Of a stretch of DNA of 64,000 nt, positions 1 through 64,000 are shown piece after piece. The DNA lies in the NCBI GenBank assembly GCA_047602425.1, contig JASGHG010000001.1:128001-192000 (forward strand), read 5' to 3'. A model generated the notes under the pieces. It was not told the origin of the DNA. It ran no database searches and saw nothing but the letters and a program-made list of their open reading frames with translations. The position numbers were made by a program, and so were the translations under genes. The stretch's first letter is position 1, and every line of letters starts with the position of its first letter. The stretch is from Nibricoccus sp. (GTDB taxonomy: Bacteria > Verrucomicrobiota > Verrucomicrobiia > Opitutales > Opitutaceae).

Positions 1-1
1 A

Positions 2-190
2 CTTCCACCCGGCGAATGGACCTTGCGGTTCGATGACCAGGCCGTTCCACCATGGCACCAATTGGAAAGAAAAGAGTTCGTGGTGAAACTCGCCTCCGGG
101 GACACCGTCCAAATCGGGGCCCGCGTCCTTCCCGTGCACCGCCCTTTCAAAATGATCGACGATGGCTGGATCGGCCTGAGCGCGAAGTAA
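2..190 (+). CDS. 3' end of a CDS entering the window (possible carboxypeptidase-regulatory-like/Ig-like C-terminal domain)
   Basis: Frame 2 is open from base 2 (LPPGEWTLRFDDQAVPPWHQLERKEFVVKLASGDTVQIGARVLPVHRPFKMIDDGWIGLSAK) to TAA at 188-190. Confidence 0.5.
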   Translation, partial: LPPGEWTLRFDDQAVPPWHQLERKEFVVKLASGDTVQIGARVLPVHRPFKMIDDGWIGLSAK

Positions 191-328
191 GCGCCAGGCA
201 TCCTCAACCTTCGCTCCGGCAACGTCCGCTCTAGCTCCTAAGCCCCTGAACGGCAGCAGATATTTTCTGACCCGCAACAGGTGGAATCGTCGAGGCGGCA
301 AATGGCACAATGCCCTCTCTACCGCACG

Positions 329-2488
329 ATGAAATTCCACCAGCTCGCCCTCCGGACATCACACAACCATCCCACAAGATCCAAAGCTTTCGCGCTCCTG
401 GCCAGTGCACTCGCCTGCCTTTGCCTGTCGAGCCAAGCCGGCGCCCAGGAGCAACTGGCTGCGACCGAAACCGCGACCGAGACGCAAACGCTCGACAAGC
501 TCATCATCACCACCAAGCGCGAACATCGCACCTCCAAAGGAGCGACCAATCTGCCTCTCACGCTCAAGGACACCCCGCAATCGATCAGCACGATCGATCA
601 GGATGCCTTGCGCGATTTCGGTACCACCGACACCAACGACGCCCTGCGCCTCGGCACCGGCATCACCGTCGACGCTTGGGAAACCAACCGCACTTCCTAC
701 AACGCCCGCGGCTTCGACATCATGCTGACTCAGGTCGACGGTCTGGGCATGACCAATGACTGGGGCCTCGTCGTCGGCCAGCAAGACACCTACCTTTTCG
801 ATCGCATCGAACTGATCCGCGGAGCCAATGGCCTCCTCACCGGCGTGGGCAACGCCTCCGGCACCATCAACTACGTGCGCAAGCGCCCGATCAACCACGA
901 CGGCGGCGAAGTCGTCGGCCGAGTCGGCTCGAATGATCTCATGCGTCTCGCTGTCGACTATAACAAGGTGCTCACCGCCAACGGTGCTTGGGCCGCACGT
1001 CTGGTCGTCGCGTACGACGACAAGGATTCCTACCTGCGCGCGCTGCACGATCGCCGCACCACCACTTACGGCGTGGTCGAAGGTCAGCTCGGCTCGTCGG
1101 GCGTGCTCACCGCGGGCTTCACCTACACCGACTCCCAGCAGCGCTCGCCCATGTGGGGTTCGTTAACACTCATGCGCGCCGACGGCACGCAAGCCGAGTT
1201 CGATACCTCCGCCTCAACCTCACAGGACTGGGCCAATTGGGAGCTGCGCTCCTCCAGCGCTTTCATCGAGTACGCACACACGCTCTCCAGCGACTGGGAA
1301 GCCAAGCTCATCTATAACCACCGCCGCGGCGACGAAGCCGTCAAACTTTTCTACGCCTACACCTTCACCGGCGCGCTCAATCCCGACTACACGGGCTTGT
1401 ATGCCTGGCCTTACCGCAGCGATTCGGACTCCCGCAGCGACATCTTCGACGCCAACCTCAACGGCCACTTCCATGCCTTCGATCGCAGCCACGAAGTTAT
1501 CGCCGGCCTCAGTCTTTCAAAGCAAAAAAATTATTCCGAATACTACTCCATCGTCAGTTCTCCCAACGCGGTTCTCCCGGCCTTCCCCTATGCCGGCAAC
1601 ATCTATGCCGAACCAATCTGGGGCACAACCTCGGTCGGCTCCGACGGCAATCAGCAACTCGCTCGCTTCTACGCCGCCACACGCCTCGCCTTGACGAACC
1701 ACTTGAAAGGTATCGCCGGCCTCAACGCCATCCGCCTCAAGCGCGACGGCACATCGATCTACGGCGGAGGTGTTAACCTCGACAACGAAACCACCAAAAA
1801 AGTCAGCCCCTACGCAGGCCTCACTTACGACCTCACCTCCGACCTCCTTGCCTACGCCTCTTACTCCGACATCTTCCAGGCCCAGGACCAGCGCGACGTC
1901 AATGGACGCTTCCTCGCTCCGATGAAAGGCGTCAACGCCGAAGTCGGCCTCAAAGCCGAGTGGCTGAAACGCCGCCTCCTGACAACCGTTGCCGTCTTCG
2001 ACGCCAAGCAGATCGGCCTCGCCACCGAGGACGGTTTCGATCCGGTTGCGCAGCAATCCTACTATGCCCCGAAGGACGTGAAATCGCGCGGCCTCGAGTT
2101 CGAAGTCACGGGCCGCGTCGGCCCGCACACCAACCTGACCGCCGGGTTCACGCGCCTGAAACTCACCGGCCCCGACGGCAACGACATCTACGAATGGGTC
2201 CCCCGCACCATTGTCAGCCTTCGCGCCGATACTCGCCTGCCGTTTCTGCCTAAGCTCAAGTTCGGCGCCGCCCTGCGCTGGCAATCCGATGTGTTCAAAA
2301 AACTCGCCGTACGACAAGACTCGTACGCGATCATCAACACCTTCGCCGCCTACGAGCTGACCGACGCCGCCACCCTACGCCTCAATGTGGACAACCTCGC
2401 CGACAAGAAATACCTCCGCACCGTGCAATTCGGCGCCATCTACGGCGCCCCCCGCCAATTCTCGCTCACCCTCGAGTACAAGCTCTAA
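329..2488 (+). CDS. TonB-dependent siderophore receptor (FhuE/FpvA-like)
   Basis: Signal peptide; plug motifs LKDTPQSISTI and DRIELIRGANGLLTGVGNASGTINYVRKRP; barrel end NVDNLADKKY...YGAPRQFSLTLEYKL. Start placed at ATG 329. Confidence 0.92.
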   Translation: MKFHQLALRTSHNHPTRSKAFALLASALACLCLSSQAGAQEQLAATETATETQTLDKLIITTKREHRTSKGATNLPLTLKDTPQSISTIDQDALRDFGTTDTNDALRLGTGITVDAWETNRTSYNARGFDIMLTQVDGLGMTNDWGLVVGQQDTYLFDRIELIRGANGLLTGVGNASGTINYVRKRPINHDGGEVVGRVGSNDLMRLAVDYNKVLTANGAWAARLVVAYDDKDSYLRALHDRRTTTYGVVEGQLGSSGVLTAGFTYTDSQQRSPMWGSLTLMRADGTQAEFDTSASTSQDWANWELRSSSAFIEYAHTLSSDWEAKLIYNHRRGDEAVKLFYAYTFTGALNPDYTGLYAWPYRSDSDSRSDIFDANLNGHFHAFDRSHEVIAGLSLSKQKNYSEYYSIVSSPNAVLPAFPYAGNIYAEPIWGTTSVGSDGNQQLARFYAATRLALTNHLKGIAGLNAIRLKRDGTSIYGGGVNLDNETTKKVSPYAGLTYDLTSDLLAYASYSDIFQAQDQRDVNGRFLAPMKGVNAEVGLKAEWLKRRLLTTVAVFDAKQIGLATEDGFDPVAQQSYYAPKDVKSRGLEFEVTGRVGPHTNLTAGFTRLKLTGPDGNDIYEWVPRTIVSLRADTRLPFLPKLKFGAALRWQSDVFKKLAVRQDSYAIINTFAAYELTDAATLRLNVDNLADKKYLRTVQFGAIYGAPRQFSLTLEYKL

Positions 2489-2545
2489 CAAATCGCCAGA
2501 CGCCCACCCGCGACGCAGTCAACGTCGCGGGCCCACGGATCGAAG

Positions 2546-2645
2546 GTGGAGCGTCTTGACCTCAAGACGCTGGTTCGAAAAAAGCTCGAACCAACCAACG
2601 CATTGATGTCTGCCGAGCCGCAACGACATCAGATAAGCGTTCTAC
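2546..2645. repeat. Inverted pair of REP-like hairpins (GTGG...CTAC)
   Basis: GTGG-AGCGTCTTGA-CC-TCAAGACGCT (2546-2571, perfect 10-bp stem), followed by an oppositely oriented hairpin ending in CTAC at 2645. Confidence 0.65.
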
Positions 2646-2740
2646 CTCAGTCTGGAGGATATTAAGATTCGATCCGAGTTTTCGCGCCAACGAAGGATTA
2701 TTCGACTTCGCCAAAGCTAAGCTGGACCGTCGGCCGTTCG

Positions 2741-2796
2741 TTTGTGCAAAGTGCAAAGTTTGACCCCATTTCACTTCCTGACCCCATTTCACTTCC
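2741..2796 (-). repeat. GGGGTCAAACTTTGCACTTTGCACAAA dispersed motif plus perfect 18-bp tandem duplication
   Basis: TGACCCCATTTCACTTCC occurs twice (2761-2778, 2779-2796). The motif recurs at about 40971 and 42219. Confidence 0.8.
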
Positions 2797-2797
2797 T

Positions 2798-3067
2798 ATG
2801 ACTGAGGAGCTCCGTGCCAAAAAATACCTCCTCCTCCGAATGCCCATCCCCGAAATTGAAAGGATCCGCGCTGACTACGAGAATGCTCGGTTACAAAAGC
2901 AAATTTTTGGACTCAGTAAATACGCACTCGCGGGTGCCGGCATGGTCGAGCTGCCTCCAACATTGGGTCTCGTCCCGTTAAATGAAGACAGCGTGAAGTG
3001 TCGGGGCAATTGGAACTCGATCAACAAGGACCTACTGAATCTGCTTGGCATCGCTCATCATTTGTAG
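2798..3067 (+). CDS. Hypothetical protein (89 aa), possibly a gene remnant
   Basis: ATG directly after the tandem repeat; ends 38 bp before the ParA-like gene; no motif recognised. Confidence 0.35.
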   Translation: MTEELRAKKYLLLRMPIPEIERIRADYENARLQKQIFGLSKYALAGAGMVELPPTLGLVPLNEDSVKCRGNWNSINKDLLNLLGIAHHL

Positions 3068-3105
3068 ATAAGCATTTGAGGGGTTCTCCAGCAATAACAC
3101 CTAAT

Positions 3106-3987
3106 ATGCCGAAAGTAATCTGCTTTGCGAACATGAAGGGGGGCGTCGGCAAAACAACGCTCTGTGTTAACCTCGCTTTTGAGATGTTTCTCACGGGGAA
3201 GAACGTCCTCATCGTCGATAATGATCCCCAGTTTAACGCCACGAGTGCCTTGCTCAAACCAGCAAAGTACTTGGACGACGTACTGAAGAACGAGACACGG
3301 AGCACGATCTATCACGTGTACGAAAAGGAACCTCGTGTTCTTGGAGCGAAGCCGAAAGCGCGGGATCCTCAAAGTTTCCTGTTTTCACGCTACAAGCTCA
3401 GATCCGGCAAAGGGCAACTGAGCGTTATCCCGTCCCAGATCGAACTCTACGAGACTTTGCGGAACCCTTCACAAAAAGAGTATCTGCTCGATCGTTTCTT
3501 AACCAATCATTGTTCACACTTCGACTACATCTTCATCGACTGCCCACCTACTCCGAGCGTGCTTACGCTTAGCGCATTTGCGGCTAGTGATTATGTCATC
3601 ATCCCAGTGCGCCCTGACTATTATTCCACCTTAGGGTTACCGCAGTTTCTCGGAACCTTGGAGGACTTCAAAGAAGATCAGGTTGATGGACACAAAATCG
3701 ATCCCCTGGGCGTCGTATTCACCAATGTCCCTCGGGTAAAATCACCGGAAACAGTAGCATCGATGAGGCGCGTGTCAGAAGCACTAGCCGCAGCACCATT
3801 CAACGTTCCGGTCTTTAAGCACCAAATGTCGTGCTACAAAGTTTACGAGAAAGCTCTGTGGCAGGCATCCCCCGTCAGCCAAGTGCGAGGTAAAGGCAGC
3901 GCAGCACGCGACGAAGCCGCGGCAGAATTACAGGGTATAGCGCTTGAGATGACCCAGTTGATTGACACTATTGCAAAGAAAAAATGA
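3106..3987 (+). CDS. Orphan ParA/Soj-family ATPase
   Basis: Deviant Walker A KGGVGKTT, A' VLIVDNDPQFNAT, Walker B YIFIDCPP, SDYVIIPV; no parB nearby. Confidence 0.92.
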   Translation: MPKVICFANMKGGVGKTTLCVNLAFEMFLTGKNVLIVDNDPQFNATSALLKPAKYLDDVLKNETRSTIYHVYEKEPRVLGAKPKARDPQSFLFSRYKLRSGKGQLSVIPSQIELYETLRNPSQKEYLLDRFLTNHCSHFDYIFIDCPPTPSVLTLSAFAASDYVIIPVRPDYYSTLGLPQFLGTLEDFKEDQVDGHKIDPLGVVFTNVPRVKSPETVASMRRVSEALAAAPFNVPVFKHQMSCYKVYEKALWQASPVSQVRGKGSAARDEAAAELQGIALEMTQLIDTIAKKK

Positions 3988-4526
3988 AGCAGCCCCCCTC
4001 AGGACTCCGTTTACTTCCTTTGATTGGATCCCTCAGCCCATCTGAGCTACGAAATCTGCGCGATATCGTAATATCAGAGGACAAGCGAGCTGCACTGCTC
4101 AGCCTCATAGAGTCGACGTTGCGGTTACACAGCAAAGGAGAGCAAATGGAGGTTGTGGACGCGGTGTATAGTGATCCCGCGCCCGCAGGGGAGTATTATT
4201 TGGTTCATCCAGACGAGGAAACATCTACCCAGCAGAAAGAGGCATTTTACATGCTCCTGATGGATCGAGGAGGCCTGCCGACTTCTCAAGACTTGATCCG
4301 CCTCGTTAATCGGATTTTGAACCTCGATTTACCTCCGCTTGAGGTAATGAAAAAGAGCCGCATGTCGATCATCGATCGTGCCTGGGATCGCTTCACCCAG
4401 CTCAGTAAAAAAGAAAAAAGTCGGATAATGAACGAGCTTTTGCGGCGCTTACCCGACGCAGCAAAAGGCAATTCTGAATACCAGCGGCTTTTCCGTTTTC
4501 TAACGCGAGATGAGCGCCGAGGTTGA
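3984..4526 (+). CDS. Hypothetical helical protein coupled to ParA
   Basis: ATGA overlap with the ParA stop; 180 aa; overlaps the next gene by 17 nt. Confidence 0.8.
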   Translation: MKQPPSGLRLLPLIGSLSPSELRNLRDIVISEDKRAALLSLIESTLRLHSKGEQMEVVDAVYSDPAPAGEYYLVHPDEETSTQQKEAFYMLLMDRGGLPTSQDLIRLVNRILNLDLPPLEVMKKSRMSIIDRAWDRFTQLSKKEKSRIMNELLRRLPDAAKGNSEYQRLFRFLTRDERRG

Positions 4527-5253
4527 GAAACAGGTTAAAGCTCTGGTCGCTGAGCGCATCAAGGCGCTAGAGGCAGAATGGGCAGTACCGGCAAGTGTTG
4601 TAGCAGCGGTCGAACCGCAGCTCCGACATGTGACAAAGATGCTTACTGGCGTTTGCTGCCTCGCGGGGTGCTTAGAAGGAAAACAACCGAGAGATGATTA
4701 TTTAATGCAGATCCCGGAGAACCTCTGGGTGGCCAGTATTCTCGCGCTTCGCGGTCACGTAAATGCAGCGAACGTCGCCGCTCGTCAGGCGATCGAACTG
4801 TTACTTAAACACCTCTACTTTTTGGATCATCCTGTGGAGTATCGGTGGGTCCAAACTGACGATAACCTGAAGGAATTCGGTTTTCAGTACCTTGTCGACT
4901 ACGTACAGCGTTTGCCGGAGTTCGATCGGTTTGAGGCGAAGAAACAGTGTGTGGACACTCTTTCTGCCGTTTTCGCAGAAACCAGCCGTTATGTTCATGT
5001 TCACAGCGCAAAATTTTTCAGCGGGGGTGGCGTCACGAAAAAGACCGAAGACGGGATTAAGTCCTTCAAGGAAGTTGGCGGTCGTCTGGAGAAAATAGTC
5101 CCGTGTATTTCCAGTCTCGTTACAGTGTATCAGTGGAATCACTACATGACCATCAGCCCGGCAGAGCAGAAAATGATCGCAATTTCGTGGAGTGCGCCGG
5201 TGAAGCAGGCAGTGTTGAGGTGGAAGCGAATCAACGACCTCGCTCGTACGTAG
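4510..5253 (+). CDS. HEPN-like protein (putative RNase effector)
   Basis: N-terminal helix AANVAARQAIELLLKHLYFLDHPVE and Rx4H-like motif SRYVHVH; all-helical appearance. Confidence 0.6.
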   Translation: MSAEVEKQVKALVAERIKALEAEWAVPASVVAAVEPQLRHVTKMLTGVCCLAGCLEGKQPRDDYLMQIPENLWVASILALRGHVNAANVAARQAIELLLKHLYFLDHPVEYRWVQTDDNLKEFGFQYLVDYVQRLPEFDRFEAKKQCVDTLSAVFAETSRYVHVHSAKFFSGGGVTKKTEDGIKSFKEVGGRLEKIVPCISSLVTVYQWNHYMTISPAEQKMIAISWSAPVKQAVLRWKRINDLART

Positions 5254-5380
5254 GACAAGGAGCGCGGCACTGATGCCGTTACTTGCAGTCGCGATAGGCT
5301 TTCGAACAACGCTGAAGGCATTCGGCTCAGCAGCCGTGGGGTCTTTTATTCTTGTTACGTGTCCGCTCGTTTTGTTCCCG

Positions 5381-5917
5381 ATGAACCCTTCTCACCTCCG
5401 CCGACACGTCGAGCGTCTTAGATTTTCCTTTGAACTCGTTGACTGGGCGAACACCCGTTTTGAACTCCTAGCCAATCGGTACGTTGACGCGGGCTTTCCG
5501 GCATCCGATCGCGAATGGGTCGGCAAAGACTACGAAGCGGTATCAATGCTTTTGAAGTCAGGCAAAATCGATTTGCCCACTCTGAACGATGCCGATGGCA
5601 AAGCCATCTTCGCGCGGTTGGTGAATACCGAAAACTTCTCGTTCGCGATGAACAAAAGCCTACCCATTGCGAGCAGAATGGAATCACTGCTTTCTATGAT
5701 GAATGGTTTCCGCAATGTCCTCACGCGGTATTTGAACGAGGCCAACAAAGGTGCACCTCTAAATCGAGAACTTGCCGTACTCATGGGATTCTTGCTGCGC
5801 ATCGCATCCATTTCGGTAGCAGTCACCGACGAATTTATTCTCGCCCTACCTGACGACGATACCAAACCAATACGGCTGGAGGGCCTGGCGAAATTTCGCG
5901 CCTCGATTGCTATTTAA
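5381..5917 (+). CDS. Hypothetical protein
   Basis: 178-aa ORF from ATG 5381; the frame stays open for 74 more codons after the TAA. Confidence 0.55.
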   Translation: MNPSHLRRHVERLRFSFELVDWANTRFELLANRYVDAGFPASDREWVGKDYEAVSMLLKSGKIDLPTLNDADGKAIFARLVNTENFSFAMNKSLPIASRMESLLSMMNGFRNVLTRYLNEANKGAPLNRELAVLMGFLLRIASISVAVTDEFILALPDDDTKPIRLEGLAKFRASIAI

Positions 5918-6226
5918 TATACTGGAGTAGAGCAGTCCTTTTCCGAAACTAACTTTTACAAGTACGAGGATCTGTCCGTGCTATTGATCGCAATTCGCGA
6001 CACTCTGCCTGACACCGCAAAAGCCTTGAGCAAAGAATTTAGAACCGAGTTGCGGTTAAAGCTCAGTAAGCGCTCCAAACAGTTCATCACGAAAGATGAC
6101 CAAGCCGCGCTGCAGTCGATTTTGATTGAACTGTCGAAATAGGAGATGGAAACCCTCCCGCGTCGCAATCGGCCGGAGCGGTGTTGACGTTTAGCTATGG
6201 TGCATAGCTCAACGCGTCACTTTGCA

Positions 6227-6436
6227 ACCTACATTCATACTCCGAATGCGGCCCGCCGACATCCAATTAGCCGCCACCGGAACCGGAATGAGCTCTACCG
6301 GACTCCAACCACGGACAATCGGAGTCCGGTAGAGCGCATTCGGACTTCGGTAGACCACATTCGGACTACAATTGCGCGCATTCGGAGTCTGAATGGGGTC
6401 GTTCGGACTTTGAATGAGCTCATCATGCAAGCGGAT
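6227..6436. repeat. Degenerate tandem array of about 10 x 21-bp self-complementary units
   Basis: Units such as GAGCGCATTCGGACTTCGGTA, GACCACATTCGGACTACAATT and GCGCGCATTCGGAGTCTGAAT; consensus GAGCTC-ATTCGGA-C-TCCGAAT. Confidence 0.8.
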
Positions 6437-6688
6437 TGCGCAATCTTTCTTGCAGGATGTTGGCATCTGGCGAGTTGTTCCCCTCGTACGGCTTTCGATT
6501 TAGCGACCGTCATGCAAAACATGTGCAACCGAACTATAAGAATAGAACCAATATTTCTATACAACAACTAATAGCCAAAACTAATTCTATTTATGCCGGA
6601 TCATTTTCCGCGAACTCCGTACTATTCGCCCCACAAGGCGGGACCATGGTGGTGCCGCCGCATCACACAAAATAGAAAGTATACTACC

Positions 6689-7060
6689 ATGGCTACATCG
6701 CCAAAGTTCGCCGCTGAACGTTTCAAGAAAATCGACACCGCTTGGGAAACCAATCGCAAGGACAAGAAATTCGCGGGATATTCCCTCACGCAATTCCGGG
6801 TCAAAACCAAGCTCTGTGCCGACCTCCGCACGCGCCTGGAGGCAAACGCGAGCGAGCAAGTCACGCTTCGTGAATTGCGCACCAAGGCCGACAAAGATGC
6901 CTTGGAGGCGATCCGCCTCATCGTGAACGCGGTCAAGGCCGACGAGACCGAGGGCGAAGACGGCGAATTCTACACCGCGCTTGGCTACGTTCGCCGCAGC
7001 GAGCGCAAGTCCGGCCTCAGCCGCAAAGCCAAGGCCGCCGCAACTACCACCAAGGCCTAA
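6689..7060 (+). CDS. Small basic helical/coiled-coil hypothetical protein (123 aa)
   Basis: Host-like codon usage; C-terminal YTALGYVRRSERKSGLSRK; followed by REP-like hairpins and a terminator. Confidence 0.8.
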   Translation: MATSPKFAAERFKKIDTAWETNRKDKKFAGYSLTQFRVKTKLCADLRTRLEANASEQVTLRELRTKADKDALEAIRLIVNAVKADETEGEDGEFYTALGYVRRSERKSGLSRKAKAAATTTKA

Positions 7061-7066
7061 CTTACG

Positions 7067-7126
7067 TGGAAGGCGCCGTGCTGTCGGCGCCGGATCGGAA
7101 TGGCGGCCACGGAGGGCCGCCCTCCA
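7067..7126. repeat. Inverted REP-like pair (TGGA...TCCA)
   Basis: TGGA-AGGCGCCG..CGGCGCC and GGCGGCC..GGCCGCC-CTCCA hairpins. Confidence 0.6.
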
Positions 7127-7142
7127 AAATACCACGGATTCC

Positions 7143-7180
7143 GGGGCGCAACCGTCAAAGGCTGCGCCCTGTTTATTTTT
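7143..7180 (+). terminator. Intrinsic terminator
   Basis: GGGCGCA...TGCGCCC stem followed by GTTTATTTTT. Confidence 0.55.
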
Positions 7181-7220
7181 ATGAGCGCCAAAGGTTTCTT
7201 ATGGGCGCGCGGCGAATGAC

Positions 7221-8057
7221 TTAATGCCGCCCACGGGCGGCAACTTCTCCTGGCACACGTTTCAAGTCTTCTGGCGGGACGTCTTCATATTGCTTCGCGT
7301 TGGCCTTGGCTTGGGCTTCCTCCGTAAGAAAACGCCGGCTAAACACCATGGCTTTGTTGGTCGCTCCGGGAACGATCAGCGGATCGCCTTTCATGAGAGC
7401 CTCGTAGCCCGCTGCGGCGACTTCTTGAGGCGCCATGAGATTTCCTTTTTGGAACGCCTTGGTTTCGACCATTCCGGCTTTCGGAAAGAAATCGGTGTCA
7501 ACCGGCCCCGGGCAAAGCGCCGTGAGCGTCACGCCCGTATCTTTCAACTCAATAGCTAACGCTTCTGAAAGAGACAAAACGAAAGCTTTGGTGGCATGAT
7601 AAACGGCCATCGTGGGACCTGCCTGGAAACCGGCGATCGACGCGGTGTTTAACACCCGGCCGCGTTTCCGCGCGATCATGGCGGGAAGCAACAAATGCGT
7701 GAGCCCGACCACCGCCTCCACGTTGACTGCGATCATCGATAACAGTGTCTCCAGCGGGACCTCCCAGAAGTTCCCTTTCTGGCCGAAGCCGGCATTGTTG
7801 ACCAGGATATCGACCTGAAGACCCAACTGGCTCAATTTCTCCACGATTTTAATGGAAGAATCCGGGGTGGAAAGATCTGCCGATAGGTAGCGAACTTCGA
7901 TTTTATATTTCGATTCGAGATCGCTGGCTATGGTTTTTAGTTCAGCTTCGACGGGGGCAACGAGGACAAGCGAGTGTCCGTTTTTGGCGAAGACTCGCGC
8001 CAATTCGAGACCGATGCCGCTCGTGGCACCTGTAATGAGAACGTTTTCTTTAGTCAT
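7221..8057 (-). CDS. Short-chain dehydrogenase/reductase
   Basis: TGATSGIG, NNAG and YHATK motifs. Confidence 0.93.
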   Translation of the reverse strand: MTKENVLITGATSGIGLELARVFAKNGHSLVLVAPVEAELKTIASDLESKYKIEVRYLSADLSTPDSSIKIVEKLSQLGLQVDILVNNAGFGQKGNFWEVPLETLLSMIAVNVEAVVGLTHLLLPAMIARKRGRVLNTASIAGFQAGPTMAVYHATKAFVLSLSEALAIELKDTGVTLTALCPGPVDTDFFPKAGMVETKAFQKGNLMAPQEVAAAGYEALMKGDPLIVPGATNKAMVFSRRFLTEEAQAKANAKQYEDVPPEDLKRVPGEVAARGRH

Positions 8058-8274
8058 AAAATTTGGAGCAAGCGATGCGCGGGGAGTGACAGAGATATTG
8101 CGTCGCTGCGTGCACCCGCCCGCCCCTCGGCCAATCGATGCCGAGTGCATCCACCGCAATCATGTCGGAGCAAAATTCCACGCCTCAGTATCGCGCGACC
8201 GTGAAATTCTGAAATGGGGCACCCTGCCCTATCCAGAGCCGAGCGATCGCCCAGTACAGCGTCGGAGTTCTCCC

Positions 8275-8471
8275 GGTGGAGAGGCGTGGCCCGGTCGCAA
8301 AGGCGCTAGGCGACAATCTGCGTATCAGTGGCGGCAGAAGGCGCCTATCAGCTTTGCCATGCAGTCCTTCACTTTTTCGCTGCAAGGTAATAACGACCCA
8401 TTAGTTCGTCTGCCGGTGACGCCCGCGTATGAGCTCATCAAACACGGGCGGCCTGACGATCCGTCTCCACC
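8275..8471. repeat. REP-like inverted pair GGTGGAGA...TCTCCACC
   Basis: 8-bp inverted termini carrying the GTGG tetranucleotide, in an intergenic region. Confidence 0.4.
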
Positions 8472-8645
8472 CAGTCAATATCGGCATGGACCGGAGCGGC
8501 GGAGACGGCGGTGCTGTTCTCAGCAAACCGATCTCGAGCGCAATCTCAACTGCGCCTTTTTGTTTTTATCGATCTGGTCTCCTCCATCTTTAGAAATGAC
8601 GTCGCTGCCAAGATGGAATAAAGTTCGAAGAAAATGGCTTCAGTT

Positions 8646-9884
8646 TCAAGGCTCCTGAGTCATCACACAGGTCCAGTCGATAGGCTCTGTGTAGCGTATA
8701 TATCGGTAACACGCGTGGACGTCGTCCTTAATGCCTTCGACCGGCCATCCAGAAAAATCAATTCCATGCAATTTATAGTCAATCGTAAGGGAATCGATGC
8801 AAATAAAGGAACTACAGCTGTCGTCGTAACCGATCAGGCATACTGCATGCCCAATGGTGGTGTAAGTAACATAAGGATCGTAACTATAAAATCCGATAGG
8901 ATTGTACCAAGTGCCGCCATGCCAAACCCAATGCCAGTCCACGCCTGATGGTACACTAACATTAATACCAATCACCACTGGGTTCCCGTCTTCGAGAGCC
9001 AGCTTGGTCTGTTCAACATTATTATTTGTGTAGTACCACGAAAACCCGGGAACACGGTTATTCGTCGCACTCGCACGCTGAGCGTCGGTCGGCTGCGGAT
9101 TGGGGTTTCGCGATGGGTCGGCAGTTACGTTATAAGGCATTTCGCTTAGCGTGGCGCATCCTTGATCTCTAAGAACGACTAATGCGTCCTGAATGTTCAT
9201 CAGGCCACCATTAGGGCAAAACTGGTTGTAGATATATGCAGGACTCAGTTGTACGCTCGGATCATTGACGTTGGTCAGCCCTCTTTTCTTGGCCAACTGG
9301 TACGTTCTGGCCACAGTAACAGCCCAAGGAACACAACTCGCCTGCCAATTCCCTTGGTCCTTCGGGGAAGGAAAATAACGACTTAGATTCAGTCGTTTAT
9401 AAAGGAGTTCTCCGATGTAGGAGACAACTTGGCAATAGTTCGAGGATGAATTGCTGTAAAATTGGCATCCGCCGTAATCAAGACATCCGCCGCCGGTAGC
9501 GTATTCCTGATCGAGATCGGGGCAGAAAATGCTCATGCTATATTGCCTGCCTTCGGGTAAGCCGCTGAACCCCATTTCCATTCCGCCGACAATTGTCCCG
9601 CCATTAATTTTTACTCCTGGAGCCGGATGAGTAATAGGAATAAAGAAATACCCACCGGAAGGTTGGTACATGAAATAGCCGCCAGCTACCAATTCACCCG
9701 AACCGGTATCGACGATCGAAACCATACAATCGGCATTTCCCGACATAATCGCGACAACAAATTGATCTTGAGCGTATACATTACAATCAGGCTCCGCCGC
9801 ATTGAGATCTAGATTCCATGCCCAGACAGGGCATGCAGTCATGCTAAGCATTGCTGCAATTATTGCTTTAATAAGTATTTTCAT
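8646..9884 (-). CDS. Secreted C1 (papain-like) cysteine peptidase with Cys-rich N-terminal domain
   Basis: Signal peptide; DQGNWQASCVPWA, LSPAYIYNQ, GHAVCLIGYDD. Confidence 0.82.
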   Translation of the reverse strand: MKILIKAIIAAMLSMTACPVWAWNLDLNAAEPDCNVYAQDQFVVAIMSGNADCMVSIVDTGSGELVAGGYFMYQPSGGYFFIPITHPAPGVKINGGTIVGGMEMGFSGLPEGRQYSMSIFCPDLDQEYATGGGCLDYGGCQFYSNSSSNYCQVVSYIGELLYKRLNLSRYFPSPKDQGNWQASCVPWAVTVARTYQLAKKRGLTNVNDPSVQLSPAYIYNQFCPNGGLMNIQDALVVLRDQGCATLSEMPYNVTADPSRNPNPQPTDAQRASATNNRVPGFSWYYTNNNVEQTKLALEDGNPVVIGINVSVPSGVDWHWVWHGGTWYNPIGFYSYDPYVTYTTIGHAVCLIGYDDSCSSFICIDSLTIDYKLHGIDFSGWPVEGIKDDVHACYRYIRYTEPIDWTCVMTQEP

Positions 9885-10270
9885 AGGGGTAAATGTATTC
9901 GACGCGCTTGAACGACGTAGCGGAGAGAGATCCCAAACCGATTACCGCAGTACGTGCAACCAAATCGCACCCGTCAAGGTGATTCATAAAAATCCTAGCG
10001 CTCGGTTAGCATCACAACCTTTAGAATGCGGTAATTGCGGCTCAAGGCCAAAGTGTTGTTGATTTGGCCGGCCGCAGCCATTGTTGACTTGTCTCACTCA
10101 CCTAATACTGGGGAGCAAGCCAAGCTTATGGAACGCCCCCGCTTGCCGTGTTAAAAAAAGAAGTCCCCACCCCTTCATCCAAGTCACCTTTGAACCGCCG
10201 ATTTATCTATACAAAAAACGTAGCCCTCCATTGCGGAGGACTACGTTACATCACGATACCCGAAAAAAAT

Positions 10271-11401
10271 TTACTGCGCGATGGGCGTGAGCAGGAAGGC
10301 GTGCGATACGCCGTTGCGAAATCCGGTGCAGGCGATCTGGCCGGCGTTGTTGATGCCCGCGACGGTGATCAGGACCCAGCCAGGATTGCTCGCCGAATCA
10401 ATTAACGTCTCCAAATCGTAGGCGACTCCGTCGATCCAGATCACGATGCTATAGCTGCCGTCGGCCGCCGTGCTGCGGCCGAGGATTTGGCCGAGATTGT
10501 TGATGGCGGAGGCGGTGGAATTGACGTCACCCGCGAGTGCCGGCAGGGCCACCGGCGTGTGCGCCGCGTCGTTCTGCCAGAGCACGGCGCGATCCCCGGC
10601 GGGCGAGTGGCTCTCGCCGACCACCTGGCCAAGATCGTTCATGCCCCAGGCTAGGCTCGACCAGTCGCCGGGCAGAGTGCCGAGATCGACGATGCTGTGC
10701 GCGTCATCGTTGTTCCAAAAGGCGCCGTGCTGGCCGATAACGTCGTTGGCGACCCAACCAGCGGCTTGGCCCAGGTTGTTGAACGTCCACGGAATCGCGT
10801 TGGCTCCAGCGGGATTGATGCCCGGGATCGACGGCAGGTCGATGGTGGTGAATTTCCTGGGGTCTTTTGGATCGGGCATCCACAGCGCGCCGCGCCACGA
10901 GGACGTGTTGCCGGAAAGGCTCTTGGTGTAATAGCCGCAGATGACGCCGCTATTGTTGATCGCGATGGCATGCGTGTTGCCGCCGTTGTTGGGGAAGAAA
11001 TTGACGAGGCCTTTCGCCGTGGCGACCCAGGCCTGCGGGCGAAAATTGCCGGTGTCGCCATCGCCCACGACCGTGCCCGCGAGGTTGATCGCGGTCGCGA
11101 CACTGTAGTTGCCCTTGGGCAGCCGGCCGGTATCGGTCATCTTGCCAGCGCGCCAGACAAAACCCGTTTCGCCAAAGCTGGTGTTGGCGGACGAGCAACT
11201 GCCCACGACATCGCCCCGATCGTTCAACCCGCGTGCGACGCTGTCCGAATAGCCAGCCAGCGAGCCCAGATCCGTGACGGTGTAGCGAGGTTGCGCTTGA
11301 GCGATCGAGCCAAGGAGGAGAACGGCGGCGCCTGCAACAACTGCGCTCCGCACCGAACGGACAAGGCCAGCGAAGGCCGAGGTAATATCGTAGTGATTCA
11401 T
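10271..11401 (-). CDS. Secreted HAF-repeat protein
   Basis: Signal peptide ending AQA; repeated DLG.L.G...S.A..IN..GQVVG units; terminal HAFLLTP. Confidence 0.88.
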   Translation of the reverse strand: MNHYDITSAFAGLVRSVRSAVVAGAAVLLLGSIAQAQPRYTVTDLGSLAGYSDSVARGLNDRGDVVGSCSSANTSFGETGFVWRAGKMTDTGRLPKGNYSVATAINLAGTVVGDGDTGNFRPQAWVATAKGLVNFFPNNGGNTHAIAINNSGVICGYYTKSLSGNTSSWRGALWMPDPKDPRKFTTIDLPSIPGINPAGANAIPWTFNNLGQAAGWVANDVIGQHGAFWNNDDAHSIVDLGTLPGDWSSLAWGMNDLGQVVGESHSPAGDRAVLWQNDAAHTPVALPALAGDVNSTASAINNLGQILGRSTAADGSYSIVIWIDGVAYDLETLIDSASNPGWVLITVAGINNAGQIACTGFRNGVSHAFLLTPIAQ

Positions 11402-11488
11402 GGTAGGATGACTTTGAAGGTTTTTGACGACCCGGGGCCGTCGATGAACCCAGTTGATGCCGACCCGTGCTTCACCGGCAAAAACTCA

Positions 11489-11509
11489 GCGGTAACAATG
11501 TGGATACAT
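11489..11509 (-). promoter_or_regulatory. Putative OmpR-family direct-repeat operator, copy 1
   Basis: GCGGTAACAATGTGGATACAT (+ strand), 19/21 identical to 16782-16802; 88 bp upstream of the HAF gene start. Confidence 0.6.
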
Positions 11510-11700
11510 GGCGCGCGGTTCGTGCGAAGGATCAAGTGTCAAGGGGCAAGGACCAAGTGGAAGCCAGCAGGGGCGCAATGTTGTTGCGGCCGGTATGGGT
11601 TCGCCACGGGGAAGGTGCGACAAGACTGGGACTCTATACCGATGTTATTCAGTTCGGCTATACGGCGCGTCGCCCTCCAAATAAAACCCACCAATAGGCG

Positions 11701-12906
11701 CTAAAACCGTGCAGTCAGTTGGGCGGCGTAATTTACCTGTTTGGCTCCGCCGACCTGACGCTCCCAGCTGACTTGCAGCTTGCATTGCACGTTCGCGGAA
11801 AGCCGGCAGCCGCCAACCAAGTCAAATCGGGAATCGTCGCGCGCCCAGGGCACTCTCCTACCCTCGAAGTCGATGGAAGAGAAGGTTTGCCGGTTGAGGC
11901 GAAGCCCGCCGTAGAACGCAGGCGTGAATTTGTATTTCGTCTCAATATAGCCGGCGCGCGTGGCCACTGTTCCGATGCCTGGCACATCAAAGCGGGACTC
12001 GAATACCTCGCTCCATACCTGCAAGTGATGCCACGCAAATTCCGCATCGGCTCCGAAAAGCCGCTGGCGGTAATCGCGCCGGCTTTTCCCCGGCGGGAAA
12101 GTCGATGAGGCCGCAGGCAGCATATACGCGCCGTCGCTTCCGGAGAGGCCGAGATTCCAACGCATGTTCGGACGGAAGCCTACACGGGCCGCCGTCGTGG
12201 GAGCGCTGAAACCGGTTTTGCCGATGGACCATGATTCGGGCATCGATGAAGGGGCGGTGTTTTTCACCTCGCAGGCATAATCGAACTTCCCAATGGCGCC
12301 GCCAATCGCGACGCCGCTCGAATAAGCCGGTCCCCAGACGATCGGCACGTATTCGTACTTTTCGTCTGGTTCGGGATTCAAAAACGTTTCCACGTCCTTC
12401 GGCGCCGAAAGATCGCAAATCGGCGTGACGTACTCGTAAGGCAGCGGTGCGCCGATAAAGGGATTTTCCCACGAGCCATGACGGCGCGTCCAATTGCCGA
12501 TCACTGTGCTGAACTGGCCGGCTTGCACGTAGAGCGTGCCATCGTGCAAGGGGCGATAGCGGAGCATATATTCGTCCAGCCGCAAGTGCTTCGTCTCCGC
12601 GTTGGGATCAAAGCCGTTGTCGGCGCGCACTTGCGCGAAGCCGTAAAGATCGGCGCCCCAGCGCGCATCGAGAAACAGCGTCAACCTCGGATTGAAGAGA
12701 TCTTTTTTGTCGGTAAAGAGTAGTCCGGGGGCGGGCAGTTCCACGTGGTACCACTCGAGGTCCGCCGTTCCGCTCAGCTTTGCGCGAAAAGTATTTTGCG
12801 CCGCCGAGAACGTCAGCGCGCGGTCAACGGATTCAAAAACGTCTCCCGCAGCGAACGCTGTGATGGAAAGGAAGAGAAGGCCAAAAAGAAAAGGGGTAAG
12901 ACGCAT
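11701..12906 (-). CDS. Outer-membrane beta-barrel/porin-like protein
   Basis: Signal peptide, alternating amphipathic strands, C-terminal YAAQLTARF. Confidence 0.75.
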   Translation of the reverse strand: MRLTPFLFGLLFLSITAFAAGDVFESVDRALTFSAAQNTFRAKLSGTADLEWYHVELPAPGLLFTDKKDLFNPRLTLFLDARWGADLYGFAQVRADNGFDPNAETKHLRLDEYMLRYRPLHDGTLYVQAGQFSTVIGNWTRRHGSWENPFIGAPLPYEYVTPICDLSAPKDVETFLNPEPDEKYEYVPIVWGPAYSSGVAIGGAIGKFDYACEVKNTAPSSMPESWSIGKTGFSAPTTAARVGFRPNMRWNLGLSGSDGAYMLPAASSTFPPGKSRRDYRQRLFGADAEFAWHHLQVWSEVFESRFDVPGIGTVATRAGYIETKYKFTPAFYGGLRLNRQTFSSIDFEGRRVPWARDDSRFDLVGGCRLSANVQCKLQVSWERQVGGAKQVNYAAQLTARF

Positions 12907-12912
12907 CCGAAG

Positions 12913-14652
12913 CTAGATCTCTTGCCCCTGGTCAGATGCAGTCGCAACGCGAAAACTCACTTCAAATTCCGTCCAGTCATCAGCGGAGCGCACCAACCGC
13001 ACGTCGCCGCCGTGCAGTTGCGCCAGTTCGCGCGCGAGATTCAAACCGAGACCGTGCCCCGGAATGTCGCCCGCTACCCCCGCCCGGTGAAAGCGCTCAA
13101 AAACGTGCGTCTGCGCCTCCGGCGGAATCGTGCGGCCGTTGTTTCCTATGCGCAGTCGCACAAAATTCCCTTCAGGCCGCGCAGTAACTTTGACTATACC
13201 GTTTGGACGATTGTAGCGACGCGCATTTTCCAGAAGATTTGCGAGAATGTGCGAAACGTAACGCCGCTCGCCTTGGATAAATAAATTGGGCGGCAGTTCG
13301 TTGACGATCCCGACCGCCGGGATGTCCGACAACTCGCTGAGTCCGTCGATCCACGAGGCGACCATGTGCGACAGATCGATGGCGGTGAAATCGATGCTGA
13401 GCCGCCCCGCGTCCATGCGTGAGAGCAGGAGCAGATCCTCGATCATGCCGGTGAAACGATAAGTCTCGTTGAGCAGCGTCGAGATTTCCTCGCGCACCGG
13501 CTCCGTGAGATCGTCGCGGGCCAGCAATTCCTGAAGGCCGGCGCGCAACACCGCGACAGGGGTTTTCAACTGATGCGAAGCGTCCGCGGAAAAACGCGCC
13601 GCGCGCCGCAATTCCACCTGGGTCGAGCGCAGCGATTCCTCGGCGCGCTGCCGGCCTTCGGCGTTGAGCTTGGAGTCGACTTCGAGTTTCTCGACCGGCC
13701 GGGAAAAACGGCGGGCCAGCGCATGGCTCGAAAACAAACCAAGCAACAGAAGTAAGCCCCCTGCGCTCCAAATCCGCAGACGCAACTCGCGCCGCCGCGT
13801 GAGACTTTCGTTGAGCGAATAGAGCGAGAGCTCGTAAGCGGCCGGATACATCGACGCTGCGTTGAGGCGCTGGCAGAACAAAAGATGCGGGATGCCACCG
13901 ATGGTCGTCGTCGTTTTGTAGTCCACGCTTTGAGAGGCCAGTTGTCCGTCCAAAAGTGTCTTCAACGAAGACCGTGAATGATCGTCGAGGCCCGCGACGC
14001 AAACCTGTCCATTGATCCAATACCCACGCAGGAGCGAACGTTGCGCCTCGTTTTTCGTGGTGAAACTGGCCGTGAAACCGACCACCAGTGCCGCAATCGG
14101 CCGCGCCGTCGCGGTCGAGCGTATGGGCGTGGCGATGATTTCGATTACGTTTCCCGCCGCGTCGCGCTCCAGATAACCGAGCTGCGGTTCCGTCGGCACA
14201 CCTGGAAGGGAAATTCGCGCCACCTCGTTTTCCGTGAGTTCGCCAATTCCGCGCGAGCTGGGCGCGGCAATCACCGCGCCTCGGGCATCAAGAAAACGAT
14301 AGAAGATCGCCGGTCCGAGCTTGGCGTTTTCTACGTCAGCCCCCGACTCCATCAAATCGGCCAGTTCCTCGCGCGCACTGACGTAGAGGAGATCGAGCGC
14401 GTCATCTTCGATTGCGGCGTGAATGCGCGATTTTCGGACCAGGGCCAGGCACCGGCGGGTCAATGCAGCGATTCTCGTTTCGCGCGCCACTTCCAAACCT
14501 TTTATTTCCGACAAAAATCTTCCATGAAGCGCGCGTTCGGTTTCAGCCGCAGCGCCACGTTCCGCGATGTAGCTTCCCGCGGCCGTGAGCACCACCACCA
14601 CGGCCATCATCGCCGCGGCCAGTTTGATTCTAAAACCACTCAATCGCCCCAT
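12913..14652 (-). CDS. Membrane sensor histidine kinase
   Basis: Two TM segments; H-box ADASHQLKTP; N-box NLLENA; FERFHR; GHGLGL. Confidence 0.93.
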   Translation of the reverse strand: MGRLSGFRIKLAAAMMAVVVVLTAAGSYIAERGAAAETERALHGRFLSEIKGLEVARETRIAALTRRCLALVRKSRIHAAIEDDALDLLYVSAREELADLMESGADVENAKLGPAIFYRFLDARGAVIAAPSSRGIGELTENEVARISLPGVPTEPQLGYLERDAAGNVIEIIATPIRSTATARPIAALVVGFTASFTTKNEAQRSLLRGYWINGQVCVAGLDDHSRSSLKTLLDGQLASQSVDYKTTTTIGGIPHLLFCQRLNAASMYPAAYELSLYSLNESLTRRRELRLRIWSAGGLLLLLGLFSSHALARRFSRPVEKLEVDSKLNAEGRQRAEESLRSTQVELRRAARFSADASHQLKTPVAVLRAGLQELLARDDLTEPVREEISTLLNETYRFTGMIEDLLLLSRMDAGRLSIDFTAIDLSHMVASWIDGLSELSDIPAVGIVNELPPNLFIQGERRYVSHILANLLENARRYNRPNGIVKVTARPEGNFVRLRIGNNGRTIPPEAQTHVFERFHRAGVAGDIPGHGLGLNLARELAQLHGGDVRLVRSADDWTEFEVSFRVATASDQGQEI

Positions 14653-14671
14653 TTTGGAATAGAGCGGCAGG

Positions 14672-15313
14672 TTATTGGAACTCCGCGCGCACCGTCGTGC
14701 CTTCAACCAAGTCCACTTCCTGAGTCTTGGTGGTTTCGCTGTCGATCCAGGCTTTCAAGACGTAGTGGCCGGTTGGAAGTCCGGTCAGCCGAAATTCGCC
14801 TTTGGGATCCGTGAGCACAAAGTGCGGCGTGTCCAGAACGAGGATCAGACCGCGCATGTGCTCGTGAATATCGCAACGCACCGTAACCAGTCCGGGCCGG
14901 TCAAAAACCTGAAAGGGTACAGGCTTTTCTCCCGGTTGATATCGCCCGAGATCAAAACGTTTCGGCTTCGAATAGGAAAAAACACTGTGGTACACGTCGT
15001 CCAGGTTCGGAAATTCCACCTTCGTGCCCGTCTGAATAGGCAAAAGCGCCGGGACAAAGGTCAGGTCTTTTTGGACCAATTTGACTGTTGCGGGCTCGGC
15101 AGGCCGGGCGAACTTTCCTTCCAAATAAATCACGGCGAGCGGCGGATTGGTCGCCATCACACCGTTCGAAGTGACGATCGCATATCGTTCCGTCACCATC
15201 GGCGCACTCGTCGCCTTGGGCAATTGCACGCGACCCTCGACTTCCGCGCCCCGCGTCACCAACGAACCAACAGCGCAGCTCAGACAAAAAAGAAATAAAC
15301 GAAGTGTGTTCAT
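14672..15313 (-). CDS. Secreted cupredoxin-like protein with carboxypeptidase-regulatory-like domain
   Basis: FPNLDDVYHSVFS and RCDIHEHM copper-ligand pattern; TDPKGEFRLTGLPTGHY; TGATG overlap with the upstream regulator. Confidence 0.8.
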   Translation of the reverse strand: MNTLRLFLFCLSCAVGSLVTRGAEVEGRVQLPKATSAPMVTERYAIVTSNGVMATNPPLAVIYLEGKFARPAEPATVKLVQKDLTFVPALLPIQTGTKVEFPNLDDVYHSVFSYSKPKRFDLGRYQPGEKPVPFQVFDRPGLVTVRCDIHEHMRGLILVLDTPHFVLTDPKGEFRLTGLPTGHYVLKAWIDSETTKTQEVDLVEGTTVRAEFQ

Positions 15314-16005
15314 CAGGCGTTCGAGTTCTGAGGTTGATCGCTCACCGTGTATCCCACCAAGCGAAGCGTGTGGATCAGCGGGGTGGGAAAACCATCGTCC
15401 ACCTTCCGACGCAATCGCGCGATGAACATTTCCACCGTGCGCGAATCGTAGGTGTGCTCGCGCTGCCAAACGCGGTCGAAGATTTCGGTTCGCGAAAAAA
15501 TCCTGCCCGGCTCCTGCAGGAGCAATTGCAGCACGTCGAATTCGCGGGGCGAGAGCGACACGACCTGGCCGCCGCGCGTCACGCGTCGTTGCTGGACGTT
15601 CATGTGCAGGTCGGCGATTTGCAGGCTTCCGACCTCGCTCGTCGGCGTGCCCCGGCGGCCCAGTGCTTCCACGCGCGCGATCAATTCGTCCATATCGAAT
15701 GGTTTGGTAAGATAGTCGTCCGCGCCGCCCTTGAGACCGCGCAGACGATCTTCTTTTTCGCCACGCGCCGTCAGCATCAACACGCGTGTCGCCGGCGTGG
15801 TTTTGCGCACCTGGCTCAGAATTTGAAAACCATCCATGGTCGGCAAATTGATATCGAGCACGATCAGGTCCGGCGGATGATTGAGCGCTTCCTGGAGGCC
15901 CGCGCCGCCATCGTTTTTCACCTCAGCCGAATGGCCGTGGCGCACGAGAGCCGCCTTGATGTGGCGGGCCAGCTGCGGCTCATCTTCGATGATTAAAGTA
16001 CGCAT
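15313..16005 (-). CDS. OmpR-family response regulator
   Basis: IIEDE, LDINLP, GADDYLTKPF, winged helix VEMFIARLRRK. Confidence 0.93.
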   Translation of the reverse strand: MRTLIIEDEPQLARHIKAALVRHGHSAEVKNDGGAGLQEALNHPPDLIVLDINLPTMDGFQILSQVRKTTPATRVLMLTARGEKEDRLRGLKGGADDYLTKPFDMDELIARVEALGRRGTPTSEVGSLQIADLHMNVQQRRVTRGGQVVSLSPREFDVLQLLLQEPGRIFSRTEIFDRVWQREHTYDSRTVEMFIARLRRKVDDGFPTPLIHTLRLVGYTVSDQPQNSNA

Positions 16006-16131
16006 GGGAGGGCTTTCAGAAAAGTCTCGGGGAATTTGGCGACAACAGACGCTGACCGGAAACCGTTTTTGCGGCAAGTCCCGCGAAATCGAAATTCCGC
16101 GAGACGTCACCGCGATGTTGACGAAGGCCGG

Positions 16132-16692
16132 TCAGTTCCCGGAAGAGATCACGTTGCCCGAGCTATCGCAGACTTTGACCGAAGTGATCGTCGTGCCCGG
16201 CGTGACGTAAACGCTGTAGGTCGAGAGGCCGTAGCCACCGACGATGTAAACCGCGTTCGACGTGAACGGATAAAGCGTTCCGCCCGTGCCCGACACGTTC
16301 AGATAAAGCAGGCTGCCATCCGGCGCATTTACAGAAGATACTTCAACATTCACGGTCATCAACGACAGCGTCGGATAATAGGGATCGATTCGATACGAAC
16401 CCGTGCAAACAGGATCCACGCCATTGACCGGACTCACCGGAGTGAACGTGAGGGTTTGCGACACGCCCGGAGCGGGCGCTGGCGTCGGGGAAACAATGAC
16501 CGGCGATGAACTATCTTTGCCACCGCCACCCTTTCCACCGCCGCCACCACCGCTGTTGGTCGATCCGTTGCTGGTGCCGGGAATGGGATCGGTCGCGCCG
16601 TACTTGGCGTGAGCTGGGACGGTGAACACTAGAGCCAGAGCGAAGCTCATCGCCGCGGCGCTTAACGAGAAGGATTTAGAGGATGCTTTCAC
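16132..16692 (-). CDS. Secreted hypothetical protein with Gly/Pro-rich linker
   Basis: GTG start after AAAGGT; signal peptide ending AHA; GGGGGGKGGGG tract; beta-rich C-terminal domain with a Cys pair. Confidence 0.7.
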   Translation of the reverse strand: MKASSKSFSLSAAAMSFALALVFTVPAHAKYGATDPIPGTSNGSTNSGGGGGGKGGGGKDSSSPVIVSPTPAPAPGVSQTLTFTPVSPVNGVDPVCTGSYRIDPYYPTLSLMTVNVEVSSVNAPDGSLLYLNVSGTGGTLYPFTSNAVYIVGGYGLSTYSVYVTPGTTITSVKVCDSSGNVISSGN

Positions 16693-16781
16693 AATTACCT
16701 TTGTTGAGTGGTTTTGTTTTTGCCCAAATCGGTTTGGGTGAGAACACGGATAACCACGTCCCTCCGGCCTGAAATATCTTC

Positions 16782-16802
16782 GCGGTAACAAAGCGGATAC
16801 AT
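16782..16802 (-). promoter_or_regulatory. Putative OmpR-family direct-repeat operator, copy 2
   Basis: GCGGTAACAAAGCGGATACAT (+ strand), 90 bp upstream of GTG 16692. Confidence 0.6.
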
Positions 16803-16849
16803 TGTGCCCGGCGACGAAGATTAAGCGCCAGAAATCGGCACCCGTTACG

Positions 16850-17197
16850 CTACGCCCACTGGTTCGTATCATTTTTGACGGATGCGTGCTCCTGAAGCTC
16901 CATGGGAGTCGGTCCTTGCAGGGAGCTCATGATCATGGCCAAAGCAAGAAAGACAGCCGCACAACCAAAACCAATCAAAAGAGCAACAGGCAATCTCCAA
17001 GGCTTTCTTTTTCTGTGGGCGATCACATGAATGAGCAGCCAAAGGAGGGAAATGGAGGTAAAAACGACAAACAATCTGAGGAGATCATTGGGATCAATAA
17101 ACCACCAATGCTTCCTAACCTCGATGTACCTCAGAGTCAGTGTGAATATTGAAATCACTTCCTTTGCATTATGGGCGATTTGGCTTCGCAACGACAA
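16850..17197 (-). CDS. Small membrane protein (start uncertain)
   Basis: Two hydrophobic segments separated by HRKRKPWR. Confidence 0.4.
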   Translation of the reverse strand: MSLRSQIAHNAKEVISIFTLTLRYIEVRKHWWFIDPNDLLRLFVVFTSISLLWLLIHVIAHRKRKPWRLPVALLIGFGCAAVFLALAMIMSSLQGPTPMELQEHASVKNDTNQWA

Positions 17198-17227
17198 TAC
17201 TGCGTAAACGTTGGCACTGGCACGTGG

Positions 17228-17839
17228 TTATTTCTTATAACGTCTCGCTTGAAAGCGTACCGCTTCGTTCTGGTGAGCAGCTTTCAGGGACGATGATTGC
17301 GTAGAAATGGCCTTCGCTCGATCAACCAGCCCCGCGGCGGTGAGGGATTCGGCAAAATCGTCCAAAAGCACGGCGTAACCGAGTGGATCGCTCGACTCGA
17401 TACCGACCTTTTCCAATTCGCTCATTGCTCTTTCGTATATCGGAACGGCTTTCGCGTGCTCGCCGATATCGTGCAACAGGCGAGAATATTCCGACAGAGC
17501 AGGAGGAAGCAGTTTGTCGGCTTCGCCCTTCGCTTTGTCGATAAGCGCGAGGACGTCCAGAAACGCCTTTTCGGAGTCCGCGTAGTTGCCGGCGTAGCCT
17601 GTGACGCGAGCGTATTCGTAAAGATAGTAAGCCTCGGCTTTCGGCCCCAGATTACCGATTTTGGCGTTGCCATAGGCCCTTGAGAAATTGCGCTGCGCCA
17701 GTGCGAGATCACCTCCGCGTTCAGCTGCGACGCCGTATTCGTAATATTGCTGAGCGGTGCGGGAGTTGATCGGATTTGCACAACCTGCGAGCACCAAAGA
17801 AACAACCAAACTGAGGGATGGAAGAAGCGTGGTTTTCAT
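17228..17839 (-). CDS. TPR-repeat lipoprotein
   Basis: Lipobox LAGC; TPR-like helices (AVPIYERAMSELEK). Confidence 0.8.
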   Translation of the reverse strand: MKTTLLPSLSLVVSLVLAGCANPINSRTAQQYYEYGVAAERGGDLALAQRNFSRAYGNAKIGNLGPKAEAYYLYEYARVTGYAGNYADSEKAFLDVLALIDKAKGEADKLLPPALSEYSRLLHDIGEHAKAVPIYERAMSELEKVGIESSDPLGYAVLLDDFAESLTAAGLVDRAKAISTQSSSLKAAHQNEAVRFQARRYKK

Positions 17840-18141
17840 TTTTTGCTTATGTTAAACGGGTGCCGTCTGATGGCAACGAACCCGCCAATAACTGTATCCG
17901 AAGCGAAAACGTTCTATTTCATTCGTAAGGATGAGCAAGCCACGTCTTTCAGTTCAGTCCTTCGCAAAGCACACAGAGCGGTTGCAGCCGGGGGATCTTA
18001 TTATTAAATACGCTTTGCTTCTACCCCGCGATTTCCGACACTGCCCAGTACCCCTTTTGGCGCGGAACACCAGGCCCTCTCGCCTCTGCGCACTGCTTTC
18101 TCCCCTTCCCCGGCTTATCCCGAGCCGGGGCTTCCCAGAAT

Positions 18142-20229
18142 ATGAACCCAATATACACCACCCCAGTTGTATCCGGTCGTAGGTTCGGCATGCTCCATGC
18201 CGGCCTGTACGCCGTTGTCTGTCTGCTGTCGTTAGGTACCTCTGTTCGCGCCGCCACCTACTACGTTTCACCCAGTGGCAACGACGCCAACGCCGGCACG
18301 ATTTCCGCGCCGTTCGCCACCGTTCCCAAGGCCGTCTCGGTCGTCGCGGCCGGCGATACGATTTACCTGCGCGGCGGCACGCATGCTTATTCCAGCATGA
18401 TCACGATCGCCAACTCCGGCACTTCGAGTGCACCGATCAAGATGCTCGCCTACCCCGGCGAAAAACCCGTGCTCAACTTCAGCACGCAGCCCTACGGCTC
18501 AGCGAATCGCGGCATCCTCATTACCACGACGGCGAATTGGTGGCAGTTCGTTGGCTTCGAAATTTGCTACGCCGGCGACAACGGCGTGAAGGTCGAGGGC
18601 AGCCACCTGCGTTTCGAGCGCTGTGTCTTCCATCACAATGGCGACACCGGTCTTCAGATCGGTTTCGGTCACACGGACTCCAATCCCGGCGGTCAACTCG
18701 CCGCCTACATCGACGTCGTGAACTGCGATTCCTATCGCAACTACGATCCCGACAATCGCGGTTCCGATGCCGATGGCTTTGCGGCCAAGATGCACTGCGG
18801 CCAAGGCATTACCTTCAACGGCTGTCGCTCGTGGGAAAACTCCGATGACGGCTGGGATCTGTTCGAAACCGACTACTCCGTCGTGATCAACGATTGCTGG
18901 ACGTGGCACAATGGCGACGGCGCTTTGTTTCCAGGCAGTGGTTCGTTCCAGGGCAATGGCAACGGCTTCAAGCTCGGCGGCGACGGCGCGGGCGGCGCCT
19001 CCATGGGCACGCATTACGCGTTCTTCTGCGTTTCGTTTAACAACAAATACAAGAGCAACGGCCAGGGCTTCACCAACAATTCCCACAAAGACGGCATCGC
19101 GCTCACTAACTGCCTCTCGTTCGCCAACGGCGCCAGCGCCTACAGCTACTTCATCGAAGGCGGCGTCAATTCCGGCAAATCGAACCTCGTACGCAACTGC
19201 GTGAGTTTCCCGCGCAGTGGCTCCGCGACCAATGTCTCGTTCGATAACGACGTCATTGCGCAAAACTGCTCATGGGCGCTCGCCGTCACCGCCAACGAGT
19301 CCGACTTCGGCGATCTCTCCGAAACCGCCGCCGCCGCCCCGCGTCAGGCGGACGGCAGCCTGCCGCTCGGCTTCGCAAGACTGCTTGCCGGTAGCGACCT
19401 GATCGACAAGGGCATCAATGTCGGCTTCCCCTACAGCGGCACCGCGCCCGATCTCGGACCTGACGAATACGGCAGCGGAGGAAGTTCGAGCAGTAGCTCG
19501 TCGTCATCCAGCTCGAGTTCATCGTCCTCCAGTTCGAGCAGCAGCAGTTCTTCGAGTTCCTCCTCCTCTTCATCGAGCTCCAGCTCTTCCTCGTCGTCCT
19601 CAAGCTCGTCGAGCAGTTCGTCGTCTTCCTCCAGTTCCAGCTCGGGCAGCGGCACCACGGTCATCTTTACGGCGGTCGCCACCGAAGACGGGCGCGTACT
19701 CGAATCAAGCGAGGGCTCCAACAGCGGCGGCTCGACCAACTCGGCCGATGCGACGGTTGAAGCCCTGCGCACTGGCGACGACGCGAGCGACCGGCAGTTC
19801 AAGACCATCCTGTCGTTCGACACTTCGTCGATCCCGGACGGCGCCACGATCGTCTCAGCCACGTTACGCCTAAAACGTGGTTCGGTCACTGGCACCAATC
19901 CGTTCACCACGCACGGCAGCCTGCTCGTCGACATTAAGGGCGGCACGGGCTTCAGCGGCTCGTTTTCGCTCCAGACCGGCGACTTTCAAGCCTCCGCCGA
20001 CGCAACGGCTGCCGCCACTATGAGTGCGGCCAATGCCAACGGCGATGTCTCCTCCGGCGCGCTCAATGCCCCTGGCCGCAGCCTCGTCAACAAGACTGGC
20101 AAGACGCAGCTCCGCGTCGCGTTCTCCCTCGATGACAACGACGACACTGGCGCCGACTATATCGGCTGGTACTCCGCCAACGACGCCACCGCCGCCAACC
20201 GGCCTGTTCTCGAAATCACCTACCAGTAA
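18142..20229 (+). CDS. PL9-family polysaccharide (pectate) lyase with poly-Ser linker and C-terminal DNRLRE/CBM96-like module
   Basis: YYVSPSGND, GDTIYLRGG, DADGFAAK, WENSDDGWDLF, GNGNGFKLGG; 54 consecutive Ser. Confidence 0.88.
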   Translation: MNPIYTTPVVSGRRFGMLHAGLYAVVCLLSLGTSVRAATYYVSPSGNDANAGTISAPFATVPKAVSVVAAGDTIYLRGGTHAYSSMITIANSGTSSAPIKMLAYPGEKPVLNFSTQPYGSANRGILITTTANWWQFVGFEICYAGDNGVKVEGSHLRFERCVFHHNGDTGLQIGFGHTDSNPGGQLAAYIDVVNCDSYRNYDPDNRGSDADGFAAKMHCGQGITFNGCRSWENSDDGWDLFETDYSVVINDCWTWHNGDGALFPGSGSFQGNGNGFKLGGDGAGGASMGTHYAFFCVSFNNKYKSNGQGFTNNSHKDGIALTNCLSFANGASAYSYFIEGGVNSGKSNLVRNCVSFPRSGSATNVSFDNDVIAQNCSWALAVTANESDFGDLSETAAAAPRQADGSLPLGFARLLAGSDLIDKGINVGFPYSGTAPDLGPDEYGSGGSSSSSSSSSSSSSSSSSSSSSSSSSSSSSSSSSSSSSSSSSSSSSSSSSSSSSSGSGTTVIFTAVATEDGRVLESSEGSNSGGSTNSADATVEALRTGDDASDRQFKTILSFDTSSIPDGATIVSATLRLKRGSVTGTNPFTTHGSLLVDIKGGTGFSGSFSLQTGDFQASADATAAATMSAANANGDVSSGALNAPGRSLVNKTGKTQLRVAFSLDDNDDTGADYIGWYSANDATAANRPVLEITYQ
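19483..19644 (+). repeat. Poly-serine coding tract (54 codons)
   Basis: Mixed AGY/TCN codons. Confidence 0.95.
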
Positions 20230-20286
20230 TCTCCAACCCTAACCGAGCCGGAGGAGGAATATCTTTCTCCGGCTCAACTTCTTTGT

Positions 20287-22251
20287 ATGAAAATTTCCAC
20301 GACAAAACTCGTTCGCGCGTTGCGCCCTTTCGTTTTCGCAATCGCGCTTTTCACCCCTGTCCACGCCGCTGAGTTCTACGTTTCCCCTTCCGGCAACGAT
20401 TCGAATGCTGGCACGCTCGCCTCGCCTTTCGCTACACCGCAAAAGGCCCTCGCCACGATGGCCTCCGGCGACACCGTGTACCTGCGCGGCGGAACCTATA
20501 ACCTGAGCACACAGGTAAAAACCGTCGTCGCCGGAACGGCCTCCAACTACTGCAAACTCTGGGCCTACCCCGGCGAAAAACCCGTCTTCAATTTCGCCTC
20601 GCTGCCGAGTGCGACCAAAGGTCTCTACATCTCGAAGGACTATTGGTACGTCGACGGCATCGAGGTCGCCAACGCCACTGACAACGGCATCATTGTCGCC
20701 GGCAGCGGCTATAGCATCATCGAGGGGTGCATTGTCCACGATTGTAATAATGACGGCATTCGTCTCGGCAGTTCCTCGGCCACTGCCCATCACACGCTGA
20801 TCCTGAACTGCGATTCCTACCGCAACTTTCAGGTCTCTTCGGGCGGAAATAACGGCGATGGCTTCGCGGCTAAAGCCGGGCAAGGCGAAGGCAACATCTT
20901 CCGCGGCTGTCGCGCTTGGAACAACTCCGACGACGGCTGGGATTTTTATGACAACAACGTCTCCATCACCCTCGAAAACTGCTGGGCGTTTTCCAACGGC
21001 ATCAACGTCTGGGGCGTGAGCAACTTCAGCGGCAACGGCAACGGCTTCAAACTCGGTGGCGCCGGCACCACCGCCCGGCACACACTGAAAAACTGCCTCG
21101 CCTTCGACAATGTTCACGATGGCTTTGACCAAAACTACAACAGCGGCAGTGTGACGCTCTACAACTGCACCGGTTTCCGCAACGGCGTGAACTTCCAGTT
21201 TCCCGACACTCCGACGGTCGGCGTCGACGTGATGAAAAACAACATCTCCCACAATGGCCCGAACTTTATCAACAGCGCGGCCCAACTCACCACCAACAGC
21301 TGGCAGGGCTTCACCGTCACCGATGCGGACTTCGCCAGCGTCAACGCCGCGACCGCCACTTCCGCCCGAAATGCCGACCAGTCGCTTCCGACCCTCACGT
21401 TTCTCCGGCTCGTTGTCGGTAGCGATTTGATCGATGCCGGCGTCAACATCGGCCTGCCGTACAATGGCAGCGCGCCCGATCTCGGCGCTTACGAATACGG
21501 CAGCAGCTCCGGCGGCTCGTCGTCCAGTTCGTCATCGTCGTCGTCCTCCTCCAGTTCGAGCAGCAGTAGTTCCTCGTCGAGTTCGTCTTCTTCCTCGTCG
21601 AGCTCCAGCTCTTCTTCCTCGTCGTCTTCGAGTTCGTCGTCCTCGAGCAGTTCCTCCTCCGGCTCCAGCGGCGCCACCACGATCACGCTCACCGCCATCG
21701 CCGCCGAAGATGGCCGCGTACTCGAATCAAGTGAAACCTCCAACAGCGGCGGCTCGACCAACTCGTCCGACGCCACGGCTAGCGCGCTGCTCACAGGTGA
21801 CGATGCAAGCGATCGTCAGTTCAAAACCATCCTATCGTTCGACACCTCGGCGATTCCCGATAGTGCAACGATCACCTCCGCGACGTTACGCCTAAAACGT
21901 GGTTCGGTCACCGGCACCAATCCGTTCACCACTCACGGCAGTCTCCTCGTCGACATCAAAGGTGGCACAGGGCTCAGTAATTCCGCGTCTCTGCAGACCG
22001 GCGACTTCCAAGCCGCTGCTGATGCGACCGCTGTGGCCACGATGAGCGCTGCCAACGCCAATGGCGATGTCTCCTCCGGCGCGCTCAACGCCACCGGCCG
22101 CAGCCTCGTCAACAAGACCGGCAAGACCCAGCTGCGCGTCTACTTCTCGCTCGACGACAACGACGACACCGGCGCCGACAATATCGGCTGGTACTCCGGG
22201 AACGACGCCACCGCCGCCAACCGCCCCGTCCTTGTCATCACATACCAGTAA
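20287..22251 (+). CDS. Second PL9-family lyase with poly-Ser linker and near-identical C-terminal module
   Basis: NGDGFAAK, WNNSDDGWDFY, GNGNGFKLGG; 48 consecutive Ser. Confidence 0.88.
   Translation: MKISTTKLVRALRPFVFAIALFTPVHAAEFYVSPSGNDSNAGTLASPFATPQKALATMASGDTVYLRGGTYNLSTQVKTVVAGTASNYCKLWAYPGEKPVFNFASLPSATKGLYISKDYWYVDGIEVANATDNGIIVAGSGYSIIEGCIVHDCNNDGIRLGSSSATAHHTLILNCDSYRNFQVSSGGNNGDGFAAKAGQGEGNIFRGCRAWNNSDDGWDFYDNNVSITLENCWAFSNGINVWGVSNFSGNGNGFKLGGAGTTARHTLKNCLAFDNVHDGFDQNYNSGSVTLYNCTGFRNGVNFQFPDTPTVGVDVMKNNISHNGPNFINSAAQLTTNSWQGFTVTDADFASVNAATATSARNADQSLPTLTFLRLVVGSDLIDAGVNIGLPYNGSAPDLGAYEYGSSSGGSSSSSSSSSSSSSSSSSSSSSSSSSSSSSSSSSSSSSSSSSSSSSSSSGSSGATTITLTAIAAEDGRVLESSETSNSGGSTNSSDATASALLTGDDASDRQFKTILSFDTSAIPDSATITSATLRLKRGSVTGTNPFTTHGSLLVDIKGGTGLSNSASLQTGDFQAAADATAVATMSAANANGDVSSGALNATGRSLVNKTGKTQLRVYFSLDDNDDTGADNIGWYSGNDATAANRPVLVITYQ
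21517..21660 (+). repeat. Poly-serine coding tract (48 codons)
   Basis: Mixed AGY/TCN codons. Confidence 0.95.
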
Positions 22252-22280
22252 GAAGAACCAAACATCACTTCAAATACTCA

Positions 22281-22310
22281 GGGCCGGACTGCCAAGTCCG
22301 GCCTTTTTTT
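22281..22310 (+). terminator. Intrinsic terminator
   Basis: GGCCGGACT-GCCA-AGTCCGGCC followed by T7. Confidence 0.85.
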
Positions 22311-22321
22311 GCGCCGTCCAC

Positions 22322-24556
22322 TCATTCCAATTTGAATTCGGTCTGGTCCGAGGCAGCGGGGGCGACGCCGAGAAACGGACCATAGCGTTCAAGCCAGTCA
22401 TCCATTTTCTTTAAGTAATATGCTGAATCGTAGGGACAACAGATCGGATCGAACGAGGCCAACGGGCGGGCGCGCTGCCAGTCGTTGGTTTTTCCTTTTT
22501 CCTTTGTCGTTATGTAGTAGCTCACACGGTCGCCCATTTTCGGACGAGGATTGAGCAACAGCGCCGCCTCGGCCGAGGCGCGGCGCGGTTTGCCGCCTTC
22601 GGCCACGAAGCGTTCGTAAGCATCGGGATTCTGGCTGAGTGTCTCCGCCTTGGCCAGGTCCGCGACAGGCAACGTCCGGTCTTTAATCCGGCGGCGATAT
22701 TCGGCGGTCAGTTCCAAGGGCGAATGTTTTTCCGCGCCGAGCAGGAACCGGATCAGCCCGTCGCTCAATTTTTTCAGATACGGTTCGGTTGCCCGCGACC
22801 GCAGCGCCGAGCCGCGCACCGTGATCTTCTGCCCATCGAAGAGGGCGTAGTTCTTCGCCTTGTAGCAAAACATCGCCTCGTAACTTCCGTCGTGCTCCAG
22901 ATCGATTCCGGTGGGCATCACCGACTCGACCGCCGCCAGCAACTTTTCGGGCTGGGCGAAAAAACTCTCCGACGAAAGATAGATGCCGTCGGTGTCCGCC
23001 TCGAGGATGGTGCAGCCGTGTTTGATAAATTCGTCGATCAACGCCTGCAAAAGATCGCGCCCGCGCCGTGTGACTTCCGCAGCCAATTCGCCATCGCCAA
23101 AACGCGCGCCGGAAAAACCGAGATAACCGTAGAATGAGTTGATCAGAATTTTGAAGTTCGCCTGCCGTGCCTGATATTCAACCCGCAGCTCCTCGGTTTC
23201 CGCCGTGCGTGCAAGGGTTTTATATTTCAATCGGTACTCGCGCAGCTGGCGTAACAGCGGGATGAATACGCCCAACGCGTCCGGCTTCGGATTGCGTCCG
23301 ATGTGGAGCAACAGACTCGGGTAGAGCGACGCTACGTCAAAGTGTAGGACGTGCTTGAATACGCCTTCCTGAAAACTGCGCGTGTAGCCGCCCTCGAATG
23401 GTTGCACTTCCGGCGGCACGGAACAGGCCCGGCGGGCGTGATAATATTCCTCCAGAAAGAGCAGATCGATTTTGCCAGTCGTGCCGCGGAGCGTGGCGTC
23501 CTGAAGAAAAATGGGAAAGGTTCGCGTCTGCTCAAAATACGTCGGCAGCAGCAAGTCGGCAACGCCCTTCGTCTCGCGCAAATCGTCGCCGAGGTACGCC
23601 AGAAACCGGGCCCGGTCTTTCACGAATTCGTGCTGGATGCTGTTGCCCTCGATGTAGGTTCGCTCGCCGCGTTCCTCCGCCTCTTCAGAGGTGATGCCGA
23701 AATAAACCGCCACGTCTTTCAACCCGTAGGCCGTCATCTCGCGCGTCGTGATGTCGTAAAGCTGAACCAACAGATAGGTATCAACGACAGCACGACCCGG
23801 CAGATCGCATCGCGGAAAATCGATCCAGCGCTCGGCCACCTTGAGCCGGCTGTTGCGAAACTTCGCCGTTTGTCCGAAGCGTCCCCACGCGCAGGGAACT
23901 TTGAAACGCTTCGCTCGCTGCCGCAGATAATCGAGGTCGAACTTGAAGATGTTGTGTCCCTCGATCACGTCCGGATCTTCGGTGCGCAGCACGTCGTTGA
24001 GTTGCAGCAGAAGTTTTTTCTCCGCCTCGTCCGTCATGTCCTCCAGAACGAGCAAGCGCTGGCGCGTGCCAAACTGTAGTCCGATCGCGAGCACGCGGTC
24101 AGCCGGTTGCGCGGCATTGCTAAAACCGCCGTCACCGGAGGCGGTTTCGATGTCGAGCTGGCAACGATGCAGCTGACCAAAAGTCATGTCGCGATAAAGA
24201 CGTTCGCGGCGTTGTAGCAAATACTGGCTCTCCAGCGGACGAATCACGTCGGTTGCGCCCTTGGTTTTCGCTTCGTCCAAGAGACGCTCATATGCTTCGA
24301 GCGAGTCGGCGATGAGCAACCGCGTGAACGTCCCCTCGCCTTCGAGCGGCTCGATCTTCGCTCCGAGCATGTCGCCACTCACCGCGTCCGCATTCAGCCA
24401 AGCGAAGGGTTTGAACGTTTCGACGCGTTCCTCGCGATGACCATCCGGCTTCGCGATCGCCACATGCGCGCGACCGGTGCCATCGACCCACAGCCCGCAC
24501 AACGAGCCCGCCCCATTTACTTTCGGCGCGGAGAGAGATGGAGAACCGGATTCCAT
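22322..24556 (-). CDS. polB: Family B DNA polymerase with 3'-5' exonuclease domain
   Basis: Exonuclease motifs LDIET and GHNIFKFD; polymerase motifs FDVASLYPS, KILINSFYGYLG, EADTDG. Confidence 0.88.
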   Translation of the reverse strand: MESGSPSLSAPKVNGAGSLCGLWVDGTGRAHVAIAKPDGHREERVETFKPFAWLNADAVSGDMLGAKIEPLEGEGTFTRLLIADSLEAYERLLDEAKTKGATDVIRPLESQYLLQRRERLYRDMTFGQLHRCQLDIETASGDGGFSNAAQPADRVLAIGLQFGTRQRLLVLEDMTDEAEKKLLLQLNDVLRTEDPDVIEGHNIFKFDLDYLRQRAKRFKVPCAWGRFGQTAKFRNSRLKVAERWIDFPRCDLPGRAVVDTYLLVQLYDITTREMTAYGLKDVAVYFGITSEEAEERGERTYIEGNSIQHEFVKDRARFLAYLGDDLRETKGVADLLLPTYFEQTRTFPIFLQDATLRGTTGKIDLLFLEEYYHARRACSVPPEVQPFEGGYTRSFQEGVFKHVLHFDVASLYPSLLLHIGRNPKPDALGVFIPLLRQLREYRLKYKTLARTAETEELRVEYQARQANFKILINSFYGYLGFSGARFGDGELAAEVTRRGRDLLQALIDEFIKHGCTILEADTDGIYLSSESFFAQPEKLLAAVESVMPTGIDLEHDGSYEAMFCYKAKNYALFDGQKITVRGSALRSRATEPYLKKLSDGLIRFLLGAEKHSPLELTAEYRRRIKDRTLPVADLAKAETLSQNPDAYERFVAEGGKPRRASAEAALLLNPRPKMGDRVSYYITTKEKGKTNDWQRARPLASFDPICCPYDSAYYLKKMDDWLERYGPFLGVAPAASDQTEFKLE

Positions 24557-24659
24557 TTTCTCTCATTGAGAACACCGATCCCCGGATCGCCAACGCCAAA
24601 TCCGTTCGATGTCAGCCCAACTAGCACCCGGCACCAGCCTAGCGTCTCAATACTACGAT

Positions 24660-25130
24660 TCAGGGCACCGCTTTCAGTGCCTCGTCGACGTAGCTAAAAA
24701 ATACTTCGTAGAGCGACGATTCGCGCAGCGGCAGGAGTGTCCCCTGCCCCGGGCGCTTGTTGAAATCGTCTTCCACCATGCGCGAGAAAAGCACTTCAAT
24801 TTTCGAACCACCTTCAATCGCCACGGAAATTTTCGCATCGAACAGGACCTGGCGCGCCGTGCCGGGGCTGCCCGCGATGCTCGCATCCAAGGGACCGAAG
24901 GCGTGGATGATGCCTTGCGCCGGACCACCTTTCTCGAAGGTGTAGTTCATCTTTTTCAGCGCGGCCCGGGCGACATCGTAGGCTTTGCGCGGGTCGACGT
25001 TGACGACCTTCACCTGATATTGCGGCGGGGCGAAACGCTCGCGCACGTCGTTGCGAACCGTTTCACAGCCGGCAAGGACAAGAGCGAACAAAACCAGGAG
25101 AAAGAGGCAGGGAATTTTTACGGCGTTCAT
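24660..25130 (-). CDS. Hypothetical lipoprotein
   Basis: Lipobox LAGC; ATGA overlap with the aguA stop. Confidence 0.78.
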   Translation of the reverse strand: MNAVKIPCLFLLVLFALVLAGCETVRNDVRERFAPPQYQVKVVNVDPRKAYDVARAALKKMNYTFEKGGPAQGIIHAFGPLDASIAGSPGTARQVLFDAKISVAIEGGSKIEVLFSRMVEDDFNKRPGQGTLLPLRESSLYEVFFSYVDEALKAVP

Positions 25131-26173
25131 GCGGGTTGTTGTTGCGAGATGCAATGGAGCGTACCGCGCCCAAGCACGAGGTCGAGACAATCGACCGGCA
25201 CAATCTCGCGGCCCGGGAAACAGTCGCCGAGGATTTCGGCCGCTTCGGCGTCGCGCTTCGGCTGGCGGAAAGCAGGCATGAGCACAGCGCCGTTGAGCAC
25301 AAGATAGTTCGCGTAAGTCGCGGGCAGGCGTTGCTCGCCCTTGTAACACGGAAGCGGCATTGGCAGCTCGACGATCTTGAACTTCTTGCCCGCTGGCGTG
25401 CGCAGGCTTTTCAGGCGTTCGAGGTTTTCGCACAGCGCGCGATAATTGACGTCGCGAGGATTCGCTTCGACCGCGGTGGCTATGCCGCCAGATGGAAGGA
25501 ACCGGCTGAGATCGTCGACGTGGCCATCCGTATCATCACCTTCAATACCGTCGCCCAACCAATAGATCGTGTGCACACCGAGATAATCGCGGAGCGCCTG
25601 CTCGATCTGTTCGCGCGTGAGGTGGGGATTGCGGTTTTTGTTCAGCAAGCAAGCCTCGGTTGTCAGAAGCAGGCCCTCACCGTTCACTTCAATCGAACCA
25701 CCTTCAAGAATCATGGGGTGCGCAAAACGGCGCAGGCCGAGCTTCGCGGCGATCTTCGCCGGAATGGCGTTGTCGGCTTTGAACTTCGGGTATTTGCCGC
25801 CCCAGGCGTTAAACTGCCAGTCGGTGAGCGCGACTTCGCCGGTACGCGTATGCTTCACAAAGATCGGGCCATGATCGCGGCACCAAGCGTCGTCGGTCGC
25901 ATGGGCGTAAATTTCGATGCGCGAAAGATCGGCCCCCGCCTGCTTAAGCAAACGGCGCGCCGTGGCGTGGAACGCGCTCGCGATATTAAACCGAACTGGT
26001 TCGTAGCGACTAATCGTCGCGGCGATTTCAGCAAATTTGGGCGGGATCGGCCGGTAGTTGCTCGGCCAGGTTTTACGGCGATGCGGCCAGGAAAGCCAGA
26101 TGGCGGCTTGCGGCTCCCATTCCGCAGGCATGCGGAAACCAAGGGCGGTCGGAGTTTTTTTTGCGGCAGCCAT
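25127..26173 (-). CDS. aguA: Agmatine deiminase
   Basis: MPAEWEP, DAWCRDHGP, FNAWGGKY, LEGGSI, DTDGHVD, GTLHCISQQQP. Confidence 0.92.
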   Translation of the reverse strand: MAAAKKTPTALGFRMPAEWEPQAAIWLSWPHRRKTWPSNYRPIPPKFAEIAATISRYEPVRFNIASAFHATARRLLKQAGADLSRIEIYAHATDDAWCRDHGPIFVKHTRTGEVALTDWQFNAWGGKYPKFKADNAIPAKIAAKLGLRRFAHPMILEGGSIEVNGEGLLLTTEACLLNKNRNPHLTREQIEQALRDYLGVHTIYWLGDGIEGDDTDGHVDDLSRFLPSGGIATAVEANPRDVNYRALCENLERLKSLRTPAGKKFKIVELPMPLPCYKGEQRLPATYANYLVLNGAVLMPAFRQPKRDAEAAEILGDCFPGREIVPVDCLDLVLGRGTLHCISQQQPA

Positions 26174-26175
26174 GG

Positions 26176-27168
<993 letters not shown>

Positions 27169-27212
27169 GGTGTGCGCGGGTTGGCTTGAAGCCCGGCTTT
27201 GTAGCAAGACTG

Positions 27213-28097
27213 TCAATACACCACTTTGTTCAGCGGGTATTCGACAATGCCTTCGGCACCAAGCGATTTGAGCAGCGGAATGATTTCGCGGACCACGCTT
27301 TCGTCGATGATCGTCTCCAGCGCGACCCATTCGGGCGAACTGAGCGGCGAGATCGTCGGATTGCGCAACGAAGGCACGGCTTTGATGATTTTCTCAAGCG
27401 AAGCCTTAGGCGCGTTCATCTTGAGACCGACCTTGCTTTGCGCTTCGAGAGCGCCGATGAGCAGCAGCGCAATCGTCTCGATCTTCTTGCGCTTGGCGGG
27501 ATTGGCCCAGCTGGCCTTGTTGGCGATGAGCTTGGTGTTGGTGTAAAGCAGCGTGTCGACGATGCGGAGCTTGTTCGCGCGGAGCGAGCTGCCCGTTTCC
27601 GTGATATCGACGATGGCGTCGACAAGATCGGGCACTTTGACCTCGGTGGCGCCCCAGGAGAATTCGACGAGAGCGTCGACCTTCTTCTCGGCGAAGTAGC
27701 GTTTGACGGTGTTAACCAGTTCGGTTGCGACGCGTTTGCCGGCAAGGTCGGCAGCCGATTTGATCGGCGAAGCTTCGGGCACGCAGAGAACCCAACGCGA
27801 CTTTTGGACCGAGGCTTTGCTGTAAATGAGATCGCAGACCTCCACGACATCGGACTCGTTTTCCTTAACCCAATCGTAGCCGGTCAGGCCGCAATCGAAG
27901 AACCCATGTTCCACATAGCGGCTCACTTCCTGAGCGCGGACAAAACGGCCGTCGAGTTCCGGGTCGTCGATCGACGGCTTGTACGAACGCGAGCTGGTGG
28001 TGATTTTCCAACCGGCCTTCGCGAACAGGTTTTTCGTGGATTCCTCGAGGCTACCCTTGGGCAACCCGAGCATGAGTAGAGGTGTTACGTCAGGCAC
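27213..28097 (-). CDS. hisG: ATP phosphoribosyltransferase (long form)
   Basis: [32 protein letters not shown]-terminal regulatory domain; GTG start assumed. Confidence 0.95.
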
Positions 28098-28255
28098 GCG
28101 CCCAAGGCACACGGGCGAATCCCCTGCTTCAAGTTTTTTCGCCGCACGGACCGGTACAGTGGGCTCCTGCGGCCGAAACTATTTTTACATTTCATCGCAG
28201 TTTCTTTTGACAACAGGGCACCACTTTGTAAAAAAGATGTCCGTTACCCCCCTCT

Positions 28256-29005
28256 ATGCGTTCAGCACCAAAACCACTGATTCTGGTTGTAGAAGATGAG
28301 GAAGAGCTCGCAAAGCTTATTGCTATCCACCTCGAAGAGGCGGGGATGCAAACTCAAGTTTACAACCGTTGCGCGCACGCCCTGCGCTTTTTGAAGAAGA
28401 ATTTCGCCAACCTTCTCCTTTTGGACGTAAATTTGCCGGATCAGTCAGGCTTCCAACTTCTGGAGGAGCTCAAGAAAAGTGATATCTCGGTCCCCACGAT
28501 CTTCGTGACCGGTAACTCGCTCGAAACGAGCAAAGTCCGCGGTCTCGAGATGGGCGGCGACGACTACATCACCAAGCCCTTCAGCTATCCAGAACTCGTT
28601 GCGCGCATACACGCTGTGTTGCGCCGCGCCGAGTCGGTCAGCGACTTCAACGTCACCAAAAACGCCAAGGTCAGCGACCAGCCGTTCGACTTCTGCGGCG
28701 CCAAAGTCACGCCCGACCGCCTTGAGATCGAGTTCCCCAACGCCACCATCACCAAGATCGGCCGCAAGGAACTGGGCATTCTCTCCTACTTGAACGACAA
28801 CCAAGGCATCGTCATCACGCGTAAGGCCCTAATCCATGCCGTCTGGGGCATTCACGCCGACGTGAAGAGCCGCTCGCTCGACCAGTACATCGTCAAAGTT
28901 CGCGATCTGTTCAAAACCAATGGCCTCAGCCTCGACACCTTCCGCACCGTTCACAGCGTCGGCTACATCTTCGACCCGAAAGGCGTTTCGCAAGAAGGCC
29001 GGTAA
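28256..29005 (+). CDS. Orphan OmpR-family response regulator
   Basis: VVEDE, LDVNLPD, GGDDYITKPF, winged-helix C-terminus. Confidence 0.92.
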   Translation: MRSAPKPLILVVEDEEELAKLIAIHLEEAGMQTQVYNRCAHALRFLKKNFANLLLLDVNLPDQSGFQLLEELKKSDISVPTIFVTGNSLETSKVRGLEMGGDDYITKPFSYPELVARIHAVLRRAESVSDFNVTKNAKVSDQPFDFCGAKVTPDRLEIEFPNATITKIGRKELGILSYLNDNQGIVITRKALIHAVWGIHADVKSRSLDQYIVKVRDLFKTNGLSLDTFRTVHSVGYIFDPKGVSQEGR

Positions 29006-29046
29006 AAAAACAAAAAGTTTCAACAGGGCTGTCCACAACACACCCG

Positions 29047-29076
29047 AAAACGCCGCTTTCGAGCGGCGTTTTTTTT
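29047..29076. terminator. Bidirectional intrinsic terminator
   Basis: AAAACGCCGCT-TTCG-AGCGGCGTTTT with a T run, between convergent genes. Confidence 0.88.
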
Positions 29077-29094
29077 GGCTCGGCGAAACTTGCT

Positions 29095-29577
29095 CTACCC
29101 TTTCCGTTTCCGAAAAACCCCGCGGAAGCACCAGGCAATCAGCACAACATTCGCGACCGCCATCTCAACCGGCAAAGGTGGCAAGCGCCGGCAGGCCAGT
29201 CCGAACACAACGAATCCAGCCACCATAAAAACAAGATCCGCCCCGCGCGCCGCTTTTTCTTTCCAAAGCAAAAATGCCAGCGAACTCCAGACGGCCAGCG
29301 CCGCCACGGCCGCGAGCCAGAAAAACCGCACCGCCATTTCCATCCGTCCGTCGCGCACGAGCAGCACGGCCACGAGCCAGAAGAGCACTTCGTTGAAGAA
29401 CAAAAAGCCTGTCGCCAGAGCCGAAACGAGATGGGCGTTCACCGGAAACTGTCCTTTCTCGTCGACCGGCACGCGGCTCAACATCGCGCAGCCCGTGCAG
29501 CAAAAATACTCGCGGCCCGGGTCCACGCGCCGGACTTTGAATGGCAATCCGCAGTAATGACACGGAACGCGCTCCAC
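29095..29577 (-). CDS. Membrane protein with N-terminal Cys-rich metal-binding domain
   Basis: CHYCG...YFCCTGC (like the CcoI/FixI ATPase N-terminus) followed by about 4 TM segments. Confidence 0.75.
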   Translation of the reverse strand: MERVPCHYCGLPFKVRRVDPGREYFCCTGCAMLSRVPVDEKGQFPVNAHLVSALATGFLFFNEVLFWLVAVLLVRDGRMEMAVRFFWLAAVAALAVWSSLAFLLWKEKAARGADLVFMVAGFVVFGLACRRLPPLPVEMAVANVVLIAWCFRGVFRKRKG

Positions 29578-29580
29578 GAT

Positions 29581-30042
29581 TTACTCCTCCGCCTCCGGCG
29601 TATCCAAATGTTGGATAATCAACTCCTGCAATGTGGCCAGAAACAGATAACACATGAAGAATTTTCGCACGGCCTCGGGCAATTTCTCGATTTCGATATC
29701 GCCCGACTCCAATGTCTCATCGGCGATTCCTTTCAGATATTCCTCGCGCAGCCGCAATCGCACCGCAGAACAAGCACGCACCACCGGCTCTCCGTTGTCC
29801 TCGTCGAAAATGATTATGCCACTCGCAAAGAATTCCTTGTTAAACAACGCAAGCAATCGGGCGATGTCGCCATTTTGCGAACCGAGCAGTTCCTCATGCC
29901 AGAACTCGCGCATGTCCGAATCGACCGCACCCATTTCAAGCGGCGCTGCGAGACGTTTGTCCAACGAATCGGCGACGGCTTTCACGGCGTCAAGCAAGGG
30001 TGCAACCACGGACAGGCTGAGTCTGACTTCAATTCGCTTCAT
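29581..30042 (-). CDS. DUF2017-like protein
   Basis: Acidic helical protein with SAVRLRL...YLFLATLQELII. Confidence 0.6.
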   Translation of the reverse strand: MKRIEVRLSLSVVAPLLDAVKAVADSLDKRLAAPLEMGAVDSDMREFWHEELLGSQNGDIARLLALFNKEFFASGIIIFDEDNGEPVVRACSAVRLRLREEYLKGIADETLESGDIEIEKLPEAVRKFFMCYLFLATLQELIIQHLDTPEAEE

Positions 30043-30368
30043 CGGAGCACTCGTTGAAAGCCCAAGCATAGCTTCGTTGCACGCCGAATTTCGTAAAATC
30101 GCTCACACCGGCTGTCGCGCCGCGAGGTTGTGTTGCCTCAGTTAAGTCGCACCGTCCGTTACCGCACATCCCTTTGGTTCTGCCTTAATGGTTTGTCATT
30201 TCCGAGATGTAAAGGACTCAAGCTGTCGTGGGATGACGTTTTATATTAAAGGCATGAGAGTCAAAAACCGTTTGTCATCTAATGAATGACAAACGGTTTT
30301 GTGGAAGTTGCTCAAAACTAGCGGCCGATGGAGTGCGAAATCTGGGGGGGTATGCAAACAGGCACCAT

Positions 30369-30397
30369 AAAAAAGGCCGCTCGTTGAAGAGCGGCCT
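30369..30397 (-). terminator. Terminator of clpC
   Basis: GGCCGCTC...GAGCGGCC stem with a T6 run on the minus strand. Confidence 0.8.
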
Positions 30398-30421
30398 CGC
30401 AAAAATATCTCTGGCGTCAGG

Positions 30422-32956
<2,535 letters not shown>

Positions 32957-33005
32957 GATGGTATTTGAAATTGTTGCGCGGATCGTTGGCGAAGGCGCGG
33001 GTTTT

Positions 33006-34091
33006 TTAGTTCTGACCGTTAATAGAGAAGTTTGGTTTCGCGAAAGCGGCAAATTCCGTGCGAAGTTTTTCCGCACGCAGCGTATCGCGTTCGTTCGATT
33101 CGAGATCGTGCTTGGTCGTGCTCTGGATGTGGCCGGGTTGAGCCTCGATGAAGAGGCGGTCAATGACACAGCGGCTGTCGTCGGGGAAAACACCGAGGTC
33201 GATACCGAGGCGAAGGAGCGATAGCAGGTTCATCGCCTCGCCAGAGCTGAGGAGATGGCTGTTTTGCAAAATGCCATAGGCGCGGCCGATTTTATCGAAG
33301 ACTTTCGGCGCGTCGTTTTCCATCAGACGGGCGCGAGCGTTGAGTTCGTGTTCAACGATGGAATTGAGCACGCTGCCGAGACGCTTGATGATGTCCTCTT
33401 CGGATTCGCCGAGCGTCGTTTGGTTGGAGATTTGAAAAATGCTGCCGCTGGCGTCCGAACCTTCGCCGAAGAGACCGCGCACCACCATGCCGAGCTGGTT
33501 GACGGCCCGAACGACTTTTTCCATCTGGCTCGAAATCACGAGCGCGGGCAGATGCATCATCGCCGAGGCGCGCATACCGGTACCGAGATTGGTTGGGCAA
33601 GCAGTGAGATAACCAAGCGAAGGAGAGAACGCGTAGTCGAGTTTGTCTTCGAGCGCGGTGTCGAGATCGTTGATCGCGGCCCACGTTTTCTTGAGCTGGA
33701 AACCCGCGCGCAACGTCTGAATGCGGAGGTGATCCTCCTCGTTGATCATGACCGAGAATGCCTGGTCTTTGCTGATGACAACGCCGGCGCCACTCTTCGC
33801 GCCGCTGAGTTCGCGGCTGATGAGATGGCGTTCCACGAGAATCTGTTTTTCGAGGTCGCTCAGTTCGTCGATGCTGGCGCTGAGCGACTTTTTCATCTGC
33901 GGAGCCGAACCGACTGCTTCCCGACAAGCTTCGAGAATCGCGGCGCGCTCTTTTTCCTTGGCCCAGCCGGGGAAGGATTTGCCCGCAAGGTTGCGGGCGA
34001 GGCGGATGCGCGTCATGAGGACAATCGCGCACTTGCTGCTCGCCGTATCGGTGAGCTCGGAGGGCGTGGCAAGAAGCGACTTGAGCGTCAT
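33006..34091 (-). CDS. mcsB: Protein arginine kinase McsB
   Basis: RIRLARN, NEEDHLR, CPTNLGTG; located between mcsA and clpC. Confidence 0.95.
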   Translation of the reverse strand: MTLKSLLATPSELTDTASSKCAIVLMTRIRLARNLAGKSFPGWAKEKERAAILEACREAVGSAPQMKKSLSASIDELSDLEKQILVERHLISRELSGAKSGAGVVISKDQAFSVMINEEDHLRIQTLRAGFQLKKTWAAINDLDTALEDKLDYAFSPSLGYLTACPTNLGTGMRASAMMHLPALVISSQMEKVVRAVNQLGMVVRGLFGEGSDASGSIFQISNQTTLGESEEDIIKRLGSVLNSIVEHELNARARLMENDAPKVFDKIGRAYGILQNSHLLSSGEAMNLLSLLRLGIDLGVFPDDSRCVIDRLFIEAQPGHIQSTTKHDLESNERDTLRAEKLRTEFAAFAKPNFSINGQN

Positions 34092-34095
34092 GGCC

Positions 34096-34605
34096 TTAGC
34101 TCGTGAGCTTTTGTCCGTAGCTTTGTTTGACTTGGGAGATTTCATCGCGGTAGCGGGCGGCGTCTTCGTAACGCTCGGATTTGATCGCCTCTTCGAGGTT
34201 GTCCTCGAGTTTGTTGAGACGGTCGGTGATAAGTTTTCGATCAAGTGCCTTATGGGGGACTTTGCCGGTGTGGTTGGTTCCTTTGTGCATGTTGTCGAGC
34301 ATGGGCTCGATCATGCCTTTAAAAGTTTCGTAGCAATGCGGGCAGCCGAAGCGGCCGTGTTTCTTAAAATCGCCCTGCGTGAAGCCGCAATGTTCGCAAC
34401 GCAATCCCTCGGCCGTCGCGGCTTCAGGGGAAAGCGAAGCCTTCAAAAGCAGGTCGGCCAGCGAAAAGCCGCTCGGGTCGGTCACGCCTTTCGCTTGGGC
34501 ACAACTTTCGCAGAGGTCCACCTTATGGACCTTGTTATTAACAATCTGCGTAAGATGCACCGTTGCTGGTTTTGAGCAGAGATCACATTTAAGAGGGCTG
34601 GCCAT
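34096..34605 (-). CDS. mcsA: McsA (CxxC/UVR activator)
   Basis: Four CxxC motifs, HTGKVP, ERYEDAARYRDEI. Confidence 0.95.
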   Translation of the reverse strand: MASPLKCDLCSKPATVHLTQIVNNKVHKVDLCESCAQAKGVTDPSGFSLADLLLKASLSPEAATAEGLRCEHCGFTQGDFKKHGRFGCPHCYETFKGMIEPMLDNMHKGTNHTGKVPHKALDRKLITDRLNKLEDNLEEAIKSERYEDAARYRDEISQVKQSYGQKLTS

Positions 34606-34690
34606 GGAAGAATTATAGCACGTCCGACGAAACTATCGACACAGAGGAGTTAAAATTGCGACGCAGATCACGGAAAGAACTGCAACACTT

Positions 34691-34706
34691 TGCAACAACC
34701 ATGCCA
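34691..34706 (-). promoter_or_regulatory. Putative sigma54 -24/-12 promoter of mcsA-mcsB-clpC
   Basis: Minus strand TGGCAT-GGTTG-TTGCA (GG-N10-GC), 86 bp upstream of mcsA. Confidence 0.55.
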
Positions 34707-34893
34707 GCCGCCTTGTCGCTGGCAAGTCCTAGGAGGACGGCAAAATATGCGGACTTTTCTCCGGCCGCACCGTGCAGACCCGGCGCATCGAACGTGCATT
34801 TTGTCACATTCGGCGCCGCTGTCGCCAGCATGGCACACTCGTTAGGTATTAACCCGCGAGTGGCCATCCGGGATAAGCCGGCTCGCGGCCCGA

Positions 34894-35760
34894 TCAAATC
34901 CGTGTGCCTTCAACCAGCACGCGGCGGCGGAATGCTTCGAGGACGCGTTGCGTGATCGGACCGGGCTTGCCGGAGCCGATTTCGCGGCCGTCGAGTTTCA
35001 CCACAGGGATGACTTCGGCGGCGGTGCCGGTCAGGAAGCATTCGTCGGCGGTCCAAAAATCGTACCGCGTCATGTCCACTTCGCGGAGGGTCACGCCGAT
35101 TTCCTTGGCGATGTCGAGGATCGCGCCGCGCGTGATGCCTTTGAGCGCGCCTTGCGAGGCGGGCGGCGTGAGGATTTCGCCTTTGAACACGGTGAAAATA
35201 TTATCGCCAGTGCATTCGGCCACGTAGCCTTGGTCGTTAAGCATAATCGCCTCAAGGGCGCCAAATTGCTTGGCCTCGATCTTGGCGAGGATGTTGTTGA
35301 GATAGTTGAGCGACTTGATCGCGGGGCTGAAGGCGGCAGGATTCACGCGACGCGTTGGCACGGTGACGATTTCGAGGCCCTTCGTGTAGTGCTCCGCAGG
35401 ATACAGATTAATCTTGTCGGCGATGATGAAGATCGACGGTTTCGGGCAAAGCCAGGGCGACAAGCCGAGGTCGCCCACACCACGCGTCACCACCAAACGG
35501 ATGTAGCCGTCGCTGAGATTGTTTTGACGGCAGATTTCGCAGGTCGCGTCGGAGATCTCCTTGCGCGTCCACGGCATCTTCAGGAGGATCGCCTTGGCGG
35601 AGTACTCGAGACGTTCCAGATGTTCTTCGAGGCGGAAAATGTTGCCCTTATAAAGGCGGATGCCTTCGAAAATGCCGTCACCATAAAGCAACCCGTGGTC
35701 GAACACGGAGATCTTGGCGTCGGCCTGGTCAACAAATTTGCCATCGAGATAAATCTTCAT
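34894..35760 (-). CDS. ilvE: Branched-chain amino acid aminotransferase
   Basis: DHGLLYGDGIFEGIR, KSLNYLNN, ECTGDN, LKGITR, GTAAEV. Confidence 0.95.
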   Translation of the reverse strand: MKIYLDGKFVDQADAKISVFDHGLLYGDGIFEGIRLYKGNIFRLEEHLERLEYSAKAILLKMPWTRKEISDATCEICRQNNLSDGYIRLVVTRGVGDLGLSPWLCPKPSIFIIADKINLYPAEHYTKGLEIVTVPTRRVNPAAFSPAIKSLNYLNNILAKIEAKQFGALEAIMLNDQGYVAECTGDNIFTVFKGEILTPPASQGALKGITRGAILDIAKEIGVTLREVDMTRYDFWTADECFLTGTAAEVIPVVKLDGREIGSGKPGPITQRVLEAFRRRVLVEGTRI

Positions 35761-35868
35761 TCCCGCAGACTAGAAAGTGCGCGGCGAGCTTGTCCAGCCT
35801 GCGTACCATAGAACATTTGTGTCCCGCCTGAACTTGCCAAGCGCTGTGCCGGTCCCCTTGCTCGACGC

Positions 35869-36036
35869 GTGCCTCCACCGACCCGTCCTTTCCGCGTCAT
35901 CGAACTCATCACGGTGCTGGTGATCGCCGGGCTCATCGTCGCGGTCATCCTCCCCCGCTGCGGAAAAAATTCCGCCCATGCGCCGGCCGATTCCGCCAAC
36001 CAGCCGCTCCCGGCTAGCACGCCAGCTGCTCCATGA
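35869..36036 (+). CDS. 55-aa prepilin-like microprotein (not in the ORF track)
   Basis: GTG start; MPPPTRPFRVIELITVLVIAGLIVAVILPRCG... resembles a type IV pilin N-terminal helix. Confidence 0.5.
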   Translation: MPPPTRPFRVIELITVLVIAGLIVAVILPRCGKNSAHAPADSANQPLPASTPAAP

Positions 36037-36102
36037 CATTACGGTGAACTCATTGGCACCATTGCATTCCGAACCTTTTCCAACATTTTCGTTTAAAACT
36101 CA

Positions 36103-37858
36103 ATGACTGCCGCCACGCCCAACGCCTCCGTTCCCGTCACTTACGTCGTCGGTCACCGCAATCCCGACACCGATGCGATTTGCTCGGCCATTGCGTATGT
36201 CGCCTTCAAAGAGGCTCGTGGCGAAAAAGGCTTCGTCGCCGCCCGTTGCGGCAATTCCAACGCCCGCATCGACACCGTGCTCAAGCGGTTTCATCAGCCG
36301 TTGCCGTTGTATCTCAGCGATGTCACCCCACGCGTGCGCGATGTGATGATTTCCAATGTCATTTCTGTCCGCCCCACGGCAACGTGTGCCGAGGCATTGG
36401 AAGTCATCGATGCGCACGATGTCCGCGTCCTCCCTGTCACAACCAACGACAACCGCGTCATCGGCTCCATCTCGGTTTTTCAACTGGGTGGTTATTTCAT
36501 TCCCCGCATGCGCGCTCCCCGTGAAATGCGAAAGGTCCATACGTCCCTCGCTCACATTGCCCGGGCACTCAAGGGCCGCATCATCCACATGCGCGAAGAG
36601 GATCGCGAAGAAGATCTTTTCATCCGCATCGGCGCGATGGACGTGCGGTCGTTCGGAAAATTCTCCGAGGTCGAAGGCATTGGACCCGAACAATCGATTA
36701 TCATCGTGGGCGACCGTTGGGACATTCAACAGCGGTCCATCCAGATCGGTGTGCGCGCACTCGTTGTCACCGGCAATCTTCCGATTGATGAAGAAGTCAT
36801 CGAGCAGAGTCCGCAAAGCCGGTGTCAGTCTGATCGTGAGCCCCTACGACTCCGCCACCACTGCCTGGGTCATTCGAACGGCCTCGATCATCGACAGCAT
36901 GATCGATCGCAAATTCGCCTCCGTCACCGCCGATCTGCGCCTCGGGGATATCCGCCGCAAAATCGCCGCCTCCAACACGCCCGCCTACATGGTTGTCGAT
37001 GATGAGGGCAAACTCCAGGGAATCCTCACCAAGACTGACATTCTCAAAACGGTGAAAACCCGCCTCGTGCTCGTTGATCACAACGAAGTCACGCAAGCCG
37101 TCCCCGGCGCCGATGAGGTCACGGTCACCGAGATTATCGATCACCATCGTCTCGGGTCTTTGAATACACAGCAACCGATCCTGTTCATTAACGAACCAGT
37201 CGGTTCCACCTGTACGATTGTCGCGGATCTTTTCCGACGCGACGGACTTACTCCTTCGCCCGATATCGCCGGCATCATGATGAGCGGCATCATTTCCGAC
37301 ACGTTGCATCTCAACAGCCCGACGACCACGGAAAAAGACGCCAGCCTTCTCGCCTGGCTCTCGAAAATCGCCGACGTTAATTCCGGCGAACTCGCCAATC
37401 TCATTTTCAGTTCCGGCTCCGTCATCATCGCCAATTCGCCCGAAAAAGTCATTCGCTCGGATTTCAAAATCTACGAAGAGCTCGGCGTGCGTTTTTCCGT
37501 TTCACAGGTGGAGGAACTGGGCTTCGGGAACTTCTGGAAACACTCCAAGGAACTCGCCGCCGCCATGCAGCAAGTCATCACCGCCGAAACTCTCGCGTTT
37601 TCCGCTTTGCTCGTGACCGATATCAATACGCAGAACTCGCTTCTCCTCGTCAAAGGCGACCCGGAGTTCATCGCGCACGTGACTTACCCCCATGTTGAGC
37701 AAAACGAAATTTTCGACATGCCCGGCGTCGTCAGCCGCAAGAAACAACTCATCCCGTACATCACATCGGTTCTCCGCGAAATGCAGTCCGAAGGCCTGCT
37801 CCCCGCGACGCCTGCCACCACGACTCGCTCCGCCTTTACCCCCGCGCCGGAGATCTGA
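36103..37858 (+). pseudogene. ppaC: Family II Mn-dependent inorganic pyrophosphatase with CBS-DRTGG insert, frameshifted (or sequencing error)
   Basis: GHRNPDTDAICS in one frame; LVDHN, IIDHH, PVGSTCT and VVSRKKQ in another; the frames join if one base near 36808 is removed. Confidence 0.8.
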
Positions 37859-37877
37859 GTTCCGGACGTTCGGGCCT

Positions 37878-38044
37878 TTTCGCCACAGAGGACACAGAGC
37901 TCCGACACAGAGTTCACAGAGAAATATTTTCTGAGGTTTGTTTATTATCCCTCTCTACTCCACGTCCATTGGCAGGAAAACCGCTGCAAACCCTACGGTC
38001 TCCCTCCGCCTCCGTGTCAGCGCTCCGTGTCCTCTGTGGCGAAA
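37878..38044. mobile_element. MITE-like inverted-repeat element (CACAGAG-type termini)
   Basis: TTTCGCCACAGAGGACACAGAGC...GCTCCGTGTCCTCTGTGGCGAAA, a 22/23 inverted match that extends imperfectly inward; no gene inside. Confidence 0.6.
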
Positions 38045-38121
38045 CTCAGTCCTCCGTCCCACCATCTGTTAAAAGCTGCATTGCAACGCGCCCGCTGATT
38101 CCATTGCATACGGGTTTTTCC

Positions 38122-39930
<1,809 letters not shown>

Positions 39931-40135
39931 TCTTTCCTCTTTCTCGTTCTCTTTATCTTTCTCCGAGGTAAAGCCCGACGTTCCCGGCGGGCTCGATCAC
40001 GTCGCTTACCGGCCAGGCCCAAAATCGCGCAAGGGATTGCGCGATCCACCTCATATACCCGAGCTGTTTGTTTCTGCAAAAAACCGAACCAACCTAGCAT
40101 TTACAACCACTTCCTTTTGCGGTGATCTCGTTCAC

Positions 40136-40936
40136 ATGCGTTTTAACCACGTTGTTGTATTCGCAGGATTGCTGCTCTTCTCTTGTGCGAAGAAAGCCAA
40201 CAAGCCATGGCTCTACTACTCTAGTGGCGCGGGCCTAAATGATGCGGTGGTTTACGTTAACGAAAACCCGACAAATCAAGGAAGGGCCTTTTCGCATTTT
40301 GTCATAGAGGGTGTGAATTGGGTTCGTCTCAAGGGCGAGGCCGGTGAGAACGGTTACCAGTTTCGCGTAGTTAAGAAACCCAGCCTGACGGGCTCGGTAT
40401 ATGAAGATGTCATCAACCAAGAGTCGGCGGAGTCGGGACAGGTAAATCGGATCTTCTCGTTCAATCAGGGAGAATGGTGGCGTTGGACCTGGCAGGATGC
40501 GGACGAAATCAAAGGTTTTGAGGAAAAGGATCTGCATGAAATCAAAGCGATCATCCGCGAGGTGATCGAGAACGCCAAACAGCCCGTTACGAGATGGGAA
40601 GACATCCTCCCAAAAGCAAAGACGAGGATGTGGTCAGACGATCCCGAACAACTTGCCGACGGACGTAAACTCTGCGAAAAGGCGATCAAAGGCATTCGCA
40701 GCTATAAGAAACTCGTTTATCAGGAATGTAGATCTGAGGACTTAGTTCATTTCGTGGGCAAACAATTGGTTATGGTTAAGGCAAAAACAGGACCAATCTT
40801 CTACGTCGGACAAGACGAGGCAGATAAAGCAAAACCGAAGACTGGCGAAGTCGTATGGAACTACTTCATTGGGCAGGATGAGATGTTTTTTGCCAAGTTC
40901 AACGGCCAGTGGACTTGGCTGATTCCGACACCGTGA
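40136..40936 (+). CDS. Hypothetical lipoprotein
   Basis: Lipobox LFSC; AT-richer codon usage. Confidence 0.7.
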   Translation: MRFNHVVVFAGLLLFSCAKKANKPWLYYSSGAGLNDAVVYVNENPTNQGRAFSHFVIEGVNWVRLKGEAGENGYQFRVVKKPSLTGSVYEDVINQESAESGQVNRIFSFNQGEWWRWTWQDADEIKGFEEKDLHEIKAIIREVIENAKQPVTRWEDILPKAKTRMWSDDPEQLADGRKLCEKAIKGIRSYKKLVYQECRSEDLVHFVGKQLVMVKAKTGPIFYVGQDEADKAKPKTGEVVWNYFIGQDEMFFAKFNGQWTWLIPTP

Positions 40937-40970
40937 AAACTTACTCCGTGTCCATCAAAACAGGGCAACC

Positions 40971-40994
40971 TCAAACTGTGCACTTTGCACAAAA
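40971..40994 (+). repeat. TTTGCAC motif copy
   Basis: TCAAACTGTGCACTTTGCACAAAA. Confidence 0.7.
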
Positions 40995-41032
40995 CCCAAA
41001 CTGACGGGCCAAGCCCCGATTGCCTGTGGCAT

Positions 41033-41302
41033 CCGCTCCAAGCCGCCAGAGCCAAGCCACGACTCCGTCGAACCACCTATTTGGACGTTGGAAGCACAAA
41101 AGATGGACTGGCGACTGCGATCGCTGACTGAGCGAGCGTGATCGCTGGCTTGGCGAACGCGTTCGCGGCCTTAGCGAGAGCTCTCACGGACTCAGCGACT
41201 ACGTTCGTGGAGACCGCGACGCGATACCAAGGCCGGCGATTGCGATCGCCAGGGGCGTGATCACGATCGCGAAGCCTGCGATGACGGTCGCTGCCTCAAA
41301 AC
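41033..41302. repeat. Dispersed repeat copy A containing 9 x 21-bp units with palindromic GCGA-N6-TCGC core
   Basis: Units at 41105-41292; aligns along its length with 44454-44703. Confidence 0.85.
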
Positions 41303-41524
41303 AAACCCGCCAGTAGAACATTGCCTCCACTTACGACCGACATGGGCAAAGGAACAGTACCGAAGTTTCCAACAGTGTCAGGCCCATGACTCTTTACGGG
41401 ACTAATCAGCGTGGCTCGTCGAATCACCCTCAATCTCCAAAAAATAACTTGGCAAATGGCAGCAACCGAACCATCACGTTGAGGTATGCTTAGTTCAGCA
41501 ACAGATCGTCACCCCTAATACCCA

Positions 41525-42205
41525 ATGCCCCTACGACTTCTTTTTATCCTCACTGCAACCCTGCTCGCGCTGACGAGCAACGCCAACGCCCGACCCATTC
41601 TCTACGCACGCCCCATCGGACAGTGGACGTGGGTACCGGCTGACGAAAGAGTATCCTCCCAGATCAACACAGGGGTAATCAACGGAAGGACCCAAACAGT
41701 CAGAAACTACACCTTATCCAGCAATGCCCTTGGTGCAGGACTTTCTGCCGGTCTGGTTTTGGGCAAAAATGACAGCATGGAAATAGGCATCGAAGCTTCA
41801 TTCAGCCAGTTTAATGGCACCTACATGGTCACAGACTTGATGGCTTCGAACACCGCAACTGGCTCCACCTATTCGTGTACTTATAAAGTGACCAACGTTC
41901 TGGCTGCCTTTCGGCACTATCTCGGACGGAAAGAAAGCAAATTCCGGCCTTACTATGGCCTGACTTTAGGCGAAACGCGTCTGCAATATCCCAACCTATT
42001 CTCGACGCATTCCCAATCGGATGACTCTGACCAACGGAGCGTAACAAGCGGATTGGGCGTTGGAATGACCTATAAAGTCACTGAGAGAATCCAACTCGAA
42101 GCGGGCTACCGCTACTCGCTTGCCGCGACTCTATCGCTCAACGGCCTCAGTGACCTTATGGGCAAAAGCCAGGCACTCAGCTTTTCGCTGCGCTATAACT
42201 TCTGA
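41525..42205 (+). CDS. Outer-membrane beta-barrel (OmpA/opacity-like) protein
   Basis: Signal peptide ending ANA; FRPYYGLTLG, GLGVGMTY, EAGYRY, C-terminal LRYNF. Confidence 0.85.
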   Translation: MPLRLLFILTATLLALTSNANARPILYARPIGQWTWVPADERVSSQINTGVINGRTQTVRNYTLSSNALGAGLSAGLVLGKNDSMEIGIEASFSQFNGTYMVTDLMASNTATGSTYSCTYKVTNVLAAFRHYLGRKESKFRPYYGLTLGETRLQYPNLFSTHSQSDDSDQRSVTSGLGVGMTYKVTERIQLEAGYRYSLAATLSLNGLSDLMGKSQALSFSLRYNF

Positions 42206-42218
42206 AAGCAAAGATGAA

Positions 42219-42248
42219 GGGGTCGAAACTTTGCACTTTGCACAAAAC
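42219..42248 (+). repeat. TTTGCAC motif copy
   Basis: GGGGTCGAAACTTTGCACTTTGCACAAAAC, starting 13 bp after the OMP stop. Confidence 0.8.
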
Positions 42249-42268
42249 GGCCCGGCTGTTCCAACGCC

Positions 42269-43576
42269 TCACTCCATCGTCGCGATGACATTTGTCGTGT
42301 TTTCGAGGCGGAAGGTTTCGCGGGCGAGCGCGTTCACCTTGGTCACAGTCACGGCACGCGTGTTGGCCCGGTAGCGGAAATGGTGGCGCCAGTCGCCGTT
42401 CATCATCAGCCAATCGGCCAGATCCCGCGCAATTTCAATCGCGGCTTCTGGTTTTGGTTCCGCAGGAGCCAGCTCCTCTTGAGCGACACGCAGTTCAGTT
42501 TCCGTAATCCCTGTTTCTGCCAGCCGTTTCACTTCCGCCAGCGTGTCCGCCCGCGCCTGTTCAACGTCTATCTCGGGCTTAAACGAACCATAGATAATCA
42601 ACAAATTCGGGTCGCGCATGGCCGGTCCTTCCATGCAACTCACCCGGCGAATCCCCGCCGACCGATCCGCCAGCCTGGCCGTGATGCGTTTCTGGAGCAC
42701 ATTCCCGATAACGCCCCACGTCTCGATATCCTCCGATGCACCGGGGCCTTTGTGAAAGCTGATGAGAAACATCGGCCGGTCGTGCCCGCTCACGCGCGCG
42801 ATTCTTTCTTCGGTTTGACGCGGTTCAACCGCTTCGAGCCCAAGGCGCTTGGGGCCGCCCTTAAATTCGCTGAGGCGCACTTGGGCCAACGCTTGAACGC
42901 GTGCGGGGTCGACATCGCCCACGACCACGAGAATGAGATTCGACGGGGCGAGCGCTTTGCCTGCGTGGTTGAGAAATCCTTCTAGCGAAAGGTTCTCTAC
43001 CGCGCTTTCAGGTCCAAAAACCGGCCGTCGATACGGGTGTTGTTGATAAGCTGCGTCCAACAATACGTTGCTCATCTTCGCCCAGCGTTCGGTCGCGGCC
43101 GTGCGCTCGCTGATGATTGTTTTTCGAGCTGCCTCGAAATTCCCCCCGTCGACAACGATGAACCAGGTCGTCACAAAATCGAGCGCCTCCTCTAGCTTCG
43201 CTTTCGGCCATACGCTGGACGCGTACACGAAATCTGGATTGGCAAAACACGCGAGTTGACTGCCTCCCTGCTCGGCGAGTCGCGCACTCTCCTGCCCCCA
43301 CACAGCCGCCAGCACCTTTGATGCGCCCGTGTGATCGGTGGTTTCTTGAGCGCTTCCGCCGCAGACATAGAGCATCACGGTGATTTCACCCGGCGTCGGC
43401 GCCGGAGCTGCGATCACACGGACGCCTTTCTCGAAGGAGACAACCACAGTTCGCTCTTCGTCGCTTAGATGGGTCGCACGGGCCGTTGAAAACAGCCCGA
43501 CTAAACACAGTAAAAAAAGAGCAGGTCGCGCAAACGCATCACGCAAACGGCAAATATGAGGCAATAACGGTTTCAT
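42269..43576 (-). CDS. M16 (pitrilysin-family) peptidase-like protein, probably non-catalytic
   Basis: HPYRRPVFG and PSNLILVVVGDVD; the HXXEH position is occupied by SKVLA. Confidence 0.8.
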   Translation of the reverse strand: MKPLLPHICRLRDAFARPALFLLCLVGLFSTARATHLSDEERTVVVSFEKGVRVIAAPAPTPGEITVMLYVCGGSAQETTDHTGASKVLAAVWGQESARLAEQGGSQLACFANPDFVYASSVWPKAKLEEALDFVTTWFIVVDGGNFEAARKTIISERTAATERWAKMSNVLLDAAYQQHPYRRPVFGPESAVENLSLEGFLNHAGKALAPSNLILVVVGDVDPARVQALAQVRLSEFKGGPKRLGLEAVEPRQTEERIARVSGHDRPMFLISFHKGPGASEDIETWGVIGNVLQKRITARLADRSAGIRRVSCMEGPAMRDPNLLIIYGSFKPEIDVEQARADTLAEVKRLAETGITETELRVAQEELAPAEPKPEAAIEIARDLADWLMMNGDWRHHFRYRANTRAVTVTKVNALARETFRLENTTNVIATME

Positions 43577-43751
43577 CGGTATAGCAGGGGTTGAAACGAC
43601 TTTGTCATTAACGCACGAACGGCTGTGACGCTTAAAATTCTAAACGTCCTGCGACACCGTATCCCTTCAACCTTTCGAACAACGTCCCGCACGTTAGGTG
43701 CCGCTGAAAAATGATCGAGCTCTGCAATTTGTACGCGAGACCAAGTCGCGA

Positions 43752-43802
43752 TTCAATCGAACCACCACACTGAAGAACGCCTGGAGCCCAGTGAAGAAGT
43801 AG
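43752..43802 (+). pseudogene. Degenerate copy of the last 17 codons of glnS
   Basis: 42/51 nt identical to 39880-39930; FNRTTTLKNAWSPVKK* versus FNRTITLKDAWNPGKK*. Confidence 0.85.
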
Positions 43803-44039
43803 CTACGCCTGCAGCCAATTGCACACCACGATATTTTCCTTCGCGGTTTTCCACATGATCACCAATGCCACGAAAGTCGCGGCCACCAGGAAAACCGTAT
43901 TTCCTCAAACATCGACGCTCTCCCGGAAAGCTCTTATCGAGGAGGACGACATTTCACGTTGACGATGCTCAGCCCCGATTTATAGACGGTCTGGTCCGCA
44001 GGTATCGCGTATTTGTTTCGTTAAACGAAAGGAATCATT

Positions 44040-44435
44040 ATGGAAGGGAACCTTTATTCCACCGGAGGCGCAGTTAATTTGAGCAACGGAGAAAATGTTA
44101 AGGATTTCCAGATCTCAGATTTACCACGCGACAAGATATTCTCGATAGAATTTGTCGGTATCAATGGTTTTGCCCAGCAAGATCAAATTCTCTTCGTATC
44201 CCTCGAAGTGACCAACGGAGATCGAGCGGGCACTTACCCGATCGTCCTGACGGGATCCTCTCCTTTTGGGGACCCGGCCTATCCCAAAAGAGTATTTGGA
44301 TCACAACAAGTCGCTCTTCGTGCCACGCCCAATACGAGTATAACCGTTTCCGTAGCCCGCAATAATACACACAACGAAGCTAGGATACTCTTCGAACTTG
44401 CTGGACGGGTATTCCCTCCTGCGCCGAGTACTTGA
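44040..44435 (+). CDS. Hypothetical beta-rich protein
   Basis: RBS AAAGGA before the ATG; 131 aa; AT-rich. Confidence 0.7.
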   Translation: MEGNLYSTGGAVNLSNGENVKDFQISDLPRDKIFSIEFVGINGFAQQDQILFVSLEVTNGDRAGTYPIVLTGSSPFGDPAYPKRVFGSQQVALRATPNTSITVSVARNNTHNEARILFELAGRVFPPAPST

Positions 44436-44453
44436 ACGCAGAGACGACTCCGG

Positions 44454-44703
44454 CCGCTACAAGCCAACAGAGCCAAACGAACGCGCCGCCGACCGACTGA
44501 TTTTGGCCTTCGAATCGCAAAAGAGGGACCGGCGATCGCGATCGCTGACAACGCGAGCGTGATCGCTGCCTTAGCGAGAGCTCTCGCGGGTTCGGCGATC
44601 ACGTTCGCCAACGCCGCGAGCGCAATACCAAGGCCGGCGATTGCGGTCGCCAGTGGCGCGACCACGGTCGTGAAGCGGGCGATCAGGATCGCTGCCTCAA
44701 AAC
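44454..44703. repeat. Dispersed repeat copy B containing 8 x 21-bp palindromic-core units
   Basis: Units at 44526-44693; homologous to copy A but lacks one whole unit. Confidence 0.85.
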
Positions 44704-44862
44704 CACCAGCCGTACCTGGTTGTCCTCCAATCACTGCGCCACGACCGCGAGTCCAGTGTTTGTCGGAACCAATCATCTTCAATACGCGTGTTTGACTGGA
44801 AAGATTTTGCCTCGGCTCAGTGGTTCCATTTTCGACAATTTCCCACATTCTAGACCAGCCAT

Positions 44863-45741
44863 ATGGTCTCTTTACGCAATAAAGCGCTTTTCGCGCTTTC
44901 CCTACTCTCCTTGCTTCCCTTTTTCGCCTCCGCAGACGAACCTCCGGCAAAATCCAAAGTCACGATGACCGTTGTCGCCAATGAAGGCATCCTCGTCGCC
45001 GGCTCCGAGGCACGCCTGCTGGTCGATGGACTCTTCGGCAAAAGCTACACCATTTTCCAAGCACCCGACGCCGATACGATCGCCAAACTCACTGCCGCCG
45101 CCGCGCCCTTTGACCGCTTGACCGCTGCGCTCGTGACTCACAAGGATACCGATCACGTCAACGCCGCCTATGTCAGCGCACATCTGGGCAGGGATACCGG
45201 TTGCGCATTCGTCGCACCAGCGGAGGTGGTGGAGTTGGTTCGCTCGCAACCCGACTCCTCAAAATTCGAGCAACGGATTCACGCTATCCCTCTGGTCGAG
45301 TCGGAAACCGAAACCATCATCAACAAGGTAAAAATCCGCGCGATCCCGCTGCGCCACATGCCTCGTCCACCCAACCTGCCCGAAATGCCTTTTAACGTCG
45401 GCTACCTTTTCACGGTCGACGGCATTACGTTTTTCCATACCGGCGACATGAGCGCCGAAAATCTTGCGGCGTTGCAGAGTGCCAAGCTGCACGGGGCGGA
45501 GATCGATGTCCTTTTAATCAGTTGGTACGCTTTCAAGCCCGAGGAAGGCCGGCTCGCGCAAGCGATGATCCAGTACCTCCACCCCAAGGTCGTGCTGCTC
45601 GCGCACCTCACCACCAAGAATGCGCCAGCGGAAAAAGCATTGGTGGAAAAAGTCGGCGGCCTTCCGCCTGTCATCCCTCTCGATACGGCGATGCGTACCT
45701 ACACGATCGAAAAACTTGGCACCACCGTCCGAGTGGAATGA
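44863..45741 (+). CDS. Secreted MBL-fold metallo-hydrolase
   Basis: Signal peptide; ANEGIL, LLVDG, THKDTDH, FFHTGD, LLAHL. Confidence 0.8.
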   Translation: MVSLRNKALFALSLLSLLPFFASADEPPAKSKVTMTVVANEGILVAGSEARLLVDGLFGKSYTIFQAPDADTIAKLTAAAAPFDRLTAALVTHKDTDHVNAAYVSAHLGRDTGCAFVAPAEVVELVRSQPDSSKFEQRIHAIPLVESETETIINKVKIRAIPLRHMPRPPNLPEMPFNVGYLFTVDGITFFHTGDMSAENLAALQSAKLHGAEIDVLLISWYAFKPEEGRLAQAMIQYLHPKVVLLAHLTTKNAPAEKALVEKVGGLPPVIPLDTAMRTYTIEKLGTTVRVE

Positions 45742-45903
45742 GCGGCGGAAGGCTGGGCATCGTTTCGCGAAACAGCTCCTCCATTTGTTCGCGCTCCTAA
45801 ATCCACTCTCTATCTCCAAGATGGATTGACCATCTGACCGGGGTTTGTCTTGCTGCGAACAGCGCAAACAGGAAATACACGACCTAGTACTGAGTCCAAA
45901 TTT

Positions 45904-46110
45904 ATGAAATCGATATCGCGGTTGCTTCTCGTGGGACTGCTTCTTGCATGCTTCAGCGGTTGCATCCTGCCTGCGAGCCGTTCGGGACAAGACCCCGTCA
46001 TGGGCACGATTCTTGGCGCCCAAGGCCTGGCCAATGCCGGCAAGGCGAAAGAGCAAAAGAAACAAAAAGAGCAGCAGCAGTCGGTCAAAGACTACCTCGA
46101 TAAAAAGTAG
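45904..46110 (+). CDS. Small lipoprotein
   Basis: Lipobox FSGC; 68 aa. Confidence 0.6.
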   Translation: MKSISRLLLVGLLLACFSGCILPASRSGQDPVMGTILGAQGLANAGKAKEQKKQKEQQQSVKDYLDKK

Positions 46111-46456
46111 TCAGCTCGTTTTCCAGAGAATCGAGCCGTCGTTTGGACCGGATTCTTTTCGCTCGAAACGATGAAAGTCGGTACAGGCTGAGTTATTGGG
46201 CACCAAACCTGTTTCACCAAAGCCAAATCGAGTTTTTCCCTCCTATCGTTTCGGGCTGATGGTGCGGTTTCGCGAATCCGGCAACGAGACGGCAGAAACA
46301 GCCGGAGACCAACGTCCGCTATCCATGCCCATATTGGTTGGGTCCAAATCCAAGGTGTTTGGATAAAATGTGCACACCGCCCCAACTGGGGTATATCCTT
46401 CTCGAATTGAATTGTCTTTCTTGGCTGGTTCGTCTTTGTCGAGACCGCTTTCCAGC

Positions 46457-47398
46457 ATGAGAACTACCTCTGTATTTAAACGGGCAGGGTTTTACGCGCC
46501 AGTAATACTCGCCCTATCTCTATTCTCTGGGTGCGCTACGGCCCCCCGGATTCCGCTGACGACGGCAGGCAGCCAGATTGCCCCGTCTCAAGTCTTACTT
46601 GGGATAGATACCCAGGAAATCGGGACCAGCATCGACCCGTCCGCTGCAGGCGCGGCGGCCGGCGGATTGATCGGCGCCATCGTGGATCTAAGCATCGAGA
46701 ATTCTCGCGCCAAAAAAGCGGAGCAGGCGATCATTCCCGTACGCAACGCTTTGATCGGTTACGATGCCACTGCGGCTCTTTGTGCCGCAGTGCAAAAGGA
46801 AATAGGCTCAGTCGACTGGTTGAAGAGCGCCCAGATCCAAGTTACCCAAACGGCAGGGCAAAATTCGGCGAAGGTTCTACTCAGCAAGGCACCGGGCGAC
46901 GCCGTGTTCGTCGTCAATGTGGAATACTATCTCACGCCAAAATTCGATGGAATCATTGTCGCCGCGAGAGTTGAGTTGCACGCACGCTCCGCTGCTCTGA
47001 TTAAAAAAGGCGAAAAAAGAGAAGCCGACGGCGCATCCCTCCTCTATTATAACAAGCTTTCGGTCGTCTCCCACCTCGGCACCGCGGCCTCCACGGACAA
47101 GGAGCCAAATGCAAAACTCTGGGCCGAGGAAAACGGAAAAAAGGCCAAGGACGCCTTGGACACCGGACTCAGTGAAGTCGCCAAAATGCTCGTTTTCGAT
47201 CTCACCCAGCCAGGCACCAAAGATCATGCGCTGTACGAACCACCCGCCAATACCAAGCCCGACCGTGTTGTACCAATCTCGTCACGCGGTGGCTCCAGTC
47301 TCGCGATGATCATGGTAAACGGTTACATCGTTCATACCGACGATATCCGCGTCTGGGTGCGCACGCCCAGCGGCGAACTGGTCTCCACCCTCAAATAA
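46457..47398 (+). CDS. Hypothetical lipoprotein with glycine-zipper-like segment
   Basis: Lipobox FSGC; AAGAAAGGLIGAIVD. Confidence 0.75.
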   Translation: MRTTSVFKRAGFYAPVILALSLFSGCATAPRIPLTTAGSQIAPSQVLLGIDTQEIGTSIDPSAAGAAAGGLIGAIVDLSIENSRAKKAEQAIIPVRNALIGYDATAALCAAVQKEIGSVDWLKSAQIQVTQTAGQNSAKVLLSKAPGDAVFVVNVEYYLTPKFDGIIVAARVELHARSAALIKKGEKREADGASLLYYNKLSVVSHLGTAASTDKEPNAKLWAEENGKKAKDALDTGLSEVAKMLVFDLTQPGTKDHALYEPPANTKPDRVVPISSRGGSSLAMIMVNGYIVHTDDIRVWVRTPSGELVSTLK

Positions 47399-47407
47399 TC
47401 GTCCGTC

Positions 47408-48010
47408 ATGAAAAGGGCGGGTTTTGGCTGCCTGATTTTAGTGCTGACTCTCGCCGGCTGCACCACCGAGCCTGCGAAGCTGACCCTTGCGACTCCTGTC
47501 GCGACGTCTCCTACCGCGTCAGCGCCGGCAACCATGAAACAAGTGTGTTTGCTTCTAGTCGAGGATCAGCGTACGAACTCAGAGTCGCTCGGGCAAGTCG
47601 CCGGACGCCCTTTTCATGCGAACGATTTGCCAGCTTGGATTGTACAATCGCTCAACAATCTCGCACCCGGCAAATACCTCATCTCTGAAAAAGTTCCCAA
47701 GGATGACGCTCACCTGGCGATTAAAGTCTGTATCCTCAAGGCCTACGTGAGCAACGTACTCGCCTCCAAAACCGCCGTCATCGTCCTCAAGGTGGAATAC
47801 AGTTTGAAAGGCGAAGCCAATCCCACCCCAGTCATTGTTCGCGGCCAATACACCGGACCCAACTGGGCATCCGGGACCGGGGAAGTTCAAACCGCGTTGC
47901 AAGCTGCGCTCAATCAATGCATGCAACAAATCTCCACACAGATTGATGCTAGTTTTCCTAAACCATCGAAAACCGGGATGATTGAAGCAGCCGATCATAG
48001 GGGCACTTAA
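47408..48010 (+). CDS. Hypothetical lipoprotein (possibly YajG-like)
   Basis: Lipobox LAGC; VEDQR...LG; 9 bp after the previous gene. Confidence 0.72.
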   Translation: MKRAGFGCLILVLTLAGCTTEPAKLTLATPVATSPTASAPATMKQVCLLLVEDQRTNSESLGQVAGRPFHANDLPAWIVQSLNNLAPGKYLISEKVPKDDAHLAIKVCILKAYVSNVLASKTAVIVLKVEYSLKGEANPTPVIVRGQYTGPNWASGTGEVQTALQAALNQCMQQISTQIDASFPKPSKTGMIEAADHRGT

Positions 48011-48300
48011 AAGGACGGATCGAAACAACCTTCCCAACCCGGCAACCTGTCTTGAACCAAACCATCACGCCGAAGGATGTTTGTAATTTGGGTACGAAAT
48101 AGTTCCCCGGCAGAATGTCTTTATGTCGCGGTCCAGCGCCAAACAAAATCCGGCACCGAGGCACTTCGCTCTCGTCGTGAGTTTCGTCTGCGCTAGTGAT
48201 CCTATCCACATTTCTATATAAGGTAGATTGTCCCCGCCCAAGGGAAACTCGGCGGCGCTAATCCCTTGATCCCACCAAAAGATCATCCAGGATTTGAGAC

Positions 48301-49257
48301 ATGAGGCCATCCCCACCTTGGTCGCCAGTCTGCGTTGGGCTGATTTTAACAATCACATCTGTTTGTCGAGGCGACGACTATGTCACCGTTTTCACATCGG
48401 CCACACCGGAATATTTGAAGACGCGCGCAGAGAAAGGCCCCGACAAGGTCGAAACTTATATTTTTATGCCCGGCCGCTTTCTCGAAGGCAACGTACGTGA
48501 TCGCAGTGTCGAACAGGCGAAATTCATCGACGTCGCGAAAGGCCTGGTACCCGGATTGAACAAATCGTCCTACGTACCAGCCAAAAGCCTCGCAGAGGCT
48601 GACCTACTCTTGGTCGTCCACTGGGGCGTCACGACAAGCTTTTCGGGAAGCCGAATGTTGGACATGCGTGATCCGCAAGACGTTTACGATTTAAGGCAAA
48701 GCTTTGCCATTGGACGGGCTGAAGAGATTGCCGCTGCATTGGAACAATCCGGTCCCGGAAGTCCCGTTAACCCTGAGCGCGCTCTTTCAACAGGACTCAC
48801 CCGACAATATCAGGATGATCTACAATTCCGGGATTTCGAGATGGAGACAAAAAATAGCCCGCACATGAGCAGTGTCGCCGAACTGTTGGGTTTCTCCAAT
48901 GAACTCGCGAAAGATGCAAGACGCCCCGTTTCATCCGAACTGGCAAGAACCTTGATCGCATCGTTGGAACGAGACCGCTACTTCATCGTGGTCATGGCCT
49001 ATGACTGGCAGCGCTGGCTCAAAGAAAAGAAAATGGTCCGCATGTGGGTCTCACGGCTCAGCATACCGTCTCCCGGTATTAATTTTCCAATCGCCGTTCG
49101 TCGCATGAACCTTGCCGGTGCCGACTCATTCGGGACGTCGAATCCCGAACTTGTTATGGTCGCAACGAGGAAGAAGAAACAAAGCGAAAAGGTCGTCGTC
49201 GGTGATTTGATCTTCGTCGGCTTCGAAAAGGAGCAAAAGAGCGAAAAGGGGAAGTAA
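48301..49257 (+). CDS. Hypothetical exported protein
   Basis: Signal-like N-terminus; ADLLLVVHWG, RYFIVVMAYD. Confidence 0.7.
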   Translation: MRPSPPWSPVCVGLILTITSVCRGDDYVTVFTSATPEYLKTRAEKGPDKVETYIFMPGRFLEGNVRDRSVEQAKFIDVAKGLVPGLNKSSYVPAKSLAEADLLLVVHWGVTTSFSGSRMLDMRDPQDVYDLRQSFAIGRAEEIAAALEQSGPGSPVNPERALSTGLTRQYQDDLQFRDFEMETKNSPHMSSVAELLGFSNELAKDARRPVSSELARTLIASLERDRYFIVVMAYDWQRWLKEKKMVRMWVSRLSIPSPGINFPIAVRRMNLAGADSFGTSNPELVMVATRKKKQSEKVVVGDLIFVGFEKEQKSEKGK

Positions 49258-49287
49258 ACCAAGCCGAAGACTTCTGATCACTCCCCC

Positions 49288-50034
49288 ATGAGCTCCGATC
49301 ATTTTTCCACACAGTCGGCTGAATATGCGAAGTATCGTCCGACTTATCCGGTGGAGCTGTTCGACTGGCTCGCCAATTGTTGCGCGGAACGAAATCTGGC
49401 ATGGGATTGTGCGTGCGGCAGCGGTCAGGCCACGCTGGGGCTGGCGGCCCGCTTCAAAGCTGTGATTGCGACGGATCTGAGTCGCGCTCAATTGGATCAC
49501 GCGCCAGCAGCCTGCAATATTGAGTGGAAGGTCGCGCATGCCGAAGCGAGCGGCTTGGAAACTGGCTCGGTCGATTTGATTACGGTCGCTCAGGCTTTGC
49601 ATTGGTTCGATTTGGTTCGGTTCTGGCCTGAGGTGAAACGAACATTGAAACCCCGCGGCGTGGTCGCCATTTGGTGTTATGGAGTCCTTGAAGTCGACAA
49701 CCCGCAGCTTCACGCAATCTGCGATCACTTTTATCGCGTAACGGTGGGCGATTTCTGGCCGCCGGAACGGCGCATCGTCGAAGCGGGTTACAAATCGATC
49801 GATTTCCCCTTTCAGGAAATTCCCGCGCCCACTTTTCACCTTCACGTGGACTGGTCGATCGAGCAGCTCCTGGGCTATTTTGCCAGCTGGTCTGCAACTA
49901 CCCGGTACCGCCAAGCCCGCGGCAGCGATCCCCTTCCTGAACTCCGCTCAATGTTGGCGCCTCACTTCGCCGGAGAGACGATTCGAGTCCGCTGGCCGCT
50001 TTCCTTGCGAGTGGGACGACAATCGCCGCAATAA
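49288..50034 (+). CDS. Class I SAM-dependent methyltransferase
   Basis: YAKYRPTYP, WDCACGSGQ, DLITVAQALHWFD. Confidence 0.92.
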   Translation: MSSDHFSTQSAEYAKYRPTYPVELFDWLANCCAERNLAWDCACGSGQATLGLAARFKAVIATDLSRAQLDHAPAACNIEWKVAHAEASGLETGSVDLITVAQALHWFDLVRFWPEVKRTLKPRGVVAIWCYGVLEVDNPQLHAICDHFYRVTVGDFWPPERRIVEAGYKSIDFPFQEIPAPTFHLHVDWSIEQLLGYFASWSATTRYRQARGSDPLPELRSMLAPHFAGETIRVRWPLSLRVGRQSPQ

Positions 50035-50040
50035 CGCCAC

Positions 50041-50538
50041 TCAGTCCAAAGCTAGCACGACCTCGATGTTGCCACGCGTGGCTTGGGAGTAGGGACAGGT
50101 TTGGTGTGCTTGATGCATGAGTTTTTCCGCCTGATGGCGATCGATGCCGGGCAGACTCGCACGCAACTTCACCCCGAGGCGCCAGCCACCCTGCTCGTTT
50201 TCGAGCAGCGCGACGCGACCAATGACGGTTGAGCCCGGAATCATGAGGTGGGCGCGCGTGGCCGCGCCAAGCAATGCTCCGTGAAAGCAGGCCGCATAGG
50301 CTCCGGCAAAAAGCGTTTCCGGTGTGACCGGGTCCTCTCCTTTTTCCCCAAGCTCTACCGTGAGTGCGCCATTCGGGGCTTCGACCATGCCTTGGCGTCC
50401 TCCCTGCGAAAGCATTTCGGAAGTGTGCACGATTTTTGTTCCACTTGGAAGGTTCGGCGTGCCACCAATGGAGGCGCTGGGATCGGTGGCGATACCCGTT
50501 GCAGGGCGATCAATGGAATTCTGCTTTTGTTGTTTCAC
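50041..50538 (-). CDS. ohr: Ohr-family organic hydroperoxide resistance protein
   Basis: GGRQG, PETLFAGAYAACF, AHQTCPYSQATRGNI. Confidence 0.85.
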   Translation of the reverse strand: MKQQKQNSIDRPATGIATDPSASIGGTPNLPSGTKIVHTSEMLSQGGRQGMVEAPNGALTVELGEKGEDPVTPETLFAGAYAACFHGALLGAATRAHLMIPGSTVIGRVALLENEQGGWRLGVKLRASLPGIDRHQAEKLMHQAHQTCPYSQATRGNIEVVLALD

Positions 50539-50786
50539 GATGCGGAGGTGGTTGATGGTTTTTTATGAAACAGAAACCTGGAGGCGGCCCCAATCGCACG
50601 AATTGTGCAAATTAGTCGGCCGCGTTTTCCACAATGACCCACACCTGCGCCTTCCGCCATCGGATGGCTTTCGCAAGGATTCATGGGAATAAATGCGCTT
50701 CGCCGGACTGCGGTGGAAACCCCTGATCGTGGCCAAATCCCAGGCAATTCGGGCAAATCTCCGTCGTTTAAAAAGCGCAGGAAATC

Positions 50787-50800
50787 TTGATGCGCATCAA
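50787..50800. promoter_or_regulatory. FNR/DNR-type (Crp-Fnr family) binding site
   Basis: TTGAT-GCGC-ATCAA, an exact TTGAT-N4-ATCAA consensus. Confidence 0.75.
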
Positions 50801-50836
50801 ACTTTTGTCGGTGAGAAGGGGGTTAGCGATAGTGTT

Positions 50837-51433
50837 ATGAAAAACATATTCCGTTACATGGTTCTCAGTCTTGTCCTGGCCTTCGTGGCTTCACCGTCGA
50901 TAGTCCGCGCCCATTGCGACACCTGGGAAGGTCCCGTGGTTTCCGCGGCTCGCGTCGCCCTAGCGCAAGCGGAAGTTACGCCCGTGCTGATGTGGGTAAA
51001 ACCCGCCGACGAAGCTGCCGTACGCGCGGCGTTCGCCAAAACACTCGCCGTACGCAAACAATCGAAAGAAGCGGCAGAGCTTGCCGATACTTGGTTCTTC
51101 GAGACGCTCGTCCGCATCCATCGCTCCGGCGAGGGGGCGCCGTACACTGGCTTGAAATCCGGCGAAAAAAAAGAGCCCGGCGTAACCGCCGCCGATCAGG
51201 CCCTCGACAGTGGAAAAGTAAACGTCGTGCTGGCTGAAACCATTGTTCCATTGCAGAAGGCGCTCGCACTTCGCTTTGAACGCGTCGCCGCCTTGAAGCC
51301 GCATGCCGGCCACAATGTCGAAGCTGGGCGTGAATTCGTGGAGGCCTATGTCGACTACGTGCACTTTGCGGAGCGCCTTGCATCGCTGGCGGCAACGACC
51401 GCATCCAATACCCGGCAAAGTCATCGACATTGA
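50837..51433 (+). CDS. Secreted DUF6448-like protein
   Basis: Signal peptide, then AHCDTWEGPVV, FFETLVRIHRSGEGAPYTGLK, GREFVEAYVDYVH. Confidence 0.75.
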   Translation: MKNIFRYMVLSLVLAFVASPSIVRAHCDTWEGPVVSAARVALAQAEVTPVLMWVKPADEAAVRAAFAKTLAVRKQSKEAAELADTWFFETLVRIHRSGEGAPYTGLKSGEKKEPGVTAADQALDSGKVNVVLAETIVPLQKALALRFERVAALKPHAGHNVEAGREFVEAYVDYVHFAERLASLAATTASNTRQSHRH

Positions 51434-51482
51434 AGAACCGCGCCCCAACAAATCGCGAGCCGGCGATTTCTTGGGGGCCGTC

Positions 51483-51593
51483 GTAGAGCGATAGGCGCTG
51501 CCGCGCTCCGAACGTCCCGCTAGAATCAACGAAAGACCGCGAGTTTGCGCTATTGCCGATCGCCGATCGGGTCGGCCCGCGATGCCGCTCAAC
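51483..51593. repeat. REP-like inverted pair GTAGAGCG...CGCTCAAC
   Basis: GTAG-led near-inverted termini in an intergenic region. Confidence 0.4.
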
Positions 51594-51683
51594 TCAGCTT
51601 CCGTTTTCTGACGTCCTCGGCCCGGAGGTCAAAATCGCTCCCCCATTTGACCTCGGCCGGGGGATGAATCCATTGCGCCTCGT

Positions 51684-52463
51684 ATGAATGACGAGATTGG
51701 CACCTCCACTCAAACGCAGGCGTTCATTCCGCCACCGCCCCCAAAAACACTCACCGCTCGTTTGGCCGTCGCTTTTATCGATTGGGTCGAACGTCGCAAT
51801 ATCGCCAATTCCAAGCATGGGAATCCGCCCGTCTACGATCCAAAGAAATTTCCCTGGGTCGCCGAGGTCGAGGACGAATGGGACAAAATCCGGGCCGAAC
51901 TAGCCGTTGTACTCCAACGCCGCGAGGAACTCCCCAACTTCCAGGACATTTCCGTCGACGTGAAATCGATCCAGCGCGACAACAACTGGAAGACCTTCAT
52001 GTTTCTCGGCTACGGAAAAACGTCCGAGGAAAACATGCGGCGCTGCCCGGAAACCACTCGCATTCTCAAAAAAATTCCCGGCCTTAAAACGGCGTTCTTT
52101 TCGATTCTGTCGCCGCGCAAACACATCCCGGCCCACCGCGGGCCTTACAATGGCGTCTTGCGCCTGCACCTCGGGCTGCTCGTTCCCGAACCACGTGAAA
52201 GCTGCCGCATCCGGGTTGCCTCCGATTATCTGGTTTGGGAGGAAGGCAAGGCCGTGGTGTTCGATGACTCGTTTAACCATGAAGTCTGGAACGATACCGA
52301 TGGCGTCCGGGTCGTTCTCTTCGTCGATTTTGAAAGACCGATCCGGTTTCCTTTCAACCTTCTCAACAAGCTGATCCTTTCGCTCGCCGTATTCACGCCC
52401 TACATCCGCGAGGCCGACCAAAACCAGAAAGCCTGGGAACAAAAGTTCTACGCGCGGCGGTGA
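51684..52463 (+). CDS. Aspartyl/asparaginyl beta-hydroxylase-family (LpxO-like) 2OG-Fe(II) oxygenase
   Basis: AFFSIL..KHIPAHRGP, LRLHLGL, FDDSFNHEVWN, RVVLFVD. Confidence 0.88.
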   Translation: MNDEIGTSTQTQAFIPPPPPKTLTARLAVAFIDWVERRNIANSKHGNPPVYDPKKFPWVAEVEDEWDKIRAELAVVLQRREELPNFQDISVDVKSIQRDNNWKTFMFLGYGKTSEENMRRCPETTRILKKIPGLKTAFFSILSPRKHIPAHRGPYNGVLRLHLGLLVPEPRESCRIRVASDYLVWEEGKAVVFDDSFNHEVWNDTDGVRVVLFVDFERPIRFPFNLLNKLILSLAVFTPYIREADQNQKAWEQKFYARR

Positions 52464-52515
52464 GCGATTTCCTTCTAACAGCGCCGCCGGCGTCGGGCGG
52501 AACACCGCTTGCAGG

Positions 52516-53280
52516 TTAGCGGTCCCGGCCGGCCGCCCAAAGCAGTCCGTGGCTGATGAGAGAAATGAATGTCGGATCGTCCCAAGTGACATTACCGTGG
52601 CCAAACGTCGTGCCGAAGACGCGTGTGCCGTGATAATCGTTACACCAGACGACCGGCTGAAGCTTGCCGTCTTCCGAACTCTCAGCCACCGCCAAGGCCG
52701 TCGCACCGGGCCATAGTTTCTCAATGACGTAAAGTTCGTCCATGGGCGTCGTCCATTTCACGGGAAAACCTTTTAAGGCCGGATGGTTCGGCGCCTGCGG
52801 GATGACAGTGTGGGAGCCCTGTTTCGTGTGGCGGCGGCTCGTGACTCCGAGAAATTCACGCCAGTCGTCGACCTTCGCGGCGCGGTAGGTGTGCATGGCA
52901 CAGTGGATCACCACCGCAGGTTTGCCGGTTCTATGAGCCTGTGTGATCTTCCTGATGTAATCCGGATCGTCGGTGTCGGCGAAACATTCGTTGTGCACCA
53001 CGACGTCGTAGGGTTTGGCCCATTCCGGATTGTCGTAGAGGGAAATCTTCGCCGCAGTCGTCGCGCCGCCTTCATTTACGACTGTCCACACCACGTTGCC
53101 GTAACGTTTCATGCCTTCCATGAAAGCGTGGGACTGGTAGGCGTAATCATGACAACAACCACCCGTTATCAGCAGCGCACGGATCGGCGGTTCCGTTGTT
53201 GCCTCCCCTCTGGCTGAAAAAGCAATCGCCGTTACGAAAATGCTGAAAATGACGCGCGCAAATCTCGGAAGCAGATTCAT
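52516..53280 (-). CDS. ThuA-domain protein
   Basis: LLITGGCCHDY, DELY, RVFGTTFGH, GLLWAAG. Confidence 0.85.
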   Translation of the reverse strand: MNLLPRFARVIFSIFVTAIAFSARGEATTEPPIRALLITGGCCHDYAYQSHAFMEGMKRYGNVVWTVVNEGGATTAAKISLYDNPEWAKPYDVVVHNECFADTDDPDYIRKITQAHRTGKPAVVIHCAMHTYRAAKVDDWREFLGVTSRRHTKQGSHTVIPQAPNHPALKGFPVKWTTPMDELYVIEKLWPGATALAVAESSEDGKLQPVVWCNDYHGTRVFGTTFGHGNVTWDDPTFISLISHGLLWAAGRDR

Positions 53281-53471
53281 AGTCTGCACTGATTACGCGG
53301 CGCTGACTACAGGTCAAGTTGCACAACTGTTTAGAAGTCTAGGCGGGATGCGGCGCTAGTGAATAACTGCGCCACGCCAACTGAATAAGGTACTCACCCC
53401 AATTCGCACAACGACAGCCAATGTTTGGACCAGGCAGGCTGTCACATGCAACTGGTTAACCACTTTTTATC

Positions 53472-53498
53472 TACAGTTTAACTTCGGTATGCCGTTAA
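53472..53498 (+). promoter_or_regulatory. Putative sigma28 (FliA) promoter
   Basis: TACAGTTT-N11-GCCGTTAA versus consensus TAAAGTTT-N11-GCCGATAA, 10 bp before an MCP gene. Confidence 0.7.
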
Positions 53499-53508
53499 TC
53501 CGGACAAC

Positions 53509-55422
53509 ATGAAGCGCTCGTCGGCCCTCCATCTCGGTCTCCAAGGCAGAATGCTTTTGGCTTTTTTATGCAGTTCCCTCGCGACGCTGGTTGTCGCGTT
53601 GGTCGGCTTGTTTGCCATTCGGGCACTCTCCGGCAATCTCAACGAAGTCGGTCATCGCCGCATGGTGGCTTCCGAGGAAATGCTCAAAGCGAGCACCAAA
53701 ATCCATGATTTGCAGACGTTGCTGCGCGAAGCGTTGAGCTATACCATCGCCTCCGCCGAACGTGTCCGTTTGGACAACGAAATTTCCGCCGCGCGCGCCG
53801 ACTACCGCGCTGCGGCCGAAAAGGCCAAACCGCTTCTCGATGAGGATGAGTTGAAGAAACTCGAACTTTTTTCCAACCAAGCCAAGGAATGGGCGGCCAC
53901 CAACGACCAGATCCGCGCCAAAATGCGGACGATCGCCGAAAATAAAATTGATTCGCCTCTCACGTTGCAAAGCCAGTTCGAAGGCTTTCGCGCGGATCAC
54001 CTCCAATTGATTGCCACCGCGCAAAAACAACTCGCCAAGGGCGAAACGTACAGCGGAAGCACCGATCACACCGCGTGCCGCTTCGGTCGTTGGCTGGGTT
54101 CGTATCAAACTGAAAACACCGCCCTGCGCACCGCGATGCAACGCGCCGTCGACCCGCATCAGAAATTGCACGCCACGATCAAGGAGTTTCAACAAATGCT
54201 GAAGGACGGCCAGTCAGCCGAGGCCAAAAAGTTGCTCGAAACCGCCATGGTTCCGTCGGTGGACGCCACGGTCGCCATGCTCAAGGAGCTTCAGGCCGAG
54301 CCCACGGCAGCCATCGCCGCCCTGGACGAAATGAATCGCCTCGCCCGCGAGGTCAGCGGTCCCCAAAGCCAAAAAGCCCTCAAGACCATTGATGAGATCG
54401 TCGAGGAGGTGAACCAACAGGCTCAAGAATCGGTTACAGCCGCTGACAAACTCGCCACCACCGCCAAAACCACCAGTCTTGTCGCAACCGTTGTCGGTAC
54501 CCTGTGTGCGATTCTTCTCGGCCTCTACGTCGCCCGCCGCATCGCGCGGCAATTGAGGAACGTGGCAGGCGACCTCGACGGTTGTTCCGACCAGACCGCT
54601 TCGGTCGCCGCTCAAATCGCCACCACCAGCCAGAACCTGGCGGCCAGTGCAAGCGAGCAAGCGTCGTCGCTGGAGGAAACCAGCGCCGCGTTGGAAGAAC
54701 TTTCCGGCACCACCAATCAAAATGCCGAGCGCGCCCGCTCCGCCAATGACCGCGCCGCCGCCGCACGAGCCAGTGTTGAACGCGGTGCGACCCAGATGCG
54801 CGAACTGCAAGCCGCCATGACTTCGATTCAGGAGTCCAGTTCGGAAATCACCAAGATCGTGAAGACGATCGACGAAATCGCCTTTCAAACCAACCTGCTC
54901 GCGCTCAACGCCGCCGTCGAAGCGGCCAGAGCGGGCGAAGCGGGCGCCGGCTTTGCCGTCGTCGCCGACGAAGTGCGTTCACTCGCGCATCGCTCGGCCA
55001 CCGCGGCCAAGGAAACAACCACGCTGGTCGACAATGCCCGTCAGCGAAGTGAGCGCGGAGCCGCTCTTGCCGGCGACGTCAGCAAAAACCTTGAGGAGAT
55101 TTTGACCGAAACTCGAACCGTTGATTCGTTGGTAAGCGGCATCGCCGCCGCCTCGAATGAGCAGAGTGTCGGCGTGGATCAGATTAAAAAAGCGGCATCC
55201 CAGCTCGATCAATTGGTTCAAGCCAATGCGGCCACAGCCGAGGAAAACGCCAGCGCCGCCGAGGAACTCCAGGGCCAGACCGCAGGTATGCACGGCATGG
55301 TTCAGACTCTGTTGCAGATTGTGAATGGTAGCGGCTCACACATACCTTCGACCGAGCCCGCGCCAGAACCAACGCGTTCATTCGCGTCAAAGGCCGCCGT
55401 GCGCAAACTGGCTGTTCGGTGA
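53509..55422 (+). CDS. Methyl-accepting chemotaxis protein with CZB domain
   Basis: Two TMs; [37 protein letters not shown] motif [11 protein letters not shown]...HQKLH. Confidence 0.92.
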
Positions 55423-55502
55423 CCGATCAAAAGCTCGGCGCTAAATACACAATATAGTCGCCGCTCTGGTCCCGTGGCGCTCAACTTCGCGAACGGCCGG
55501 CA

Positions 55503-56321
55503 TCAGAAGTGAAATGTGAGCCCAGCGTAAGGCCCGGACAACACCTCGGCCCTCGCCTTTATCCGGCGGTAGCCAACGCGGACGGAGAAATATTTGTTCA
55601 CGTAAGAAACCGATCCATCGCAATCCGTGATCGCATGGTCGTTGATCCAACTCCACGTTGGCGTGAAATTTAGGCCAAGGTGTTTGGTTGGGAAAATACT
55701 CAGCGGATAGGTCATCGAAAAACCGTCGTTTCGACTGCGCCCATCAAGGATTAATCTGCCGAAGCCCAAGCCAAATTCAGCCTTCTCGCTCCAGGACATG
55801 CGAAAAAGACCGTGCATCTGGATAAAATTGAGCGGATTCGATGCGCCGTCCTCGCGATAGTGCGTGTGTCGATATTGCGCGGCGAATGGGCCGAAACCGG
55901 CAAGCAGACGTCCGTCCACGCCTTTAATCCGCTCGCTTACCCTCTGATAATTCAGATCCGCTCTAGCAAAGGGCAGATCCGGCGCACCCATTTCTCGAAG
56001 AGCGATTTTGGGCAGCGTCGGATCGTCCGATTTTCTCACCCGCTCCATCGTCAAGCGACTCGATTGGACCAATATCACCGCCGCCATTTCCCAGAAAGCA
56101 TCCCCGAGAATAACCCCGCCCGAACTTTCAGAAGCGCAGTCATCCGTTTTACCAGCATGTTGTTTTCCTCGGTTTTCCGTCGCCGGTTTCGCCGTTGGCG
56201 TTGGTTCGGTTGCGGTCTTTTCGAAGTCGTCCAGACTTCCCGCCTGTAGTTGCCCAAAAGAAAATCCAATCGTTAAAAGAACCAAGATCGCCCTAGCCGC
56301 TTTGGGGTAATTTGGAGTCAT
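55503..56321 (-). CDS. Hypothetical outer-membrane protein
   Basis: Signal peptide; C-terminal GPYAGLTFHF. Confidence 0.7.
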   Translation of the reverse strand: MTPNYPKAARAILVLLTIGFSFGQLQAGSLDDFEKTATEPTPTAKPATENRGKQHAGKTDDCASESSGGVILGDAFWEMAAVILVQSSRLTMERVRKSDDPTLPKIALREMGAPDLPFARADLNYQRVSERIKGVDGRLLAGFGPFAAQYRHTHYREDGASNPLNFIQMHGLFRMSWSEKAEFGLGFGRLILDGRSRNDGFSMTYPLSIFPTKHLGLNFTPTWSWINDHAITDCDGSVSYVNKYFSVRVGYRRIKARAEVLSGPYAGLTFHF

Positions 56322-56412
56322 GGCGCCATTTTTTTGGTTAGACCTACCGAGCTCAAACCTGCCGGGATGAACGGTTCAAACGCACGACCAGCGGAGCAAA
56401 ACTTGAAGGAAT

Positions 56413-57663
56413 TCAAACCCCGCCCGCCGCTGGCGCGGGCTCCGGCCTCGACGATGCCACGCTTGGCGCCTGTTTGCGAAATGGTTGTTTAAGCGAAAGC
56501 AATGTTGCCGAACGCCAGACCCATTCGAGCGGGCCGTAGTGAAACCGTTTCAACCACCAATGTGCACCGGCCAGCTGCACCACAAAAAAAGCCGCACCAC
56601 TCAGAATGCTATAAAACTGGCCCCACTGGCGGAACAAACCGAGTCCGAAGTTATAGTAGAGTGGCACCCAGACGAGCGCCTGCGTGACGTAGCAGGTCAG
56701 ACTCATCCGCCCGTACGGAATAAGCAGACGCAAAACACGCTGAACTTTCGTGAGGTGATAAAGTAGAATGAAGCAACTCACCCAAAGAACCATTTGCGCC
56801 AGTTGCGCGTACGATTTCACAAGAATCAGCGGCAGCCGGCGCGTCGGCCCCGCAGGAGCCCAGCCCGGAATGTGTAATTCCAAATAGTACAAAATCGCGA
56901 ATACGAGGCCGGCGACGACCGCCGCTCGTTTCGCAAAACTCACGCACCGATCCTTGTCCTCAAAGATTCGCTTGCGGCCCAACAGCAGTCCCCAGCCGAA
57001 CAACCCGAGCATCTGCACCACCCGGGCGTTGTCGATCATCCACCACCATTTGGCGAGATTGCCTTTGACCGCGTTGACCTGAATGACGTCCCAAAATCCC
57101 TGCTCGGCAAACACCTTGACCACCTCCCGATAGTAAATGCCCGAGTGCGATGGCGGCGGAACATAACTGCTGTCGAGCCATAACCGAACCAGCTGCCATA
57201 CTAAAGGCAGTTGCACCAGCAGCAGCCCGGAGACCCAGCCGAGCACACGGTTGCTCCAGCCGTAATAAATCACCAACGGCATGCCCAAAACCGCCAGCAT
57301 CGACAAAATGTCCCCGCAGTAGAGGAGGCTGTGCACATAACCGATGATCCCCAACACCGTGAGTCGCCACAAAAAGCGCCAGCGGAAGTTTTCACCACGC
57401 TGCGCCGCGCGATCGAGGAGGATGAAAAAGCTTAAACCAAACATCATCGCGAATAGCGAATAAGCTTTCCCCATGAAAAGGAACTGCGCCACCTCCTTCG
57501 TGCCATTGTCCATCATCCGCAACCACTCCGAAGAAACCTTCGGGAAGCGGTAGAAATCAAAGTGCTCAATCGAGTGGAGCAGCAATATTCCCATCAGTGC
57601 CGATCCCCGCAGGGCATCGACGATATCCATTCTGGGCGGCGGGGCGGAAAGCGGTTTGCTCAT
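56413..57663 (-). CDS. DUF418 (YeiB-like) membrane protein
   Basis: DALRGSALMGILL, GRMSLTCYVTQ, YGPLEWVWR. Confidence 0.9.
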   Translation of the reverse strand: MSKPLSAPPPRMDIVDALRGSALMGILLLHSIEHFDFYRFPKVSSEWLRMMDNGTKEVAQFLFMGKAYSLFAMMFGLSFFILLDRAAQRGENFRWRFLWRLTVLGIIGYVHSLLYCGDILSMLAVLGMPLVIYYGWSNRVLGWVSGLLLVQLPLVWQLVRLWLDSSYVPPPSHSGIYYREVVKVFAEQGFWDVIQVNAVKGNLAKWWWMIDNARVVQMLGLFGWGLLLGRKRIFEDKDRCVSFAKRAAVVAGLVFAILYYLELHIPGWAPAGPTRRLPLILVKSYAQLAQMVLWVSCFILLYHLTKVQRVLRLLIPYGRMSLTCYVTQALVWVPLYYNFGLGLFRQWGQFYSILSGAAFFVVQLAGAHWWLKRFHYGPLEWVWRSATLLSLKQPFRKQAPSVASSRPEPAPAAGGV

Positions 57664-57810
57664 GATGAAACTGGAAACGTGCACAAGCGCACACCTCCAA
57701 GACGGTAGCTCAACAAAAAAGTAACAAGCGCTTATTCCTAAAATCGCCCGTCATCCGGGCGCGGCCAGCTCAAACATCAAATTCCTTTATCCCGCTTGGC
57801 CCGGGCATCT

Positions 57811-58638
57811 TCACTTTCTTCCGCTGGGCCGCATCTCGTAAGTCCGATAGTTTTCACGCCGTACCACGCGCCACTTATAGCCGCGTTTTTCGAGCACCAA
57901 CTCTTCGTCGTACCCCCAACTCTCGCGATAAACATGGAAACACACACGAGCCTCGGTCGCGGACTGTGATAAAATTTTAAACCCGTTCTGAGGTAGCGCG
58001 GTTCCTTCCTTCAAATCCTTGAAATACACTTCCGTGAATTTCCCTACCGCCGTTTCGATACTATCGCTTTCGGGATACTGTTCGTTGGCCGGCCTCTCCA
58101 AGGAAACGCCGCCGAAAGGCAGCAGCTCAATGGCCTCACCGTAATCCGAAAACTGGAATTCCGCGCGTATCCGTTTTTTGCCGAAAAGACCGCCCTCACG
58201 CCTGAGTTTAAAGTAAAGCCGCACCTGTCCGTTGCCATTCATCAACGTCTTGTTCGCTGAATCATAGGACAACGCGCACACCAACAACGCCGCGTCCCAT
58301 TTGATCTTCTTCAAAGAAGGATAGTTGAACTCCCACTCACTCAAGAAGACAAACCACATGCCAAATTGTAGATTCCAGTTCGTAGTACGTGTCCAAAAAA
58401 GTTTCTCAGCAGCGTGAGAGATTTCCACTCCCTCAATAGTCGGATTCCTCTTAACGAAGTCTGCAATCGCGCGCTCGATTTCTTCATGCTCCAGTTCTTC
58501 TTCGAGTATCTTCGATTCCTTCAATCGTTTCGCGTGGAGATCGGGGAAATAGCCCTTTGGAAGCTTGATCTGGAATGCGTCAGCCGAATTCGGCAACACC
58601 GCCAAACACACGAAAACAAGCAACGACAGCTTTCTCAT
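57811..58638 (-). CDS. Hypothetical secreted protein
   Basis: Signal peptide ending ADA; AT-richer codon usage. Confidence 0.65.
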   Translation of the reverse strand: MRKLSLLVFVCLAVLPNSADAFQIKLPKGYFPDLHAKRLKESKILEEELEHEEIERAIADFVKRNPTIEGVEISHAAEKLFWTRTTNWNLQFGMWFVFLSEWEFNYPSLKKIKWDAALLVCALSYDSANKTLMNGNGQVRLYFKLRREGGLFGKKRIRAEFQFSDYGEAIELLPFGGVSLERPANEQYPESDSIETAVGKFTEVYFKDLKEGTALPQNGFKILSQSATEARVCFHVYRESWGYDEELVLEKRGYKWRVVRRENYRTYEMRPSGRK

Positions 58639-58720
58639 ACGTAAACCGACTATGTTGACCCACACCAAAGACGCGAGCTGATAAGATCGAGTTTGGTTGT
58701 TCGCGGCGCATTCCAATCCC

Positions 58721-58745
58721 AGCGCGCACGGAGTGCGCGCTCCAC
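58721..58745 (-). repeat. REP-like hairpin after gltX
   Basis: Minus strand GTGG-AGCGCGCAC-TCC-GTGCGCGCT, perfect 9-bp stem. Confidence 0.7.
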
Positions 58746-58750
58746 CTTGC

Positions 58751-60124
58751 TCACAGGGTCGCGGCGAATTTTTCGAAACGCTTCAGCGCGCGGTCGCGGC
58801 CGAGGACGCGGATCATGCCGGTGATGCTGGGGCCGACGTTGGTGCCGGAGAGCGCAAGGCGGGCCACAGCTTGATAGTCGCCGAAACCTAAACCTTTTGA
58901 TTCCGCCAAGCTCTTCAACGCGGTCTCGATCACGATGTCGTTCGACAAGTCCATCGTGCGCGTGAGCTCGATCAACTCGGCAAGGCGGGCTTTTGGTTCG
59001 CCCTTGGCGAGAACCTTGGCGCGCACTTTGTCGTCGATCGCGAAATCTTCCGTGAAGAAATATTTCGTGTAGGCAGGCAACTCTTCGATGCCTTTGATCT
59101 TTGGGTGCGAGAGTTCGATCACAGCGCGGAAGTACGCTTCCTCGGGCCAGCCAGCGGCGAAAACTTCATTTTTCTCGAAGAAGTCGCGCGCGAGTTGGAG
59201 GAATTTCTCCTCGGGCAGTTCGAGCAGGTAGGCCATGTTCATGTGCGCAAGTTTCTTGTCATCGAAACGTGCGTTGCTCTGGTTGACGCCCGGCAGGTCG
59301 AACAGGCGGATGATTTCGGCGATGGGCATTTTCTCGCGGTCGTCGCCAGGGTTCCAGCCGAGGAGCGAGAGGAAATTGACCAACGCCTCCGGCAGGTATC
59401 CGCGGCGTTGATACTCTTCGATCAGCGCGCCTTGGTCGCGTTTCGACATTTTGCCGGGGCCGTTTTGTTTCAGGATGAGCGGAATGTGGGCGAACTTCGG
59501 TACGGGCACACCGAAGGCTTTGAATAGTTCGACGTGTTTGGAGGTGTTAGAAAGGTGGTCTTCGCCGCGGATCACGTGCGTAATGTTCATCGCGATGTCG
59601 TCGACGACATTCACAAAGTGGAAAACCGGACTGCCATCGGATCGAATGATGACAAAATCTTCGTCCTCGACGCGCTCGACGCGTCCGCGGATCTGGTCGT
59701 CAATGACCGCGGGCGCGTTTTTGACCTTGGTGACGGTTTTCTTGCGATGCTCGTCGAAGACTTCGGAGCGTTCGCCGAGGAGTTTGAACCAAATGGCGCC
59801 GTCTTTTTCGTAGGTGCGGCCCGCGGCGGTGAGTTTGGCGAGATATTCTTTGTAGATGGCGTCGCGTTCGGACTGACGGTACGGGCCGAAATTGCCGCCG
59901 ACGTGCGGGCCTTCGTCCCAGTCCATACCGAGCCAGCGAAGACTGTCGTAGATGACGTTGAGGAATTCCTCGCTGTTGCGCTCCTTGTCGGTGTCCTCGA
60001 TACGCAGAATAAAAGTGCCGCCGGTGTGGCGGGCATAGAGCCAGTTGAACAGGGCCGTGCGGGCGCTGCCGATGTGGAAGAAACCGGTTGGACTGGGAGC
60101 GAAACGAACGCGAACTTGTGACAT
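58751..60124 (-). CDS. gltX: Glutamate--tRNA ligase
   Basis: [36 protein letters not shown]. Confidence 0.95.
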
Positions 60125-60297
60125 GGGAGAAAAGTTTTTCCGCGGGCGCTGCACCTGCGGGACGCTCAGCAAGCAAGAACCGGCCCGCGCTGTCAAAGCC
60201 TCCGTCGCGCACTCATAAGTGCCGCCTGCGCCGGGCTCGCCGCACAAGAAGTGCAAATCTGACTTGTTCCAACCCAAGATGACCCGAAAATACCGGT

Positions 60298-60780
60298 GTG
60301 ATTTCCTCCAACGCCTCGCGCAAAGTTTTGAAGTCTGTGGCGCTCTTTGAAGCAGCCAAGGGTCTGATTGTCCTTCTGGCCGGCTTCGGGCTGCTTTCGC
60401 TGCTCCACCACGATTTGCGTGCGTTGGCGCTGGCACTGGTCGGCCGGCTGCATCTCGATCCCACGCGGCATTACGCGAGCGTTTTTATCGAAGCCGCTTC
60501 CAACACGACCGATGCGCGATTGTGGTTTATTGCGACGATCGGATTTGTGTACGCGCTCTTTCGCTTTGTGGAGGCGTATGGGCTGTGGTTTGGCCGGACC
60601 TGGGCTGAATGGCTTGCCGTGATCAGCGGTGGAATTTATCTGCCGCTGGAAGTATACGAGTTGTTCCGGCGCGTCACTTGGATGCGCATCACCGCGCTGG
60701 TCGCCAATCTTGTGGTGGTCGGTGCCATCGCGCTGGTGCTTTGGCGAAAAAAGCGGGTGAAAGACACGCCGTCAGGCTGA
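60298..60780 (+). CDS. DUF2127-like membrane protein
   Basis: [15 protein letters not shown]...[14 protein letters not shown]. Confidence 0.85.
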
Positions 60781-60877
60781 TTCGATAGTGGCACGACCGA
60801 ACATTTGAACAGTCTCAACCATCATACCCGCCCAAAACACCTGCTAAGCGCATCTGTAAGCTTCCCCTCGAAACGCC

Positions 60878-61624
60878 GTGCAATCCACTCCCACGATCCA
60901 TCCGCCTTTCGTCGTCGCGCGTTTCGAAAATCTGGCCGTGGCGCAGGGATTTCACGTCGAACGCTTCGGTCAAATTGCGGACTGTCCGCTCATCGCGCTC
61001 ACCAAGCATCCGCAAGGTGCGCGTCCGCACATTTATCTTTCCGCCGGAATCCATGGCGACGAGCCGGCGCCTCCGCTCGCTTTGTTGCAGTTGTTGGAGC
61101 GTGGTTTCTTTGCCCAACAAGCGAATTGGTACATCTGTCCCCTGCTCAATCCCAGCGGTCTTTCGCGTGGCACTCGGGAAAACGCCAACGCCCTTGATCT
61201 CAATCGCGACTATCTCCACCTGCAATCGGAGGAAATTTCGGCGCATGTTCGTTGGTTAAGGCGTCAGCCTTCGTTCGACCTCAGTCTCTGCCTGCACGAG
61301 GATTGGGAAGCCAGCGGCACCTACCTTTACGAGCTGAATCCGGCCAAGCGTCCCACGCTGGCCGAACCGATCATAGCTGCCATCGCTAAAAACCATCCGA
61401 TCGACCATGCGGAAATCATCGACGGCCGGACCGCGCAAGGCGGCATCATCCGACCGGATTCCGATCCGACCAAACGGGAACTTTGGCCCGAAGCGATTTA
61501 TCTCAGCGCTCATCACACCGCCCTCGCTTATACGATTGAAACGCCTTCCGGGCATCCGCTCGACGAGCGCATTCGGGCGCAATGTCTCGCGATAGAAACC
61601 GCGGTTTCAGCTCTGGTTTTGTAA
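60878..61624 (+). CDS. M14-family metallocarboxypeptidase / succinylglutamate desuccinylase-like protein
   Basis: SAGIHGDEPA, NPSG, DLNRDY, LHED, TIETP. Confidence 0.85.
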   Translation: MQSTPTIHPPFVVARFENLAVAQGFHVERFGQIADCPLIALTKHPQGARPHIYLSAGIHGDEPAPPLALLQLLERGFFAQQANWYICPLLNPSGLSRGTRENANALDLNRDYLHLQSEEISAHVRWLRRQPSFDLSLCLHEDWEASGTYLYELNPAKRPTLAEPIIAAIAKNHPIDHAEIIDGRTAQGGIIRPDSDPTKRELWPEAIYLSAHHTALAYTIETPSGHPLDERIRAQCLAIETAVSALVL

Positions 61625-62452
61625 GAACGCGTCCACGTCGGCGACGTTCATGTGTTGTCGGACAAAAACCCTCAGGTCCTCGGGGAAAGTTGCGCGAAAG
61701 ACGTGTTCGTGTCCGGAGAGCGTGAGATCGATCTCAGCGCAGTGCAGGGCCTGACGCGGCAGGAAAATTCTCTCAGCCAGAGCCGAGGTCCAGCCGTGCT
61801 CGATAAAATCCAGAAAAAGCTTCTGGTCGGGGCCGTAGATTTTGTCGCCGACCATCCAATGTCCCAGCCAGTTCGCGTGGGCGCGGATTTGGTGCTTGCG
61901 TCCGGTTTCGGTTGCGACCCGGGCCAGCGTGAAGCCGCCGCGGGCCACGAGCGGCGTGAAGCGTGTGACCGCGGTCTGCCCCTGCCCTGCCGGCACGACA
62001 CAGTTTTTTATCGCAACCTGTCCGCTGTAGTCGGGCCCGAGCGGTTGATCGACGATGGTCTCGGAGGCGAGTTCACCCGTGAGAATCGCGAGATAAATTT
62101 TCGCGTAGCGGCGCTCCTGCGCGGCCATCTGCAGCTGACGGGCCATGTCGGCATCCTTGGCCAGCACGACCACGCCGCTCGTTTCCCGGTCCAGACGAAA
62201 GATGAGGTGGACCAATCCGCCACCGCCAAGGTATTCGCGCGACGCGCCGCAAAGGCTCGACCAAGGGCCGTCCTTCGACGGGTGGCAGACGATGTCGCCT
62301 GGTTTGTTCAGCACGAGCAGACGTTCGTCTTCGTACGTGATCCACGAGCGCAATTCTTCGGGCGTGATCTGGCGGGCAGCGCTCTGCGGTCGGGCCTTGC
62401 GCGGCCACGGGCCGATCGGGCGTTCGTAAGCGTGAGGCTCGGCATTGTTCAT
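61607..62452 (-). CDS. RluA-family pseudouridine synthase
   Basis: LNKPGD, FRLDRETSGV, TGRKHQIRAH, GDKIYG, RQALH. Confidence 0.9.
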   Translation of the reverse strand: MNNAEPHAYERPIGPWPRKARPQSAARQITPEELRSWITYEDERLLVLNKPGDIVCHPSKDGPWSSLCGASREYLGGGGLVHLIFRLDRETSGVVVLAKDADMARQLQMAAQERRYAKIYLAILTGELASETIVDQPLGPDYSGQVAIKNCVVPAGQGQTAVTRFTPLVARGGFTLARVATETGRKHQIRAHANWLGHWMVGDKIYGPDQKLFLDFIEHGWTSALAERIFLPRQALHCAEIDLTLSGHEHVFRATFPEDLRVFVRQHMNVADVDAFLQNQS

Positions 62453-63291
62453 GGTTTCGCCGCCTTCTTCTCGGCGGGTTGCACGCGGCCGATGATTTTT
62501 TTTGCGAGCGCAGCGGTCCACGTGCGCGGAAGATGCGATGCGCCCCAGGCGATGAATCGGTTTTTCCAACCACAGATCACGCAAGCCCGGCGCTTCGCGA
62601 GAGCGCGTAGGGAGATTTCTGCGACGACATCGGGGGTATGCCCCGGCCCACCGGGCACCGTGCCGGACTTCACGCCGGCCCGCGCGGCAAAACCCGTGGG
62701 CGTCGGCCCCGGGCAAACAGCCACGACCGCCACGCCGAGCGGTTTCAATTCTTCGCGAAGAGCAAGGCTCCAGTTCAATACGAAGGACTTGCTTGCGCCA
62801 TAGGTGGCAAGCAGTGGTGTGGGCTGAAACGCGGCCGTCGACGCCACATTTATGATGGCACCGCCGCGCGTCTTTAATGTCGGGAGAAAGCGTCCCGTGA
62901 TTTCGACCAGCGCGCGAATGTTGACGTTCAAAATTCCTAACTCGTTGTCCAAATCGCCCTCAAGAAATGGCCCGTGCGAGCCGTATCCACTATTATTGAT
63001 GAGCAACACGCGGCCCTCCGGCACCTCGCGGCTTAGAATGCTTAATACCTCCGCCACTCCCCGCAGAATTTCGGCTGTTTGGGAAAAATCGCACGAGACG
63101 TGGCGCAGCTTAAGCTCTGGTAATTTTATGTCCGGTTCTCGCCTTGAAAGGTTGCAAATGAGCATCCCCGGATGCACGTTTTCCACCAGCTTGATGAACG
63201 ATTTTCCAATACCGGAAGATCCGCCCGTCACTACGACGGCCGCGAAATCTTTTAGTGCTTCGCCTAGCGAAGTTTTGTCATCAATCGGCAT
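62449..63291 (-). CDS. Short-chain dehydrogenase/reductase
   Basis: TGGSSGIG, INNSG, YGASK; ATGA overlap with the downstream gene. Confidence 0.9.
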   Translation of the reverse strand: MPIDDKTSLGEALKDFAAVVVTGGSSGIGKSFIKLVENVHPGMLICNLSRREPDIKLPELKLRHVSCDFSQTAEILRGVAEVLSILSREVPEGRVLLINNSGYGSHGPFLEGDLDNELGILNVNIRALVEITGRFLPTLKTRGGAIINVASTAAFQPTPLLATYGASKSFVLNWSLALREELKPLGVAVVAVCPGPTPTGFAARAGVKSGTVPGGPGHTPDVVAEISLRALAKRRACVICGWKNRFIAWGASHLPRTWTAALAKKIIGRVQPAEKKAAKP

Positions 63292-63324
63292 ATTTCTGTC
63301 AGTTAAACCCATAACAAAACAGTC

Positions 63325-63711
63325 ATGAACAGAAACAACAACCAACACGAATTAATCGTTTCCGGCATTCACCTCGAACTCACTCCCTCTTTAAAAACGT
63401 TCGTCAGTGAAAAGGTCCAACGATTGTTTCGACACGAGGAGCGCATCGTCCGCATCCGCGTGGAGTTGGAATGTGATACCAAACAATCGGTCGACAGCCG
63501 GTTCATCGCCAAAGGCCATGTGACCATCCAAGGCCCCGACCTCAATGCAACGGTCTCAGCCGACGAGTGCCACAAGGCCGTCTCGCTGATGATCGACAAA
63601 CTCGATCGCATGCTGGAACGCCGCAACAGCCTGAACAAGGTGAAGCGCAACCACCCGCATGCCGCCGAGATCGGCACCGAAATTCCCAAAACAGTGGAAG
63701 AACCGGTTTAA
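63325..63711 (+). CDS. hpf: Ribosome hibernation promoting factor (short HPF/RaiA)
   Basis: SGIHLELTPSLKTFVSEKV...AVSLMIDKLDRML. Confidence 0.88.
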   Translation: MNRNNNQHELIVSGIHLELTPSLKTFVSEKVQRLFRHEERIVRIRVELECDTKQSVDSRFIAKGHVTIQGPDLNATVSADECHKAVSLMIDKLDRMLERRNSLNKVKRNHPHAAEIGTEIPKTVEEPV

Positions 63712-63737
63712 TCACCTACGTCTCGTCAATCTTAACG

Positions 63738-63767
63738 AGCCCGCCCTTCATCCGGCGGGCTTTTTTT
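63738..63767 (+). terminator. Intrinsic terminator
   Basis: AGCCCGCC...GGCGGGCT followed by a T run. Confidence 0.85.
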
Positions 63768-63897
63768 GCGTCCGAATGCCCCCGTGCGTCGCCCCGACGC
63801 GCAACCATTGCTGTTGCAATCTGCCGCCGGTCGGTTCGGCTGGAGCTCCGTCCGCCAACACAACCGCATCACACCTGACCGGACGTTCCAGTACGTA

Positions 63898-64000
63898 ATG
63901 CCTACGACCGATTTTCCCGCCAATCCAGCCTCCGCAAAGCCATCGAGCGTTTCCTGGCGCCGCGATTTGCTACTGCTTTCGATCTTGTTCGGTCTTTTGT
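63898..64000 (+). CDS. 5' end of a membrane protein leaving the window (possibly an ArnT-like glycosyltransferase)
   Basis: ATG 63898, MPTTDFPANPASAKPSSVSWRRDLLLLSILFGLL, open to the window end. Confidence 0.45.
   Translation, partial: MPTTDFPANPASAKPSSVSWRRDLLLLSILFGLL

Follow-up and report, generated by a model that had tools for sequence, protein, structure and literature searches.

The 64,000 nucleotides of Nibricoccus sp. DNA analysed here (the window) carry, close to their start, a gene for a ParA-type ATPase followed by two further genes, and the question raised by this locus is whether the three genes form a defence or toxin system of an undescribed kind, as the preliminary description proposed, or belong to a system that is already known. 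Combining neighbourhood, profile and motif comparisons, we suggest that the cassette is likely a divergent, far-off member of a known system type and not a new system.

The three genes are on the forward strand and overlap as originally read: (i) gene 1 (3106-3987) encodes a ParA-type ATPase of 293 amino acids (Pfam AAA_31, E=1e-40), a homologue of RemA, (ii) gene 2 (3984-4526) encodes an all-helical protein of 180 amino acids, a predicted immunity or sensor subunit on the basis of alignments, a structural model (pLDDT 67) and a match to the RemI family profile, and (iii) gene 3 (4510-5253) encodes a protein of 247 amino acids with a HEPN-like fold, a RemN homologue and predicted RNase effector. 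Genes 1 and 2 share an ATGA at 3984-3987, and genes 2 and 3 overlap by 17 nt (4510-4526). The patch is AT-richer than the genome: the GC content of the trio is 0.509 versus a genome mean of 0.574, a value within the lowest 2.9% among 5157 windows of equal size, and its GC3 is 0.54-0.58 versus 0.79 in the neighbouring TonB receptor gene. Likewise, the absence of a parB and a rep gene holds. The genome has two ParB_N matches, both beyond the window (4.94 and 1.94 Mb), and a Pfam scan (E<=1e-6) of 19 ORFs located from 5.4 to 30 kb in the window returned no rep, integrase or phage families.

The repeats said to bound the patch exist, but no pair of them brackets the cassette. An exact 18-nt tandem duplicate (2761-2796) lies on one side and a four-copy array of a 21-nt direct repeat (6315-6407) on the other, and each is found nowhere else in the genome; because the two sides are mutually unrelated in sequence and single-locus, we rejected them as attachment sites. 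The flanking DNA holds several other features. After the TonB receptor gene comes a short REP-like element (2520-2600), for which BLAST gives 17 matches in the genome and several in G168, a genome of the same genus. A frame of ~253 codons on the forward strand (5381-6143), which follows shortly after the trio, is interrupted by one in-frame stop (5915-5917) and is probably a pseudogene; its first part has no Pfam or PADLOC match and is single copy in the genome. At 6276-6407 the four direct repeats overlap two inverted repeats (arms of 31 nt and 19 nt) upstream of an ORF of 155 amino acids (6593-7060), the end of which has several DNA matches in G168. Further away, a gene on the reverse strand (22325-24556) encodes a family B DNA polymerase of 744 amino acids.

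In word-based protein searches genes 2 and 3 retrieved only themselves, and HMMER gave 100 relatives of gene 3. A pattern built from the 16 closest of these relatives recovered 15 metagenome loci and one locus in a Desulfovibrio genome, with the distant half of the family lying outside this set. Gene 2 is directly upstream of gene 3 in all 16 loci (15 identified by phmmer, the 16th by eye from its translation), which are not independent cases because several come from related assemblies. The ParA gene precedes both in 11 of the 11 loci that are long enough, the contigs of the other five ending first, and the trio is thus conserved as a neighbourhood. With start codons of our own choosing, genes 2 and 3 overlap in 15/15 loci measured, as do the genes at nearly every junction. 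As the loci were recovered via gene 3, two-gene versions lacking it could not appear among them.

The cassette is rare, patchy and foreign. Searches of 300 and 400 further genomes sampled from the host phylum did not find it, and 400 genomes of the phylum of Desulfovibrio gave, besides the known locus, one weak partial match (G687, E 3e-4) with no ParA among the listed ORFs nearby. No match was obtained in the viral contigs searched or in plasmids, and phage records returned only generic ParAs. At the Desulfovibrio locus (L023), the cassette has a GC content of 0.40 versus 0.68-0.70 in its flanks and stands alone between the genes for acetyl-CoA synthetase and hisS. Neighbours elsewhere are mostly housekeeping genes, and an enrichment in defence islands, which the preliminary description had proposed as a check, was not seen. 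The only defence-like direct neighbour seen is a gene right after the cassette at one metagenome locus (L020:2380-3117), which matches the PADLOC candidate PDC-S42 (E 1e-18). At another locus (L017:836-1740) the cassette ParA is split into two frames by a frameshift or an assembly error.

The system against which all three genes were compared is RemAIN, the primary paper on which is reportedly that of Sargen and Helaine (2024). As presented in publications that deal with it, RemAIN consists of RemA, RemI and RemN, encoded by STM14_3218-3220 in the prophage Gifsy-1 of Salmonella Typhimurium 14028 (PMC13043305, PMC9879122, PMC12409363, PMC13492144). RemA is described as an ATPase, RemI as an immunity protein and RemN as a HEPN nuclease (PMC13043305), and the whole as a HEPN anticodon nuclease whose partners are an ATPase and an immunity protein (PMC13043305, PMC12409363). 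According to these accounts RemAIN protects against phages, and deletion of remN alone was used to abolish its activity in Salmonella (PMC13043305); deletion of the three genes yields 2- to 4-fold more phage, the trio acts during SOS-driven prophage induction, and an RNA-repair reporter was not activated by expressing the three genes on their own (PMC9879122).

Using a primer from the supplement of PMC9879122, we located seven viral contigs, in which the ORFs are 279, 130 and 220 amino acids long; the outer two match the published lengths of 840 and 663 bp, whereas the middle ORF exceeds the annotated 309 bp. RemA, RemI and RemN alignments of 11 sequences each were then built from 13 of 19 loci fetched with RemA. 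In profile-profile comparisons (hhalign), the pairs ParA/RemA, gene 2/RemI and gene 3/RemN reached probabilities of 100, 87.6 (E 3.5e-6, over 66 columns) and 83.7 (E 8e-6), respectively, whereas all six cross pairs remained at 0.54 or less. With 25 block-shuffled controls per pair the top score was 24-25 versus 41 for the real profiles, and reversed profiles also scored far lower. In a decoy search over 29,484 sequences, 11/11 RemN proteins (E 7e-7 to 0.008) outranked all ORFs of the genome save gene 3, and 6/11 RemI proteins (best E 0.002) outranked all save gene 2. Reverse searches are weak for both gene 2/RemI and gene 3/RemN, and the near gene 3 alignment of 33 sequences fails to align to RemN by itself. 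Judged from sequence, then, the homology to RemAIN is remote, yet it holds for all three genes together, in order. In both systems three genes overlap and follow one and the same order (ATPase, small gene, HEPN gene), and both are missed by PADLOC 2.0.0 barring a short P-loop match. That genes 2 and 3 fall into no Pfam, PADLOC or NCBIfam family is no sign of novelty, since PADLOC misses RemI and RemN too. Among 72,556 plasmids, the sole match was a RemN relative with 43% identity on an E. coli plasmid (NZ_CP148393.1:17267-17896).

The ATPase motifs of gene 1 (NMKGGVGKT, DNDPQ and DYIFIDCPPT) are intact, in agreement with the preliminary description, and the deviant Walker A motif NMKGGVGKT (3130-3156, forward strand) is identical in 11/11 RemA proteins. 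Gene 1 is 57-61% identical to the eight full-length cassette ParAs with which it was aligned and only 33% identical to RemA. Its profile scores 11/11 RemA proteins at 127-146 bits versus 89 and 77 bits for the other ParA-like proteins of the genome, and in a small tree of 26 sequences the cassette ParAs come out as the sister group of RemA, separate from ordinary ParAs (support 0.79). Cassette and RemA also have in common a long insert after strand beta-2, which in gene 1 spans residues 43-109 (3232-3432, forward strand): it comprises 67-68 residues in nine cassette ParAs and 62 in 11 RemA proteins versus 42-48 in four ordinary ParAs, and its mean identity is 44% versus 78-79% in the core. A second stand-alone ParA-like gene (G000:C1:3571680-3572567), with the motif NYKGGVGKT, an insert of 60 residues and no adjoining ParB, places beside the cassette and RemA clades in this tree and may therefore encode another conflict-type ParA.

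Gene 2 is built from N-terminal helices, a disordered linker and a conserved C-terminal RemI-like domain that ends in a helix with YxxLFxxL. Residues 101-139 (4284-4400, forward strand) have a helix-extended-helix-like pattern in a model of middling quality, with a helix at 101-112, an extended segment and a helix at 126-139 that holds the invariant R126; it is this stretch that aligns to RemI. In gene 2 the shared domain is in the C-terminal half, behind ~50 residues of extra helices, whereas in the shorter RemI (130 amino acids) it is near the start. Gene 2 has no Pfam match, its profile has no sequence match in the PDB, and no ParB or ParG family was matched. The idea of gene 2 as a regulator or antitoxin in place of ParB fits with the match to RemI.

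For gene 3, HEPN domains head the list of structural matches, which supports the HEPN helical fold assigned to it at the outset. Most of the 100 representatives of its family are 230-250 amino acids long, and among the 84 that were aligned after 16 short fragments had been dropped, R92, E96, H107, E110 and H163 are invariant. The nuclease motif had, however, been misread. SRYVHVH is present, but its R160 and H165, taken earlier as an Rx4-6H motif, occur together in only 27/84 relatives; the conserved histidine is H163 in S-x3-H and not H165 in R-x4-H, and an R-x4-6-H163 is found in 8/84. Where the HEPN signature would be, the family has S159-x3-H163 (4984-4998, forward strand; H163 in 84/84, S159 in 81/84 with Cys in the other three); it also carries R92-x3-E96 (4783-4797, forward strand; 84/84). 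RemN, a tested nuclease, likewise carries C-x3-H where Rx4-6H is expected, and its C138-x3-H142 and R86-x3-E90 (each 11/11) are in register with S159, H163, R92 and E96. HEPN families with other motifs are also described elsewhere (PMC3710099). A third motif, H107-x2-E110 (HPVE; 4828-4839, forward strand; 84/84), is family-specific and lies where the alignment to RemN has a gap.

None of the 84 aligned relatives matches a Pfam HEPN model at E<=0.01, which leaves membership of gene 3 in the MAE_18760 family unsupported, and the gene 3 profile has no sequence match in the PDB. Weak DUF5677 matches occur in 16/84 family members (best E 3e-5), and clusters bearing DUF6988 turn up among Atlas look-alikes; gene 3 itself matches neither. 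A DUF6988 protein is reported as belonging to a validated defence unit (PMC13092281), and the descriptions of these two families that we compared do not link them to ParA.

The layout of the cassette also parallels ParA-HeH, for which Li, Burroughs and Aravind give two defining parts in a preprint, a ParA whose insert after beta-2 varies and a rapidly evolving partner that combines a helix-extended-helix domain with variable helical extensions; many ParA-HeH systems have no third gene, subtype iv adds one, e.g. a HEPN RNase, and a Salmonella example is presented as an antiphage and prophage-competition tRNA anticodon nuclease (bioRxiv 10.64898/2026.10.19.760177). From the wording we infer that this example is RemAIN. 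The cassette resembles subtype iv with PHEPN1 (ConB1 clade) in its ParA, fast-evolving helical partner and HEPN third gene, and in its variable ParA insert (67-68 versus 42-48 residues; 44% versus 78-79% identity), the variable N-terminal helical extension of the partner and the Val in Walker A, and the comparison with the published description brought out no difference. The PriB1/ConB1 marks are present, i.e. Asn and Val in Walker A (NMKGGVGKT) and Gln after DxD (DNDPQ), but do not discriminate because the ordinary ParAs compared carry them too. The supplement of the preprint may already list the clade of the cassette, possibly as one of its 22 PHeH clusters. An older parallel is the dyad of ParA/Soj and a MAE_18760 HEPN protein, which Anantharaman et al. 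2013 postulated as a toxin-antitoxin system (PMC3710099) and which likewise has ParA upstream of HEPN, but in two genes instead of three. Given that RemAIN has been named and tested (PMC13043305) and that this layout already has a catalogue entry, ParA-HeH subtype iv (bioRxiv 10.64898/2026.10.19.760177), the claim that the trio is undescribed does not stand.

We consider it probable that the cassette is a distant RemAIN homologue of ParA-HeH subtype iv, likely acting in abortive infection, with gene 3 cutting tRNA once the block by gene 2 is lifted. The steps beyond gene order, fold and homology we infer from RemAIN and the preprint. Gene 2 as an immunity subunit would hold the complex off, and its helix-extended-helix-like part may sense invader DNA or protein; a signal from a phage or an induced prophage would be read by gene 2 or by the ParA insert; ParA would be an ATP-driven switch required for activation and, when bound to ATP, would activate gene 3; gene 3 would dimerise and cleave tRNA anticodon loops; and translation would halt, with few phage produced by the infected cell. 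The roles originally proposed, with ParA as a switch, gene 2 as a regulator or antitoxin and gene 3 as a HEPN RNase, agree with how the genes are conserved, with the fold and with their homology to RemAIN, in contrast to the Rx4-6H motif and the novelty claimed with them. Two dense, similar tRNA arrays (G000:C1:2388522-2391778 with 16 genes and 2425174-2430547 with at least 21), of a kind carried by some phages and mobile elements, are possibly of interest beside a predicted tRNA nuclease.

The same genes can be read with the effector elsewhere. In the model of Li, Burroughs and Aravind for ParA-HeH, ParA and the partner are the primary effector: gene 2 would recognise invader DNA, the released ParA would coat it or jam partition, and the HEPN protein would be a back-up suicide device. 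The variable insert of the cassette ParA and the many ParA-HeH systems described without a third gene (bioRxiv 10.64898/2026.10.19.760177) agree with this model; the use of a remN deletion alone to abolish RemAIN (PMC13043305) and the five invariant polar residues retained by gene 3 speak against it, and we hold it to be unlikely here. We likewise regard as improbable a selfish addiction or stress-dormancy toxin-antitoxin module in which gene 2 and ParA restrain an RNase toxin and any phage defence is a by-product. Insertions of the cassette by itself between housekeeping genes, the ParA/Soj-HEPN dyad postulated in 2013 (PMC3710099) and the activity of the Salmonella genes in SOS-driven prophage induction (PMC9879122) would suit such a module, but the homologous RemAIN is reported to protect against phages (PMC13043305), and the cassette was not found on the plasmids searched, where addiction modules are common.

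Very improbable, in our estimate, is a partition or protein-positioning cassette with gene 2 as an unrecognised ParB/McdB-like adaptor and gene 3 as inactive cargo. The ParA motifs are intact and orphan ParAs are generally known to position cargo (PMC9879122), yet no replicon or phage genes are nearby among the window ORFs scanned, the ParB genes are 4.94 and 1.94 Mb along the genome and not adjacent, gene 2 matches RemI and no ParB or ParG family, and the distribution is rare and patchy. A rather doubtful prospect is that the cassette represents a separate, prophage-independent RemAIN-like branch whose nuclease has a rebuilt active site, in which His107 and Glu110 would act together with R92, E96 and H163 in a novel HEPN chemistry or on something else than tRNA anticodons, while the additional helices at the N terminus of gene 2 would respond to another invader signal.

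In our preferred reading as a distant RemAIN homologue, the cassette opens no new class of system. On present alignments and searches, it differs from RemAIN in the His107/Glu110 pair, invariant in gene 3 and lacking in the 220-residue RemN, in its longer gene 2, and in its absence from the viral contigs searched; it sits between housekeeping genes of chromosomes and metagenome contigs and not, as RemAIN, in the prophage Gifsy-1. RemN-like nucleases carry R-x3-E plus [SC]-x3-H instead of the textbook Rx4-6H, and this pair of motifs is useful for annotation because PADLOC 2.0.0 and Pfam miss such proteins. For mutational analysis we offer K16 of ParA, R126 and Y166 of gene 2 and R92, E96, H107, E110 and H163 of gene 3. 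In this way RemAIN, which has been tested in a Salmonella prophage alone, would gain a divergent clade on the chromosomes of unrelated bacteria.
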